The notes beneath the pieces were generated by a model, which was given only the letters and a program-made list of their open reading frames with translations, was not told the origin of the DNA and made no database searches. Below, piece after piece: positions 1 through 64,000 of a stretch of 64,000 bases of DNA (positions are counted from its first letter, which is position 1; each line of letters starts with the position of its first letter). Source of the stretch: Alphaproteobacteria bacterium (GTDB taxonomy: Bacteria > Pseudomonadota > Alphaproteobacteria > UBA7887); the NCBI GenBank assembly GCA_965216755.1, contig CBDCGL010000011.1, positions 1,280,001-1,344,000 of the forward strand. Direction: 5' to 3'. A program made the position numbers and the translations under genes.

Positions 1-330
1 AGGCGACGCCTGAAAGTACCGGAGCAAGCACGACGCGGCGAGCTTTTTACAGTCAAGTGTTTGGCTGAACATGATATGGAGACCGGCATACGCGTCGATC
101 AAAGCACCGGTGCCATCGTGCCTCGTATGATCATCCGTCGCGTGGAATGTCGATACAATGATGAGCTTGTTTTCTTTGCGGACTGGTTCCAAGGCGTGTC
201 GGCCAATCCATATTTGACGTTCAAATTGCGGGCTACCGATTCGGGGCCGATCGAAGTGCGATGGATCGACGACGCAGATCACACGACGACCGCGATCGCA
301 ACGATCGAAGTCGTTGACGACACAGGATAA
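1..330 (+). CDS. soxZ: SoxZ-like sulfur carrier protein (5' partial)
   Basis: Frame is open from base 1 (RRRLKVPEQARRGELFTVKCLAEHDMETG...); HxMETG and GVSANPYLTFKLRA motifs are typical of SoxZ. Confidence 0.75.
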   Translation, partial: RRRLKVPEQARRGELFTVKCLAEHDMETGIRVDQSTGAIVPRMIIRRVECRYNDELVFFADWFQGVSANPYLTFKLRATDSGPIEVRWIDDADHTTTAIATIEVVDDTG

Positions 331-399
331 ATCGCCAGTTGGCCTGTGCTTGTGAGATGTGCACACGGTGAATTGATCGCGCACTCTTGGACCGACTTG

Positions 400-414
400 T
401 GGCACAATGCATGC
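400..414 (+). promoter_or_regulatory. Putative sigma-54 (-24/-12) promoter
   Basis: TGGCACAATGCATGC, GG-N10-GC spacing, upstream of ORF 458..943. Confidence 0.4.
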
Positions 415-457
415 GTATTGCGCATCGTATCGGGCGACATAGCGTTGGGGCGATGAC

Positions 458-943
458 TTGGTTTCGGCCGGCCTGTCGCGACTCCCGCCCGAGATCGTTG
501 GAGGTTTGGACTTGCTTTGCGGCAAGAGTGTAGTGGCATTCTTCGCTTTGTTGGGCGCCAGTGTATCCGCGGCGCCGACAATAGCTGACACGATTGACAC
601 GTTCACGGTTTCGGGCCGTGGCTTCACCAGGCCGATCGCCATTCAAGACGCAGCTGAGGCGGCAATAGAGAAAGTGCTCCGCCGTTACGTGCCACCGGCG
701 GAGTTCGACGCAAATCTTGATGTCATCGAAGATCAAATCTTGGTGAAGCACGACAGGTACCTGACGTCTTTTCGCATCCTTGACGAAGCAAAAGCAGACG
801 ATGGCGCTACCGAAATCACGGCTGAAGCTTCTGTGAATATTGGAAAATTCGTGACGTCATTGCGAAATCTCAACATCGCTACCCGTTTAATTAGTCCCGG
901 CCCGAACCAAGCGGTCGAGGGTCGTCGCCGCGTCGATCGGTAG
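458..943 (+). CDS. Exported hypothetical protein, LPP20/FlgT N-terminal-like domain (start uncertain, possibly GTG 533)
   Basis: Signal-peptide-like VVAFFALLGASVSAA; VSGRG...AIQDAAEAAIEKV pattern. Confidence 0.5.
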   Translation: MVSAGLSRLPPEIVGGLDLLCGKSVVAFFALLGASVSAAPTIADTIDTFTVSGRGFTRPIAIQDAAEAAIEKVLRRYVPPAEFDANLDVIEDQILVKHDRYLTSFRILDEAKADDGATEITAEASVNIGKFVTSLRNLNIATRLISPGPNQAVEGRRRVDR

Positions 944-1133
944 GGACGAAACGGCCCGCGGCCAAAGCTATGCCAGGGACGCGCGAGACCGCCGAAAAAC
1001 GTTCATCTTCGAGGTTGTCGCCAGTATTGCGGGTCGTGTGCCGCATTCAGGGGCCATGGCCAATCAATTGCGCACCACCTGGCCCGCCCGATCTTTGCCT
1101 CGGTTAGATCGGTGATCAAACCGTGCATAAAGT

Positions 1134-1152
1134 GCAAATGAGAAACATTATC
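1134..1152. promoter_or_regulatory. Fur-box-like site
   Basis: GCAAATGAGAAACATTATC matches 15 of 19 positions of GATAATGATAATCATTATC. Confidence 0.45.
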
Positions 1153-1535
1153 AACTCATCGGATTTGGTGCGTACTGCAAATTGCTTTGCCGTCCACAGT
1201 TAGTGTATGGTTTTGACTGGATTGGAGTTCGACATTGTGGGTCGTTCGCATCGAGCGGCAGCATAGAGCGTCCTTAGAAGGCGTGCTGACCAAACGTTGC
1301 GAGTAATGGCGCGCTGATATCAGTGGCGACAAAGGGGTAAATGTGGGCCGAGTGCCTCGAAGCGAAGAAGATTGTTTCAGCAAAATGCTTGGAGACGGCA
1401 GTGGCATCCATATGTCTGTGGATCGGCTCTACTTTGCGTTGACGGTTAAGACTTCCAGGGCTACTCCCCGCGGCCACGACATATGCAGCGAGTGACGTGT
1501 GATAGCATTTTTGAATAACCTGGGAGGTTAACGTC

Positions 1536-1988
1536 ATGACAACACTAACCGTAAACGGCCAAAGCCATACGGTGGAGGTCGCTCCCGATACCCCACTCTT
1601 GTGGGTGCTCAGGGAGCAGATGGGCCTAACCGGCACCAAGTATGGCTGCGGCATCGGCGAATGCGGAGCCTGCAACGTTCACATGAACGGTGAATTGATC
1701 AAGTCTTGCCAAACGTCGATCGGCAAGGCATCGGGCGCCGACATTACGACCATCGAAGGCTTGGGAGCGGACGGACTTCACCCGGTCCAACAAGCATTCA
1801 TCGATGAAAATGTCACCCAGTGCGGCTATTGCATTCCTGGGCAAATCATGACCATCGCGATGATGCTGGATAGCAATCCGGAGCCGACCGATCACGAAAT
1901 CGATGTCGCACTAAAAGAAAACTATTGCCGGTGCGGGGCATACACACGCATCCGGAAAGCGGTTCACCGAGCCGCATCCTCCGCTTGA
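1536..1988 (+). CDS. iorA: 2x[2Fe-2S] subunit of isoquinoline/aldehyde oxidoreductase (IorA-like)
   Basis: GTKYGCGIGECGAC...C and QCGYC...CRC motifs; RBS GGAGG. Confidence 0.9.
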   Translation: MTTLTVNGQSHTVEVAPDTPLLWVLREQMGLTGTKYGCGIGECGACNVHMNGELIKSCQTSIGKASGADITTIEGLGADGLHPVQQAFIDENVTQCGYCIPGQIMTIAMMLDSNPEPTDHEIDVALKENYCRCGAYTRIRKAVHRAASSA

Positions 1989-2004
1989 CCGATAGGAGGC
2001 AGAG

Positions 2005-4254
2005 ATGAGTGAAAAAATGGAAGTTACACGCAGAGATTTTATTGCAACAAGCGTCGCCGCGACTGGCGGCTTGATGATCGGCCTGCACCTGCCTTCGCTT
2101 GGCGGCCGATTAGCCAGGGCCGCGACCAACGGCAATGAGCTGAATGCATGGGTCCATATCGGGACCGACAATACGATCACCATCCGTGCCAGCCAAACTG
2201 AGCTGGGACAGGGCCCGACCATGGGCAACCTGATGATGCTCGCCGAAGAAATGGAGTGTAACTGGGACGACGTCACGTACGAGTTCGCGACCGGTCGTGA
2301 GGAGTACGTGAATCCGTTGGTCGGTCTTCAGTTGACCGGCGGCAGCACCGCGACTCCAGGCTTCTGGGATGTCATGCGCAAGGCGGGCGCCCAAACGCGT
2401 CACATGCTGGTCCAAGCGGCGGCAAAAATGTGGGATGTCGACCCCGCAGATTGCACGGCGAAAAACAGCAAGGTGACCTATAAGGGTCCCGGACCCGAGG
2501 GTAGTGGTATCGAAAAAGAGGCCACATTCGGCGAACTGGCCGAACTGGCTGCCCAAGAAACGCCACCGGAGGATCCGGCCCTCAAGTCCCCCGACGAGTT
2601 CCACTTGATCGGTACCGCCGTGAATCGACTGGACAACAAGGTCAAGGTCACCGGCGAGGCCATGTTCGGTATCGACCACGAAGTCGAAGGGATGGTCATC
2701 GGGGCAATTCGACATGCGCCGCTTGGCGGCAAGATTGCGAGCTACGACGAAGCCGCGGCCAAAGCGATGCCGGGTGTTCACGATGTTGTCGTGGTCGGCG
2801 CGGAAGAGCCCGCGATCTTCCTCGAAAACAATGTGCCAGCCTTGATCGTGACGGCCGATACCTACTGGCAAGCCGAGCAAGGCATGAAAGCCGCAAACCC
2901 GCAATGGGATTATGGTGAGTTTGCCGACCTCGACAGCGAACAGATGTCCAAAGCGTTCCATGACGGCTTGGAAGAAGAGGGCAAGCTGGGGCGTGCGGAT
3001 GGTGACGTCGACGCCGCGCTGGCATCGGCTGACACTGTCATAGAGGAAGTCTACGAAGTACCGTATATCAGCCATTCACCGCTGGAACCGCAAAACTGTT
3101 TGGCGGATTTCCGGGGTGATTCCTTGGAGATCTGGGCCTCGACCCAGGATCCGGGGGCTGGTTATGCGGTTGCCGAGATGATCACCGGACTGCCGCAAGA
3201 CAAGATCAAGATCCACATGACCTTTACCGGCGGTGGATTCGGACGTCGTGTCGAAGTCGATGCCTTAGAGCAGGCCGTCGAAGCGTCATTCCGCTTGAAG
3301 AAACCGGTCAAGTTGATCTGGTCTCGCGAAGAAGACATGCAGAACAATTTGAACCGACCGGGTTACGCCGCCAAGATGACGGCGGGCCTGGACGCGGACG
3401 GCAACCCAGTCGCATGGCGGCACAAGATTTCCGGTCCGGGAATCTGGTTGTCGCCGTACCGCTCATCGCGGTTGAAGAATCTGTTCGCCGGTTCCGACTT
3501 CATGAACGGCATGCAGGAAAGCGGAGTCGATTTCCATACGGCGCAAGGTGCGAAAGACATCGGCTACGACTTCGCCAACCTCGAAGTCGAGGTCGTGGAG
3601 AAGGACTTCCCGGTTCCGATCGTCTTCTTCCGCGCCGTCGGCAATACCCAAAACGCGTTCTTTATCGAGAGCTTTATTGACGAGATCGCGCATGCAGCGG
3701 GGCAAGATCCGTTCGAGCTTCGTCGCAAGCTGCTCGCCAAGGAACCGCGCATGCTTGCTGTGCTTGAGCTGGTCGCTGAGAAGGCCGGCTGGGGTGAGCC
3801 ACTTGAGAAAGGGCGTTTCCGCGGCATCGCCTTCCACAACAGCTTCGATTCACCATTTGCTGACGTCGTCGAGATTTCAGTCAGAGGTGGGCGGCGTGTT
3901 ACGATCCATCGTGTCGTCCGGGCAATCGACAACGGTCTTATCGTGAACCCGGATCAATGGGACGCTCAAATGCAGGCCGGTGTCGTTTGGGGCATTGGGC
4001 ATGCTGCGTTGAGCGAGCACACCTTCAAGGGCGCGAAGATGGTGCAAAGCAACTTCAACACGTACAAGTTGCCGCGCATTTCGCAGATGCCGGAATACGA
4101 AGCTCATGCGGTTCAGAATCAGAACGATCCGACAGGTATCGGCGAACCGGTGTTCATCAGCTTCACGCCGGCGCTGTGCAATGCGATCTTCGCCGCGACA
4201 GGCAAGCGGATTCGTTCACTGCCGCTGAAGAATCATGGCATTAGCCTGACGTAA
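2005..4254 (+). CDS. iorB: Xanthine-dehydrogenase-family molybdopterin subunit (IorB-like), Tat-exported
   Basis: TRRDFI Tat motif; ELGQG, TGGS, GGGFGRR, FRAVG and GIGEP motifs. Confidence 0.9.
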   Translation: MSEKMEVTRRDFIATSVAATGGLMIGLHLPSLGGRLARAATNGNELNAWVHIGTDNTITIRASQTELGQGPTMGNLMMLAEEMECNWDDVTYEFATGREEYVNPLVGLQLTGGSTATPGFWDVMRKAGAQTRHMLVQAAAKMWDVDPADCTAKNSKVTYKGPGPEGSGIEKEATFGELAELAAQETPPEDPALKSPDEFHLIGTAVNRLDNKVKVTGEAMFGIDHEVEGMVIGAIRHAPLGGKIASYDEAAAKAMPGVHDVVVVGAEEPAIFLENNVPALIVTADTYWQAEQGMKAANPQWDYGEFADLDSEQMSKAFHDGLEEEGKLGRADGDVDAALASADTVIEEVYEVPYISHSPLEPQNCLADFRGDSLEIWASTQDPGAGYAVAEMITGLPQDKIKIHMTFTGGGFGRRVEVDALEQAVEASFRLKKPVKLIWSREEDMQNNLNRPGYAAKMTAGLDADGNPVAWRHKISGPGIWLSPYRSSRLKNLFAGSDFMNGMQESGVDFHTAQGAKDIGYDFANLEVEVVEKDFPVPIVFFRAVGNTQNAFFIESFIDEIAHAAGQDPFELRRKLLAKEPRMLAVLELVAEKAGWGEPLEKGRFRGIAFHNSFDSPFADVVEISVRGGRRVTIHRVVRAIDNGLIVNPDQWDAQMQAGVVWGIGHAALSEHTFKGAKMVQSNFNTYKLPRISQMPEYEAHAVQNQNDPTGIGEPVFISFTPALCNAIFAATGKRIRSLPLKNHGISLT

Positions 4255-4400
4255 AAGAATGAGGCACCGGGTTGGGACATTTTCCCGGCCCGGTGACCTT
4301 CGCGTTTGAAGAGCGCTCCGGCGGTCTAATGGGCCGCCGGATTTTTTCGGCCTTCGGCCAGCTCATATTGATCGACGTGGCAAGAGGAACCATAAGAACG

Positions 4401-4856
4401 ATGACGTTGAATTCCGGCTTTCGCACCCGACCAAAATGCCGCTCGGCGTCGGCCTATTCGCGGCCTGAAAAGTCTGGCGTCATTGTTGCTCTCATCGGAT
4501 GTGGTGTGGTCTTCGCGGTCATGGCGCAGACAGTTGTCAAAGCTGAATCGCCCAACATATTGGCCGGACAGCGGACATTCATGATTCATTGCGAAGCGTG
4601 CCACGGCCCCGGCGGCGTTGGTGGCGCCGGCCCCAACCTGACCGACAACGACACGCTTCACGGTGGCACATACGAAGACATATTGGAAGTTGTCACGAAC
4701 GGCGTTCGTGGAAAACCGATGAATGCTTGGGAAAACAAGCTTGGCTTGGACCGAGTCAAGAATGTGGCCGCCTACGTGTTCAGCCTCAAAGGGACGCGCC
4801 CGAAGAGCGAGAAGACCTATGACGGCACGGCCGGCACAAATTTGAACCTGATGTAG
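4401..4856 (+). CDS. Monoheme cytochrome c (CcoP/c6-like); start uncertain
   Basis: CEACH, GPNLTD, distal Met in KPMNAW; N-terminal hydrophobic segment. Confidence 0.8.
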   Translation: MTLNSGFRTRPKCRSASAYSRPEKSGVIVALIGCGVVFAVMAQTVVKAESPNILAGQRTFMIHCEACHGPGGVGGAGPNLTDNDTLHGGTYEDILEVVTNGVRGKPMNAWENKLGLDRVKNVAAYVFSLKGTRPKSEKTYDGTAGTNLNLM

Positions 4857-4931
4857 CCAACCGCAAGTTATATTTGTTATCTCACTGTTCTTTAGTGTTC
4901 GACAAAATTATGAAAGACCACGTTGTATGCG

Positions 4932-5984
4932 TTAGTCATCAGGCGGCGACTGGTCAGCGTGCGGAATCTCGTAGACCCAGTAGCCGCCATAGTTGGCGAC
5001 CAATCGTAAAAAACTGAGGTCCTTTGGATTTGAGCTGCTGAACGGCAACATTTGGGCCAAGAGAGTTTCTTCGGTCATGCCATCTGTCAAAAAGTAGATT
5101 CGATTGGAGCGTCCACTCCGCCTGTCGATCGCATAGCTCTGATAGCCTTGTTCGCCAAGCCATGCATTTACTTGGCTGATCTCTGCATGCACATCGCCAC
5201 TGCGGACGAAATCGCGGTAGCCAATGCCGAACTTATCGGCCCGCAAAGCACCCAATTTGTATGCGTCGGCCAGACCAACAACGATATATGCGGGACGATT
5301 ACCGGCAAGCGCGCGCAGTGCCAGGGCACCCGTTTGCGGCGTTGCAAGCAGCGCATCGACGTAACTCGAAAACACCGGGTCAGCTTGCGACGGCACTTGC
5401 CAAAATTCTCTTTCCAAAGCCATGATCGCGTCGCTTTGGTCGCGCCATATCGGTGGCACGAGCACCGGCTGTGCCAGATTTCGATCGATGAGAACTTCGC
5501 TCTTCGTCAGAAATCTAAGCTGGCGCATCGTATCCCACCAGCCCAGAACAACCGCGGGGCTCGGAACATGTTCCCGAACGGCTTGGGCCAAGCGGCTGAG
5601 GTCGGACAGTGACTGAATCTCTGTCAGCAACGGCCGACCGGTAAGATTTTCCCAATTCAGCAGGATCGGTGGGCTATCGGGATCCGGTATTGCCGCGTGC
5701 GCGACGCCGATAATTGTGGCGTCTGCCTCAGCACGCACTTCGTACTTGCGGATCGACACCGCGTCGGGCACTGCCACGTCCAAGTCAAGGTGCGCAAATT
5801 CGGTGAGTGGCCCCTCGGCGACGAGTTCGTACCGGTATGGCGCATGGGCGGGTAAAAGTAAGGCGCACCCCGCCCAGTCGAACAACAGAAACCCGACCGC
5901 GATCAAACCGCCATAGACAAACGGAACAATCCGACTTTTGCCAACGCGTCGACGCCAAAGACTATGACGCCAAACGATCGCCAC
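4932..5984 (-). CDS. haoB: Hydroxylamine oxidation protein HaoB; start uncertain
   Basis: Overlaps the 3' end of haoA; N-terminal TM helix; VVLGWWD, LLAQMLPFSSSNP and GGYWVY motifs as recalled for HaoB. Confidence 0.8.
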   Translation of the reverse strand: MAIVWRHSLWRRRVGKSRIVPFVYGGLIAVGFLLFDWAGCALLLPAHAPYRYELVAEGPLTEFAHLDLDVAVPDAVSIRKYEVRAEADATIIGVAHAAIPDPDSPPILLNWENLTGRPLLTEIQSLSDLSRLAQAVREHVPSPAVVLGWWDTMRQLRFLTKSEVLIDRNLAQPVLVPPIWRDQSDAIMALEREFWQVPSQADPVFSSYVDALLATPQTGALALRALAGNRPAYIVVGLADAYKLGALRADKFGIGYRDFVRSGDVHAEISQVNAWLGEQGYQSYAIDRRSGRSNRIYFLTDGMTEETLLAQMLPFSSSNPKDLSFLRLVANYGGYWVYEIPHADQSPPDD

Positions 5985-7776
5985 CTCCAGGTTCAGTTGG
6001 CGAGCGGCGGCGACGGACCAAGCCAATGCCACCAATCACCATCATCGCGCCGCCGAGGCCAGCGATCGAAATTTTCTCAACATCACTCTCAAGCTCAAGA
6101 AATCCAAAACGCGTACGGCCTTCGATACTGGCAAGTTTCACACGCAAGCTCTCCATCTCACGCAATCGCGTGTCGGCATCGGCAATTCGCGCGTAGCATT
6201 CGACAAGCGGGCTCCACCCTTCGCTATACGCCCAACCACCGGGATTGGCGTGCGACAGCCCCTTGTACAATTTGTTGAGTTGATTCCCGCAGTTCCGAGC
6301 ATACTCGATCTCCGCGGCCGATGGGTTGTTACCGCTTGCGATAAATCCCTGAAAGAACTTGCCGGCGCCATCCTGTTCCGGGTCTGGCGGCGGCGGTCGA
6401 TTCGTTTGTTGCCCAACAAGCAGATTGTCCTCATATAATGCGTCAAGCACATGTTTGGCGTTCTGCTGCACTTTGAGACCGGAAATCGTTCCTTTATCGA
6501 CCATGTCCTGGTAGGCGCGGGCAAATGTTTCGGAGTGGCATTTGGTGCAGGTGGCAATCCATGCCTCCTTGCGAGTCTCGAACCAACTATCCCCTAGGTT
6601 ATCAGCGATCTCAGCGGTGGGACTAAAGGCCCAGCGCACCTTCCGCACGACATTATGGCCAAACTGACCCTTGAATTCGAAATGGCAACTGGCGCAGGTT
6701 GGCGCGGTCTGGCCACTCTTGGCAAACGCCTCATTCAGCGGCACTTCCCAATTCCATGAATCGCCAGATGTCTGGTAGATGATGCCGTGTTTCGACATCA
6801 TGTAGTTCTCAAACTCATTGTGCGCCGCGCCATTGTGACATGTCGCACACGCCTCAGGTTTGCGCGCTTCCGCCGCAGAGAAAAGATGGCGGGTATGGCA
6901 CGAATCGCATTTGTTCTGATTTGAGTGACAAGTCAAGCAACCTTCCGCGATCTCCCGCTCTGACATGGCGGCCCACATCGCCATTTCAACAATGGCATGA
7001 TAGTCAAGTGCGTGCGATGGTCGCCCGTTTGGCCACTGCCCCTGCGGCCAATTAAGAGTGTCACGTTCGGACTCACGCTCGGCGAACTCCTGCAAATGGC
7101 AGGTTCCACACACGGCGGCGTCGGGCAAACGCAAGTCTCGTTTATGATCGGCCTGTCCAAAACGCATGATTTCGACGTGGCAGTCCATGCAGGTGACGTC
7201 TGGAAGCCGTTGCTCTTCCTCCAGGTACCCCAGCATCACCAAGTTATTCTCGATTCGTTTGAGTTTCTCCTTCTTGTAATAGCGAGCGTCACTGGGCGGC
7301 AGATTCCGGATCTCGTTTAAATTGGCATGCGCGCTTTGCTTCCAGGCGATCACGTGTCCCGCCGTATCTTTTTCGTGGCATTCCACGCAGCCGGCGCGGT
7401 CGGACCCCTTCCCTTTTACGGGCGGTTCGTAAAACGAGTTGGGATTCAGATATCTGCTAAAAGGAATGGGATCCCAATAGTCGGCCTGGCTGCCCTCGCC
7501 GGCACCTTCCTCTTCATCGTGATAGCGCCATTCAAGAGCATCGAAGAGTTCTGCGGGGTCGCCCCCTTCTTCCAGCCCCAACGCGTCATACGTCTCGATC
7601 GGTATGTCCGCCCAAGTGCGCGACGCGATCGTCAGCGCCATGGCGATGCCGACGACATACGCGAACCAAAAGCGCTTTGGCCCCGTGTCAATCGTCAACA
7701 AGGGCGACGCTCGGTCGCACCACAGCGCGCGAAAACCTCTGGCAATCTCTTGCGACATCATGGGACGACTCCGCAC
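5962..7776 (-). CDS. haoA: Octaheme hydroxylamine oxidoreductase (HAO) family protein
   Basis: Eight CxxCH motifs (CVECH, CMDCH, CGTCH, CLTCH, CDSCH, CATCH, CASCH, CTKCH); GRPSHALDY; HANPGGWAYSEGW; signal peptide and C-terminal TM anchor. Confidence 0.95.
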   Translation of the reverse strand: MRSRPMMSQEIARGFRALWCDRASPLLTIDTGPKRFWFAYVVGIAMALTIASRTWADIPIETYDALGLEEGGDPAELFDALEWRYHDEEEGAGEGSQADYWDPIPFSRYLNPNSFYEPPVKGKGSDRAGCVECHEKDTAGHVIAWKQSAHANLNEIRNLPPSDARYYKKEKLKRIENNLVMLGYLEEEQRLPDVTCMDCHVEIMRFGQADHKRDLRLPDAAVCGTCHLQEFAERESERDTLNWPQGQWPNGRPSHALDYHAIVEMAMWAAMSEREIAEGCLTCHSNQNKCDSCHTRHLFSAAEARKPEACATCHNGAAHNEFENYMMSKHGIIYQTSGDSWNWEVPLNEAFAKSGQTAPTCASCHFEFKGQFGHNVVRKVRWAFSPTAEIADNLGDSWFETRKEAWIATCTKCHSETFARAYQDMVDKGTISGLKVQQNAKHVLDALYEDNLLVGQQTNRPPPPDPEQDGAGKFFQGFIASGNNPSAAEIEYARNCGNQLNKLYKGLSHANPGGWAYSEGWSPLVECYARIADADTRLREMESLRVKLASIEGRTRFGFLELESDVEKISIAGLGGAMMVIGGIGLVRRRRSPTEPGGGDRLAS

Positions 7777-8457
7777 TTACCAATATTCGGTTGGTTCGTA
7801 AAAATGCCTGAGCTGCCAGTTCGCATCCTTGTAGGATTCGCTCGGCTTGCCGGTCTCGCCGGGACGGTGGCGGCCCATCTCAATATCAATTTGTCGCGTT
7901 TCGCGGAAGTACTTCGCCATATCCAAAGGCGGCAGCGCCTGAGTCTGGTCGACCATTGGCGTATGGCACGAAATGCAACTTGTCGTCTTGTTTTGATAGC
8001 CGCTCCCGACCACTCCGGCGGTAAACCCTATCCAAACCAGGGATACACCCGACGCCAAAGCCAACCTTGGCCCCATCGCCAGTTTGTGGCCGGACGCCCT
8101 TTTGCGGCCGAAGAAAAACGGGATCACAACGAGGAACAGCAGGATCGCCAACGGAACCCAGAAGGTTCCAATCTGCAACCAAACCGCGTTGTCACCAACC
8201 AAATACCAAAACGGTTCGAACAAAAAAAGCAGGTACCACTCGGGCGCCGGCACATACGCGCCGTGATCGGGAAGCGGCGGTTGCATGTGATCGGTGGGAA
8301 CCCGGAAAAAGTAGGACAACAAGACAATGATCACGAACGTTATGAGAACCGCGATCCCCGCCTTAAGCGCATGTTTCGGCCAAAACCTGTGAAACCCCTG
8401 CGGATAAGGGGGCGCGTATTTTGCGTCGATGATGATGTCTTTGTCGGAACCCGTCAT
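7777..8457 (-). CDS. Cytochrome b C-terminal/subunit-IV-like protein fused to a c-type heme
   Basis: FWP and PEWY motifs, three TM helices, C-terminal CISCH. Confidence 0.85.
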   Translation of the reverse strand: MTGSDKDIIIDAKYAPPYPQGFHRFWPKHALKAGIAVLITFVIIVLLSYFFRVPTDHMQPPLPDHGAYVPAPEWYLLFLFEPFWYLVGDNAVWLQIGTFWVPLAILLFLVVIPFFFGRKRASGHKLAMGPRLALASGVSLVWIGFTAGVVGSGYQNKTTSCISCHTPMVDQTQALPPLDMAKYFRETRQIDIEMGRHRPGETGKPSESYKDANWQLRHFYEPTEYW

Positions 8458-8478
8458 CAGTCGTTCTCCGTCGGCGCC

Positions 8479-9111
8479 CTACAAGGGTTCGGAAATGCCG
8501 TGCTTCTTCACCATGGCGAAGTGAAAAAACAGCGACACGAACAAGATGATCGGCAGGATCAGCACGTGAATGATGAACGTGCGATAGATGGTGAACGCAT
8601 CCAACAGGAATGCTCTCACTGCTCCCCCGAAAAATGGCCACGTATCGACATAGTCTACCCAAATCGCGTAAGACCAATACGCGCGCCAGTCCCACGGCAG
8701 AATAATACCTGTAATAACGAACAAAAACACGATCACGAACTGGAAAACACCCGATACCCAATTGAGTTCGCGCGGGTTGCGGTACGCCTTTCGGTAGAAC
8801 ACAGTCAGCATATGGGTAAAGACCGTTGCCAATAGCAGCGTCGAACCCCAACGGTGGCCATTCCGAAACAACCAGCCAAACCTGACTTCGTTGCTCATAT
8901 ATTCGATGCTCTGCAAAGCCTCTTGCGGCGTGGCCGTGTAAAAGAAGACCATAAAAATGCCGGTCAGAACCTGTAGAATAATGATGAAAAAAGAAATTCC
9001 ACCAAAACAGTAATAATACGCGCCATTCGGAACGGCCTGGGCCCGTTTCTTACGTATGGCCTCACCGAAGCCGGTCCGGGACTCAATCCACCCTGAAATC
9101 TGAGAGATCAT
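8479..9111 (-). CDS. Cytochrome b6-like N-terminal cytochrome b
   Basis: YCFGG; His pair in HRWGSTLLLATVFTH; PRELNW; H-x14-H in helix D; ends GISEPL; RBS GGGGAG before ATG 9111. Confidence 0.9.
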   Translation of the reverse strand: MISQISGWIESRTGFGEAIRKKRAQAVPNGAYYYCFGGISFFIIILQVLTGIFMVFFYTATPQEALQSIEYMSNEVRFGWLFRNGHRWGSTLLLATVFTHMLTVFYRKAYRNPRELNWVSGVFQFVIVFLFVITGIILPWDWRAYWSYAIWVDYVDTWPFFGGAVRAFLLDAFTIYRTFIIHVLILPIILFVSLFFHFAMVKKHGISEPL

Positions 9112-9730
9112 GTCGTCTCCCCCTGTGCAACGACGCAGAGACCGGATTTGACCGCGGCGCGCAGTGTGTCTTGTGTCCACGCGACGGGAACATCCACAAT
9201 GCGTTGTTGCAGCGCGAAGAGGCGCAAATATGCACGCCTTAGTCTTGCACCTGGCCGGATCGATGGCAGCGCCACTCGGCCAGGATTCGGCGTCAAAACG
9301 TTCTGCGCATCATGCAACTTCGCGCGCGCCGCAAAGCGACACGATCCTGAAAGGAAATGCGCCACCCTTTCGTCCCTCCCCTTGACTCACGTGGCTCGGA
9401 TCAGCTGGTCCGCCCAACCGAATGCACCCGCAATCGATGACGAGGCCACATCAAAGCAATGCCGACTGTTCTCGGTTGCCGATCGGCCGCATCGGATGCG
9501 ACCGCGTCGCACGATCGTCCCCTTGGCGGAAGAGTCTTCGACCGCCAACACGTTGTCAAGAACGCCACACGTTCTTTTTGAGGATGCGAGGCATTTTCCC
9601 TGGCCACAAAAACCAAGAAAAATCATCTTGTATTTCCGGTACGATTTTGTGCGCCGGCGTCGAAGTAGGTTGCATAATGGAGTTCGATTATGGACCTTTT
9701 TTGATTGTGAACCTGCGATGAGGTGTCGCT

Positions 9731-10975
9731 ATGTCGAACGGTGCGAATTGTCGCGTGCGGCAGAAGAAGGAAGTCTGCTGGTCGGCGACCACAGCACTGC
9801 TTATCGGTTGGCTGTGCACGGTACCCGGTGTGGACGTGGCCGCGTTCGATGAAACGCATTTGAAGAAGTTTCAGGCCTTGAACCAGTGCATAGATTGCGA
9901 TTTGAGCGACGCGGCACTCGCAGGCACGGATCTTCGTCGCGCCCGATTAACCGGCGCCGACTTGCGAAACGCCGACCTGACGGCAAGCGACTTGCGCGCG
10001 GCAAATCTGAACGAGGCGAACCTTTTCAAAGCGATTTTGTCAAAAGCAGACTTGAACAATAGCATTTTGACTAATGCCGATTTGCGGCAAACTGATCTTA
10101 ACAACAGTTCCTTGGCTTTCGCGAAAATGGATGGGGCGGATCTGAGCAGGGCCGAGGCTGCCGAAAGCGATATGTCCCGTGCCAATCTTCGAGATGCGAA
10201 TTTGGCCGACGCGACGTTGAACGGTGCGAATTTCGGCAAGGCCGACCTGCGCGTGGCGAATCTGGGGGGCGCAAGCCTAATTGGTTCAAACTTTGCGAAA
10301 GCCGTCCTCAGAATGGCGATCCTCAGCGACGCGGACCTGACCGGGGCCAATTTGAACGAGGCTGATTTGGCCTTGGCCGATCTATACGGCGCCAATTTGT
10401 CCGCGGTCAGTTTGGCCTGGGCGAGCGCCGTCCGGGCCAGCCTTGGGGATACGAACTTCACCCACGCGACGCTGACAAGGACCGACTTTGGTGACAGCGA
10501 TTTGGCTGGCGCCGATATGAGCAACGCCGATTTGCGGCGTACGAAACTGCATGGCGCGTTGCTCGGCGAAGTGCGTTTCGTCGGCGCCGATTTGGAAGGC
10601 GCCGATCTCAGTCAAGCAGACGCCGGCGGCGCCGATCTAAGCAATGCGATTTTGCGCGAGACCGATCTTGCCGGTGCTGATTTCAGTGAGGCGATCTTTC
10701 AAGGCGCGGATCTGAAACAGGCAAACCTACGGCGCGCGAGCTTGGCTGGCGCCGATCTGACGGGCGCCGACCTTACTGGCGCGAATTTGCGTAAAGCGAT
10801 CCTACGCGACGCAACGTTTGCTGACGCCCAACTGCGAAATGCGGATCTGAGTGGGGCGGATCTGACGGGTGCCACTCTCGTATCGGCCAATTTAGACGAC
10901 ACCAAAATGACAGGCGCAACGCTTTGCCGAACGCAATTGCCGACGGGCGAGATCAACGCGGGGTGCGAAGAATGA
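9731..10975 (+). CDS. Exported pentapeptide repeat protein
   Basis: Long A(D/N)Lxx repeat run; signal peptide; CxxC at the start and LCRT...GC at the end. Confidence 0.9.
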   Translation: MSNGANCRVRQKKEVCWSATTALLIGWLCTVPGVDVAAFDETHLKKFQALNQCIDCDLSDAALAGTDLRRARLTGADLRNADLTASDLRAANLNEANLFKAILSKADLNNSILTNADLRQTDLNNSSLAFAKMDGADLSRAEAAESDMSRANLRDANLADATLNGANFGKADLRVANLGGASLIGSNFAKAVLRMAILSDADLTGANLNEADLALADLYGANLSAVSLAWASAVRASLGDTNFTHATLTRTDFGDSDLAGADMSNADLRRTKLHGALLGEVRFVGADLEGADLSQADAGGADLSNAILRETDLAGADFSEAIFQGADLKQANLRRASLAGADLTGADLTGANLRKAILRDATFADAQLRNADLSGADLTGATLVSANLDDTKMTGATLCRTQLPTGEINAGCEE

Positions 10976-11619
10976 GCACCGGTATCCTGATCTGGCGCTG
11001 TTCGCTTGTCATAGGGGTCGCAGTGTGCCTCGGTTGGCATGTCCAAGCCAGTCGTGCATTTGATGAAACGGCCGTCGAAACGCTGAGGGAGAGCAATGCC
11101 TGCCCGAAGTGCGATTTGCGGGACGCCGATCTGCGTCATGCCGATCTCGCCGATGCCGACCTTAGTGGTGCAAATTTGATCGGCGCAAAACTCGGAGCCG
11201 CGAATCTCACCGGCGCCAACTTGGAACATGCGAGGCTGCGAGACGCCGATTTGACGGCCGCAATTCTTGCCAATGCGGTTTTGTCGGACTCGAGACTTGA
11301 GCGCGCACGATTAAATGGTGCGAACCTGACGGAGGCGGATGTACAGCGTTCTGACCTGCGCCAAGCGGACCTAAGCGGCGCTGACCTTCGAGGGGCCAAC
11401 TTTACCGCGGCTTTCCTGGTTGGTACGAACCTCAACGATGCCAAATTGTCCGGTGCCATTTTGAGCCAAGCTTTGTTACGGGAAAGTCGGCTGGACCGGG
11501 TCGATCTAACTGATCTGGACATCAGCACCAGCGATTTAAGAAATGCGCGCGTTGACGAAGCGATTTTTTGCCGCACGATCACGCCTTGGGGCCTTGATGA
11601 CAGTGGTTGTCCGAACTGA
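10972..11619 (+). CDS. Exported pentapeptide repeat protein (paralog)
   Basis: ATGA overlap with the previous gene; AFDET...CPKCDL and FCRT...GC caps. Confidence 0.9.
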   Translation: MSTGILIWRCSLVIGVAVCLGWHVQASRAFDETAVETLRESNACPKCDLRDADLRHADLADADLSGANLIGAKLGAANLTGANLEHARLRDADLTAAILANAVLSDSRLERARLNGANLTEADVQRSDLRQADLSGADLRGANFTAAFLVGTNLNDAKLSGAILSQALLRESRLDRVDLTDLDISTSDLRNARVDEAIFCRTITPWGLDDSGCPN

Positions 11620-11700
11620 TCTCGACCCGACGCGGCACATTACGGATGATCTGCCATCACGCGTGGTCTGGTTTCAACGTCACGTGACAAAGAACCAACC

Positions 11701-12471
11701 GTGACCGACGGAGTCGTCGCCACGTCCCTATCGCCGGACGGTACATGCGCGACAATCACGATCGATCGGCAGGCAAAGATCAATGTCGTGACTCGTGCAA
11801 TGTGTCACGCATTGGCGAACTCTGTCGCCCAAGCTGCAGCGCAACCGAAAGTTCGGGTCGTCGTGGTGACCGGCGCCGGCAACCGCGCCTTCATCGGCGG
11901 CGCGGACATCAACGAAATGGCGGGCTTGGATCAGACAACCGCAAAGGATTTCATTTCAAATCTCCATCAAGCTTGCCGAGCGATTCGAAACGCGCCGGTG
12001 CCGGTGATCGCGCGCATTCAAGGTTATTGTCTCGGCGCGGGGTTGGAAATTGCGGCAAGCTGCGACGTCCGCGTTGCGGCGCAAGATGCCGTGTTTGGAA
12101 TGCCGGAAGTGCGCGTTGGCATTCCCTCGGTGATTGAAGCCGCGTTGTTGCCCTACCTGATCGGCTGGGGACGGACCCGGTACCTGCTCCTCACAGGCGA
12201 CAACATATCTGCCGACGTGGCGTTCGCGTGGGGTCTGATCGAACAGCTGGTCGCGGTCGACGCGCTGGACCAGGCGGTCGACGCCTGCGTGGCCTCAATC
12301 ATGGCTTCCGGACGGAACGCCATACTGCTGCAGAAGGCGCTGATCAATCGATGGCAAGAATTGCCTTTGGATGCAGCTATTGCCGCCGGGATCGATGCGT
12401 TTGCGGACGCCTTTCGCGCCGACGAACCCCATGAATTGATGGCGCAGTTCCTGAACCGCCCACGCGCGTAA
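11701..12471 (+). CDS. Enoyl-CoA hydratase/isomerase family
   Basis: AFIGGADI, GYCLGAGLE and FGMPEV motifs. Confidence 0.9.
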   Translation: MTDGVVATSLSPDGTCATITIDRQAKINVVTRAMCHALANSVAQAAAQPKVRVVVVTGAGNRAFIGGADINEMAGLDQTTAKDFISNLHQACRAIRNAPVPVIARIQGYCLGAGLEIAASCDVRVAAQDAVFGMPEVRVGIPSVIEAALLPYLIGWGRTRYLLLTGDNISADVAFAWGLIEQLVAVDALDQAVDACVASIMASGRNAILLQKALINRWQELPLDAAIAAGIDAFADAFRADEPHELMAQFLNRPRA

Positions 12472-12510
12472 TCGCCGGAGTCTTGCCGGAATCGTCATGA
12501 TTGCGCGTCA

Positions 12511-13719
12511 TTAGGCCGTCGTCGGCATGCCCCAACACCAGAAATCAGTCCCCTCCGCGCGCAGAAATCGGTTGATGACCATTTTGTGCACTTCAGAGGC
12601 GCCATCGACAATGCGCGCCTGGCGCGCATATCGGTACATCCACTCCAACACGGTATCCTTGGAATAGCCGCGGGCCCCGTTCAGCTGTAGCGCCGTATCA
12701 ACAGACTTGTGTAGGGCCTCGGCAACGACATTTTTCGCGATCGACACTTCCTTGCGGGCAAACGCGCCCTGATCCAACGTCCACGCTGCCTTCATGGTCA
12801 CAAGTCGGCCGATTTCAATGTCCATCGCCGCCTCGCCCATCATGATCTGGATCGACTCCCGGTCGGATAGAGTTTGGCCAAAGCTTTGACGCCGTTCTAT
12901 ATATTCCGATGCAATCTCCAGAGCGCGCTTTGCCATTCCCAACCACCGCATACAATGCGTTAGGCGCGCCGTTCCCAAGCGAATTTGGGTGACCTTTAGC
13001 CCGTCGCCCACGCCCATTAGGCGATTCTCGTCGGCAATCTCCAGACCGTCAAACAGCACTTCGCAGTGACCGCCGTGCTCCTCGGGCCCAAGAATTGGAA
13101 TGCGGCGCACGATTTCCCAACCCGGCTGATCGGCATGAAACAAGAATGCCGTCAGGCCGCGACGATCATCGTCGGACGTCCGGGCAACAACGATAAAGTG
13201 CTTGGCGCCGTCAGCACCGGTGATAAACCATTTGCGGCCGTTGATGCGCCATGAATCGCCGTGCCGACTGGCCGTGGTCCGGGTCAGGGTCGGATCCGAC
13301 CCGCAGCCATCCGGTTCGGTCATAACAAACGATGATCGCACGGAACCATCGATAATCGGCTGCAACCATTTGTCTTTTTGATCTTCGCGCGCGACTTTGT
13401 TGAGCAAAATCATATTGCCGTCGTCGGGGGCCGCGCTGTTGAAGCAAACCGGTCCGAAAATTGATCGATTCATCTCCTCGTAGCAAGCCGCCATTCCGAC
13501 AGTTGACAGTCCCTGACCGCCCCGTGCTCGTGGCATTTGCAGCGCCCACAAACCCCTGGCGCGCGCCCTATCACGAAGTTCCGTCAACGCGGGAATGGCA
13601 ATGTTCTCATACGGATCCCATGCCTCCGGATCCGATTCAATTGGGATGATTTCTTCGTCAACGAATGTCCGAATCTTTGCGCGCAGGCCTTCGATTTCAG
13701 GCGACAGGACAAAATCCAT
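12511..13719 (-). CDS. Acyl-CoA dehydrogenase
   Basis: MTEPDGCGSD, NGRKWFITGA and IVDGASEVH motifs. Confidence 0.92.
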   Translation of the reverse strand: MDFVLSPEIEGLRAKIRTFVDEEIIPIESDPEAWDPYENIAIPALTELRDRARARGLWALQMPRARGGQGLSTVGMAACYEEMNRSIFGPVCFNSAAPDDGNMILLNKVAREDQKDKWLQPIIDGSVRSSFVMTEPDGCGSDPTLTRTTASRHGDSWRINGRKWFITGADGAKHFIVVARTSDDDRRGLTAFLFHADQPGWEIVRRIPILGPEEHGGHCEVLFDGLEIADENRLMGVGDGLKVTQIRLGTARLTHCMRWLGMAKRALEIASEYIERRQSFGQTLSDRESIQIMMGEAAMDIEIGRLVTMKAAWTLDQGAFARKEVSIAKNVVAEALHKSVDTALQLNGARGYSKDTVLEWMYRYARQARIVDGASEVHKMVINRFLRAEGTDFWCWGMPTTA

Positions 13720-14217
13720 AACGTGCGACCCTATTTTCTACGATTGATCGTTGGTCCATCCCATAACTGTTTACGCCAGTTTTCGCCACCATGCGTGCGC
13801 CAGATGTCGAATAGAACGCTCGCCGTGAGCTATAGCGCCTGTGACAGAGTTGGAGCGGCGATCGCTGATTGCGGAACACGCGCAGGTCGCCTACGATTTC
13901 ATGTTCGCATATGCTGGCCGCGACCCACGATAGAAGCGCAACGCACGGCTAATGAGTCAATTCCGGCAGCGGCAAATGAAACATTTGACGGGCCTAGGTG
14001 GTTGCGCACCTGAATGCGTGTAGCCCAGATGCGTGGGACATTGGCATGGTACCCCCTGGCCAAGACGCGCCAATGTTGAAAACCTGGCATGTGCGGGTTC
14101 GGGGCGCGACGAGGCGATGGCGCCAAATAGCGACTCTTGGACTGAATCACCAGAGTGGCGGTTGCGGAGTCGCGCAACTAGACACGCGGCGAATTAGCCG
14201 CGTTTGGGGAGAGAACC

Positions 14218-15339
14218 ATGAGGGGATCAACAATTGTTGTAGGCATTATTGCCTTAGTGATAGGACTGGCGGTCGGTCGCTTTGTCATGGCACCGACGCC
14301 GCAAACGGCGACGACGGCCTCGGCGGAAGGTGACAGCGCTGGTAGCGCCACACCATCAGCCGATTCGGGTGAGAAGATTCGGTGGAAAATGGCCAGCAGT
14401 TTCGCCGGCGAGTTGGTACAGCTCGGCGACCAAGGCCAACTGCTTGAGAAACGCATTGGCGAGTTGACCGGCGGTGCATTGGAGATCAAGTTTTTTGAGC
14501 CTGGCGCCCTGGTACCGGCGCTGGAGATATTCGACGCGGTCTCCTCTGGCTCGATCAACGCCGGTTGGACAGCGTCCGGCTATTGGGCGGGCAAAGTGCC
14601 AGCCATGCAGTTTTTCACGGCGATACCGTTCGGGCCCAACGCCGGTGAACTTCTTGCGTGGCTGTATTACGGCGGTGGTGTCGATCTCTGGAATGAACTT
14701 TATGAGAAACACAACATTCGGTCGATGCCGTGCAACCTGATATCGCCGGAAGGGTCTGGCTGGTTCGCCAAACAGATCAACTCCGTCGAAGATTTGAACG
14801 GCCTAAAAATGCGCTTTTTCGGACTGGGCGCCAAAGTGATGGAAAAACTTGGTGTGTCAACACAGCTATTGGCGGGCGGCGACATTTTCCCGGCACTGGA
14901 ACTGGGCACGATCGATGCGACCGAGTTTTCGATGCCCGCCATCGACCTTGATCTTGGGTTTCACCAAGTCGCCAAGCACTATTATTTTCCGGGCTGGCAC
15001 CAGCAAATGAGCGTTGGCGAGTTGATGATCAACCTGGATGACTGGAACAGTTTGAGTGGAACGCACCGGGAAATCATCAATGCCGCCTGCAAGGAGAGCA
15101 TGCTTCGCGGGTTCGCGCAGGGCGAGGCAATCCAATTCCCGGCGTTGGAAGAACTTGAGACCAAAGGCGTGCAATTCCACCGATGGTCGCCCGAAATTCT
15201 CGCGGCGCTTGAGGCCGCTTGGCTGGAGGTGGTGACTGAAGAGGCCGCCGCCGATGAAGACTTTGGGCGGGTATGGGCGTCGCTGACTGAGTTCCGCAAG
15301 GGCTATGAACTGTGGGCGGAGCTCGGCTATCTGGAATAG
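14218..15339 (+). CDS. dctP: TRAP transporter substrate-binding protein (DctP/TakP-like), no dctQM adjacent
   Basis: WKMASSF, GLKMRFFGLG, GTIDATEF and YYFPGWHQ motifs. Confidence 0.88.
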   Translation: MRGSTIVVGIIALVIGLAVGRFVMAPTPQTATTASAEGDSAGSATPSADSGEKIRWKMASSFAGELVQLGDQGQLLEKRIGELTGGALEIKFFEPGALVPALEIFDAVSSGSINAGWTASGYWAGKVPAMQFFTAIPFGPNAGELLAWLYYGGGVDLWNELYEKHNIRSMPCNLISPEGSGWFAKQINSVEDLNGLKMRFFGLGAKVMEKLGVSTQLLAGGDIFPALELGTIDATEFSMPAIDLDLGFHQVAKHYYFPGWHQQMSVGELMINLDDWNSLSGTHREIINAACKESMLRGFAQGEAIQFPALEELETKGVQFHRWSPEILAALEAAWLEVVTEEAAADEDFGRVWASLTEFRKGYELWAELGYLE

Positions 15340-15351
15340 CAACGATCGCCA

Positions 15352-15378
15352 GCGGAGCGACCACTAGGGTCGCTCCGC
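15352..15378 (+). terminator. Stem-loop after dctP
   Basis: GCGGAGCGACC-actag-GGTCGCTCCGC, perfect 11-bp stem. Confidence 0.55.
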
Positions 15379-15465
15379 CGTGTTCGGTATCGACCGGCAA
15401 TTGCGATAGCTCAACGCGACATATAGGAATTCATCGTCGTTCAACCGCGTGCCAACGGAGCCACT

Positions 15466-16230
15466 ATGCGACTTGCCGATAAGATTGCGCTGATCACCGG
15501 CGCTGCAGGCGGAATTGGAGCCGCCGCCGCAGCCTTGTTCACCGCGGAAGGTGCAAAGGTCTTTCTGGTCGACGTGAATTACCAAGGTTTGGAAGAGCTC
15601 GCGCAATCCTTGGGTGAAGATCGGGCCGCGTTCTTCACCGCCGACATGGCCCAAGAAAGTGACGTCGCCAATATGGTCCAAGCGGCCTGTGATCGATTTG
15701 GTGGTCTTGACGTTGCTCTGCTAAATGCTGGAATCGAGGGAACCGTCAGTCCCATAACGGACTACCCGACAGACATGTTTGACAAAGTGATTGCCATCAA
15801 TATGCGGGGCGTCTGGCTCGGTCTGAAATACATCATTCCCGCTATGGATCAACGGGGCGGCGGTAGTATCGTTCTGACATCCTCGATTGCCGGTGTACGG
15901 GGCCGCCCAAAAATGTCGGCATATGTCGCCAGTAAACATGCCGTCGTCGGCCTGGCACGAACGGCGGCACTTGAATGTGCCAACAAAGGCATTCGCGTCA
16001 ATAGCATTAACCCCTCGCCTGTCGATACGCGTATGATGCGTTCGCTCGAACAGCAATTCCAACCCGATGATCCAGGCCAGTTTCGCACAGATTACGCCAA
16101 GGCATCTCCCCTGGGTCGCTACGCGACACCCGAGGAAATTGCCAAGACGATGCTGTATCTCGCCAGCGACGACAGCGCCCACTGCACCGGCGGGGTGTAT
16201 ATGATTGACGGTGGCCGCAGCGCCCACTAG
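15466..16230 (+). CDS. Short-chain dehydrogenase/reductase
   Basis: TGAAGGIG, NAG and YVASK motifs. Confidence 0.92.
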   Translation: MRLADKIALITGAAGGIGAAAAALFTAEGAKVFLVDVNYQGLEELAQSLGEDRAAFFTADMAQESDVANMVQAACDRFGGLDVALLNAGIEGTVSPITDYPTDMFDKVIAINMRGVWLGLKYIIPAMDQRGGGSIVLTSSIAGVRGRPKMSAYVASKHAVVGLARTAALECANKGIRVNSINPSPVDTRMMRSLEQQFQPDDPGQFRTDYAKASPLGRYATPEEIAKTMLYLASDDSAHCTGGVYMIDGGRSAH

Positions 16231-16408
16231 AGAGTGTCCGACAATATTGAACCATTCTGCCGGAGCGCATTTTCGCCAAGATCAAGTCGCTGTCCGCAGG
16301 ACGTATCGGGAATACGGCCAAGGACAGAGACGCCGAAATTGGCAGAAAGGTGCCCGGCCCTGCGGTTTCGCGACCGGCGGTTGTCCATATTGTCGGACAC
16401 TGCTCTAG
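16227..16408. mobile_element. MITE-like palindromic element, copy 1
   Basis: Terminal inverted repeats CTAGAG-AGTGTCCGACAATAT / ATATTGTCGGACACTGCTCTAG; homologous copy at ~58300-58480. Confidence 0.75.
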
Positions 16409-16424
16409 CACGGCGATACATCTG

Positions 16425-17060
16425 ATGCCCGCGCACGAAATTACGGCGATCTTGTGGGACTATGGTGGTGTGGTCACGACCAGCCCGTTTGATGCTTTTA
16501 ATCGGTTCGAAGCCGCCAACGGCCTACCCATGAACTTCATTCGCAACGTAAATACGCGCAATATCCACGGCAACGCGTGGGCGAAGATGGAACGCAACGA
16601 GGTCGACTTGGACGGGTTTTGTGCTCTATTCGAAGAGGAATCGCGGGCAGCGGGTCACATGGTCAAGGGCCGCGATGTGCTGACCTTGATATATGGCGAC
16701 ATCCGCCACGAAATCGTCGCAGCCATAGAACGGCTAAGTCGCCACTACAGACAAGCTTGCTTGACCAATAACATGACATTCGCCCCAATCAATGCCGAAA
16801 AACGCAAACAATCGAACGAAATCATGGCCTTGTTTGACTACGTGTTTGAGTCCAGCAAAGTCGGCATTCGCAAGCCGCAAACAGAATTCTATCAACTGGC
16901 GTGCCGAACGATGGGCATCACGCCGAATGAAGCTGTTTTCCTAGATGATTTGGGCGTCAATCTGAGGCCGGCGCGTGACATGGGCATGCAAACGATCAAG
17001 GTTACGTCTGGGCACCAGGCCCTCGACGCGCTCGCGTCCGTCCTCGGCCATGCGCCATGA
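16425..17060 (+). CDS. HAD-IA family hydrolase
   Basis: WDYGGV, LTNN, RKP and FLDD motifs. Confidence 0.88.
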   Translation: MPAHEITAILWDYGGVVTTSPFDAFNRFEAANGLPMNFIRNVNTRNIHGNAWAKMERNEVDLDGFCALFEEESRAAGHMVKGRDVLTLIYGDIRHEIVAAIERLSRHYRQACLTNNMTFAPINAEKRKQSNEIMALFDYVFESSKVGIRKPQTEFYQLACRTMGITPNEAVFLDDLGVNLRPARDMGMQTIKVTSGHQALDALASVLGHAP

Positions 17061-17150
17061 TGGGCCGTCGCCTTTGCGCCGGCGACAGCTTTTTGAATTT
17101 TCGACATCCGCACAAATTGAAATTCTATAGGAGTACTACTGATTGCCGCG

Positions 17151-18644
17151 TTATGCTTCAATATAAGTCTTGGAGAAAGCGACGGTCGATGGTGTGGAGA
17201 CCCTTCGCAAGGGCACGCTAAATGTAACGGTCGTCCCCTTGCCGAGTGTACTTTCAATGTGAAACGTCCCGCCCATGGTATCAACCAGTTCTCGGCAAAT
17301 GGCCACGCCCAGCCCATTGCCGCTAAATGCACGGCGCACGTTCGGCTGCCCGTCGCCATAGGGGCCCAATAATTTCTCCTGCAAATCAGGAGCAATTCCT
17401 ATACCCGTGTCAGAGACCGACAAACACACGCGATCGCCAGCGGTTGGGTCATTGACAAGGCTGATGGCAATGCGTCCGGAAGATGTAAACTTCACGGCAT
17501 TGCTAACGACGTTCACCAAGATCTGTTTCAGTCGTTTCGGGTCTCCTTGGACCAGGTCGGGAATATCCGAGTCGACGGACACGACCAGATCGACCCCCTT
17601 TTGGTCTGTGAGTGACTTAAACATGTTGATCGTGCCGGCGATAATTTCTCCAAGGTCAAATGGCGTCTCTTGTAGTTCAATTTTGCCGGCGCTTAGTTTG
17701 GTGAAATCGAGCACGTTATCGATAACGCGCATCATATCGCTTGCGTGTGTTGCAATGGCACGGCTGTTTTCACTCTGCGCCGCGTCAAGTTCAGACCCTA
17801 ACAATAGGCGATTATGGCCAATGATGCCGTTCATCGGTGAGCGCAATTCATGGCTGGTCTGAGACAAGAAGCGCGATTTGGCGCGCAATTCGGCTTCGGC
17901 TGTTTGAGCGATCTCCAAGGCGTCGGTTAATTCGGTCGCGAGCGCCTGGTTTTGATACTTAAGCTCGATTGAAGTGCGCAACGTCTTGTTGAATTCCAAT
18001 CCGGCATAACCGAGAAAGCCAAGATAAACCCAAACGAGTGCCGCGAGCAGTCCACTGAACTCATGGCCTGATACGTAGAAACCAAAGGACAGCGCCACCA
18101 GCATCGGGACCAAGAATCCCAATGCCGAACTGAGAAATGCGACGAAAAGAACCAATCCGCCGGCTGATGTGCCAGCCAGCAAGATGGCCAGAAAGAGCCG
18201 CGCCTCTGCACTGATCTGCGGGTAGAAATAGGCCGCCGCCACAACCAGCGGCATTACCTCAAAAACTGATAAGCCAAAGTGAAGTTTTTCCCAGCCGCGC
18301 CAGTCTGATGCCGGACCTGGACCCAGAAAAAACGCACCGACCAAAGCCAGGATTGCCACAAAGACGGCCGCGTACAACCCGGCCCACGCCAATAGTGCCC
18401 CGTGACTTACCTCCTGCCAGAGGACATACCCAATTGCGCAGCACAGTATTGGGGCAGATAACGCGCCAACGGCTTGCTGCCGAAAGACAACTGTTGCGCG
18501 TTCAGAATAGGCGCGTGCTCCGGGGTCGTTGCGACGTTCGCCACTGTCCATGGGTACGGCCTGATCGGCGATACCCAATTCATCAAAGAGCGCGGGCGGC
18601 GGCGCATCCGCTGACTTAGCGTGGCTGGCTTGGTCGAGGTCCAT
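17151..18644 (-). CDS. Membrane sensor histidine kinase
   Basis: Multiple TM helices; SHELRSPMNG H-box; NVVSNAVKFT, DTGIGI and GLG boxes. Confidence 0.9.
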   Translation of the reverse strand: MDLDQASHAKSADAPPPALFDELGIADQAVPMDSGERRNDPGARAYSERATVVFRQQAVGALSAPILCCAIGYVLWQEVSHGALLAWAGLYAAVFVAILALVGAFFLGPGPASDWRGWEKLHFGLSVFEVMPLVVAAAYFYPQISAEARLFLAILLAGTSAGGLVLFVAFLSSALGFLVPMLVALSFGFYVSGHEFSGLLAALVWVYLGFLGYAGLEFNKTLRTSIELKYQNQALATELTDALEIAQTAEAELRAKSRFLSQTSHELRSPMNGIIGHNRLLLGSELDAAQSENSRAIATHASDMMRVIDNVLDFTKLSAGKIELQETPFDLGEIIAGTINMFKSLTDQKGVDLVVSVDSDIPDLVQGDPKRLKQILVNVVSNAVKFTSSGRIAISLVNDPTAGDRVCLSVSDTGIGIAPDLQEKLLGPYGDGQPNVRRAFSGNGLGVAICRELVDTMGGTFHIESTLGKGTTVTFSVPLRRVSTPSTVAFSKTYIEA

Positions 18645-18905
18645 TCTGGCTTATTAACGCCTCGTTGACGGCCGCTGCTTATCAGATCGGCACAAGGAAT
18701 GCGCTGCTCCGAATCCCCATGCGGGTCTGAGAGATACGCGATACAAACCGCATCAAATCGGACAATGCGGCATAATTCATAGGGTAATCGTCTTAACAGG
18801 GAGTTTCGCCCAAAGAGAAAACGGCCGGGCCAGCGCGCAAAACGCAACAATCCAATCAACTGGGCTCTTCTTCGCACATGCCGTGCCGTGGACCGGAATA
18901 GGTAA

Positions 18906-19340
18906 TCACCACAACAAACTTTGTTTTGGTGGCCGGATAGGCTTCGAGAGCCAACTGGTGCCCCAATATGCCGTGCCAACGGTCGGATCGCCGGCATCGG
19001 GCTCGCCATTCTCCGATGCCATGGTTCCCAACAAGGTCCGAAAGCGGTTCATTACCGCGCGTTTGTTGTATCGCCCGGTGACCAGTTGCACTTTTTGGAG
19101 CCCCGCTTCTCCGCAAAAGAAACCGACCACCTCTTGCGTGTCGTGGGGCGTGCCCGGCGGATGCAGGGTAGCGCCCGTGACGTTTCCAACAGTCTCGGGG
19201 TACGTCGCGCCTTTCGCCTCGGCCACGGGCATGCCCCAATCAAGAAAAAACGGAGCATGACCCGCGTCGGCGCCGTCGGACGCGCCGATCCCCCACAGAC
19301 ACAAGCCACACGCAGTCCCAAACGCAGGTAGAACTCTCAT
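18906..19340 (-). CDS. Hypothetical exported protein
   Basis: Signal-peptide-like start, LDWGMPVAEAK pattern; follows the aldolase gene closely. Confidence 0.4.
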   Translation of the reverse strand: MRVLPAFGTACGLCLWGIGASDGADAGHAPFFLDWGMPVAEAKGATYPETVGNVTGATLHPPGTPHDTQEVVGFFCGEAGLQKVQLVTGRYNKRAVMNRFRTLLGTMASENGEPDAGDPTVGTAYWGTSWLSKPIRPPKQSLLW

Positions 19341-19353
19341 GTCGAACCTCGAC

Positions 19354-21408
19354 TCACCTGGGCGCCGCGGCCATATTGCCACCGTCGACGGTCACGATCG
19401 ATCCGGTGGTTTTGTCCGCCATCGCCAAATCCACAAAAGCCCGAGCCACATCATCGGCCAGGACCTCACGGCCTAGTAGATTACCCGTCATGTAGTCGTC
19501 GATTGAAATTCCACGCGCATGTGCACGTGTCGCGATCATATCGTCGGTTACCAGACCCGATCGAACGCGATCCGCGTTTACTGCATTGGACCGTATACCG
19601 GCAGCGCCGTAATCAACTGCATACTGCTTGGCGAGGAACAAAGTGGCTGCTTTCGGAAGTCCGTAGGGTCCAAATTCGCGCCCCGGATTGAGAGCCTGCT
19701 TTGACGCGTTGAACAGCAGGACGCCACCAATGCCTTGGGCCACCATGATTTTTACGGCGGCCTGCGCAACAGTTTGGTGTGCGAAGAAATTGAGTTCGAA
19801 ACTCTCTCTGAGTTGTGCGTCCGAGACCTCACCCATACGCCCTTGCCATGCGGCCCCAGCGTTTGAAACAACGATGTCTAGGCCGCCAAAATGCGCGGCG
19901 ATGTCATCAAACGCCTTTTGCACATGGCCGCTGTCGGTCACATCGCAAGTTAGCCCCAAACCATTGATTTTCACGGCCGCTTTGCCAACAGCGGCCGCGT
20001 CGATATCTAGTATGGCGACTTCCGCGCCGGCGCGCGCAAAAGCGGTCGCAGTCGCCACGCCGATGGCGCCGGCACCGCCGGTCACGGCCACGATGCGTCC
20101 CGCCAACGGTTTTTCTTTGGCCTTGCCGAGTTTGGCTTGCTCCAACGACCAATACTCAATGTCGAACAAGTCTGAATCCGAAATGCTTTGGTATGTGCCG
20201 AGGCGCTCGGCATCGGCAATTACCTTGATATTGGCTTCGATCAAATCCGCCGCAATCTTGGATGCCTTGGCCGAATTGCCCAATCCGAACGCGCCGACGC
20301 CGGGGACCAGAATACTCCGTGGCATTGAATCAAGCTGCGTTCGGGCTGTGATTTGGCGCGCATTGTTGCGCGCAAAATAAGCCGCGTATTCGTCGCCGTA
20401 ACTATCCAGAGCGCGCCGAACCCCGGATGCCCAACGCGCCAGGTCATCGACACCTGGTGCAGGCACGACCAAGGGCCATGGCTTTATGCGAATTGCATGA
20501 TCCGGGGTAATCGGGCCGGCCCGTCCATAGCGGGCGACTTCCGCCCCGTTAACAAAAGCAAGGATACTTGGATCCGATCGCAGCGTCATGACCATCGGGC
20601 GATAACGCCCGTGGCCCCGGTCGCGCGGTTGCGCGATCATGCCACGTAGCAGAGGTGCGACGCGCGCCGCCGACGCGATTGTTGCCGGCAGCTCAACCGA
20701 CGGGAAATGCGACTTCGGCGCCTGCGAAATTCGATCCTCGGCCAAGCTGACCAAATCGACCATACGCTCGTACGACAGCTTAGCGCTGTCGCCAAAAGAG
20801 AAGATACCGTGCTTAAGGAGAACCAAGCCTTCACAATCGGGATTTTCGTCCAGCACCCGCGCCGCCGCTTTGGCAAGCGTAAATCCCGGCATGATGTAGG
20901 GGACGAGAGCGGCGCGCCGGCCAAATACCTCAGCGCATAGGTCAGCGCCGTTGGGTTGATCGGTGAGCGCCAATACGGCGTTGGCGTGCGTATGATCAAC
21001 GTACTTATGGGGTAGGAACGCGTGTAGCAATGTCTCAACGGATGGATTGGGAGCCGTACTGTCCAACAGATTGCCACGCTGGACGTTGACCATATCCTCG
21101 TCGCTGAGCGCATCCCGCTTTCGCAGGCGCCTGAGCGGCGCAAGACGGACTGCGGGAAGCCCCGCCGGCTCAATGTCCGCCATGCCCCAGCCCGACCCTT
21201 TGACGCACAGAACCTCGACCTCATCGCCGATAATGTCCGCCATGACCGTCTTGACCGAGGTGTTGCCGCCGCCGTGTAGCACCAAGCGCGGGTCCCGACC
21301 GAGCAAGCGGCTGGAGTAGACTCGCAATGCGAGCTCCCGCCCCACATTCTGACGGCCATAGTGGGCGACGGTCTCGTCGGCGTCGCCATCTGACCAAAGA
21401 CTTTCCAT
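19354..21408 (-). CDS. Bifunctional class II aldolase / short-chain dehydrogenase
   Basis: HGGGNTSVK, PSVETLLH, HTH and LKHG motifs; C-terminal TGGAGAIG and YGLPK SDR domain. Confidence 0.9.
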   Translation of the reverse strand: MESLWSDGDADETVAHYGRQNVGRELALRVYSSRLLGRDPRLVLHGGGNTSVKTVMADIIGDEVEVLCVKGSGWGMADIEPAGLPAVRLAPLRRLRKRDALSDEDMVNVQRGNLLDSTAPNPSVETLLHAFLPHKYVDHTHANAVLALTDQPNGADLCAEVFGRRAALVPYIMPGFTLAKAAARVLDENPDCEGLVLLKHGIFSFGDSAKLSYERMVDLVSLAEDRISQAPKSHFPSVELPATIASAARVAPLLRGMIAQPRDRGHGRYRPMVMTLRSDPSILAFVNGAEVARYGRAGPITPDHAIRIKPWPLVVPAPGVDDLARWASGVRRALDSYGDEYAAYFARNNARQITARTQLDSMPRSILVPGVGAFGLGNSAKASKIAADLIEANIKVIADAERLGTYQSISDSDLFDIEYWSLEQAKLGKAKEKPLAGRIVAVTGGAGAIGVATATAFARAGAEVAILDIDAAAVGKAAVKINGLGLTCDVTDSGHVQKAFDDIAAHFGGLDIVVSNAGAAWQGRMGEVSDAQLRESFELNFFAHQTVAQAAVKIMVAQGIGGVLLFNASKQALNPGREFGPYGLPKAATLFLAKQYAVDYGAAGIRSNAVNADRVRSGLVTDDMIATRAHARGISIDDYMTGNLLGREVLADDVARAFVDLAMADKTTGSIVTVDGGNMAAAPR

Positions 21409-21441
21409 AGAAACCCCTAGTTCAGGCCCCGAGTCGTGCCG

Positions 21442-22554
21442 CTAGGCCGCGTCGGCGGCATGCTCCGGATAAAGGCCCAGAAGCCCTTCGCGCGAGGCCG
21501 GACACACGCCACGCTCGGTTATTAATGCGGTCACCAGCCGCGACGGCGTGACATCGAATGCGTAATTGGCCGCCTGGCTATTCGGCGGAGTTAACGCCAC
21601 TGTGGTCACCGCGCCGCGATCGTCGCGTCCTGAAATCTCGGTGACTTCGCGTGGGTCCCGTTGCTCTATCGGCACTGACCCGATCCCGTCGCCGATTTTC
21701 CAATCAATTGTTGACGACGGCAGCGCCACATAAAACGGCACACGTGTATCCCGCGCCGCCAGAGCCTTCAAATACGTGCCGATCTTGTTGCAGACATCGC
21801 CATGTGCCGTGGTCCGGTCGGTGCCAACCAAACACATATCGACCATGCCATGTTGCATCAGATGGCCGCCCGCATTGTCGACAATCACCGTGTGCGGCAC
21901 TCCATGGCCACCAAGTTCCCACGCGGTCAATGAAGCGCCTTGATTGCGCGGTCGCGTTTCATCGACGAAAACATGTAGGGAAATGCCCTGTTCGTGTGCC
22001 GCATAAATCGGGGCCAACGCGGTACCCCAATCAACGGCGGCCAGCCATCCGGCGTTGCAATGGGTCAGCACGTTGACAGGTCGATCAGGTGCCGCGGCAT
22101 GGGCTTCCCGAATAAGCTCCGCACCGTGTGTCCCGATGCTCCGACACGTCGCGACGTCTTCATCGCAAATGGCCGCAGCCCGGGCATAGGCCAGAGCAAC
22201 GCGGCCTTCGCCGGTTGTGTCAGTCAAGCTTGCCCGCATCTGATTTAGCGCCCAGCGTAGATTGACCGCCGTCGGCCGTGTTTCGAGCAATTGCCGACAC
22301 GCCTCGTCCAACGCCTCGTCGCGGCCATCCGCGCGCAAGGCCAAGCACACACCGTATGCTGTGGTTGCGCCGATCAGCGGCGCGCCGCGTACCTGCATCG
22401 ACCGAATAGCCTGCGCCGCGTCGGCCACGGTTTCGAGTCGCGCCACCGCAAATTCATGCGGAAGCGCCGTTTGGTCGATGATATTCACCGCCCAACCGTC
22501 GTCCGCCAGCCAGATCGTCCGATAGGACTTATCACCAACTCTCATGGCATCCAC
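21442..22554 (-). CDS. mtnA: Methylthioribose-1-phosphate isomerase
   Basis: VRGAPLIG, RPTAVNL, LTHCNAG, DETRP, NKIGTY and FDVTP motifs. Confidence 0.95.
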   Translation of the reverse strand: MDAMRVGDKSYRTIWLADDGWAVNIIDQTALPHEFAVARLETVADAAQAIRSMQVRGAPLIGATTAYGVCLALRADGRDEALDEACRQLLETRPTAVNLRWALNQMRASLTDTTGEGRVALAYARAAAICDEDVATCRSIGTHGAELIREAHAAAPDRPVNVLTHCNAGWLAAVDWGTALAPIYAAHEQGISLHVFVDETRPRNQGASLTAWELGGHGVPHTVIVDNAGGHLMQHGMVDMCLVGTDRTTAHGDVCNKIGTYLKALAARDTRVPFYVALPSSTIDWKIGDGIGSVPIEQRDPREVTEISGRDDRGAVTTVALTPPNSQAANYAFDVTPSRLVTALITERGVCPASREGLLGLYPEHAADAA

Positions 22555-22667
22555 GCCGCATTCCGACGGCGCGTAAGTTAAACGCTGTGCGAGACCACTT
22601 CAATTGTGGCTCAGACTGGTGCCGACACCTATACTCGCCGCCGCTTGAACGATAGTGGCGACCGCAC

Positions 22668-23963
22668 ATGATTCCACGCTACAGCCGACCAGAAATGGCG
22701 CAGATTTGGGCGCCGGAAACGCGTTTTCAAATCTGGCTTGATATTGAGCGCTATGCCTGCGAAGCGCAGGAGAAACTGGGCGTGATTCCATCCGGCGTTG
22801 CCACCGCACTTGAGCAACGGGGCCAATTTGACGTCGATCGAATCGCCGCGATCGAACGCGACGTAAAACATGACGTGATCGCGTTTCTCACCAACGTCGC
22901 CGAACATGTCGGCGAGGAAGCTCGATTTGTCCACCAGGGTCTGACTTCGTCGGACATTTTGGATACGTGTTTGGCGGTCCAGTTGTGCCGTGCGACGGAC
23001 TTGCTGATCGATGACGTGAACTCTGTATTGGCGGCGCTCAAGACCCGGGCCTATGAGTTCAAGGACGTGGTTTGCGTCGGCCGCAGCCACGCAATTCACG
23101 CGGAGCCGACGACATTCGGGCTGAAGTTGGCGTATGCACATGCCGAGTTTGCCCGCAACCTGACGCGGTTGAAGACAGCCCGAGACGAAATCGCGACCTG
23201 CGCCATTTCCGGGGCGGTTGGGACATTTGCCAATGTCGATCCGGAGGTGGAACGTCATGTCGCCAATCGGCTTGGTCTCTGTGTCGAAACCATATCGACG
23301 CAGGTCATTCCGCGCGACCGGCACGCCATGTTTTTTGCGGTTTTGGGTGTCGTCGCGTCATCGATCGAACGGCTCGCAACAGAAATTCGTCATTTGCAAC
23401 GCACTGAGGTGCGCGAAGCCGAGGAATATTTCGCCGTCGGTCAAAAAGGGTCCTCGGCCATGCCGCACAAACGCAATCCGGTTCTGACCGAGAATCTGAC
23501 CGGCTTGGCCCGGGTAATCCGCATGGCTGTCGTGCCCTCCTTGGAGAATGTCGCCTTGTGGCATGAGCGCGATATTTCTCACTCCTCGGTCGAGCGCGTG
23601 ATTGCCCCGGATTCCACGGTCACGCTTGATTTCGCCCTGACGCGGCTCGCCAGAGTCATCGAAACTCTGGTCGTTTACCCGGACGCAATGCGGCGGAATC
23701 TTGAGAAATTGGGCGGCCTCATTCATTCGCAACAGGTGCTGCTTGCCCTGACGCAAGCCGGAATGAGCCGCGAAAACGCATATGAAACGGTACAGCGCAA
23801 CGCCATGACGACTTGGACTGAGGGCGGCCGGTTTCTCGATCGCTTAGCCGCCGATCCCCAAGTATCCGCGCATCTGGACAAATCCGCGCTGAGCCTCCTT
23901 TTTGATATTTCCCACCACACGAAACACGTCGATACGATATTCGCGCGGGTCTTCGGGACATAG
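22668..23963 (+). CDS. purB: Adenylosuccinate lyase
   Basis: MIPRYS start, KHDVIAF and GSSAMPHKRNP motifs. Confidence 0.97.
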   Translation: MIPRYSRPEMAQIWAPETRFQIWLDIERYACEAQEKLGVIPSGVATALEQRGQFDVDRIAAIERDVKHDVIAFLTNVAEHVGEEARFVHQGLTSSDILDTCLAVQLCRATDLLIDDVNSVLAALKTRAYEFKDVVCVGRSHAIHAEPTTFGLKLAYAHAEFARNLTRLKTARDEIATCAISGAVGTFANVDPEVERHVANRLGLCVETISTQVIPRDRHAMFFAVLGVVASSIERLATEIRHLQRTEVREAEEYFAVGQKGSSAMPHKRNPVLTENLTGLARVIRMAVVPSLENVALWHERDISHSSVERVIAPDSTVTLDFALTRLARVIETLVVYPDAMRRNLEKLGGLIHSQQVLLALTQAGMSRENAYETVQRNAMTTWTEGGRFLDRLAADPQVSAHLDKSALSLLFDISHHTKHVDTIFARVFGT

Positions 23964-23980
23964 CCAACAACCGGGCGTTA

Positions 23981-24664
23981 ATGGTCGACGGCGATACTCG
24001 GCTCATGGCGTACCCCGCAATACCCGCCGCCGTATTGTTGATCGTTTTCAACTGTGTGATTGCAGCAAGCGCCGTCGCGGCCGCGCGGGTTGAGACGCGT
24101 GTTGGCGATACGACGGTGTCCTTAATTGCGGACCCAGAATCCGGGTTGGTCGCATTGTCGAGCGACATCGGGATCAAGCTCGTCGACACTGTCAACGGGT
24201 TGATTTACTTGCTTGATCAGGGGCAACCGGCACGGGTTGTCGATCTAAAGAAGCTACCCGAGCCACGCATCGGAGGGCATGTTGTGGTTCAGAAAATCGG
24301 ACCTGGACCACGGATCGCGGGTTTTCCAACGTCGCGATTTCGGATTTGGTTCGACGGCCAGCTGTGCACGACCGTCGACGCCAATCTTTGGTTAAATCGG
24401 TCGCTCGATCCGGCGCCGCGTGCCTTCGAACTGTTGGATCGACTCAATATGGCTCTGTCGCCTGGTGCCGGCGCACCGTGCGAGCGCATCCCTTACCGTC
24501 ACTATAAGTGGATCGGATGGGGCATGCGCGTCGCGGATGTCAACGGCCAAGTCGTTGAAGCGACACTCGTCGAAGCTCACGCCGCAATTCCCGTAGGAGC
24601 ATTGCGTTTGCCGCTCGAGCCAACGGACGTGACCGACGCAATACTTGCGGCCGGTACGCGCTAG
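23981..24664 (+). CDS. Exported hypothetical protein (possibly DUF4412-like)
   Basis: Signal peptide; GPGPRIAGFPT motif; Cys pair. Confidence 0.55.
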   Translation: MVDGDTRLMAYPAIPAAVLLIVFNCVIAASAVAAARVETRVGDTTVSLIADPESGLVALSSDIGIKLVDTVNGLIYLLDQGQPARVVDLKKLPEPRIGGHVVVQKIGPGPRIAGFPTSRFRIWFDGQLCTTVDANLWLNRSLDPAPRAFELLDRLNMALSPGAGAPCERIPYRHYKWIGWGMRVADVNGQVVEATLVEAHAAIPVGALRLPLEPTDVTDAILAAGTR

Positions 24665-24733
24665 TGCCCTGGTTCCGGATCTTCGATGATTCTTGGTTGT
24701 TGGTTGGCGAAATCGCGATCCGTTCGGACATAA

Positions 24734-24840
24734 TTACGGTGACAGTTTACTAAATACACCATATTTTGACCTCTTGTGTCCCAAGCCACTACATTTTGTG
24801 TATTTAGTAAACTGTCACCGTAACACCGTAATTCGTAATT
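24734..24840. repeat. Perfect 26-bp inverted repeat (REP/REPIN-like) with stuttered right end
   Basis: TTACGGTGACAGTTTACTAAATACAC (24734-24759) / GTGTATTTAGTAAACTGTCACCGTAA (24798-24823), followed by CACCGTAATT CGTAATT. Confidence 0.8.
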
Positions 24841-24841
24841 G

Positions 24842-25162
24842 TTACTCACTCATGATTTGCTGTTTTGCGGTCTCGTAGAGCCGATCCATCTCCAGGCGTA
24901 TCTTGTGCTCGTCGATATCCAGGCCCTTGTCCGCAAAATCCTTTAGAACCTTTTCCACGACATCATCGGGCCCAGGTTTCTCAAAATCAGCCAGGACGAC
25001 GGTCTTGGCGTATGATTCTGCATCGGCGCCAGACAGGCCAAGCTTTGCCGCGGCCCAGGTACCAAGCAATTTGTTGCGCCGCGCCGTCGCCTTAAAGCGG
25101 AGTTCTTCGTCGTGCTCGAACTTCTTCTCCGCGCCGCGTTCACGTTCATCGAAAGTGGTCAT
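24842..25162 (-). CDS. DUF1476 family protein (F1Fo ATPase inhibitor zeta-like)
   Basis: MTTFDERE...F(E)HDEELRFKATARRNKLLG.WAA. Confidence 0.9.
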   Translation of the reverse strand: MTTFDERERGAEKKFEHDEELRFKATARRNKLLGTWAAAKLGLSGADAESYAKTVVLADFEKPGPDDVVEKVLKDFADKGLDIDEHKIRLEMDRLYETAKQQIMSE

Positions 25163-25297
25163 GCCTTTCCCTACTATGCCTCTTTGTGCTCAGTATACCC
25201 CGCAATCGGACGGTGACGGGTGACATATTGTGCACGTCTGTGTCCGTTACTACCATCGCCGCCGCGTGCAAATAGGCCCTGAGAGCCCCACTCCAAG

Positions 25298-26056
25298 ATG
25301 TGTACCGTTGTCATACTGCGCCGCCCAGACCAAGACTGGCCGACAATCGTGGGGGCGAACCGCGATGAAATGCATCACCGGCCTTGGCAACCTCCGGCCC
25401 GACATTGGCGAGACCGCCGCGACGTACTCGCCGGCCGAGACGAATTGGCCGGTGGCAGTTGGTTGGGTCTCAATGACGACGGTGTGTTGGCCGCCGTGCT
25501 CAATCGCACGGGCGAACTAGGGCCTTCATCCGAAAAACGCTCGCGCGGCGAACTGGTGCTCGAGGCGCTGGATCACGCGGACGCAAGAACGGCCGCGGAA
25601 GCGCTCTCGACGCTCGACGCCCGTGCATACCGAGGGTTCAACTTGGTCATTGCTGATAATCGCGACGCCTTTTGGCTTCACGGTCGTGGTGGGACTGATC
25701 GCCATGTCCGTGCTCACGCGATTCCCGGCGGCCTATCGATGGTAACGGCGCATGACCTGAATGACACGGATTCGCCGCGTATTGCCCACTACCGAGCAAA
25801 GTTCGCGAATGCCACCGCACCAGACCCAGCCGCCAATTCATGGAAGTCTTGGGAAGCCTTGTTGGCGGATCGCGTTGGCAACCAGACATATGGTCCGACC
25901 GGCGCGATGTGTATAGAAACGGATCAGGGGTTTGGCACCATATCAAGCTCGCTGATTGCCCTGCCCGGTATAAATCTTTGGCCACAAAAACCCGTCTGGC
26001 GATTCTCCGCGGGGCCGCCGCAGGAAGACGGCTATAAACCAGTGGCGATGGACTGA
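25298..26056 (+). CDS. NRDE/TANGO2 family protein
   Basis: MCT start, ANRDE, AGGSWLG and SRG motifs. Confidence 0.92.
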   Translation: MCTVVILRRPDQDWPTIVGANRDEMHHRPWQPPARHWRDRRDVLAGRDELAGGSWLGLNDDGVLAAVLNRTGELGPSSEKRSRGELVLEALDHADARTAAEALSTLDARAYRGFNLVIADNRDAFWLHGRGGTDRHVRAHAIPGGLSMVTAHDLNDTDSPRIAHYRAKFANATAPDPAANSWKSWEALLADRVGNQTYGPTGAMCIETDQGFGTISSSLIALPGINLWPQKPVWRFSAGPPQEDGYKPVAMD

Positions 26057-26202
26057 CTCACCCGGTGACTCCAGGCGGCATCCGCTGATTGTTTCTTGGA
26101 TTAATCGATGGGTCCCATAGATTGTGCTGGCGAACGCGGCTTGCTAACGGCACCTTTAAACACAAAAGAATGCGCAAAACAGTACGAGGAGAGGAGATCA
26201 CA

Positions 26203-26724
26203 ATGAAGGCTAGAATTTTGGCGATCGGCACCGTCACCGCGATCATCGCCGCTTCCAGCGCTTGGGCCGGATCGGAGCGTGTCACGTTTCCAGAGGGTTT
26301 TAAGGATTCGTTCACGTACTTTATGACCAGCGAGCGCGCCGACAACAATCAAGTGCGCTTCCTCTATGCGAATGACTTGGCCATTCAGGGCGCCCGCGAA
26401 GGCGGCGCGCTACCGAACGGGGCACAGTTCGCTATGGAGGTTTTTGCAGCCCAAGTCGACGAGAACGGCGAACCAGTGCTGGACAGCGACGGTAAATTCA
26501 TACCGGAGATCTTGAAGGTCATCGCAGTCATGGAAAAGGGCGAAGGCTGGGGCAACGACTACCCCGAGGATGTTCGCAATGGGGACTGGGAATACGCCTT
26601 TTTTGCCCCGGACGGAGCATTGAAGGCCGATGTCGAGACCGGGCCATGCATGGAATGCCATTTACCGTACGCGGAGGACGACTACATCATCTATCGCGAT
26701 CAACTTGATGCGGCCGCTCAGTAA
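26203..26724 (+). CDS. Cytochrome P460 / c'-beta family protein
   Basis: Signal peptide; FPEGF, VMEK, GDWEYAFF and C-terminal CMECH; RBS GAGGAG. Confidence 0.85.
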   Translation: MKARILAIGTVTAIIAASSAWAGSERVTFPEGFKDSFTYFMTSERADNNQVRFLYANDLAIQGAREGGALPNGAQFAMEVFAAQVDENGEPVLDSDGKFIPEILKVIAVMEKGEGWGNDYPEDVRNGDWEYAFFAPDGALKADVETGPCMECHLPYAEDDYIIYRDQLDAAAQ

Positions 26725-26948
26725 TGAAACGCAAGGCGTTGATATAACAAAATGAATCTCTCCAATAAGGGTTGGAAATAGGCAATTCCAATCTAAGGGA
26801 GGCCGTCCTCGACGGCGTTGGCGATTAGTCCGCGCGCACGTTGTCGGTGGTCTCCTTTTGCGCTATTTAGGACCCATAAAGGCGGCCAGACGACTCGCGA
26901 TCAGGCCGTCTTTCGTTCTTTTCCAAGGCCGCCGAAGGGATCGCTTGC

Positions 26949-27713
26949 ATGTCTCGCCGAAGACAAATTTACGAGGGCAAAGCAAAGGTCCTGTTCGAAG
27001 GGCCAGAACCGGGCACATTGGTCCAATATTTCAAGGACGATGCCACGGCCCATAACAACAAGAAGCGCGGCACGATCACAGGCAAAGGCGTGCTCAACAA
27101 TAGAATCTCCGAGTATCTGATGACACGTCTTGGAGAAATTGGAATTCCGACACACTTCGTGCGTCGACTCAACATGCGGGAGCAGTTGATCAAGGAAGTG
27201 GAGATCATTCCAATCGAGGTCGTGGTCCGAAACGTGGCCGCCGGATCGTTTACGAACCGCTTTGGGTTGCCGGAGGGATCGGCACTACCACGCTCCATCG
27301 TCGAATATTACTACAAATCCGACGAGCTCGATGACCCGATGGTTGCCGAAGAGCATATCACCGCATTTGGTTGGGCAACACCGCAGGAGCTCGACGAAAT
27401 GTTGTCGATGTCCTTGCGGATCAATGACTTCATCTCGGGTTTGTTGTTTGGATTGGGGATCCGCTTGGTCGACTTCAAGCTCGAATTTGGTCGGCTCTAC
27501 GAGAGCGATGATATGCGTGTTGTTTTGGCCGACGAGATTAGCCCGGACAATTGTCGACTTTGGGACACAAAAACGAATGAAAAGCTGGACAAAGACCGAT
27601 TTCGGCGCGATTTAGACCGGGTCGAGGAAGCGTATCAAGAAGTCGCGCGCCGTCTCGGAATCTTGCCGGAAGGCGGACCACGCGACCTCAAAGGGCCGGA
27701 GACGATGCAGTAG
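26949..27713 (+). CDS. purC: SAICAR synthase
   Basis: YEGKAK, DFKLEFG and LADEISPD motifs. Confidence 0.97.
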
Positions 27714-27734
27714 GCTTTTGAGGAGCGAGATTCT

Positions 27735-27974
27735 GTGAAAGCCGTCGTCCACATCACTCTCAAGAACGGTGTCTTGGATCCCGAGGGAAAAGCGATTCAA
27801 AACGCCTTGCATGCGCTTGGTTTCGACGACGTCAACAATGTTCGTCAAGGCAAAGTTATCGAACTGACGATAAACGAGGCCAGTCCGGCGCAGGCGCGTG
27901 CCACCGTTGAAGCTATGTGCACCAAGCTGCTCGCGAACACGGTCATCGAGGACTATCGAATCGATCTTGAATAA
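27735..27974 (+). CDS. purS: FGAM synthase subunit PurS
   Basis: LDPEGKA and LLANTVIEDY motifs. Confidence 0.95.
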   Translation: MKAVVHITLKNGVLDPEGKAIQNALHALGFDDVNNVRQGKVIELTINEASPAQARATVEAMCTKLLANTVIEDYRIDLE

Positions 27975-27995
27975 ACCAAAGTCCGGATCGGACGA

Positions 27996-28685
27996 TTGAA
28001 ATCCGCGGTTATTGTTTTTCCAGGCTCGAATTGCGATCGAGACGTCGCGGTTGCCTTGGCCGAAAGTCTTGGGCGCGCACCTGAAATGGTGTGGCATGGC
28101 TGGACCGAACTCCCCCCGGTCGATCTCATTGTTTTGCCTGGCGGCTTTTCGTATGGCGACTATTTGCGCGCGGGCGCGATGTCTGCGCATTCACCTATAA
28201 TGCGGGCCGTGATCGCACGCGCCGATGATGGTGTCCCAGTCCTCGGCATCTGCAACGGCTTTCAAATCTTGACCGAGTGCGGACTGCTTCCCGGCGTATT
28301 GATGCGGAACCAGAATCTTCGTTTTCTTTGCCACGATGTGTCCTTGCGAGTCGAAATCAACGACACACGATTTACCCATCGCTATCGCGAAGGCGAAGTT
28401 ATTCGCGTACCAATCGCCCACAATGATGGCAATTACCAAGCCGATTCGGACACGTTGGAGCGGCTGGAAGGCGACGGACGCGTTGCGTTTCGGTATTGCT
28501 TCCCGGACGGAACTGTGGGCGCAAAGTCGGCGCCAAATGGCGCTCGAAACGCCATCGCAGGAATCGTCGATGAAAACCGCACAATATTGGGCATGATGCC
28601 GCATCCGGAACGCGCGGTTGAACCAGCGCTCGGCGGAACAGATGGTCGCCGACTATTCGAATCGCTCGTGGATACCCTGTCTTGA
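27996..28685 (+). CDS. purQ: FGAM synthase subunit PurQ
   Basis: FPGSNCD, GICNGFQ and MMPHPER motifs. Confidence 0.97.
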
Positions 28686-30853
28686 CAAAGGTAAATGCCG
28701 AGCTGGCCGCTGGAATGGGCTTGAGCGCAGATGAGTTCAAACGCGTCTGCGAGATCCTCGGGCGGATCCCAAACGTCACTGAACTTGGCCTTTTCTCGGC
28801 CATGTGGAGCGAGCATTGTTCATACAAGTCGTCACGGATCTGGTTGAGGACACTGCCGACTGAGGCGCCGTGGGTGATTTGTGGCCCCGGGGAAAACGCG
28901 GGTGTCATCGATATTGGCGATGGTCGGGCCGCCATCTTCAAGATGGAGAGCCACAACCATCCCTCCTACATCGAGCCGTATCAGGGCGCGGCAACGGGCG
29001 TCGGTGGCATCCTGCGCGATGTTTTCACCATGGGCGCGCGCCCCGTCGCCAATCTGAACTGCTTGCGTTTTGGTCGGCCAGATCATCCGCGCAGCCGCCA
29101 TCTGGTTGCGGGCGTCGTGGCCGGTATCGGCGGCTATGGCAATTGCATTGGCGTGCCCACGGTCGGCGGCGAGGTGAGTTTCGATAGCCGCTATGACGGC
29201 AATATTCTGGTCAATGCCATGACCGTGGGCATTGCCGATTCCGACCGAATTTTCTACGCCAAGGCCACGGGGGTCGGCAGCCCGGTGGTTTATGTCGGAT
29301 CGAAGACCGGGCGCGACGGCATTCACGGCGCCACCATGGCTTCGGCGGCTTTTGCGGAGGATTCAGAGGAGAAGCGGCCGACCGTGCAGGTAGGTGACCC
29401 CTTTACCGAAAAGCTGTTGCTGGAAGCTTGCTTGGAGCTGATGGCGACCGACGCGATTATCGGTATTCAGGACATGGGCGCGGCCGGCCTGACGTCATCG
29501 TCCATCGAAATGGCCGCCAAGGGCGAAGGCGGCATTGTTTTGAACTTGGATCGTGTGCCGGTGCGTGAAGACGGCATGAGTCCCTATGAGATAATGCTGT
29601 CTGAAAGCCAAGAGCGCATGCTGATGGTGTTGCGTCCGGGCCAAGAGGAGACGGCGCGGCGGATCTTCGAAAAGTGGGGCTTGGATGTCTCTGTGATCGG
29701 GTCCGTGACCGACACGGGCCGCATGGTCTTGCGCGTTGGCGATGAGGTTGTCGCCGATGCGCCCATCGAGCCCCTGGCAGAGGGCGTACGCTATGAACGC
29801 CCGTGGCAACGCCCGCAGACGCCACGTCCCCTGCCCGATCTACTGGCCGCCGAGCCGTTGGTCGCCCTAGAGGGCATGCTGGCGGGCCCTGATCTCTGCG
29901 GGCGGCGCTGGGTATGGGAACAATATGACCATATGGTCATGGCCGACACAGTCCAGCGCCCTGGTGGCGACGCCGCGGTCGTGCGCGTGCACGGCACGAA
30001 GAAAGGCCTGGCGATAGCCACGGATTGTACGCCACGCTATTGCGAAGCCGATCCCGAATTGGGTGGTGCACAGGCAGTTGCCGAGTGCTGGCGAAACCTC
30101 ACCGCGGTCGGCGCGCGGCCGCTGGCTATCACCGACTGCCTCAATTTCGGCAACCCGGAACGGCCGCACGTGATGGGTCAATTTGTGCTTGCGTTGAGAG
30201 GTATGAAAGAGGCTTGCAAAGCCCTTGATTTCCCCGTCATTTCCGGAAATGTGTCGTTCTATAACGAGACCGAGGGCCGCAATATTCCACCAACACCACA
30301 GATCGGTGGTGTTGGATTGTTGGACGACGTGTCAGGAATGGTCGACTTGGCCGTCCGACAAACTGGCGACAGCCTGATTATGATCGGGCGCGACGGGGCT
30401 CATCTCGGACAATCGCTTTATGCGCGCCACTTGATTTGTGAAGACCTTGGCACCCCGCCTAACCTCAACCTGGACGACGAAAGGCGTTATGGCGATTTTG
30501 TACGAGCGTTGATCGGTGCCGGTCGCGTTTCGGCGTGTCACGATATTTCGGACGGCGGCTTGCTTGTCGCGGCGGCCGAAATGGCCATGGCTGGTGATAT
30601 CGGCCTCGCATTCGACACGGAATTCGATATCGGTCAATTGTTTGGTGAGGATCAGGCCCGGTATCTTGTCGCAGCGGCACCGGACTCCGCGGATGCTATA
30701 ATTCGCGATGCGCTTTGTGCAGGGTTGACGGTGAAGCGGATTGCGACGGCCGGTGGCGACGCGTTGACACTACCTGGCGCCGGTGCCATATCGGTAGCCG
30801 ATTTGCGTGCAGCGCATGAACGCTGGTTCCCGGCTTACATGGCACGTGCCTAA
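28682..30853 (+). CDS. purL: FGAM synthase subunit PurL
   Basis: [17 protein letters not shown] and DCLNFGNPE motifs. Confidence 0.97.
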
Positions 30854-30872
30854 TTGGCAAGGAGACGACCCC

Positions 30873-31112
30873 ATGGCGATGGACGCGACCGAGATAGAGC
30901 GACTGATCCGTGAGGCTTTGCCAGATGCCGAGGTGCACATAGAGGACCTTCGCGGCGACGGGGACCATTACGCGGCCTATGTCGTGGCGGCCGCGTTTAA
31001 AGGGAAGACACGCGTCCAACAGCACCAGATGGTTTATCAAGCCCTGCAAGGCGCCATGGGCGGCGCGCTTCACGCGCTAGCCTTGCAAACAGCGGTACCC
31101 GAGGACGCCTGA
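30873..31112 (+). CDS. bolA: BolA family protein
   Basis: GDGDHY, F.GK.RVQQHQMVY and LHALALQT motifs. Confidence 0.93.
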   Translation: MAMDATEIERLIREALPDAEVHIEDLRGDGDHYAAYVVAAAFKGKTRVQQHQMVYQALQGAMGGALHALALQTAVPEDA

Positions 31113-31182
31113 ATCTGGTGTATATTGGACCACAATACAACGCAGCCCAAGAAGGCGGCATGAGGATATCGAGGAGTGATCG

Positions 31183-31530
31183 ATGACGACCACGGAAACC
31201 AATCCGGCTTTTGAACGGATTGACAAAGAAGTAAAAGACAATCAAGTGCTGCTGTTCATGAAGGGCACGCCGGTGTTTCCGCAGTGCGGCTTTTCCGCGC
31301 TGGCGGTTCAGGTGCTCAGCCATATGGGCGTCAAATTCAAGAGCATCGACGTGTTGAATGAACCCACGATCCGTCAGGGCATCAAGGACTACAGCAATTG
31401 GCCGACCATCCCCCAGCTCTATGTTGCGGGCGAGTTTGTTGGCGGGTCGGATATCATTCGGGAGATGTTCGAGAACGGCGAACTCAAACAGATGCTCGAC
31501 GACAAGGGTGTCGAAACCACGGTCGAGTAG
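31183..31530 (+). CDS. grxD: Monothiol glutaredoxin Grx4
   Basis: PQCGFS and WPTIPQLY motifs. Confidence 0.96.
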   Translation: MTTTETNPAFERIDKEVKDNQVLLFMKGTPVFPQCGFSALAVQVLSHMGVKFKSIDVLNEPTIRQGIKDYSNWPTIPQLYVAGEFVGGSDIIREMFENGELKQMLDDKGVETTVE

Positions 31531-31561
31531 GCCCGACAATCGCGCATTGAAAGTTAACAGA

Positions 31562-31587
31562 ATGGCTCGGTCTTGACCGAGCCGTTT
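31562..31587 (+). terminator. Intrinsic terminator between convergent grxD and dehI
   Basis: ATGGCTCGGTC-TT-GACCGAGCCGT hairpin followed by TTCT. Confidence 0.65.
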
Positions 31588-31603
31588 CTGTCTCAGCCTA
31601 ACC

Positions 31604-32479
31604 TTATCTCGGGATCAACTGAGCCCGGAAGAATGCGACATTGATGATCAGGCCAGGCAACAGCCACTGAAAGAGTCGGACCATGTTCAAGATCTCAGCC
31701 AGCGACGCATCGCGCGTGGCGGCACTTTGCAATGTCGCGCTACGTAAAGCGCCCGGATTCGGCAGCATCCGCGTTTCCGCAACGAACGCATCATGAAGGT
31801 TCGTGACTAATTCCTCATAACCGGCCGTGCCGATGTGGCAGCGTAGATCCTGCCATGCAAGAGCAAAATAACTCGGCCATCGCGCAAGTGCGCGGTAGTC
31901 GGTGTTCACAAATGGCAAGCCCAAGTGCGATTTGATGTCGTCATAGACCGCCCGGGTCGGCGCATCGACATGATGCGATTCCATAAGCAGAAATGGCACG
32001 GTCACTTTGGGCGCGCGCTGTTTGGCATATGGTGGGGCCATGGTTTCGTGTGACAGCTCGTGACCTTCCAATAGCCAGCGACTGATCGTCGCGATCATCG
32101 CGTATGGAAAATTGCCATACGAAAAAACCTCAATGACATCGCGGATTTCGTCAATTTCGCGAGGCGCATAGCCGTTGCCCGATAGTGCCGGTTCCAAACC
32201 TGTCGGTTGGAGTTGCCAAACCGCGCTCTCGGCCTGCGCGCGGAGCCGCTGACAAGCCGTGACAAACGGTGCGCTGGCGGCGAGCGGCCTGAGTCCCGGC
32301 CACAGTACCTGGTAGAATGCACGATAGTGTGCGTGCGCCATGGCAATGACGCCCATCCAAGGCACCTGCAAGACTCTTTTGGTGTCCTCGTAATCCGCCT
32401 TGAGCGCCCCGTCGGCCAAATACTCCGGCAATGCGTGTATGGTCGGCGTGGGTTCCGGGTACAAGCGAGAAAGCGTCAC
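31604..32479 (-). CDS. dehI: Group I 2-haloacid dehalogenase (DehI family)
   Basis: Two-fold repeated fold; LQVPWMGV, FSYGNFPY and LGLPFVNTDYRALARWPSYF motifs. Confidence 0.85.
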   Translation of the reverse strand: MTLSRLYPEPTPTIHALPEYLADGALKADYEDTKRVLQVPWMGVIAMAHAHYRAFYQVLWPGLRPLAASAPFVTACQRLRAQAESAVWQLQPTGLEPALSGNGYAPREIDEIRDVIEVFSYGNFPYAMIATISRWLLEGHELSHETMAPPYAKQRAPKVTVPFLLMESHHVDAPTRAVYDDIKSHLGLPFVNTDYRALARWPSYFALAWQDLRCHIGTAGYEELVTNLHDAFVAETRMLPNPGALRSATLQSAATRDASLAEILNMVRLFQWLLPGLIINVAFFRAQLIPR

Positions 32480-32486
32480 GGCAAGG

Positions 32487-33118
32487 CTAGACCACATCAG
32501 ATTCGATCGTCTGTAGCGACGGCACTGTCGCCACAAAAGACGGTCGCTCTGATAGACGTTGAAACAGGGCATCCAGATGGGCGTATTCGCGCTGCCCGTC
32601 GTATCCCGGCATACGCACGTTCAAATAGCCCAAGGAGTCCCAACCGCGATATCACCCAATCCAAATTGGTCGCCAACGCAAAAAGTCGAACCTGGTGTCA
32701 GTCGCGCGATTTCTCGAATACCAGCTCGGACTTTTCGCCGCTGACGCTTCTGCCACGGACGACTGCGTTGCGGCTCGCGACGCAGCTCTTCGATCACCAG
32801 CAGGACGACGGCATCACAAACGCCGTCGGCAAGGACTTGTAGCCGAAGCGCGTCCAACCGTAAGTTGGGGTCCCGCGGTAGCAAAGACGGCATGGGAAAC
32901 TTGGTCTCCAAAAACTCCAGAATGAACCGCGAATCGTAAACCGCCGTGCCGTCATCCAATATCAGCACCGGCAACTTCTCGAGCGGATTGTAGCGTGGCG
33001 TTTCGGCGCCGGCATTCCACGGCACTTCGGTGACCAGTTCAAATGACAGGTTCTTTTCGGCCAGGGCGATGCGCACCTTGCGCGCATAAGGGCTCGGTGT
33101 CGCGCTAATCAGCTTCAT
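32487..33118 (-). pseudogene. Glutathione S-transferase with a 1-nt frameshift near 32635
   Basis: SPYARKVRI and NPLEKLPVL motifs; ORF stops at GTPWAI*, but the shifted frame continues LGYLNVRMPGYD...LSERPSFVATVPSLQTIESDVV*. Confidence 0.75.
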
Positions 33119-33292
33119 GTGCATGCAAGATGGATTTCGACCGCGCGACTGTGCCATAGGCAGGCGCCGTTGTCACCTGGCCGATATGCGCTTGATAGAT
33201 TTCGTTGGCTGTTGCCGCTTTTGAAACAATCTACAGTGGGTTATCAGTTGGAATGCGTAAGTACCGGAAATTCACCCTGGAAGGATAGGCAC

Positions 33293-33853
33293 GTGGTCAG
33301 GATTGACCGGATTTACACGCGCGGCGGCGACAAAGGGATGACAACGCTGGGCGACGGCACGAAGGTCTCGAAAGCCGCACTCCGTGTGCAATGCTATGGC
33401 GCCACCGACGAAGCCAACGGCGTCATCGGCTTGGCGCGTTTGCATACCGAAGGTGACGCCGACGCCATGTTGGCGCGCATACAGAATGACCTGTTTGACG
33501 TCGGCGCCGATCTCTGCGTGCCGGCCAAAGACGACTCGCGCGCACGGCTTCGTATCGAGGATAGCCAGGTGGCTCGGTTGGAAAGCGAAATCGATTCCAT
33601 GGCCGCAGCGTTGGCGCCACTGGCGTCGTTCATATTGCCGGGTGGTTCGCAGGCTTCCGCCCATTTACATTTGGCGCGCACGGTTGTTCGGCGTGCGGAG
33701 CAGCTTGTCGTAGCACTGATGGACACAGAAACGATCAATCCGGCAGCGTTGAAATATCTCAATCGATTGTCAGATCATTTATTCACTCTAGCGCGCTTTC
33801 TCAACGATAAGGGCGCGCGCGACGTGCTTTGGGTCCCCGGCGCCAATCGCTAG
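33293..33853 (+). CDS. PduO-type cob(I)alamin adenosyltransferase
   Basis: RIYTRGGDKGMT, FILPGG, RRAE and YLNRLSD motifs. Confidence 0.93.
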   Translation: MVRIDRIYTRGGDKGMTTLGDGTKVSKAALRVQCYGATDEANGVIGLARLHTEGDADAMLARIQNDLFDVGADLCVPAKDDSRARLRIEDSQVARLESEIDSMAAALAPLASFILPGGSQASAHLHLARTVVRRAEQLVVALMDTETINPAALKYLNRLSDHLFTLARFLNDKGARDVLWVPGANR

Positions 33854-33869
33854 GCCTGGCCACCGGCCT

Positions 33870-34904
33870 CTAATTCTGGAATTTGACCAGATGTCTAGCG
33901 ACAAAGGGGGCCAGAAAGATGATCTCGAAAATCCGTGCCAAATGGTGAATGGCAACGAAACCGGGTTCAATATCCAGCGCCAGAGCAATCAAGCACATCT
34001 CGGCGACGCCACCGGGCGCGAATGACAGCAACACCGCTATGTAATCGAGTCCAAGGGGGAATGCGACAACCAGCGACGCGACCGCCGTCACGGCCAATAT
34101 CAAGGCGGTCGCAACGACGGCATGCCCGGACAAATGCAGTAGAACGCCGCGGCCGACATTCGAAAAACGGCTGCCAATCGCGGCGCCGAGCACGAGCAAC
34201 GTCCCGGCCAACAGCCAAGCTGGTAGCGCGCCCTCAACAATGCCGGTTGTGTAAAGCAGGGCACTGGCGAACATCGCGCCAATCATCGGTGCAGCCGGTG
34301 TACGCAACAACCGCGCCGCGGTAGCGCCGATACCGGCAACAATTCCCAGAAGGATCGCATCATCCCACGATATCAATGCGTCCACGCTTGCCCCTGGCGC
34401 CCGATTGGAGTCGCCGCCGAGAAGGGAAACGATCAAAGGGGCGGCAAAGACCAAAAGCATGACGCGCAAGCTTTGAATAAAGGCGATGCGTTGTTCGTTG
34501 CCGCCAGCCGCCGCACCCAGAATGATCATCGGGGTTAGCGCCCCGGGCGCCGAAGCGAATAAGGCGGTCGTGCGGTCGATGCGCGCAATTCTTTGGTAAT
34601 AAGCCGCGGTTAGGAGGGTCAGAATCGGCACGTACAACAAGACCGCAACAACGCTCCATGGCCAAAGGGCGATGCCATGAAGAACCTCCGGTGTGAATGA
34701 CGAACCCAAAAAAACACCGAGGACGCCGAGCATTGCGGCGCGCAAGTTCATGGGCACGGCCACCGGCAGGCCCACCATGCTGGCTGCAAACGTCGCCATG
34801 ATCGGCCCGAGCATCCAAGCCAATGGTATGTCGATCCAATGGGCAATGGCGCCACCGATGCCGCCAAGGGTGAGCGCGGCCGCGAGCTTTTGCAGCATTG
34901 TCAT
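33870..34904 (-). CDS. AbrB family membrane protein
   Basis: Duplicated membrane domain; PLAWMLGP, APGA and APGGVAEM motifs. Confidence 0.88.
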   Translation of the reverse strand: MTMLQKLAAALTLGGIGGAIAHWIDIPLAWMLGPIMATFAASMVGLPVAVPMNLRAAMLGVLGVFLGSSFTPEVLHGIALWPWSVVAVLLYVPILTLLTAAYYQRIARIDRTTALFASAPGALTPMIILGAAAGGNEQRIAFIQSLRVMLLVFAAPLIVSLLGGDSNRAPGASVDALISWDDAILLGIVAGIGATAARLLRTPAAPMIGAMFASALLYTTGIVEGALPAWLLAGTLLVLGAAIGSRFSNVGRGVLLHLSGHAVVATALILAVTAVASLVVAFPLGLDYIAVLLSFAPGGVAEMCLIALALDIEPGFVAIHHLARIFEIIFLAPFVARHLVKFQN

Positions 34905-34955
34905 CCATCGGTGGCTGACGCTGCGTGAAAAGTGGTTGCGAATTGCGTGTGGCCC

Positions 34956-35405
34956 CTAGGCGCTGGCAGCGTCTTGCTTGGAACCTGGCTCGGCCGGACC
35001 CTTAAGTTCGACAACATTGCCGTCCGGATCTTCGATATACAAGGAAACCCCGAACCCTTCCGCGCCATAGCGCCGTCCATCATCACCAACCGTTACACCC
35101 ACGGTCGCGAGGGACGCTCTGAGCGATTCGACATCAAACGCGTCGACACGTATGCAAAAGTGATCAAGGTTGCGCGCACCCTGCCCTGGCGCATCGCCCC
35201 CTGTTCTGCCGATTGGGCCGTGAACATCGACCAAATCGATCAAACTGGCGCCGGCGCGCAACTGCACGAGCCCCAATTCGTCCAGCGTACGTTCGACGCT
35301 ACAGCCGAGCACGTCACAATAGAATCGAATCATGGGCTCTAGCTGCGCGGTCCGCAAAACGACATGGTCCAAGCCATGAATTCGTAAATTTGGTCCCTCC
35401 ATCAC
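34956..35405 (-). CDS. VOC/glyoxalase family protein
   Basis: LDHVVLR, FYCDVLG and DPDGNVVELK motifs. Confidence 0.9.
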   Translation of the reverse strand: MMEGPNLRIHGLDHVVLRTAQLEPMIRFYCDVLGCSVERTLDELGLVQLRAGASLIDLVDVHGPIGRTGGDAPGQGARNLDHFCIRVDAFDVESLRASLATVGVTVGDDGRRYGAEGFGVSLYIEDPDGNVVELKGPAEPGSKQDAASA

Positions 35406-35416
35406 GGGCCACCTTT

Positions 35417-36049
35417 TTATTTGGTGCCGAAAAGCCGATCCCCCGCGTCGCCAATGCCGGGAACAATGTAGCCTTTCTCATTCAGACAATCGTCCATGCC
35501 GGCCGCGAAGACCGGCACGTCGGGATGGGCTTGATGAAACTTTTCGACACCTTCCGGAACCGTTAGCAAGCAAACGAACATAAGTGACCGAGCCCCTGCC
35601 GCCTTTAGCCGACTGACCGCGGCAACAGCGGTATTGCCCGTGGCCAACATTGGATCGACGACAATGATCAAGCGATCGCCCAGACTATGTGGCACCTTGA
35701 AATAATATTCGACCGCCACCAGAGAACTTGGTTCGCGATATAGGCCAACATGCCCGACCCGCGCAGAAGGTAGCAAATCGAGCATGCCCTGTAGAAGACC
35801 GTCGCCAGCGCGCATGATTGAAACCAAGCACAATTTCTTTCCCGCCAGGACCGGCGCGGTCATCGGGGCGATCGGCGTTTCGATCTCGCGCGTCGCGAGA
35901 GGCAAACCGCGCGTAATTTCGTATGCCATGAGCGTCCCAGATTCACGCAGCAACTGGCGGAAATTGGCAGTCGATGTCTCCCGTCGCCGCATCAGTGTCA
36001 GCTTATGCTGGACCAGAGGATGGTCTATGATTGTCAGCGCTGCTGTCAT
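35417..36049 (-). CDS. upp: Uracil phosphoribosyltransferase (URC6-like)
   Basis: [15 protein letters not shown] and [12 protein letters not shown] motifs. Confidence 0.96.
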
Positions 36050-36106
36050 GGTTGCATTCCCCCCAATTCGGCGGTGACGTCCGCGGAACGATTAAATCGC
36101 TTCGAA

Positions 36107-37348
36107 CTAAAAGATGGTCGCGTCACTCGCCACGCGAATGGGTGGTCCGCCACCTGGGCGCTGTTCGGCAGCCAACTGCCGGCCAGCCGCCCAAGTTCCG
36201 CCTTCGAGTATCTTGACCAACGGCAACATCTCCTCATTTAGCCCCAAACGCCCGCGAATATTGACCGCCAATCGATCCAGCAATGCCACCGTTAGCGCCC
36301 GCCATTCTGTAACGATTTCCGAGTCGGCAGCGTGCTCTTCATCAAGTATTTCGGCATACTGCGGCTTGAGGAGTCCACAGTCGATCATCAAGCCGCCGTT
36401 GCGATATTCCGCAAGGCCGGTCAACATATCGAGCGCGGTGACGGTAATTCCGGCTTCAGCGAGCGGTTCGACCAGCGAATAGGTCAGCCACATCGACAGC
36501 TTGTGAAACGGCACCAAGCCGTTGGTCAGATCGTTTGTGCGCACGGCTGGATGGTGGCCAACATCGCCAAGATTGACGCCACCCAATTCGATTCGCCGGG
36601 GCCATATGCCCGAAAAGCCCCGCATAACTGCTGAAAACAGAATCGGCGCCGCCAGGGTGTGGCTGCGTGTGCGCCGCACGATATAGTCGTAGATGTGTCC
36701 GACACGCGGTCTTGACGATCCAAAAATCGCTGTTTCATGTTGCATAGTTTGGCCCAGTTGCCGAAGCAGCGCGACGCGCCCAGCAACACCCACCAGCGGA
36801 TTGTCCGCGCCGACTTGAAACGCGTTTGCAAGAGTTGACTCGTCAATTCCACCCAATGCGACTGCGTCGGCACGCAACGGATGCCGCGTGTCGCTTGACA
36901 AGGCGCCCGATGCGAACAAATCAAGGCTGGCCAGCGCCAGCCCTTCGGAGCGTTGCAGCACCGAGCCCGTTTGTTGGTCTCTATAGCTCCAATGGTCGCC
37001 TGCCCCAGCATCGAGTAGGACACTGATTGTAACAAGATCGATTCGGCTGCGCGCGCGCTCGGCGGGGCTTTCGTCTTGTAGCCGGCCGGCTAGGCCTTGC
37101 CAGCGATCCTCACCGGCCACCATGAAATGGCGCCATCGGCTATGCATCGGGATTTCAAGTGTGGGAAAGCGCCCGCGCGTGACCGCAACGACATATTCGG
37201 CGGCCCGATCGACTTGGTCCAGGTCAACAGTGAAATGGCCCAGCGTACCCGCGATGCCGGCATCAAGAACCAAATTGCAGCGGCGGCGTATTGCAGCCGG
37301 CGACCGAAGCCACAAGATCGCGTCGGCCGGTGTTTGGCTATCCCGCAA
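36107..37348 (-). CDS. URC4/Urg3 family protein
   Basis: PMHSRWRHF, SVLLDAGAG, FHKLSMWLTYSL and GLAEYRNGGL motifs. Confidence 0.9.
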   Translation of the reverse strand: MRDSQTPADAILWLRSPAAIRRRCNLVLDAGIAGTLGHFTVDLDQVDRAAEYVVAVTRGRFPTLEIPMHSRWRHFMVAGEDRWQGLAGRLQDESPAERARSRIDLVTISVLLDAGAGDHWSYRDQQTGSVLQRSEGLALASLDLFASGALSSDTRHPLRADAVALGGIDESTLANAFQVGADNPLVGVAGRVALLRQLGQTMQHETAIFGSSRPRVGHIYDYIVRRTRSHTLAAPILFSAVMRGFSGIWPRRIELGGVNLGDVGHHPAVRTNDLTNGLVPFHKLSMWLTYSLVEPLAEAGITVTALDMLTGLAEYRNGGLMIDCGLLKPQYAEILDEEHAADSEIVTEWRALTVALLDRLAVNIRGRLGLNEEMLPLVKILEGGTWAAGRQLAAEQRPGGGPPIRVASDATIF

Positions 37349-37406
37349 GCGTGCTCCCTGGCGCTAGAAGATCGCCGGATCAGTTGTGGACGCGCATTTC
37401 CGGGGT

Positions 37407-38663
37407 TCAGTCGCCGAGCCGACGACCTTTTGGCGTGGCCAGATCCTGCGCGCTTGGTGTTTCGCCAGAGGAGTAATAGCCCGCAGACATCTTCGCATCA
37501 ATCTCCACGCGCGCGTCCGCGGGGATCAGTTCTTCGGGAATTGGCACACGTTGCTTGATTTCGATCCCCTGCCGAACGATGGCGTCGTGCTTGGTATCGC
37601 TCATGGACACGAACTGATCGATGCGCGTCACACCCAACCAATGCAACACATCAGGCATGAGCTCTTGGAAGCGCACATCTTGAATGCCCGCGACGCATTC
37701 AGTTCGTTCAAAATATGCTTCCGCTCGATCCCCGCCGGCCTGACGCTTACGGGCGTTGTAAACCAAGAATTTGGTAACTTCGCCCAAGGCCCGCCCTTCC
37801 TTGCGATTGTAGACAATCATGCCGACCCCGCCACGTTGCGCGGCGCCAATACACACTTCGATGCCATGGGTCAGGTACGGCCGACAGGTGCAAATATCTG
37901 ACCCGAAAACATCGGACCCGTTGCATTCGTCGTGGACTCGGCAAGCCACATCGCGTGTCGGATCGGCAAGCGCCGCGGGGTCACCAAATATGTAGACGGT
38001 GTGACCACCAATCGGCGGCAGAAACACGTGCCGATCCGGCCTGGTGACCAGATCCGGAAACATGCCTCCGGTGTGTTCAAAAAGGGCGCGCCGCAAATCC
38101 GTTTCAGAGATGCCGCACCGGGCCGCCACGCCGGGAAGATACCAAACCGGCTCAATGGCGGCCTTGGTCACCTTCACGTCACCGTTTGGAGCCAGAATTT
38201 GCCCATCGGTCGCCAGGCGGCCCTTGGCCACCGCCGATTCCATTTCCGGCAAGCGAATGCGCGCTTTCGTGACCGCAATAGTTGGTCGGATGTCCCAACC
38301 ATCGCGCAGTTTGTCGGCGAAGGCATCGCTGACCAAATGACCATAGGGGTCCAAGGACACGATCTTGTCTGGGTCAGCCCATTGAGCGTGCGGACCGATC
38401 TGAACAGCTGGAGCCGTGTCCGACAGATCCGGCACGTGGAGCGGATCCAATGTTTGGGCGGCAATCGCCAAAGCACGGTACAGCGCGTAAGAACCGGAAT
38501 GGGCGCCGATGACATTACGATGGTTGGGGTCGGCCAAAGTGCCGATTATCGGGCCCCGCGCGCTGGCGTTTCGTGCACCCCAGCATATGGCAGGCGCCGC
38601 ATTTCCATTCTGCGGTGGATGCGACGTGAGTACGATGTGATTGGCTCGACCGGTGCCATCCAT
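37407..38663 (-). CDS. URC1-type GTP cyclohydrolase II-like protein
   Basis: N-terminal HSGSYALYRALA domain; RVHDECNGSDVFGSDICTC and KEGRALGEVTKFLVYNAR motifs. Confidence 0.9.
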   Translation of the reverse strand: MDGTGRANHIVLTSHPPQNGNAAPAICWGARNASARGPIIGTLADPNHRNVIGAHSGSYALYRALAIAAQTLDPLHVPDLSDTAPAVQIGPHAQWADPDKIVSLDPYGHLVSDAFADKLRDGWDIRPTIAVTKARIRLPEMESAVAKGRLATDGQILAPNGDVKVTKAAIEPVWYLPGVAARCGISETDLRRALFEHTGGMFPDLVTRPDRHVFLPPIGGHTVYIFGDPAALADPTRDVACRVHDECNGSDVFGSDICTCRPYLTHGIEVCIGAAQRGGVGMIVYNRKEGRALGEVTKFLVYNARKRQAGGDRAEAYFERTECVAGIQDVRFQELMPDVLHWLGVTRIDQFVSMSDTKHDAIVRQGIEIKQRVPIPEELIPADARVEIDAKMSAGYYSSGETPSAQDLATPKGRRLGD

Positions 38664-38839
38664 GGTCTTGGTTCCGTGTCCCCTCAGCGTCGCCTTGGCC
38701 CTATATCGCGTCGCCGCCGCGCGGTGTACCGCGACCGCACGAACGCGCGCCACGAAAACCCTCGCTCACAAGAAATTGGGTCGACCGCGCCTTATGTCGA
38801 GGTATCGCGGCGCTTCAATCCCGGAAAACCCCGCTTTAT

Positions 38840-39727
38840 CTAGTCTCCCTCTCCATAACGTGAATCGAAGTCCCATACCTCTTGAAATCCCATAAGCCGG
38901 CTGAAATCAGAAAATGGATAAAGCGCCGACGTGATTTGCTCGCTGCCGCCGTTTGTCTTCAAAGTGTCATATACAGACGCTATGGCTGCGCCGATGGCCA
39001 GAAAAGCGGTCGCTGGGAATATGGCGACACGATAACCGATTTCGCCCAGTTTTTCCGCATTGAACACCGGCGAGCGACCGCCTTCGACCATGTTGGCCAA
39101 ACAAGGCGTGTCAAAACTACGGCAAATCTTGGCCATTTCATCCTCGGACTCTGGCGACTCGACAAACAGCACGTCTGCACCCGCCGCCGCATAGGCCTCC
39201 GCGCGCCGCAGCGCTTCGTCAAGCCCCAAGGTGGTGCGCGCGTCGGTACGCGCGATGATCAGCAAGTTCGGGTCAGAGCGACTGTCGATGGCGACCTTGA
39301 TTTTGGTCACCATGTCTTCAGTCGGAACCACGCGGCGCCCCAGCGTGTGGCCACATTTTTTCGGAAATTCCTGGTCTTCGAGTTGGACCGCACTGGCACC
39401 CGCGGCTTCGTAAGACTGTATCGTGTGGCGGACATTGAGCGCGCCGCCATAGCCAGTGTCGGCGTCTGCAATCAGGGCCGCAGTTGTCCGCGCGCTCAGA
39501 CAGCGGACTCGATCAACCATGTCGGTCAGGGTCGCATAGCCGGCGTCCGGCAATCCCAGATACGAAGCGGAGACTCCATAGCCCGTCATATACAGAGCTT
39601 CAAATCCGACGCTTTCGGCGATACGGACTGAAATACCATCGAAAACGCCAGGCGCCAAAACCAAGGGGCCAGATCCGATGCGACTCCGTAAAAGAGCGCG
39701 TTTGTCACGCGTGTCAATCGGGGACAT
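38840..39727 (-). CDS. Isocitrate lyase / PEP mutase family (PrpB / 2,3-dimethylmalate lyase-like)
   Basis: DADTGYG, EDQEFPKKCGH and ARTDA motifs. Confidence 0.9.
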   Translation of the reverse strand: MSPIDTRDKRALLRSRIGSGPLVLAPGVFDGISVRIAESVGFEALYMTGYGVSASYLGLPDAGYATLTDMVDRVRCLSARTTAALIADADTGYGGALNVRHTIQSYEAAGASAVQLEDQEFPKKCGHTLGRRVVPTEDMVTKIKVAIDSRSDPNLLIIARTDARTTLGLDEALRRAEAYAAAGADVLFVESPESEDEMAKICRSFDTPCLANMVEGGRSPVFNAEKLGEIGYRVAIFPATAFLAIGAAIASVYDTLKTNGGSEQITSALYPFSDFSRLMGFQEVWDFDSRYGEGD

Positions 39728-39977
39728 CTATTATCTCCTTGCGAAGCTCTCTGGCGATTTCGAACCACTTCCTGCTAGCATGTTGCCCGCCTGCCGGGCT
39801 GTCAAACACGACAGCGCGGGGTCATTGGTGGCTCGGTCAGATGCTCGGGTGCCCCTTCGCGGGGTACCTTCATCTCCTATATGCGTCCCCAATTGTTACG
39901 CGGTCCGGGGCTTTAAGATCCGGTGGAGTCTGTAGTGCAAGCAGCGAGTCACGCAGTCAAAAAGGGCTGTTTTGCCG

Positions 39978-41195
39978 ATGGATAGTCAACAAATCGCGTT
40001 CGTCGGGATTATGGCGGCGATCGCCGTCATCGCACTGCTGGCATTCTTTATTTTGTTGATTGCGAGAGCATCCGTTGCACGCCACAGCTCGGGAAATGGC
40101 GTTCGCCTCGTCTATCAGCCCCGCTGGTACGAGTTCGTCCTGGCGCTGTTGGTCCTAGCCGTGGTCGCGGGTGGCCTAATTTGGCAGGTGCCGCTTTGGG
40201 AACGCGCGCCGGCCCCGGAAGCGTCTGATAGCAGCGAGATCGCTGGCGCGAACGAAACCGAGGCCGCCGCGTCAGATATCGACGAAACAAATGGCACCGG
40301 AAGCGACGCGGCTGCGCCACCGGACCGCGCCGATGTCTCGCCGGACCTGGGCGATGGTCAGGCGGATGGCCGCGAAGGTGCATTCGTGACGGTCATGCTG
40401 ATCGCCGCAGCTGTCGGATTCATTGCGTTTGTTGTGTTTCTGTTTGGCCATGGCCTCAATTCCGGACGCCCGTCGGGTGTCGCCGCATCTGGCACCGCGG
40501 ACCATGCGACGGTCACCGACGCGGTAGCGCGCGACACTGTCGAGGCGCCATCGACCGCACGCTTGCTCGGTTTGCTGGCGTTCGTTCTTTTGGTTCTTTT
40601 GGTCGGTTGGGCATATTTGGACCCGATCCAACGCAACGATCTCGTCGAAAATCTGATTTATCCGGCCGCCATGGCCGTGACCCTTGTTTTATTGTTCGAT
40701 AAGGCCAGCCGGGAATGGGTCACCAAAGGCGCGGCGGAAACAGTTCGTGAGTGGCTATTTTGCGATGCTCTAGCTGTGTTTCTGCTGCTCGGCTACCTCA
40801 ACTTGCGCCAATGGCAACCGGCAGAAGAACAAGCCTATGCGGCGATGTTTTGGGACATCGTCTATATCGCGACATTGTATTTTACGTTTTGGCTTGTTGA
40901 TCGGAAGCACACCACACTCCGTTTTCTGTTTGCCTATGGATTTATCGTTCTGGCGCCAGTGCTGCTTTTGATATGGCGACATGCGCACGATGTGTCGGGG
41001 ATGGCCGCAACATCCTGGTGGGAAACAATTTGGCCTTGCTTCCTGCTCACGGTTTTGTTTTTCGTATTTGAGATCGTTCTGATCATTGCGTCTCGCGAAA
41101 CCCCGCGACATGGCGTCGGTGCAGTGAAGGACTTGGTATTTTTCATCATGTACGGCGTCTTGCTGTTGATCGCTATTCCGGAGGCGGCCGCATGA
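39978..41195 (+). CDS. Polytopic membrane protein of unknown function
   Basis: About 10 hydrophobic helices with an acidic low-complexity loop; ATGA overlap with the amidase gene. Confidence 0.7.
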   Translation: MDSQQIAFVGIMAAIAVIALLAFFILLIARASVARHSSGNGVRLVYQPRWYEFVLALLVLAVVAGGLIWQVPLWERAPAPEASDSSEIAGANETEAAASDIDETNGTGSDAAAPPDRADVSPDLGDGQADGREGAFVTVMLIAAAVGFIAFVVFLFGHGLNSGRPSGVAASGTADHATVTDAVARDTVEAPSTARLLGLLAFVLLVLLVGWAYLDPIQRNDLVENLIYPAAMAVTLVLLFDKASREWVTKGAAETVREWLFCDALAVFLLLGYLNLRQWQPAEEQAYAAMFWDIVYIATLYFTFWLVDRKHTTLRFLFAYGFIVLAPVLLLIWRHAHDVSGMAATSWWETIWPCFLLTVLFFVFEIVLIIASRETPRHGVGAVKDLVFFIMYGVLLLIAIPEAAA

Positions 41196-42619
41196 CGGCA
41201 AGTGACCTGACTGAGGTTGATATCAGTACGTTATCTTTGCTGATCAGCCGGCGCGATATTTCGCCCGTCGCCCTTGTCGAAGCTTACTTGTCAAAGATTG
41301 ATCGCCGCAACCCGGCGCTGAACGCCTACATTTCAGTTTATCCTGAACAAGCGCATGAAGCCGCCACGATCGCTGAAAACGAAATCGCCGCCGGCGACTG
41401 GCGCGGCCCATTGCACGGCGTGCCGTTAGCAATAAAGGATCTCTACCAAGTCAGCGGAATGCGCCGGACCTGCGGCTCGCGCCTGATTGACGAACCACCG
41501 TCGGTAGAAGACTCAACCAGCGTCGCACGGCTACGAAACGCCGGCGCGATCATTCTCGGCATGGCAAACTTGCACGAGTTCGCGTTTGGACCAACCGGCG
41601 TCAATGATCAATTCGGGTCGGCGCGCAATCCTTGGAATCCGGACCTATGTTGCGGCGGGTCGAGCTCTGGCTCCGCGTGCGCCGTCGCCGGCGGCCTAGC
41701 GGCCGGCGCGCTCGGCACGGACACCGGCGGTTCGATCCGTATTCCGGCCGCGCTGTGCGGTTGCGTTGGCCTGAAACAGTCTTACGGACTCGCAAGCCGG
41801 CATGGCATTTATCCGGTCAGCGCGTTGTTTGACCATGGCGGTCCCATCACGCGAACGGTCGGCGACGCGGCGATTATGCTTGATGCCATTGCCGGGGCGG
41901 ATCCTCGGGACCCGACCACAGCCGCGGCGCGCGTGGATGACTATGAACCCGAACTGGACCGTGGCGTTAGGGGGCTCCGAATTGGCGTGCCGCACGCGTT
42001 CTTTTTCGATTCGCTACATAACGAGGTGGGCGACGCCGTCAACAGCGCGCTGACTCTGCTCAGCGATCTAGGCGCTGACGTCGTGGAAGTCGGGCTGCCG
42101 GTGGACTGCGACCAGGTTGAACGCGCATGGGACATCATTGCTTTGGCCGACGCCTACGCCGTGCACGAACAGCACGTTCGCGATGGCAGCGAGATGCTTT
42201 CGCGAGATGTGCGGGCGCGCTTGTTGCGCGGGCGCGACATGCAGCCAGTCGATATCGCTGAGGCAAAGTCGGTGCGGTTGAAGGTGATAGCGGCCATGAA
42301 GGATTTCATGCATTCGGTTGACGTCCTAGCCATGCCGACAAGCCCGATCCCGGCGGTCTCGCTTTCGGATCGGACGATTGAAATCGACGGAGAATCCATT
42401 CGCGCCGCCACCGTGCTGGGCCGCTTGACCCGTTTCGCGGCCTTTACCGGCCAACCGGCGATCTCGGTTCCCTGTGGCTTTACTGGCGACGGTCGGCCAA
42501 TCGGTTTGCAGATGATCGGTGACTGGTTCGCCGAATCCTTTGTTCTAAGGACCGCGCGCGCCTATGAAAACGCAACTGATTGGCATATCCGCCGACCACC
42601 GCTGGATCCGGCCCCTTAG
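41192..42619 (+). CDS. Amidase signature family enzyme
   Basis: PLAIKD, GGSSSGS and GTDTGGSIRIPA motifs. Confidence 0.93.
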   Translation: MTASDLTEVDISTLSLLISRRDISPVALVEAYLSKIDRRNPALNAYISVYPEQAHEAATIAENEIAAGDWRGPLHGVPLAIKDLYQVSGMRRTCGSRLIDEPPSVEDSTSVARLRNAGAIILGMANLHEFAFGPTGVNDQFGSARNPWNPDLCCGGSSSGSACAVAGGLAAGALGTDTGGSIRIPAALCGCVGLKQSYGLASRHGIYPVSALFDHGGPITRTVGDAAIMLDAIAGADPRDPTTAAARVDDYEPELDRGVRGLRIGVPHAFFFDSLHNEVGDAVNSALTLLSDLGADVVEVGLPVDCDQVERAWDIIALADAYAVHEQHVRDGSEMLSRDVRARLLRGRDMQPVDIAEAKSVRLKVIAAMKDFMHSVDVLAMPTSPIPAVSLSDRTIEIDGESIRAATVLGRLTRFAAFTGQPAISVPCGFTGDGRPIGLQMIGDWFAESFVLRTARAYENATDWHIRRPPLDPAP

Positions 42620-42743
42620 GCGACGTGTTGAAGATGGCTGGATTTAGGTCGGTGGACGCCATATGGTATGCGGCATGCGCGAATATCGCGCGCGTGCCTG
42701 GCGCTGACCATGTGCATAGATTTGAACTTGGGACAAATGTGTT

Positions 42744-43223
42744 ATGAGCGGATGGCAGTGGTTTTGGACGCTTGTGGGTTTTCTTGCCTACATCGCCATA
42801 GCGATTTTTCTGTATTTCTACGTGCCGTTCGCAGAACTTTTCAAGCTCATTGTTTATGGCATAACTTTTGACAACATAATCTTTTGGACTGCGTTGATCA
42901 CCGGAATCGTTGGGTTTTGTGCCTACCACTGGCGCGCCTATCGTGTGCATATCGTGCAACATGGCAATGTCGAGTCGATCGTTTTCGCATCACTTCGCGG
43001 CTCGACTTTCGTCGCGATCTTGTTGACCGCGGGCGCCGCATTGCAGGCCGTGCAAAGCCTTTGTATCAGCTTGTTGCGCCACGGCTATTCGGCGGACTCC
43101 GGCTTTGGCGGTCACTTGGCCGCAATTATCGCTTTGGTTCTGCTCACCGCTGTGTTCTGCATAATTTTTTGGCTGCTCAAGGTCGCGCGACCGGACAGCG
43201 CCCAGCGCCAACAAATCGGTTGA
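42744..43223 (+). CDS. 4-TM hypothetical protein (paralog of 56716..57243)
   Basis: FLYFY.PF, DNIIFW, HW and GAALQA motifs shared with the paralog. Confidence 0.8.
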   Translation: MSGWQWFWTLVGFLAYIAIAIFLYFYVPFAELFKLIVYGITFDNIIFWTALITGIVGFCAYHWRAYRVHIVQHGNVESIVFASLRGSTFVAILLTAGAALQAVQSLCISLLRHGYSADSGFGGHLAAIIALVLLTAVFCIIFWLLKVARPDSAQRQQIG

Positions 43224-43249
43224 CCGGACCCGGCTGGCTGCTTGGTCGC

Positions 43250-44734
43250 CTACTCAGCCGCCAACTTTCTCGAGGCGCCGTATCCACGCTCCGACGTTTG
43301 CCCCAGCACCCCTTGGGACGCGGCAGCTCGGGCCATCGGCTCGTATATACCGCCATAGGGCCCGCGCTTGACAAACGCACCATCACCAGGCCGGCCGACA
43401 TATTCGCCCCGGTCGATCACCACCTTGCCGCGGCTGATAACGGTTTCCGTTATCCCCCGCACCGGAAAGCCTTCGAAAGCATTATAGTCGATGTTCATAT
43501 GGTGGGTTTTGGCGTTGTAGTAGCTGATCGTTTCTTCTTGGTCGGGGTCGAAAATCACAATATCTGCATCGCTCCCCACCGCGATGGTCCCCTTTCTGGG
43601 GAACAAGCCGAATATCTTGGCGGGGCCGGTTGAGGTCAGTTCAACGAATTTGTTAAGCGAGATCCGTCCCTGATTGACTCCATAGTGATAGATCAAACTC
43701 ATCCGGTTTTCGATCCCCGGACCACCATTGGGAATCTTGCTGAAATCGTCTTTGCCAAGCTCCTTTTGCTCTTTCAAGCAAAACGGACAGTGATCGGTGG
43801 AGATAACGCTCAGATCACCGGTTCGCAGCCCGGACCACAGCTCATCCTGATTCCATTTTTCACGCAATGGCGGCGTCAGGACATATTTGGCGCCGTCAAA
43901 TCCAGGTTCGTCATATGCATCCACGTCCAAGAGCAAATATTGCGGACAGGTCTCGGCGTGCGCCATAACGCCCCGGGCTTGCGCGTCCCTGAGTTCCTTA
44001 AGTGAGTCGTAGGCGCTGAGATGCACGATATAGATCGGCGCCCGGGCAACTTCGGCAATGGCAAGGGCGCGGTGGGTGCCTTCGGCTTCAAGCCGCGTAG
44101 GCCGGGTGTAGGCGTGGTATTTGGGTTCGATATGACCCTCAGATAGGGCGATTTTCACGAGTTCATCGATGACAATGCCGTTTTCGGCATGCATGCACAC
44201 CAACGTGCCATCCTCTCCCGCCTTACGCATGGCCCGAAATATCGTCCCGTCGTCCGACAGCAGAACGCCAGGATATGCCATGAACAGCTTGTAACTGGTG
44301 ACGCCTTCGTCAGCGAGACGTCGCATCTCCGGCACGCGCTCGTTGGGCATGTCGGTAATGATCATGTGAAAGGCATAGTCGATCGCGGTCGTCCCAGCGG
44401 CTTTGGCGTGCCATTTGTCGAGGGTTTCTATGGTCGAGTGGCCTTTCGGCTGCATTGCAAAATCGATTATGCAGGTCGTACCGCCATAGGCTGCGGCGCG
44501 GGTACCCGTTTCGAACGTGTCGGAGGTTTCCGTGCCCCCGAACGGCATTTCCAGGTGTGTATGGGGGTCAACGCCACCCGGAAAGACAAGCTTGCCCGAG
44601 GCATCGATGATCCGATCTGCTTCAATCACGAGATCTTTGCCGATCAACGTGACCGTCGAATCGTTGATGAAGATGTCGGCGGTATAGTCATCGACCGCGG
44701 TTACCACGCGGCCGTTCTTTATCAACACGCTCAT
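43250..44734 (-). CDS. hydA: Dihydropyrimidinase / D-hydantoinase
   Basis: PGGVDPHTH, SYKLFMAY, HAENG, ETCPQYL and STDHCPF motifs. Confidence 0.95.
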   Translation of the reverse strand: MSVLIKNGRVVTAVDDYTADIFINDSTVTLIGKDLVIEADRIIDASGKLVFPGGVDPHTHLEMPFGGTETSDTFETGTRAAAYGGTTCIIDFAMQPKGHSTIETLDKWHAKAAGTTAIDYAFHMIITDMPNERVPEMRRLADEGVTSYKLFMAYPGVLLSDDGTIFRAMRKAGEDGTLVCMHAENGIVIDELVKIALSEGHIEPKYHAYTRPTRLEAEGTHRALAIAEVARAPIYIVHLSAYDSLKELRDAQARGVMAHAETCPQYLLLDVDAYDEPGFDGAKYVLTPPLREKWNQDELWSGLRTGDLSVISTDHCPFCLKEQKELGKDDFSKIPNGGPGIENRMSLIYHYGVNQGRISLNKFVELTSTGPAKIFGLFPRKGTIAVGSDADIVIFDPDQEETISYYNAKTHHMNIDYNAFEGFPVRGITETVISRGKVVIDRGEYVGRPGDGAFVKRGPYGGIYEPMARAAASQGVLGQTSERGYGASRKLAAE

Positions 44735-44910
44735 CGTGGCCTCCGCCTAGGGCTTTTGGGTTCAAATACAGCCGCCTGCATTGTAGTATCAGAATCTGAA
44801 TGGGTGAAGAAAGCGAATGTGCTGAGGCACGCTAGTAAGATCGCATATGGCCACGTGGGTCTAGATCTACGTGTGCAAAGATCGAAAACCCGGGAGGATG
44901 GAGGAACGCG

Positions 44911-46200
44911 ATGCCGGCCAAGAGTTCAAGTCCGTCAGCAAAGAAAACCAACGCTGGAGTGACACGCCGCCGCTTTATGGGAACCACAGCCGGCGCTGTC
45001 GCTGCAGCTACGACAATCAGTGGGTTTCCCTATATCGCGCGCGCGCAAGATCCTCTGCGCACGGTTGGTTTGGGTGTAAGCGTCATCAACGAGATTCAAG
45101 GGCAAGCGTCGAGCGATCTTGGCATGGACGTGCGCGGGCAGGCCCTCGGCTATGGCGCGATGTTCGGTAAGATGCTGAACCAAAACGATCAATACGAGAT
45201 CGCCGAAGGCTACTTCAATGACATGGATGTGTTTATTCCGGCGAAAGTTTGGCAGCCGATTGACACGACGCGGATAACCGAATGGGACAAAGTCAGCGAT
45301 CTGAGCAAGACGGGGCGTCTCACTCCAGATTCGAATCCGGGACAAGGCGATGCACCGTTTCGCCACCTGTGGCTGGATGAGAATGGCGACCGGGTCGAAG
45401 GTCCATCGCGTTACATTTCCATGGTGCCCGGTTGGCACAACGCAGACTCGATCGGCTACAACCCAGACGATACGGGGCGCAAAATCGAAAGCTGGGCAGA
45501 ACTGTTCAGTGAGGATTTTGCCGGTGCCGTCGCGCTGTTGAACGTGCCGCAAATTGGCGTCATGGACGCCGCCATGGGAATTGAAGCTTTGGGTCTGCGC
45601 ACTTTTGGCGACAAGGGCAACATGAACCGCGAGGAAATCGACTTCCTGATTGATTTCTTGATCGAGAAGAAAAACGAGGGGCACTTCCGCGCGTTTTGGG
45701 AGACCTTCGGGCAATCGGTCAATCTGATGGTTAGCGGTGAAGTGGTGTTGGAAAGCATGTGGTCGCCCGCTGTCACCGCCGTCAAAGCAGAAGGCGTACG
45801 ATGCGTGTACGCCTCGCCAAAGGAAGGCATGCGCGGTTGGCACGGCGGCTTGGCCATTTCCGCCCAAGTCACCGGCGCGGCCTTGGATCGGGCGTACGAA
45901 TATATCAACTGGTGGCTGTCGGGATGGCCCGGCGCTTTCGTAGCCCGCCAAGGCTACTACATGTCGGTGCCCGACAATGTGAAAGCACATCTGGAACCAG
46001 AGGAATGGGATTTTTGGTATCTCGGCAAACCTGCCGCGAAAGAACTACCCGATCCTTTCGGCACGATCATTGTCGAAGAAGGTGAAATTCGCGACGGCGG
46101 GTCGTATGAAGAACGGTTCCGCAATATTGCGGTGTGGAACTCGCTGATGGAAGAGAACGACTATCTGGTCAAACGCTGGACAGAGTTCCTTAGCGCTTAG
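44911..46200 (+). CDS. ABC transporter substrate-binding protein (PotD-like), Tat signal
   Basis: TRRRFM Tat motif; ESMWSP and PKEGMRGW motifs. Confidence 0.88.
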   Translation: MPAKSSSPSAKKTNAGVTRRRFMGTTAGAVAAATTISGFPYIARAQDPLRTVGLGVSVINEIQGQASSDLGMDVRGQALGYGAMFGKMLNQNDQYEIAEGYFNDMDVFIPAKVWQPIDTTRITEWDKVSDLSKTGRLTPDSNPGQGDAPFRHLWLDENGDRVEGPSRYISMVPGWHNADSIGYNPDDTGRKIESWAELFSEDFAGAVALLNVPQIGVMDAAMGIEALGLRTFGDKGNMNREEIDFLIDFLIEKKNEGHFRAFWETFGQSVNLMVSGEVVLESMWSPAVTAVKAEGVRCVYASPKEGMRGWHGGLAISAQVTGAALDRAYEYINWWLSGWPGAFVARQGYYMSVPDNVKAHLEPEEWDFWYLGKPAAKELPDPFGTIIVEEGEIRDGGSYEERFRNIAVWNSLMEENDYLVKRWTEFLSA

Positions 46201-46226
46201 CCTTGAAACCAATGTTGAGACTGTAC

Positions 46227-46253
46227 ACGGGCGGGGCCAATGGCTCCGCCCGT
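46227..46253 (+). terminator. Intergenic stem-loop after the binding-protein gene
   Basis: ACGGGCGGGGCC-AAT-GGCTCCGCCCGT. Confidence 0.5.
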
Positions 46254-46258
46254 CTTGC

Positions 46259-47242
46259 ATGATGGCGCAGGTCGAAAATATTCAGCATCCGGGTTTGATC
46301 GGTACCCAACCGCAGGCGCCTGAGCAGGCGATCCGACGCAAACAGATTCGGCGAGAAACTGGCTTCCCAACCGGCTGGCTTATTGCGCCTGCAACGCTGT
46401 GGCTTATCATTTTTTTGGTCATTCCCTTAGTCAGTATTATCGTCTTCAGTTTCTGGACCAGTACGGGCCACGGCATGGTACCGGAACTGACTCTTCAGCA
46501 TTACTACGATTTCTTCGTTGCCGAGGGGTTCTTCGATCCGGAAGCACGACAATTTCTTACACCATCCGTTTTCATTCGCACCCTGTGGGAGACCTTCCGG
46601 TTTACAGCCGAAGTGATGATCTTATGTCTGATTGTTGGCTATCCAATTGCATACTTTTTATCTATGCAGGTGCAGTCCTTTAAATGGCAAATGGCGTTGT
46701 TTTTGCTCGCCATGGTGCCGTTTTGGACAAGCTATCTGATCCGCGCGGTTGCATGGCTACCCATGCTGGGACGGCGCGGATTGCTCAACCAAGCTCTGGT
46801 CAATATCGGCATTCTCGATAAGCCGGCCACGTTCCTGCTCTATTCGGAATTCGGCTACACCATGGCGCTGGTGCAGCTCTATGTCGTGTTGTCCGTTGGA
46901 CCGATTTTCTTTTCACTGGCGAAGATCGACAAGAGCATACTGGAAGCCGCGCGCGATATGGGCGCGACGCCATTTCAGATCTTTCGTGAAATTATCGGGC
47001 CGCTGTCGCTGCCGGGTGTCGCAATCGGCATGATATTCATTTTTGTCATGTTGATGGGTGAGTTTGCCACGGCTGTGGTCGTCTATGGCGGCAAGACATC
47101 GACCACTGGCACGGTGATCCTCAACTATTATGCCATTGCCAACTATCCGTTTGCCGCAGTCAATGCCCTGATGCTGATGCTGGCGATGATGATGGGCGTG
47201 GTCATTATCCTGAAACTGGTCAATATTCGAAAAGAACTCTAA
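46259..47242 (+). CDS. ABC permease (PotB-like)
   Basis: GYPIAY, PFWTSYLIR and EAARDMGA (EAA) motifs. Confidence 0.92.
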   Translation: MMAQVENIQHPGLIGTQPQAPEQAIRRKQIRRETGFPTGWLIAPATLWLIIFLVIPLVSIIVFSFWTSTGHGMVPELTLQHYYDFFVAEGFFDPEARQFLTPSVFIRTLWETFRFTAEVMILCLIVGYPIAYFLSMQVQSFKWQMALFLLAMVPFWTSYLIRAVAWLPMLGRRGLLNQALVNIGILDKPATFLLYSEFGYTMALVQLYVVLSVGPIFFSLAKIDKSILEAARDMGATPFQIFREIIGPLSLPGVAIGMIFIFVMLMGEFATAVVVYGGKTSTTGTVILNYYAIANYPFAAVNALMLMLAMMMGVVIILKLVNIRKEL

Positions 47243-47252
47243 GGCGCGGACC

Positions 47253-48080
47253 ATGGCGAGATGGACGGCGGAACGGCGGCGCAAATTGGCGGTGAAGACG
47301 GGCTTCAGCGCTTATTACGTAATTTTTCTGTTGTTCATCTATGGCCCGATGATCGCCATGTTCATCTTGTCATTCCAAGGTGAACGTGGTGGCACCAGCT
47401 TCCCGATGCGTGGTACCAGTTTCCATTGGTGGCGCAAATTGATCGAGCCATCTACTGTCGGTGATCTACAAGGCGCGATGGGACGATCCTTGATATTGGC
47501 GTTGATCGTCATGGTGATCACCGCCCTGTTTGCTACCATGTTGGCGATGGCGTTTCGTAAGCGTTTCATCGGTTCGGGCGCGTTGTTTTATACGGTCCTC
47601 GCCGGTCTGATGATGCCGGGAATCCTGCTGAGCCTGGGCATGGCAACCTTCCTGAAACAGATCGGCATTCAGCCAGCCTGGTGGTCTTCGGGTCTGGGCG
47701 TGCATGTCGTCTGGACCCTGCCCTTTGGATTCTTGGTGATGATGGCGGTGTTCAATCGCTTTGATGCGACCCTCGAAGAAGCCGCGCGCGACATGGGTGC
47801 CGACGAGTGGACCGTGTTTAAGGAGATTACGCTGCCCTTGGTAACGCCTGGTATCGTCGCGGCAGGCTTGTTTGGTTTTACGCTATCTTACGACGAGTTT
47901 GCCCGCACAACGCTGTTGGCGGGTGAGTTCAACACCCTGCCACTCGATATCAATGCTTCGATGACACAACGAATCCGACCGACTCTTTTTGCCCTCGGCA
48001 CAGCTTCGACCTTGTTCTCGTTGGGAATGATCGGCCTATTCCTGATGGTCTATACGATACTCTACCGCCGATCTCACTAA
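47253..48080 (+). CDS. ABC permease (PotC-like)
   Basis: EEAARDMGA, FTLSYDEF and TLP motifs. Confidence 0.92.
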   Translation: MARWTAERRRKLAVKTGFSAYYVIFLLFIYGPMIAMFILSFQGERGGTSFPMRGTSFHWWRKLIEPSTVGDLQGAMGRSLILALIVMVITALFATMLAMAFRKRFIGSGALFYTVLAGLMMPGILLSLGMATFLKQIGIQPAWWSSGLGVHVVWTLPFGFLVMMAVFNRFDATLEEAARDMGADEWTVFKEITLPLVTPGIVAAGLFGFTLSYDEFARTTLLAGEFNTLPLDINASMTQRIRPTLFALGTASTLFSLGMIGLFLMVYTILYRRSH

Positions 48081-48097
48081 GAGGCGGTGCGGACGAC

Positions 48098-49186
48098 TCA
48101 TATCTGTTCCAGCAACGCCGCCGATTCCACCGACCAACAGATGGTCTCGACCTCGCCCAGGTCATAAACGCGGTCTGAGACGTTGCGGTGCTGTTCCACA
48201 TGTACATAGTGGTTTGGCGCCACTTCGAATACGTCGGTTTCGAGCGACCCCTTGAATTCCGTTGTCACGAATCGACCGGTGACGCTGTTCGCCATATCGC
48301 GCTGGGTGCCGGTGTGCATCAAATCCGCGCGAACCGAAAAATGCGCCCGATCGCCGATCGGCACATGGCGCACATCGGGCGGAACAGTGACATAGTACAG
48401 ATGTTCCCCTGACTCGACAAAGACGACGCTGCCGCTGCGGGATCGAATGATCCCTTCGAAGAGATTGTTATTGCCAATGAACTCGGCGACGAACTTGGTG
48501 CGTGGCCGTTCATAGATTTCTCGCGAGGTGCCGGTCTGTTGGATCCTGGCATCACTCATGACTATGACTTTGTCAGCCATTGACATGGCTTCTTCCTGGG
48601 AATGCGTGACCATGATGAAAGTCATATTGAGCTCGCGTTGAATGCGCTTGAGCTCGTAAATCATGGTATGCCGAAGGTTATAGTCCAGCGCCCCTAGCGG
48701 TTCGTCGAGCAAAAGGACCGTGGGCCGGCTAATGAGCGCGCGCGCAAGTGCGACACGTTGTTGTTGACCACCGCTCAAGTCATGTGGGCGACGGGTCGCC
48801 AACGGATCCAAACCAACCATTTCCAACATGTCCCAAACTGGCTTGGCGCGCTCGTCCTTTGATTGCCCCTGCATTTTGAGACTGAACTCGACGTTCTGAA
48901 AAACCGTGCGGTGCGGAAATAAGGCAAAGCTTTGAAACATCATCGAGGTATCGCGGTGCGACGGCGGCAAATCCGTAACATCCTGACCTGATATGATAAT
49001 TCGGCCGGCAGTGACTTCTTCTAGGCCACCGATCATGCGCAAGGTCGTCGTTTTTCCGCAGCCCGACGGTCCCAGCATGGCGACAAACTCGCCATGCGCG
49101 ATCTCGGCATTGAAATCAATGACCGCCCTAACGTGGCCATCAAACGTCTTGTCGACGCCCTCTAGAATGACATCGTAGTCGGCCAT
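48098..49186 (-). CDS. ABC ATP-binding protein (PotA-like)
   Basis: GPSGCGKTT, LSGGQQQR and LLLDEP motifs; TOBE-like C-terminus. Confidence 0.95.
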   Translation of the reverse strand: MADYDVILEGVDKTFDGHVRAVIDFNAEIAHGEFVAMLGPSGCGKTTTLRMIGGLEEVTAGRIIISGQDVTDLPPSHRDTSMMFQSFALFPHRTVFQNVEFSLKMQGQSKDERAKPVWDMLEMVGLDPLATRRPHDLSGGQQQRVALARALISRPTVLLLDEPLGALDYNLRHTMIYELKRIQRELNMTFIMVTHSQEEAMSMADKVIVMSDARIQQTGTSREIYERPRTKFVAEFIGNNNLFEGIIRSRSGSVVFVESGEHLYYVTVPPDVRHVPIGDRAHFSVRADLMHTGTQRDMANSVTGRFVTTEFKGSLETDVFEVAPNHYVHVEQHRNVSDRVYDLGEVETICWSVESAALLEQI

Positions 49187-49195
49187 GCCTCGCGC

Positions 49196-52021
49196 TTATT
49201 GACGCAACCTTGCCAGTGTTTGGATCAACTCCCAAACGCGCTCGAAAGTCACGTCTTCAAAGCCGCCTTGGCGTTCGAGATCGCGTAACAATCCAACCGC
49301 GCGAACCTGCGCTTGGTTGTCGCCGGCCTCGGCCTCAAGCGCACTGAGCGCCTGGGCAAACGGCACATCGCGCGCTTCCGAAGTTGCCAACGCCCTGCCA
49401 ACCAGCACGTCAAGGTTCTCAAACGCTTGGCGTAGAGAGTTCGGGTCGTGCGGCTGGCCGAGCAGTCCGCGAATACCATTTGCGGTGAATCTATCTCGCA
49501 ACCCATCCGGCAATGACTGGCCGAACCCCTCCAAGGCCTCGCCCAGACCGAAGCCCGACGTGAACAAGCCGCGGATCGTGTCGATCGTACCACCTGAACC
49601 ATTCTCACCGCCGAACATACGGATCTGCGCCCCACTCAGCGCCGAGCCCATGGCCTTCGCTTGATCAATATGCACATCGCGTTCGGCCTCGATGAACATC
49701 TTGGCCAGTTCGAGGAAGGTCGCGGCTTCGTTGTACTTCTTGAGCGCGCTCGCTTTGGCATCAAGGCCAGCGGCTTCGGCCTCAAGCATGCGCTGCGTGT
49801 TTTCAACACGTAGCGTTTCGATTTCCATCTCGGCGCGGCCCTTGGCGCCCGCTTCACGTTCCATGCCTTCGGCGGCAATTTTCTGGGCGTCACTGTTTGC
49901 ACGTGCGCGCATAAGTGTCGCCGCCGCCTCGCGTTCGGCCGCATCTTTGCGCGCATCGGATTGCGTAACCATGTGCATGCGCGTGATTTCGGCCTTCGAT
50001 TCCTCCTCAATGCGCCGCGCCGCGGCTTCCTTTTCGGCCGCAAGTCGTTCGACCTCTTTGGCACGCTTGGCGTCTGCAACGACCCGAACGGAATCGACAT
50101 TGTGTTCCGCTTGCTCTTTCGCGGCGGTCGTCTCCAGACGCGTAACCTCCACGGCCTCAAGCTCCTGCGTCTTCTGCACAAGCGCGATTTCGCGTTGTCG
50201 CTCCTCTAACTCGCGCGCCAGGAAACGCTGAATGTCCACTTTCTCGCGCTCTTGTTCTTTTTGGATGATCGCGATTTCGCGCTCGCGTTCCTCAAGCTCC
50301 ACGGTCTTGGCTTGGCGCACCTCTGCCCGCCGCAGCTCTTCGTCCTTCGCCACCAAGGCAATCGCGCGATCGCGTTCTTCCTGTTCACGGGCAAGCGCGC
50401 GGCGGACTTCGACCCGTTCCAGCTCCTCCGTCTTGGCAACCAGCGCGATTTCGCGGTCGCGTTCCTCCTGCTCACGTGCCAGCGCACGGCGCACCTCGGC
50501 TGCTTCGCGCACCTTCATTTCCTCGGCCACGGAGGCCTTTTTTTGGATTCGCGCGCGTTCAACCGCCAGTTCTTTCTCGATTTCCGTTTCCTGAACCTGC
50601 CAACGTTGATCCAAAATAAAGCGTTGCTTCTCTGCCAATATTCGCGCGCGTTCATCAGAGATTTCGCGCTCATGCTGAGCCGTCGCCAAGGCATCGTCCT
50701 TTTCGACGTTCAACGCGATTAGGCGGGTTTCCAAGCCGCGTTTGCGCATGGCAATCGCCGCCTCTTCTGTCGCCTTATGGCGTTCGTCGCGAGCGATCTC
50801 CTCTGCCGACATGACGGCTGTGACCCGTTGGATATCTGCTTGCTGCCGCTCCTGCTCCTTGGCGGTCAGCTCGATCTGGCGCTCCTTTTCGGCCCTTTCG
50901 CGTGACAAGGCGCGGCCGATTTCAGCGAGTTCTTCCTGTTCCGACTTGGTAATCAACTCAATCTCGCGATCCTTCTCTGCCTTTTCCAGAGCGAGACGAC
51001 GCTCGATATCGGCAAGCTCTTCTTCCTTCGCCTTAGCAATCAACGCAATTTCCTTCTCGCGCCTCTCAGCTTCTAATGCGAGATCCTTCCGAATTTCAGA
51101 TGCTTCTCGTTTCTGCGCCTCCTCTGTAATTGCGATCTCGCGGCCGGTGCGCAGCTGCTCTAGTTCCTTGTCGTTCTCGATCTCGCGCTGTTCAACCGCC
51201 ATACGCTGATCAAGGACGTAGATCTGCTTTTCGCCGAGCCGCAAAGCTTGTTCGTTTGAGACGTCCTTATCTTGAGACGCGCGCGCAAATGCCTCCTGGC
51301 GTTCGATTTCCAAGAGCTCGAGCTGGGTATCCAAGTCCTTCTGGCGAATTGCAACCGTGGTCCGCTTTTCGGTTTCGTGCACTTTCTTGCGGGCGTCCGA
51401 CGTGATTGCCGTAATGATCTTCAAACCTTCTGCGTCAAAGACATTGTCGGTCTTGAAATGGTCTTTGCCGGTCTGTTCCAAAGTCACGATCGTCACCTCT
51501 TCCAGCGACAGACCGTTGGCTTGGAAACTGGAAATCACGCTTTCCTTGACAGCTTGGGCGAAGGATTCTCGGTTCTCGTGCAATTCGTTCAGGGTCTTGG
51601 TGGCGGCGTAGCTACGAACGGCGCTGACCACTTTTGCCTCAAGCAAATTCCGAACTTTGTCGGGGTCGAACGTCTTGTCGCCCAGGCTTCGGCTGGCAGT
51701 CAAAACGTCGTCGACCGTGCGGCCGACATGCGCATAGAGTTCGGCGACAATATCAATGCGGATTTTGTCCGACGTGAGGACGGCTTGGTCGCGCGCACGA
51801 CTGACGATCAGCTTGATCGTTTCCAGCGATACCCAGGTTACGTCATGAAAAACAGGAAGAACGACCGCGCCCTGCCCAATGCACACTTTTGTTCCCAGAA
51901 ATCCCGTTCGAATGAAGGCGAGGTTCGCTGGCGCGCGCTTGTAGACCCATATCGACAACACATAGACAATCGCTATGACAACGATGATTGACAGTATTAT
52001 TGTTAGCCAGAGTTCAAGCAT
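49196..52021 (-). CDS. SPFH/flotillin family protein with greatly extended coiled coil
   Basis: N-terminal TM; AFIRTGFLG, VLPVFH and NVFDAEGL (YqiK/flotillin-like) motifs; long E/R/A-rich repeats. Confidence 0.88.
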   Translation of the reverse strand: MLELWLTIILSIIVVIAIVYVLSIWVYKRAPANLAFIRTGFLGTKVCIGQGAVVLPVFHDVTWVSLETIKLIVSRARDQAVLTSDKIRIDIVAELYAHVGRTVDDVLTASRSLGDKTFDPDKVRNLLEAKVVSAVRSYAATKTLNELHENRESFAQAVKESVISSFQANGLSLEEVTIVTLEQTGKDHFKTDNVFDAEGLKIITAITSDARKKVHETEKRTTVAIRQKDLDTQLELLEIERQEAFARASQDKDVSNEQALRLGEKQIYVLDQRMAVEQREIENDKELEQLRTGREIAITEEAQKREASEIRKDLALEAERREKEIALIAKAKEEELADIERRLALEKAEKDREIELITKSEQEELAEIGRALSRERAEKERQIELTAKEQERQQADIQRVTAVMSAEEIARDERHKATEEAAIAMRKRGLETRLIALNVEKDDALATAQHEREISDERARILAEKQRFILDQRWQVQETEIEKELAVERARIQKKASVAEEMKVREAAEVRRALAREQEERDREIALVAKTEELERVEVRRALAREQEERDRAIALVAKDEELRRAEVRQAKTVELEEREREIAIIQKEQEREKVDIQRFLARELEERQREIALVQKTQELEAVEVTRLETTAAKEQAEHNVDSVRVVADAKRAKEVERLAAEKEAAARRIEEESKAEITRMHMVTQSDARKDAAEREAAATLMRARANSDAQKIAAEGMEREAGAKGRAEMEIETLRVENTQRMLEAEAAGLDAKASALKKYNEAATFLELAKMFIEAERDVHIDQAKAMGSALSGAQIRMFGGENGSGGTIDTIRGLFTSGFGLGEALEGFGQSLPDGLRDRFTANGIRGLLGQPHDPNSLRQAFENLDVLVGRALATSEARDVPFAQALSALEAEAGDNQAQVRAVGLLRDLERQGGFEDVTFERVWELIQTLARLRQ

Positions 52022-52121
52022 CTCTTGACCACCTCGTTACCGGCAAGGTTTCCACGCCCTTTGGTCTTCAGCGCACCAGAGGTGCGCGCGGGCGGTTTCC
52101 CACCGTATTTCCTCTCCACGC

Positions 52122-54404
52122 TCAGGCACGGCGCGCGCCACCCGGGCGTTCGCCGAAATCAAACAACGACGACTCCCCGCGACCGTGGCGCATGCCATCG
52201 CGCAATGTCTCGGTTGCCTGGCGGTCAACTTCAACACCCTCGCCGTCCAATACCACACCATAATCTTGCCGTGCCGCTTCGATACTCACAAGCTTTCGTG
52301 CAACATCATTGCGCACCGCGACGGGATCGCGATCCAAAGGGTCGCCCCAGCCGCCACCCCCGGCGGTGCGAAAAATGACGCGATCCCCGTGGGCGACTTC
52401 CACATTGTCGATTTTCGAAGGTAGTGGCTCCCGCGTGCCGTCGGCTCTTATCAGCCACTTCTCCGAACACTGACCAGGCCTGCCGCCCAAAATGCCCCAC
52501 GGTTGTGTCAGGTGCCGATCGTCATGAACGGAAATGTGGCCCGGCTCCATAAGCTGGTAAACCTTGTCCACGCCATTGCCACCGCGATGCTTGCCGGCGC
52601 CGCCAGTGTCGACGATCGTGCCATAGCTTTCGATCATCATCGGGTAGTAGCTCTCGAGATATTCGGTCGGGATGTTCTCGAACAACGGCCACCAGGAATG
52701 ACCGTCCATGCCATCGCCGACCGGGCGCCCGGGAATGCCACCGTAAAGAATTTCCATGAGCTGAAACGGTTCGCCGCGGGCATCAACACCGGAGTAAAGG
52801 AAATGCGGGCTGGAGCCGTATCCCGCCGCCGTCGCCAATTCCGGCGCGTTCTTGCTAAGCGCTCCACCCAACACATCAAACTGACGCGACAAGGCGTGCG
52901 TTCGGCAACCGAGCGCGGCCGGAAAGTCTGGTTGCACCAGCGAACCATGCGGCAAGGTCACATGAATCAGGTCATAAAAGCCATCGTTGAACAAGATCTG
53001 GGGATCAAACACCATGATCATGTAGACCCCGATGAACATCTTGAACATGCCTTCATGCAGGTAGAAGTTGATCGGCCCCGGCGCCTGCGTGGCTGTGCCG
53101 GTCCAATCGAAATAGCCATGTTCCCCTTCTCGCCAAACGGTCAATTTCATTTTGAAGGGACCGTTGCCGCAACCGTCGTCGTCAACAAAATCCTCGAATG
53201 ACTGCGGTTCCTCGGGCAGGTTTTGCACGATCAACGTGCGCATGGCTTTGTTGGTGCGCTCCAGCAGCGCATCGCACGCGCTCTTGTACGTCTCCACACC
53301 AAAGCGCTGACAGATTTCGATAACCCGTCGCTCCCCAGCGCGGCTGCCCGCGATGATCGCCATCAGGTCGCTGTAGTTCATTTCGGGCGTGCGCGTGTTG
53401 TTCATCAAAAGATCGAGCGCCGCCTTATTCAGCACGCCGCGTTCATAAATCTTGATGGGCGGAATGCGGATGCCCTCACCGAAAATCGACGTTGCCGCGG
53501 TTGGCATGCTGCCGGGCACCCAACCGCCGACATCCATCATGTGCCCGAACATCGAACTGAATCCGACCAACTCGCCTTCAAAAAAGATCGGTACGAGTAC
53601 CATCCAGTCGTTGATGTGACTGATCGCGCCGCCGCACTTGTAGGGATCACTCTGCAGAAGCACGTCGCCCGGATCAAAGGCAACGCCGTGGGTTTCGAGC
53701 ATCTCCGGGACATATGAACCAAACTGCCCAACGATCATCCGACCCTTGCGATCGGTGATCATCGGAAACTCATCATGCTGCTCGCGGATGACTGGCGACA
53801 TCGCCGAACGAAACAACACAGCGTCCATTTCGTGACGCGCATTGCGCAATGCGTTTTCGATCAGGTCCAGCGTGATCGTATCCAGGCTTGTCGCCCCGCC
53901 TGGCGTGCGGTCGATGTCCGCCGATTTGTCTTCGGACTTCTCGACAACGGGCGCCGGCGCCGACCCCGTTGGCTTGGCTTCCACTTGGCCATTGCCGGGA
54001 AACATCGCCGCGCATTTGAGTAGCGCATCATCGGTCGCGCGCTGCAACGCCGCGCCTTCGTCGCCAGCGATTCGCGCACTGCCGAATTGCATTTTGCTGG
54101 CGCCGTCCACCAGCAATTTGCACAGGACGGTCACGCGACCGCGCTCAATTTTGTGCTCAACGATCTCTGATGACCATGCATCACCAAACTGCTGGTTCAG
54201 CAATGCGACCGCATCCGAAACGGCACCGGTTTCAAGCTGCAAGCTCGCCGACGCCAGATCTTCTTTTGTCGCAGGACGGTGTTCGACGCCAACAACGCCC
54301 AGCTCTTTAGATTGAACAGCCGCAATCGCGTCGAACTGGGCTTTGCTTGCCTTCAGCAAGTCATCCAGCGACAGTAACTTTGGCGGCGGTTCGGGTTCGC
54401 TCAT
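52122..54404 (-). CDS. hyuB: Hydantoinase B/oxoprolinase with N-terminal Rad52/Rad22-like extension
   Basis: SPVIREQHD, HINDW, GHMMDVGG, GGAGKHRGG and GGGGWGDP motifs; ~165-aa N-terminal extension. Confidence 0.92.
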   Translation of the reverse strand: MSEPEPPPKLLSLDDLLKASKAQFDAIAAVQSKELGVVGVEHRPATKEDLASASLQLETGAVSDAVALLNQQFGDAWSSEIVEHKIERGRVTVLCKLLVDGASKMQFGSARIAGDEGAALQRATDDALLKCAAMFPGNGQVEAKPTGSAPAPVVEKSEDKSADIDRTPGGATSLDTITLDLIENALRNARHEMDAVLFRSAMSPVIREQHDEFPMITDRKGRMIVGQFGSYVPEMLETHGVAFDPGDVLLQSDPYKCGGAISHINDWMVLVPIFFEGELVGFSSMFGHMMDVGGWVPGSMPTAATSIFGEGIRIPPIKIYERGVLNKAALDLLMNNTRTPEMNYSDLMAIIAGSRAGERRVIEICQRFGVETYKSACDALLERTNKAMRTLIVQNLPEEPQSFEDFVDDDGCGNGPFKMKLTVWREGEHGYFDWTGTATQAPGPINFYLHEGMFKMFIGVYMIMVFDPQILFNDGFYDLIHVTLPHGSLVQPDFPAALGCRTHALSRQFDVLGGALSKNAPELATAAGYGSSPHFLYSGVDARGEPFQLMEILYGGIPGRPVGDGMDGHSWWPLFENIPTEYLESYYPMMIESYGTIVDTGGAGKHRGGNGVDKVYQLMEPGHISVHDDRHLTQPWGILGGRPGQCSEKWLIRADGTREPLPSKIDNVEVAHGDRVIFRTAGGGGWGDPLDRDPVAVRNDVARKLVSIEAARQDYGVVLDGEGVEVDRQATETLRDGMRHGRGESSLFDFGERPGGARRA

Positions 54405-54439
54405 CAGCCTTGCATCCTCGCCTTCAGTCCTCGTCGATC

Positions 54440-56497
54440 TCAGTTTTCGGCATTTGCAGGATTGATCAAGAAGTTGAGATGCGTATCGACGCGACCAACA
54501 TAGCCTGGATGAACAACAGTCGTCGTGTCCGTCTGCATAATAATGGCCGGACCCACGACCCGATTGCCGGCGACCAAACGGCTCCGATCATAGATTTCCG
54601 CGTCAATGAAGGCACCGTCGAAATAAACCTGGTGCTGTTCGACGACAGCCGCCGCCGCATCCGCGCTGCCAAGTGCGAAGTCTGGCGCGCGTGGACGTGG
54701 CACAGCGCCACTGCCCACCGCACGCAAGTTCACCAGCTCCACTGGTTGGTCGAGCCGAAATCCATACAATTTCTCGTGCGCCGCGCCGAAACGATCCGCG
54801 ATATCAGCCAACCCGCCAGCAGCTAGGCTATCCGGCGCGGCGTCCAGGGTGAATTCATAGCCTTGTCGCAGATAACGGACATCGACCTCGTAACGCACGT
54901 TCTGTTCTGTTTCATCAACGCCGTCGTCATGCAGCCAAGCACGGGCTTGGCGCCCCAATTCCATGAAGTGCACTTGTAGTTGGTCGCCATCGACGTCATC
55001 GATGTTTCGAATGAAAGTCCGGGCAAACTCGTTTTTGACGTCGGACGACAGAAAGCCCAGCGCCGATAGCACGCCCGGCGTTGGCGGCACCACGACCGGA
55101 AAGCATCCCGCCAAGGCCGCCAACGCATTGCCGTGCATGGGTCCGGCGCCGCCAAACGCAACCAAGGCGAAATCCCGTGGGTCGAGGCCCTTTTGCACAG
55201 TCAGCAGTCGCAAGGCGCCAAACATGTTCTCGTTAACGATGTCCAAAATGCCTTGTGCCGCCTGACAGGCATCCAAACCGAGCGTACGGCCGACTTTTTC
55301 CATGGCGTCTTCGGCGGCCTTGATGTCCAGCTGCATCTCGCCGCCGAGCAAGCTGGGTGGCAGTCGCCCCAACACGACGTTCGCGTCGGTGACGGTCGGA
55401 TTGTCCCCCCCATTGCTATAGCAAGCCGGACCGGGCATCGCTCCGGCGCTTTCAGGCCCAACCCGCAGAGCCCCGGTCAGCGGAACGTGGGCGATCGAGC
55501 CACCGCCGGCACCGACACTATGCACTTCGACCGACGGAATCTTTATTGGGTAATAGCCAAGTGAGGTTTGGCGCGAAATAACGGGCTTGCCATCACGGAT
55601 CATCGACACGTCGGTCGACGTGCCCCCCATGTCGAATCCAAGGGCATCCGGAAACCCGGCCGATGAGGCGACGTACGCTGCCCCCGAAACGCCACCAGCC
55701 GGACCGGAGAGCATGGTGTGGACTGGTGACTCCGTCGCCCGGGCGACGCTCATCAGCCCGCCGTCCGAACGGATGATACTGACGTGAGGCGCGAAATCGA
55801 TCGCGCGCAGCTTCTCTTCGAAATTGCGTAAATAGGCACGCATTGCCGGCCGCACATAGGCGTTCATCACAGCGACCAGCGTCCGCTCATACTCTCGAAA
55901 CTCCGGCAGGATATCCGAGGATAGAGAAACAGGAAAATCTACGCCCATATCCCGGATGATTTCACGTATGCGTCGCTCGTGGATCGGATTGGCATAGGCG
56001 TGCAGCAAAGCCACCGTGATGGATTCGACGCCAAGGGCCGATAGATCCTGAACAGCGGATTGGACGCGCGCCTCGTTCAAAGGTGTCACAACGTCGCCGT
56101 GAGCGTTAACGCGTTCCGGTACGCCGCGCGTGGCTTCCAGATCGGCAAGCGGGTCAGGTTTGACCATAATCATCCACCCGGCCAGCGGACCCGGCGTCTG
56201 CGACCGTGCCATGTGGAGAACTTGCTCAAAATTCTCGGTGACAATCAGGCCGACCTTGGCGCCTTTTTCTTCCAGCACGATGTTTGTGGAAACCGTCGTA
56301 CCATGCAGAAGACTTAGTATTGTGTCCGGCGCGACACCTGAATCCGCCACGATTCGTTCGATGCCCTTGAGAATTCCGACCGATTGGTCTTCTGGCGTGG
56401 ACGGTGTCTTCAGAAGGTGGATATCGCCAGTCGCGTCATTAAACAGCAGCAGGTCGGTGAAAGTCCCACCAACGTCGATTCCGAGTCGGGTGGCCAT
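54440..56497 (-). CDS. hyuA: Hydantoinase A/oxoprolinase (ATP-dependent)
   Basis: GIDVGGTFTD, HGTT, SGPAGG, DMGGTSTD and FGGAGPMH motifs. Confidence 0.95.
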   Translation of the reverse strand: MATRLGIDVGGTFTDLLLFNDATGDIHLLKTPSTPEDQSVGILKGIERIVADSGVAPDTILSLLHGTTVSTNIVLEEKGAKVGLIVTENFEQVLHMARSQTPGPLAGWMIMVKPDPLADLEATRGVPERVNAHGDVVTPLNEARVQSAVQDLSALGVESITVALLHAYANPIHERRIREIIRDMGVDFPVSLSSDILPEFREYERTLVAVMNAYVRPAMRAYLRNFEEKLRAIDFAPHVSIIRSDGGLMSVARATESPVHTMLSGPAGGVSGAAYVASSAGFPDALGFDMGGTSTDVSMIRDGKPVISRQTSLGYYPIKIPSVEVHSVGAGGGSIAHVPLTGALRVGPESAGAMPGPACYSNGGDNPTVTDANVVLGRLPPSLLGGEMQLDIKAAEDAMEKVGRTLGLDACQAAQGILDIVNENMFGALRLLTVQKGLDPRDFALVAFGGAGPMHGNALAALAGCFPVVVPPTPGVLSALGFLSSDVKNEFARTFIRNIDDVDGDQLQVHFMELGRQARAWLHDDGVDETEQNVRYEVDVRYLRQGYEFTLDAAPDSLAAGGLADIADRFGAAHEKLYGFRLDQPVELVNLRAVGSGAVPRPRAPDFALGSADAAAAVVEQHQVYFDGAFIDAEIYDRSRLVAGNRVVGPAIIMQTDTTTVVHPGYVGRVDTHLNFLINPANAEN

Positions 56498-56715
56498 GCG
56501 CGAATCCCTGTTTGCCGTCTCCAGCGTCCACCGTCAACTCCCCAGATCCGTCGATAGGCGCCATCAGAACCCGCTCCAAGGTCATAGGTTCCGGAGGTCG
56601 ATGCGCGAATGATTCCCGACATGTACGACTCGGTCAACCCGCTTCGGCGCCATAGACGTCACCGAAACGATCGTGTAGCGTTTCGCCCAGCAAAATCTCG
56701 GACCAACGGTCAGCT

Positions 56716-57243
56716 ATGGCGCAGGAATCGACACATAGTCCATCGCGACGCTTTTGGGTGTTCCTTGTTGGCCTGATTGTCGCTCTTATTTTCCTGTATT
56801 TTTACGAACCGTTCGAAAATTTCGTGGTCACCGGAATCGGCAATATCCGATCTGACAATATTATTTTCTGGTTTGCATCTTTGGTTGGTGTGGTCGGATA
56901 TGCCATTGCCCACTGGCAAACCTTCCAGCAAAAGATATTTCGACGCGGGGCAGAGCTGGATGCCGATGCTTTGGTCTTCGACACCCTTCAGATCTCGATT
57001 CTGATCGCGGTAATATTTTGTGCCGGCGCGACATTGCAGGCGATCGGAATTCTCAGCGAACATTTGATCACCCGTGGCAGCATCATTGATGGCGTGTTTG
57101 GCGGCCGCCTACTGACCATCATTCTATTGGTATTCTTGGCAATCGGATTTTACTTGTTGCACCATGTGGTGCGTGCGTTCCGCTCTGGTTGGCGGCCAAA
57201 ACGGCCACCTGGTCGTGGAGATTCGCCGGCCCACCGAGGCTAA
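56716..57243 (+). CDS. 4-TM hypothetical protein (paralog of 42744..43223)
   Basis: FLYFYEPF, DNIIFW, HW and GATLQA motifs. Confidence 0.8.
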   Translation: MAQESTHSPSRRFWVFLVGLIVALIFLYFYEPFENFVVTGIGNIRSDNIIFWFASLVGVVGYAIAHWQTFQQKIFRRGAELDADALVFDTLQISILIAVIFCAGATLQAIGILSEHLITRGSIIDGVFGGRLLTIILLVFLAIGFYLLHHVVRAFRSGWRPKRPPGRGDSPAHRG

Positions 57244-57253
57244 CGAGGACTTC

Positions 57254-58297
57254 TTAGACGGCGATCGACTGCTGCTGGAGCCGCGACGGGTCGGCCGGAT
57301 TCGACAGCGCGTTGAAAGCCGCGAGAGACTCCTTGAGCCGCGCGGGCGCCAAGTTCCGCACAATGAAAATCAGGCGCGACCGCCGATCCTCGTCTGGCCA
57401 GGCGCTCAAATGTGTCGGCGGATGGACAATATGCTGGACCCCATTGATGACCACCGGGTCCGCCATGCCGGCCACATTCAAGAGCCCCTTGATCCGCAAC
57501 ACACGGTCGCCATGACGATTGAGCAACATCGTCATCCATATGCCGAAGGCGGTCCAATCAAGCGGCTGATCGAACATCAGGCAGAACGAATTCACGCCAT
57601 CTGTATGTTGGTGGTTCCGATCCGGCGTCGCTTGGCGCCATTGGGCGACAGCTTGCGTGTGGCGGTCTTGGGCATAAAGGTCGTTTGTCACGAGTGCGAT
57701 CGCGTCGAAACTCGACGCGGCGGCATCACTTACGGTTGCGCCAGGATTTCGCCGTTTCAGCTCTGCAATAAGCGAACGAATGCGATCTTCGGCGCACAAA
57801 TCGGTTTTGGTCAACACCAACCCATCTGCGACCAACAATTGCTTTTCAGACTCGGGAAAAGTCGCCAACTGGCTTTCGCCATTGACTGCGTCGATAACCG
57901 TGATGACGTTGCCGAGCCGGAAGTGGTGCTGGATCACCTGATCCGACAGCAAGGTATAGGCAATGGGTACTGGATCGGCGAGCCCCGAAGTTTCAATGAT
58001 AACACGAGAAAACGACGGAATATCGCCACGGGTCTGCTGCGACAGTAGGTCTCGAAGGGCCCCCTTTAGATCTTCGCGTACCGCGCAGCACACACACCCA
58101 TTGTCGAGTAGCAACGTGTTTTCGGTGGCGTGCCCGATCAGATGGTGATCGAGTCCGACTTCGCCAAATTCATTCACCAAGACAGCGGTTTGCTTGAGTT
58201 GTGGCGCCTCGAGGATGCGCCGCAGCAGGGTCGTTTTGCCGCTGCCCAGAAAGCCAGTGACGACGTTGATCGGAATGAGGGTACCGTAGTCCGCCAT
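57254..58297 (-). CDS. COG0523/CobW family metallochaperone GTPase
   Basis: GFLGSGKTT, NEFG, GCVCC, ETSGLADP and LRIKG motifs. Confidence 0.93.
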   Translation of the reverse strand: MADYGTLIPINVVTGFLGSGKTTLLRRILEAPQLKQTAVLVNEFGEVGLDHHLIGHATENTLLLDNGCVCCAVREDLKGALRDLLSQQTRGDIPSFSRVIIETSGLADPVPIAYTLLSDQVIQHHFRLGNVITVIDAVNGESQLATFPESEKQLLVADGLVLTKTDLCAEDRIRSLIAELKRRNPGATVSDAAASSFDAIALVTNDLYAQDRHTQAVAQWRQATPDRNHQHTDGVNSFCLMFDQPLDWTAFGIWMTMLLNRHGDRVLRIKGLLNVAGMADPVVINGVQHIVHPPTHLSAWPDEDRRSRLIFIVRNLAPARLKESLAAFNALSNPADPSRLQQQSIAV

Positions 58298-58299
58298 GG

Positions 58300-58480
58300 C
58301 TATAGCCCTTTCAGACAATAGGGAGCCGTTCTGCCGGAGCTGTTTTGTGCCAATATCAAGTTGCTGTCCGCAAGGCGTATCCGGCATACGGCCAAGGATA
58401 GCGGCGCAGGGATTGACGCAAAATCGCCCGGCCCCGCAGGTTTGTGGCCGGCGGGCGGCCACTTTGTCGCATGGCTTGCT
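58300..58480. mobile_element. MITE-like palindromic element, copy 2 (degenerate ends)
   Basis: Colinear similarity to 16227..16408 (GACAATA..TTCTGCCGGAGC..ATCAAGT.GCTGTCCGCA..CGTATC..ATACGGCCAAGGA..GCCCGGCCC). Confidence 0.7.
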
Positions 58481-58522
58481 CGATGCGCTCGTGCGGTGAA
58501 TCGGACGAGATCCAAATATTCG

Positions 58523-58599
58523 GCTCGTGTCCTGACGAAACCGAAGTTCGTAAGGTGCCTGGGATCAGACGTGACGAACTTCGGATTCGGGACACGAGC
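58523..58599. repeat. Imperfect inverted repeat
   Basis: GCTCGTGTCC..CCGAAGTTCGT / ACGAACTTCGG..GGACACGAGC. Confidence 0.65.
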
Positions 58600-58677
58600 A
58601 TTGTGCTGCGCCGCCCTTCGTGTGGACAACCGCGCCGGATCGCAAACAGTATCGACTCCATATCGTCCGAAATGGCG

Positions 58678-58995
58678 CTAGCGTGCCAGGGTGGCAAGCA
58701 ATGTGTCGTCCAATGGATCGCAATCACGACCAATCAACGACTCGGCCGCGGCCCATAGCGCCGTCATATTGTCAACAATCGCCGTTCGACCCGTGCGTGA
58801 ACGCAATATATAGCTCGCGCCGGCAAAATCGCTGACCGTGAGTCCATAATAGCGCAGCACGTGATTTGCCAGGCGTAAGCGCTGTTGGCGCTCTTGTCGT
58901 CGCGTGTGACCGCGCTGGTGGCGAAAGGCTTTTGGGTGACTGCTCGTTTCGGTCCAATGTCCAGGTCCGCCGAGCACACCACATAGACCGCACAT
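58678..58995 (-). CDS. Small MCGLCG-type putative metal-binding protein
   Basis: MCGLCG start, HW and DPLD motifs; starts 9 nt after the deacetylase stop. Confidence 0.75.
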   Translation of the reverse strand: MCGLCGVLGGPGHWTETSSHPKAFRHQRGHTRRQERQQRLRLANHVLRYYGLTVSDFAGASYILRSRTGRTAIVDNMTALWAAAESLIGRDCDPLDDTLLATLAR

Positions 58996-59004
58996 TAACC
59001 GGAC

Positions 59005-60081
59005 CTATCCTGCCGCCACGTTCGCGCGCGCGGGTTGGCGCGGATGGCGGCGCGCAAAGTCGTCGGCAATCTCATCGAATGTTGTGAACCGAACGCCCGC
59101 GTGACTGGTGAAATATTCAACAAGACGTTCGAGCATCAAAAGCACTTGCGGCCTTCCGGAAACATCCGGATGGATTGTCATCGTGAATACGGCATAGTCG
59201 TATTCACGATAAACCCAATCGAATTGATCGCGCCACAAATCCTCAATATCGCGGGGATTGACAAAACCGAAACTATTCGGCGCGGCCTTTATGAACATCA
59301 TAGGCGGCAAGTCATCCAAATACCAACTACCCGGGATGTCGATCAGGTCGGTTTCTGCCCCGCGCACCAAAGGCTTCATCCATTCGTCAGGATGTTTGGA
59401 ATAATCGATCGGCGTCCAGCTATCGCCGACGCGGACATAAAACGGATGGAAGTCCCTGTTCATCAAGCTGTGGTCATATTTGATGCCCCGCTTGAGCAGC
59501 AGTTCGTTGGTGACCGGGCTGAACTCCCACCACGGCGCCACATAGCCGGTCGGGCGCCGGCCACTCAAGCGCTCGATCAGGTCGATGCATTTGTCCATGA
59601 CGGCCTCTTCCTGTTCCGGCGTCATGGCAATCGGATTTTCGTGGGAATAGCCGTGCATGCCGATTTCGTGGCCAGCTTCGACGACCATGCGGCACTCGTC
59701 GGGGAATGTCTCTATCGAATGGCCGGGAATGAACCACGAGGTCGGAATACCCAACTTGTCGAACAAGCGTACCAATCGCGGCACGCCAACTTCGCCGGCA
59801 AACAAACCGCGCGAGATATCACATGGTGAATCCTCGCCACCGTAGGAGCCGAGCCAGCCCGCGACGGCATCAACATCGACACCGAACGCACAGAAGATCT
59901 CCTTCTTGCCGCCGCCGCCGGCCTTCGCCAGGTGCCGCGAGCCAATGTTAGCCGTGCTGGTGCTCGGTGTAATGAGCGGTCGTGGTCGATAACGTTCCGC
60001 ACTCGCGCGGCCGCCGGAACTTCGCAACGCTTTGTTATGATCGCTGCCTGGTCGTTGATTCATCACACGCCTCCCGCTCAC
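59005..60081 (-). CDS. Polysaccharide deacetylase family (PgdA/HP0310-like); true start probably further downstream
   Basis: [32 protein letters not shown] and [10 protein letters not shown] motifs. Confidence 0.9.
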
Positions 60082-60214
60082 GACCGATCGTCTCAGCCGC
60101 CGCTATCTTGCGTCGGTTGCGCTTTGTGGGGCAAGAGCCGTTTCATCAAGACCGCACACCCGTTGCCGGACAATGGCACACGGGGTATCGTTTTGCGTCA
60201 ACACGCGGAGAAAG

Positions 60215-60928
60215 ATGGCCATGGGCGAGACACATCACGAAACGTTTGAGGACTATCAGCGAAAGGGCTTGGGAAGTCGTTCTGGCTTTGGCGAGAAACC
60301 GGCGTTCGTGGTCGTCGATTTTAGCAATGGTTTTACTGATCCAACCAGCCCGCTGGGCGGCGACTTCAGCAAGGAGCTAGCCGTAACGGCGGCGTTACTC
60401 GACGGTTTTCGTCGCCGTGGCTTGCCAATTGTATTTACAACGGTTGCCTACGAGCCGCATTTCCGCGATGCCGGAGTCTTCATCAAGAAAGTCCCGTCGC
60501 TGTCGATCCTGCTCAAGGGCTCGCAAATGGTCGCGATCGATGACCGTATCCGGCCGCGCCCGGATGAGATGGTGCTGGAAAAGAAGTTCGCGAGCGCGTT
60601 TTTTGGTACCGAATTGGACCGCCATTTGCGCTCTTTGGCTGTAGATACGGTCGTGATCGCCGGCGCCACGACCAGCGGTTGCGTTCGCGCCAGCGCCGTC
60701 GACTCGATGCAGCATGGATTCCAGACGATTGTGGTCCGCGATGCGGTCGGCGACCGCGCGCAAGGTCCCCATGAGGCGAACTTGTTTGATATCGACGCCA
60801 AATATGGAGACGTCGTCTCCGGTCAGCAGGTTCTGACATATCTGGAAGAGCTCGGTCGTGCTGGCGGGATGGCAAGTAAGGCAGCCGATGCCTTTGACCG
60901 CTGGTGGAATCGCGGCGCAGTCGCCTGA
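60215..60928 (+). CDS. Isochorismatase family amidohydrolase (N-carbamoylsarcosine amidase / maleamate amidohydrolase-like)
   Basis: VVDF, KKFASAFFGT and GATTSGCVRAS motifs. Confidence 0.92.
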   Translation: MAMGETHHETFEDYQRKGLGSRSGFGEKPAFVVVDFSNGFTDPTSPLGGDFSKELAVTAALLDGFRRRGLPIVFTTVAYEPHFRDAGVFIKKVPSLSILLKGSQMVAIDDRIRPRPDEMVLEKKFASAFFGTELDRHLRSLAVDTVVIAGATTSGCVRASAVDSMQHGFQTIVVRDAVGDRAQGPHEANLFDIDAKYGDVVSGQQVLTYLEELGRAGGMASKAADAFDRWWNRGAVA

Positions 60929-60939
60929 CGGACGTCACG

Positions 60940-61428
60940 ATGACCGACGAACGCCGCGGCGCGTACAGTTCACCGCTTGACGACATGCTGGTCCAGGCGC
61001 GCCAGCAATTTGACAGTTTGCTCGATGCGGAGGCGGCGGTCGAGGCGCCGCCCTCGCAGTCAGCCGAAGCGCTGGGCGCACCCGCCCGAATGACGCGACC
61101 GGATCTGGCACCATTGCCCGGCGCCGAAGATGCGATCCGCATGTTGCAACAGAAACATGTCAACAATTGGCGATATAATGTTGTCGAACGCCGCCATGAT
61201 GGATCAAGTGTCACGGTTCTGGTCGAATTGTTCGTCGCCGATATGACAGATCCCGTCTCAGCTTACGGCCACGCCCCAGGAAAAAGCAGTAGCGGCATTG
61301 TCCGTGGCACATCTGACGGCGTGTCATTTTCGATTGCGATGGGCCGGCCATCGCGGGCGACGAACCTGGATGCCGCATACGACCGCGCGATCGCGGATGC
61401 CCTGACCAATTGCGTCGCATTGCTATAG
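60940..61428 (+). CDS. Hypothetical protein homologous to the HyuB N-terminal Rad52-like domain
   Basis: LDDML..ARQQFD, AIRML...W.Y.VVE, VTVLVEL and RAIADALTNC.ALL segments align with the HyuB N-terminus. Confidence 0.75.
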   Translation: MTDERRGAYSSPLDDMLVQARQQFDSLLDAEAAVEAPPSQSAEALGAPARMTRPDLAPLPGAEDAIRMLQQKHVNNWRYNVVERRHDGSSVTVLVELFVADMTDPVSAYGHAPGKSSSGIVRGTSDGVSFSIAMGRPSRATNLDAAYDRAIADALTNCVALL

Positions 61429-61480
61429 GACGGGATAAAAGGGGCCGACGATGCGCGAACATCGCCGGCCCACGCCACTA

Positions 61481-63241
61481 TCATGCAAGTGGTCCAGGGT
61501 TTTTTAGGTACTTGTTTTTGATTGCGTCGGCGGTCCAGTAAGCCAACGCGCCCACCTGACCAGTCGGATTGAAACACGAAAGTTGTGGAAAAGCGCTGGC
61601 GCCCACCACAAACAGGTTGTCGACATCCCAACTCTGAAGATACCGATTGACGGCACTATTGTCTGGTGCGTCGCCAGCGATCGCCCCGCCGACTTGGTGG
61701 ATCATGAAGTAATACTGGCCCTGATCAAAACGCTGCGGCAGCCCCCACAACGCATAGTGGCTCGGATTCATTGCCTTAGCAACTTCTTCGCCCTTGCCGA
61801 CCATGTAACGGCTCAGTTTGTGTTCGTTGGGTCCAAAGTCGTAGGTCAGCCGCAACAGCGGATTGCCCCATGCGTCGTTGTAGTTGGGATCAAGATCCAT
61901 GTAGTTGCCGCGATAGGACAAATGATCATGCAGGCCGACCACAAGGAAGCTGCGGTTGTAGTAGTGGGCTACGGCTTTTTTCCAATCCGATCCCCACGCC
62001 GGCGTGCCTGGTGGAGCCGGTTGGAAGGCCAGTGGACCATGACCACCCATCCAGGCCACCATCAGGCTTCCTCCGATGAAATCAAGGCCGCTGTGGTCGA
62101 AGTTGTCGCCCTGCAAATCAGCGACGGCCGTATCGAGAGCCCCCGTCGCCATGTACGGATTGAAGTGATGTCCATCGTCGAAATAGGCCTGAATTCCTGG
62201 CGTTACCCAATGCCATGAGAAATTCTTACCGACCGCGCCCTTGCCTGTGGCTGGATCGTATGGCGCGCCGATGCCGGAGACCAACATCAGCTGGACATTG
62301 CTCCAAGTGAACGCCGTGAGAAGCACAATGTCGGCGGGTTGCTCGATTTCACGACCCAGACCGTCAATATATGTGACGCCGGTTGCCTTGTTGCCATTCG
62401 TGTTAATTCGGGTTACCGCTGCATTCGTCCGCACTTCGAAGTTTCCGGTATCAAACGCGGCTGGTAACGTGCAGGTCTGCGGTGTCGACTTTGCGGCCGT
62501 TTCACACGCATAATTCATGCAATAGCCGCAATAGACGCATTCACCCAAGCTCACCCCATCCGGATTGGTGTAAGGCTGACTGCACTGCGCTGCGGGCATG
62601 GGAAACGGGTGGTAGCCAAGACTTTTGGTGGCTTCCGCATAGACGTTGCCGGCGTGGCTCCGCTTCAATGGCGGATTCGGATAGTCGCGCGAACGCGGTC
62701 CCTCAAAGGGGTTGCCACCGGCTTGGACGTTGCCTTGAACATTTCCGGCCTTGCCCGATATGCCGCACGTATATTCAAACTGATCGTAATAAGGCTCCAT
62801 TTCCTCGTAAGTCATGGGCCAGTCTTGGATCGTGCAGTCTTCGGGAATCATGCGTGCGCCATAGCGTTCGATTGTTTGGCTCCGGATATTGAAATCCCAC
62901 GGGGTTAGGCGCCATGTCCACCCGGCCCAATGAAACCCCGCCCCGCCCACGCCAGACCCCCATGGCCAGGGACCGTGGCGTCGCTGCGGACGCGCGACTT
63001 CGCCCGTCGAATTACGAAACGTATGGGTCGTTTTTGACAGATCCTCGAACATTTCGAGGCGCCGTTCATACTTGAGTTGATCATGCATGGAAGGAAGACT
63101 GTAGTCCTCCTGCCGCCGCTCGCCACCACGCTCGAGGCCAACAACCTTGAGGCCTGCTTTGGCGAGCTCAAGTGCCATAATGCTTCCCGACCAACCGACA
63201 CCGATCGTCACAACGTCGACCGGTTTCATTTTGATCGCCAT
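61481..63241 (-). CDS. GMC oxidoreductase (gluconate 2-dehydrogenase flavoprotein-like)
   Basis: IGVGWSG, LERG, GSGVGG, CVYCGYC and NPTGQVGALAYW motifs. Confidence 0.9.
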   Translation of the reverse strand: MAIKMKPVDVVTIGVGWSGSIMALELAKAGLKVVGLERGGERRQEDYSLPSMHDQLKYERRLEMFEDLSKTTHTFRNSTGEVARPQRRHGPWPWGSGVGGAGFHWAGWTWRLTPWDFNIRSQTIERYGARMIPEDCTIQDWPMTYEEMEPYYDQFEYTCGISGKAGNVQGNVQAGGNPFEGPRSRDYPNPPLKRSHAGNVYAEATKSLGYHPFPMPAAQCSQPYTNPDGVSLGECVYCGYCMNYACETAAKSTPQTCTLPAAFDTGNFEVRTNAAVTRINTNGNKATGVTYIDGLGREIEQPADIVLLTAFTWSNVQLMLVSGIGAPYDPATGKGAVGKNFSWHWVTPGIQAYFDDGHHFNPYMATGALDTAVADLQGDNFDHSGLDFIGGSLMVAWMGGHGPLAFQPAPPGTPAWGSDWKKAVAHYYNRSFLVVGLHDHLSYRGNYMDLDPNYNDAWGNPLLRLTYDFGPNEHKLSRYMVGKGEEVAKAMNPSHYALWGLPQRFDQGQYYFMIHQVGGAIAGDAPDNSAVNRYLQSWDVDNLFVVGASAFPQLSCFNPTGQVGALAYWTADAIKNKYLKNPGPLA

Positions 63242-63355
63242 TCTCTCCTCCTCTCACGGCACGCGTCGCCTCTCGACACACGCCGCTTGTGGTATAATTT
63301 TGGATAGCGTGCTTATTTCCGCTTCAGCATCAACTTTTCTACGAAGCGAATGCAG

Positions 63356-64000
63356 CTACATGAAACCCACAAAATGGTTCGCGTTCCAATCCATCGCGAC
63401 GTCTTCCGATTCCGTACGTTTCTTGGGCGCCTCTGTCTTACGCGGTGCTTCGGCACGTTTGTGATGGGGATGACCATGATGGTCCTTCGGCACACGTGCC
63501 TGACGCACATCTTCCATGCTCACGGGCTCCACGTCGTACGGTTCGTTCTGGCCGATCACTTCGCTGTAAGACGCGGCGACGCCCGGATAGCCAACCAGTT
63601 TCCACCCGATCATATCGCGATTGCCGCCATAGGCGGGATCGGCAAAAAACCCATCCTTTGTGTCGGTGATCAAGTGAGCAAAGAAAGTTGCACCCGGCAC
63701 CTCTTCCAGCGACACGTCACCGGATACACCCTGCAATCCGCTCAGAACGTCTTCCTGCTGAGCCGCTTCGAGCTGGCTAAAGAACTTGCCATAGCTTTCC
63801 TGGCAGTACTGATCCGTGGCAGCGATGCCAACTTGGTAGAGCTGCCGAGGTGACAGGGGTAGCTGATAGCCTTGGTACCCGGTTGTGTCGCCGAACGGGC
63901 CTTGCTGATAAAATCGCGCACCGGCGCCATAGTCACCAGCCAACTGCTGATCGATAAAGTACGAGACGTCCGCCTCCAAAGCGCCGGGCCCGAGATCATC
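63356..64000 (-). CDS. Gluconate 2-dehydrogenase subunit 3-like (5' partial)
   Basis: FIDQQL, GYQLPL and GFFADPAYGGNRDMIGWKLVGYPG motifs. Confidence 0.88.
   Translation of the reverse strand, partial: DDLGPGALEADVSYFIDQQLAGDYGAGARFYQQGPFGDTTGYQGYQLPLSPRQLYQVGIAATDQYCQESYGKFFSQLEAAQQEDVLSGLQGVSGDVSLEEVPGATFFAHLITDTKDGFFADPAYGGNRDMIGWKLVGYPGVAASYSEVIGQNEPYDVEPVSMEDVRQARVPKDHHGHPHHKRAEAPRKTEAPKKRTESEDVAMDWNANHFVGFM

Follow-up and report, generated by a model that had tools for sequence, protein, structure and literature searches.

A Rieske-less cytochrome b6-like module adjoins an octahaem HAO-family protein with an altered active site in a family of Alphaproteobacteria

Gene content of the locus

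The window, i.e., the whole 64,000-nt stretch of alphaproteobacterial DNA that we analysed (C11:1280001-1344000), contains four consecutive minus-strand genes for a cytochrome b6-like N-half, a subunit IV-like protein with a haem c motif, an octahaem cytochrome c of the hydroxylamine oxidoreductase (HAO) family and HaoB (Table 1). All four open reading frames are present in the order given by the initial annotation, whose 21-nt gap between the first two genes is exact and whose overlap of haoA and haoB amounts to 23-74 nt with haoB starts at 5984-6035. The gap of 0 nt that it placed before haoA holds only for a GTG start at 7776. With the ATG start called in the database (7761, P0124), which is probably the true one, the gap is 15 nt and the product has 599 aa, with GGAG upstream. 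The gene arrangement is beyond chance, because it is kept in all 10 other haoA-bearing genomes of the family. Promoter and terminator scans of the locus gave chance levels only (2 against 3.0 and 5 against 7.6, respectively); the four genes would be transcribed together. An apparent fusion of subunit IV and HaoA in one relative (G022) was rejected, as the join is a scaffold gap of 100 N.

Table 1. Features of the locus, in coordinates of the window.
Feature	Position	Strand	Remarks
soxZ and conserved 161-aa hypothetical gene	61..943	+	soxZ start lies shortly before the window
iorA/iorB-like 2Fe-2S and molybdenum subunits	1536..4254	+	best solved match: aldehyde dehydrogenase large subunit (8GY3); part of conserved island
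Monohaem cytochrome c	4272..4856	+	candidate soluble redox partner; convergent on haoB; mono- to tetrahaem counterparts at same place in relatives
haoB	4932..5984 (start 5984, or up to 6035)	-	TIGR04392, 285.6 bits (cut-off 200)
haoA-like octahaem cytochrome c	5962..7776	-	8 CxxCH; C-terminal membrane anchor; 688 bits to N. europaea HAO
Tyr517 codon	6226..6228	-	P460 cross-link Tyr467, kept
Ala318 codon	6823..6825	-	position of catalytic Asp267 of N. europaea HAO; adjoining His319 (His268) kept
Subunit IV-like protein	7777..8457	-	226 aa; PEWY 72-75; three TM helices; CxxCH 161-165; conserved His218
Cytochrome b6-like N-half	8479..9111	-	210 aa; PF00033, 123 bits; best solved match: cytochrome b6
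Two secreted pentapeptide-repeat genes	9731..11619	+	divergent from cytochrome b gene; conserved beside module

Features and ancestry of the cytochrome b module

The cytochrome b N-half carries His86, His100, His182 and His197 for haems bL and bH, and its Cys35 stands at the haem cn-binding position of b6 (alignment to 1Q90). Neither these five residues nor PEWY vary among the 69 module copies. In Bacillus, QcrC combines subunit IV with a C-terminal c haem. The module shares with cytochrome b6f and QcrABC-type complexes a split cytochrome b, four histidines at b6-type spacing, Cys35, PEWY and, in its putative subunit IV, a c-haem tail of the QcrC kind. Unlike here, those complexes include a Rieske subunit; the c-haem tail of our protein is about 65 aa long and matches no cytochrome c family, with His218 as candidate sixth ligand of its haem, and the cd-helix region differs from b6 by the invariant Trp142, Arg143 and Trp151 and a 5-residue deletion. 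The subunit IV-like protein has no Pfam match, a weak match to the b6f subunit IV profile (E about 0.8) and, in Atlas, a lead of 0.84 to the menaquinol-cytochrome c reductase b/c subunit. Its model is poor (pLDDT 56) and gives no usable distances; fold searches with it returned no significant match (Foldseek top match 1Q90_D, at E 5).

The initial annotation had seen a cytochrome b stripped of its Rieske partner for HAO. Instead, the same pair, 40-75% identical and likewise without a Rieske gene, occurs in what are putatively clade III (lactonase-type) nosZ clusters (He et al. 2025, cited after PMC13477213). Lactonase-type NosZ-like clusters account for 71 of 99 module loci, where the NosZ-like label comes from domains rather than from the published clade III HMM: among the neighbour proteins of the module loci (L001-L148), Pfam lactonase, nos_propeller and cupredoxin domains were found in 4/4 scanned and the CuA motif in 21/21. 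The supported tree, built from 34 of the 69 copies hand-picked to span the FastTree clades, places the HAO-linked copies as a single clade nested among the NosZ-like-linked ones. Judging from these loci and this tree, the module is not specific to HAO. Compared with the clade III clusters, the HAO loci are without the small upstream gene and the propeller genes, and the partner is a multihaem rather than a copper enzyme. No close match to lactonase-type NosZ was found in any of the 23 family genomes (best match 31%, an ordinary nosZ).

Distribution and electron-transfer partners

A search for the synteny recovered the order cytb-subunit IV/haem c-haoA-haoB, without Rieske gene and without cycAB, in 11 of the 23 family genomes; no family genome has the module or haoA alone, and the two are adjacent in all 11. 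As initially annotated, the window has no cycA or cycB, and no other multihaem ORF lies there. Genome-wide, the best match to cycA (c554) was 28% identical over 139 aa (NF043010 42.5 bits, cut-off 400), and that to cycB (cM552) was NapC beside napA. The proposal that the module takes the place of cycA/cycB agrees with this shared distribution, with the genome having no orthologue of either gene, and with five near-complete hao-bearing relatives having no conserved spare PetA-type Rieske protein: each has one strong match, beside its own petB. The one HAO found outside the family in a sample of 400 class-level genomes (G260) keeps the aspartate discussed below and is accompanied by cycAB instead of the cytochrome b module.

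The absence of a Rieske gene from the window was also borne out, as none of the five genome matches to PF00355 falls there. The wider genome (G000), in which the initial annotation had suggested looking for orphan Rieske genes, does contain an orphan petA copy (C11:20990-21670), besides three further genes with a Rieske domain that do not belong to bc1. In the 99 module loci, a permissive Rieske motif, which recovered 5/5 controls, gave no credible match. We found no Rieske subunit, in the operon or dedicated to it elsewhere, of the kind that marks b6-type Rieske/cytochrome b complexes.

The hydroxylamine-ubiquinone redox module (haoA-haoB-cycA-cycB) of ammonia oxidisers resembles our locus in its haoA-haoB tandem, eight haems, His268, Tyr467 and membrane anchor. 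It differs in having c554 and cM552, whereas here a cytochrome b6-like pair lies upstream, Asp267 is Ala, several near-invariant residues are changed and the family lacks RuBisCO. Methanotroph mHAO and Ruegeria pomeroyi haoAB are closer in that haoAB occurs without cycAB in a non-autotrophic host, with a plausible role in detoxification; in R. pomeroyi, unlike at our locus, no cytochrome b gene adjoins haoAB and the Asp is kept. We found no description of the cytb-subunit IV/haem c-haoA-haoB operon in the literature covered, which consisted mostly of open-access main texts; supplements may already draw the module.

The active site of HaoA

This HaoA keeps all eight haems, His268 and the cross-link Tyr467 (N. 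europaea HAO numbering, by counting in the 4FAS alignment). The eight CxxCH motifs are those of oxidative HAOs, and the tyrosine is present in 20/20 clade sequences that reach the position. The P460 cross-link, which would accordingly be predicted to form here, is described in PMC8042395 as the accepted mark of oxidative HAOs, and its loss as the mark of nitrite-reducing HAOr; by its tyrosine, our protein is not of the HAOr type.

The Asp267 position is occupied by Ala in 21/21 clade sequences and by Asp in 110/110 other close HAOs, to which this HaoA is about 51-58% identical. Also lost in the clade are Asn211 (invariant in the same 110) and Thr466 and Glu447 (109/110 each). Among 84 distant HAO-family representatives with the motif, 19 have a residue other than Asp and none has Ala; by this comparison, loss of the Asp as such is not unique in the wider family. 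Loss of Tyr334, in turn, was rejected as a trait special to the clade, being common to Nitrosococcus-type HAOs. A single-chain model of HaoA without haems was poor (pLDDT 66) and yielded no usable distances.

According to PMC6457333, the Asp and His of HAO contact bound substrate, and the distal carboxylate is required for NH2OH oxidation in cytochrome P460. Since the catalytic Asp267 is lost, NH2OH oxidation cannot be assumed for this HaoA. The same source describes a natural cross-linked P460 protein of Nitrosomonas sp. AL212 that has Ala (Ala131) for the distal carboxylate, as here, and cannot oxidise NH2OH. The analogy is suggestive only, because that protein has an unrelated fold, a Lys cross-link and no distal His, whereas HAO keeps His268.

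Metabolic context of the host

The initial annotation had called the host a non-nitrifier. No amo or pmo was found in the window, as it stated, but a complete copper membrane monooxygenase (CuMMO) operon, xmoCAB(D), lies about 95 kb upstream in the same genome (NF041557 342 bits, cut-off 290), and the label is not established. The xmo products score higher to pMMO than to AMO structures and group with Cycloclasticus pHMO, alkane-type enzymes being closest. xmoA is present in 5 of the 11 hao genomes and only an xmoD remnant is left in G009; a search for xmoB in four hao genomes (98-99% complete) gave no match, nor did the control in the same search. CuMMOs co-oxidise ammonia to hydroxylamine (PMC6215863). 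RuBisCO, expected of an autotrophic ammonia-oxidising bacterium, was found in 0/23 family genomes, which upholds the description of the host as apparently heterotrophic; other carbon-fixation routes were covered by motif scan only.

The host genome has nirS, an eNOR-like oxidase and nosZ, and NO could therefore be removed. Most of the hao-bearing family genomes gave no nirS match at all, strong matches being restricted to G000, G002 and G013, and nirK exceeded the cut-off only in the hao-negative G004. A search of the g8 and g2 genomes did not recover the eNOR-like gene.

The operon is embedded in a conserved island. Genes for soxY-like, FGE-like and fccB-like proteins are situated 0-4 kb before the window begins. 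Three genera preserve the gene order FGE-like, fccB, soxY-like, soxZ, hypothetical, iorAB, cytochrome c, hao module, and a fourth has parts of it. The fccB paralogue of the island (71-82% identity) is found in 11/11 hao genomes versus 1/12 others, and the fccB-bearing island tracks hao better than xmo does. Pentapeptide-repeat genes flank the module at 14 of 20 HAO-type loci.

Proposed function and alternatives

Our preferred account builds on the observed gene order, co-occurrence, cofactor-binding residues, module ancestry, Asp-to-Ala change and absence of cycAB and RuBisCO. The four genes would encode a membrane-bound periplasmic dehydrogenase, in which a cytochrome b6-like unit without a Rieske subunit, recruited once from a lactonase-type nosZ cluster, connects a complex of a tyrosine-cross-linked HaoA trimer and HaoB with the quinone pool. 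Electrons would pass from the HAO haems through the tail haem c and the cytochrome b haems to quinone, which would then feed the cell's separate bc1 and oxidases. Such quinone coupling of HaoA through the module is likely on the sequence evidence. The substrate would be hydroxylamine, oxidised at a retuned site where His268 works without Asp267, and supplied by the surroundings or, in genomes with xmo, through co-oxidation of ammonia by CuMMO. The role would be detoxification or extra energy for a heterotroph and not autotrophic nitrification. We propose hydroxylamine oxidation only tentatively, as the likeliest of the reactions considered but possible rather than probable, and the same holds for the account as a whole. 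The kept Tyr467, haoB, xmoCAB(D) and the means of removing NO favour it. Counting against it are the active-site losses, the patchy occurrence of xmo among the hao genomes, a driving force of no more than about 0.1 V between hydroxylamine/NO and ubiquinone, and the older partner of the module, which the tree suggests to be a reductase.

This ancestry would rather suit a reductive mode, in which the module oxidises quinol at the PEWY site and the octahaem enzyme reduces nitrite to NO, or NO/hydroxylamine to ammonium, the loss of the base disabling oxidation only. In vitro, oxidative HAOs are able to reduce nitrite, NO and NH2OH (PMC8042395), and the scarcity of nirS and nirK in hao-bearing genomes leaves a nitrite-reductase slot open. 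However, the retained Tyr467 speaks against this mode, Asp loss is not known as a signature of reductases (two anammox HAO-like structures, 6H5L and 6T5E, retain the Asp, and what distinguishes HAOr is a missing cross-link), and NO would be without an evident sink in the genomes with no eNOR-like gene. We consider the reductive mode, and with it N-oxide reduction by this enzyme, rather unlikely.

Alternatively, the Asp-less and more hydrophobic P460 pocket might oxidise sulfide or a small thiol (thiol to aldehyde and H2S), with the molybdenum aldehyde dehydrogenase and the FccB/SoxYZ-like proteins taking the products and low-potential electrons crossing the membrane through bL/bH/cn and reaching quinone, in a loop that conserves energy. 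Compared with NH2OH, HS- and thiols depend less on help from a base. The distribution of the fccB paralogue and the conserved gene order favour this reading, as does soxYZ, which does not belong to a usual Sox pathway, given that soxB was found in 0/23 family genomes. Yet the co-occurrence of hao and island counts as one event rather than eleven, since kin share islands by descent; G006 (86% complete) keeps the FGE-like, fccB and hypothetical genes with no hao found; the hao and sulfur genes are on opposite strands; and oxidation of sulfur compounds is not known to us for any P460 enzyme of the HAO family. Sulfide or a thiol as substrate is quite unlikely. The broader possibility of a new HAO-family activity, where a P460-type octahaem protein without the catalytic aspartate acts on sulfide, small thiols or another non-hydroxylamine substrate within the sulfur/aldehyde island while a Rieske-less b6-type loop with a minimal haem-c tail in place of the Rieske cluster conserves energy, we regard as unlikely; if true, hao calls in these genomes would not indicate nitrification.

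Finally, HaoA might not contact the module, electrons leaving through the convergent soluble cytochromes c (a cytochrome c gene adjoins haoB in every relative locus extending that far) or the pair borrowing a Rieske protein from elsewhere as an ordinary Rieske/cytochrome b-type complex, as the intact PEWY and the orphan petA and other Rieske-domain genes of G000 would allow, but the single petB-linked PetA of the five relatives, the motif search of the 99 loci and the remodelled cd-helix region make this distinctly improbable.

Implications

The hao gene is used as a marker of nitrification, and a MarineAlpha9-related deep-ocean genome has been classed as a potential ammonia oxidiser solely on the basis of hao (PMC8139981). 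The active site of this clade casts doubt on such calls. The HAO aspartate is a proposed proton shuttle, and the clade represents a natural knock-out of it, the only one that we found. In these uncultured alphaproteobacteria, an HAO with a borrowed cytochrome b unit suggests a hitherto undescribed connection with the quinone pool, and the reaction may differ from that of ordinary nitrification. Serving both a copper N2O-reductase-like and a multihaem enzyme, the Rieske-less b6-like unit looks like a portable quinone adaptor and offers two settings in which to ask whether a Qo/PEWY site and haem cn can work when no Rieske cluster is present.

A Rieske-less membrane unit joined to haoAB

All four genes of the initial annotation were located in the order and place claimed; its 21-nt gap is exact, whereas the 0-nt gap and the overlap vary with the start chosen. 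The N-half of a cytochrome b (210 aa), closest among solved structures to cytochromes b6, is encoded by the first gene; the third encodes an octahaem protein with a score of 688 bits against N. europaea HAO, and the fourth a protein above the HaoB cut-off. The second product (226 aa; PEWY, three hydrophobic helices, one CxxCH) gave no match in Pfam or NCBIfam. Its motif, topology and position, together with weak matches to the b6f subunit IV profile (E about 0.8), to 1Q90_D (top Foldseek match, E 5) and, as an Atlas lead (score 0.84), to a menaquinol-cytochrome c reductase b/c subunit, weakly suggest a subunit IV. The host genome (99.8% complete) encodes its own petABC and contains five Rieske-domain genes, none of them in the window, as had been proposed.

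An HAO clade with an altered active site

Counted in the 4FAS alignment (N. europaea numbering), the window HaoA keeps His268, His459 and Tyr467 and has Ala at Asp267. We aligned 131 sequences (the window protein, 119 database matches, ten family loci and R. pomeroyi). Ala occupies this position throughout a clade of 21 sequences, which are 63-100% identical and partly redundant, against Asp in the remaining 110/110; Ala was also found in 17/17 HAO-type module loci spanning the site. The clade lacks Asn211 (present in 110/110 elsewhere), Thr466 and Glu447, is changed at Leu427, Trp429 and Met445, and has gained a Cys pair (20/20), Cys496 and Cys527 of the window protein, which may form a disulfide close to the cross-link helix. 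It lies on a long stem, weakly adjoining Nitrosococcus HAOs under midpoint rooting.

According to the sections consulted of PMC6457333, cytochrome P460 loses its NH2OH-oxidising ability when Ala takes the place of the distal carboxylate, and the Asp and His of HAO contact the bound substrate; the passages seen of PMC11928373 and PMC11726666 agree. The six HAO site residues, unnamed in the text consulted, are ~99% conserved in soil ammonia oxidisers (PMC10728637). The analogy is limited, however, by a His that HAO retains and cytochrome P460 lacks, and another carboxylate in the folded protein might compensate. Asp is also absent from 19/84 distant HAO-like proteins, which tempers any special meaning of its loss. 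Judged from sequence, HaoA is a member of the HAO family that departs from it at one defining active-site position, joined to a b6-like unit that lacks the Rieske component. Neither a cytb-haoAB operon nor an Asp-less oxidative-type HAO was found described in the main-text literature searched, and the portions consulted of PMC6215863, PMC11135946, PMC12636513, PMC8879329 and PMC11758582 describe neither. There is a real chance that the operon has a new activity.

Distribution and origin of the module

The cytb-subunit IV-haoA-haoB order of the window recurs in all ten haoA-bearing relatives as far as their contigs extend, and no Rieske gene was found at these loci within that reach. Across the 23 family genomes, the entire taxonomic order as represented in the collection used, haoA and the subunit IV gene co-occur in the identical 11. 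Clustered proteins carry the source labels of uncultured Alphaproteobacteria, MarineAlpha9 bins among them. In a sample of 400 genomes of the class, HAO occurred outside the family in G260 alone, with an Asp-type HaoA encoded in a haoA-haoB-cycA-cycB cluster. This genome (96% complete) gave no xmoB match and presents a nitrifier-style redox module without monooxygenase. The haoAB genes of R. pomeroyi have no cytochrome b neighbour.

Relatives of the subunit IV protein number 229. We classified 99 loci, near-duplicates included (nine from the genome scan, ten from the family, and the 80 best among 105 from metagenomes): 20 are HAO-type, 71 belong to a second, NosZ type and eight were assigned to neither. 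In the second type, the neighbours of the pair are propeller genes, cytochromes c and one small gene that is conserved; a NosZ-like gene is within the locus in 23/71, the other 48 being typed from marker genes alone. Matches to lactonase, nos-propeller and cupredoxin families were obtained for the NosZ-like protein, and a CuA motif is present in 21/21 full-length copies; it apparently fits the clade III nosZ of PMC13477213, where the only cytochrome neighbours mentioned are of unspecified kind. A Rieske motif scan of the 99 loci, which found 5/5 controls, returned one match, an antisense frame inside nosZ. Lactonase-type nosZ was absent from the family genomes.

In a concatenated cytb and subunit IV tree (built under LG+G4 from 34 of the 69 distinct rows, without an AU test) rooted on Nitrospirae copies, the HAO-linked copies are monophyletic (100/100) and sister (96/93) to NosZ-type copies, including one from a Rhodospirillaceae genome; FastTree on all 69 rows agrees. 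The simplest reading is that the module was recruited once and was already Rieske-less before its link to HAO, which speaks against the earlier idea of a cytochrome b stripped down for HAO. All 69 copies retain the four His, PEWY and Cys35, which aligns with Cys35 of b6, the haem cn ligand at the inner quinone site. That this Cys is kept alongside PEWY and the His suggests selection on both quinone sites. In the tail, HAO-type copies show systematic residue differences from those of the NosZ type, as would be expected if the tail contacts a new partner, but shared descent would give the same pattern.

Host metabolism and flanking genes

The host had been called a non-nitrifier lacking amo/pmo in the window. 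An xmoC-A-B-D cluster does lie elsewhere in the genome, so that label is not established; RuBisCO is absent from all 23 family genomes. The xmo order is the same in five relatives. XmoA exceeds the NCBIfam AmoA cut-off, scores ~300 bits to gammaproteobacterial pMMO vs ~265 to AMO structures, and belongs to a CuMMO clade specific to the family and close to the enzymes of Cycloclasticus, its nearest named relatives (59-63%). The Cycloclasticus enzymes are hypothesised to be short-alkane-active, one clade having an unknown substrate (PMC12510462, in part). Six of the 23 genomes have xmoA and five of these also have hao; xmoA and xmoB gave no match in the hao-bearing G001, G007, G009 and G012 (98-99% complete). 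In G009, xmoCAB appears to have been deleted and the hao module retained. The host encodes 12 PQQ dehydrogenases, Nap, two nirS, an eNOR-like oxidase and nosZ, and the most fitting reading is of a heterotrophic denitrifier whose CuMMO acts on an unassigned substrate, neither proven as a nitrifier nor clearly a non-nitrifier. A MarineAlpha9-related genome was called a potential ammonia oxidiser from hao in the consulted part of PMC8139981.

Pentapeptide-repeat genes flank the operon on one side and FGE-like, fccB-like, soxY-like, soxZ, hypothetical, iorA, iorB and cytochrome c genes on the other. The order of this island is identical in genera g1, g3 and g8 and partial in g2. The fccB paralogue occurs in 11/11 hao genomes vs 1/12 others, and an iorB orthologue is above threshold in 8/11, with a fragment in G008; SoxB was found in none of the 23 family genomes. 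Because the genomes are kin, these counts are not independent evidence: the island is a single acquisition kept across ~30% protein divergence.

Candidate functions

The module probably couples the operon to quinone, because it takes the position of cycAB, keeps all cofactor ligands and is accompanied by no conserved spare Rieske. The proposed replacement of c554/cM552 stands to that extent, whereas electron direction and the substrate of HaoA are both inferred. Oxidation of hydroxylamine at a retuned site would be the best single, if tentative, account and is favoured because Tyr467, His268 and HaoB are present. Reduction of an N-oxide by HaoA, a less likely role, would accord with the ancestry of the module and with most hao carriers lacking nirS/nirK. 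The sulfur-gene island and a more hydrophobic pocket would suit sulfide or thiol oxidation, which we consider unlikely. Least probable is an indirect path via soluble cytochromes or a borrowed Rieske: the host does have an orphan petA, but none was found in five relatives.

Coordinates of features in the host (G000) and other genomes (C, contigs; L, loci)
Feature	Location	Strand	Remarks
HaoA Cys496, Cys527 codons	window 6289-6291, 6196-6198	minus	Invariant in 20/20 of the clade, absent from 110 other HAOs
xmoC-A-B-D, multicopper oxidase, CusF/cupredoxin gene	G000:C11:1189776-1196182 (L019:9777-16183)		~95 kb upstream
Multicopper oxidase, CusF gene	L160:5931-9059 (G009:C13)		xmoD remnant only
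Orphan petA	G000:C11:20990-21670 (L013)		64% to bc1 Rieske; no petB; adjoins probable heavy-metal ATPase and a cytochrome c
haoA (Asp kept)-haoB-cycA-cycB	L159:5944-11223 (G260:C5)		Another alphaproteobacterial family; adjoins cytochrome P460 gene
Seeming subunit IV-HaoA fusion	L046:1909-4203 (G022:C136)		Rejected: artefact of 100-N scaffold gap
Cytochrome P460/c'-beta-fold gene	window 26089-26724	plus	36% to G260 P460
Second P460/c'-beta-fold copy	near C11:3663354
eNOR-like haem-copper oxidase, then 519-aa cytochrome b-ferredoxin fusion, then nirS	L020:6221-16484 (G000:C11:4.718-4.728 Mb)		Fusion has no nearby Rieske gene; second Rieske-less cytochrome b of G000
10-, 4-, 5-haem cytochrome cluster	L053:4927-15921 (G000:C11:4.533-4.544 Mb)		One with weak c554-like domain (42.5 bits vs cut-off 400)
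DmsA-family molybdoenzyme, ferredoxin, chaperone, pentahaem cytochrome	L054:5649-11597		Directly downstream of window
Second, fused cytochrome b (~390 aa)	L098-L146 (many metagenome loci)		NosZ-type; upstream of split pair
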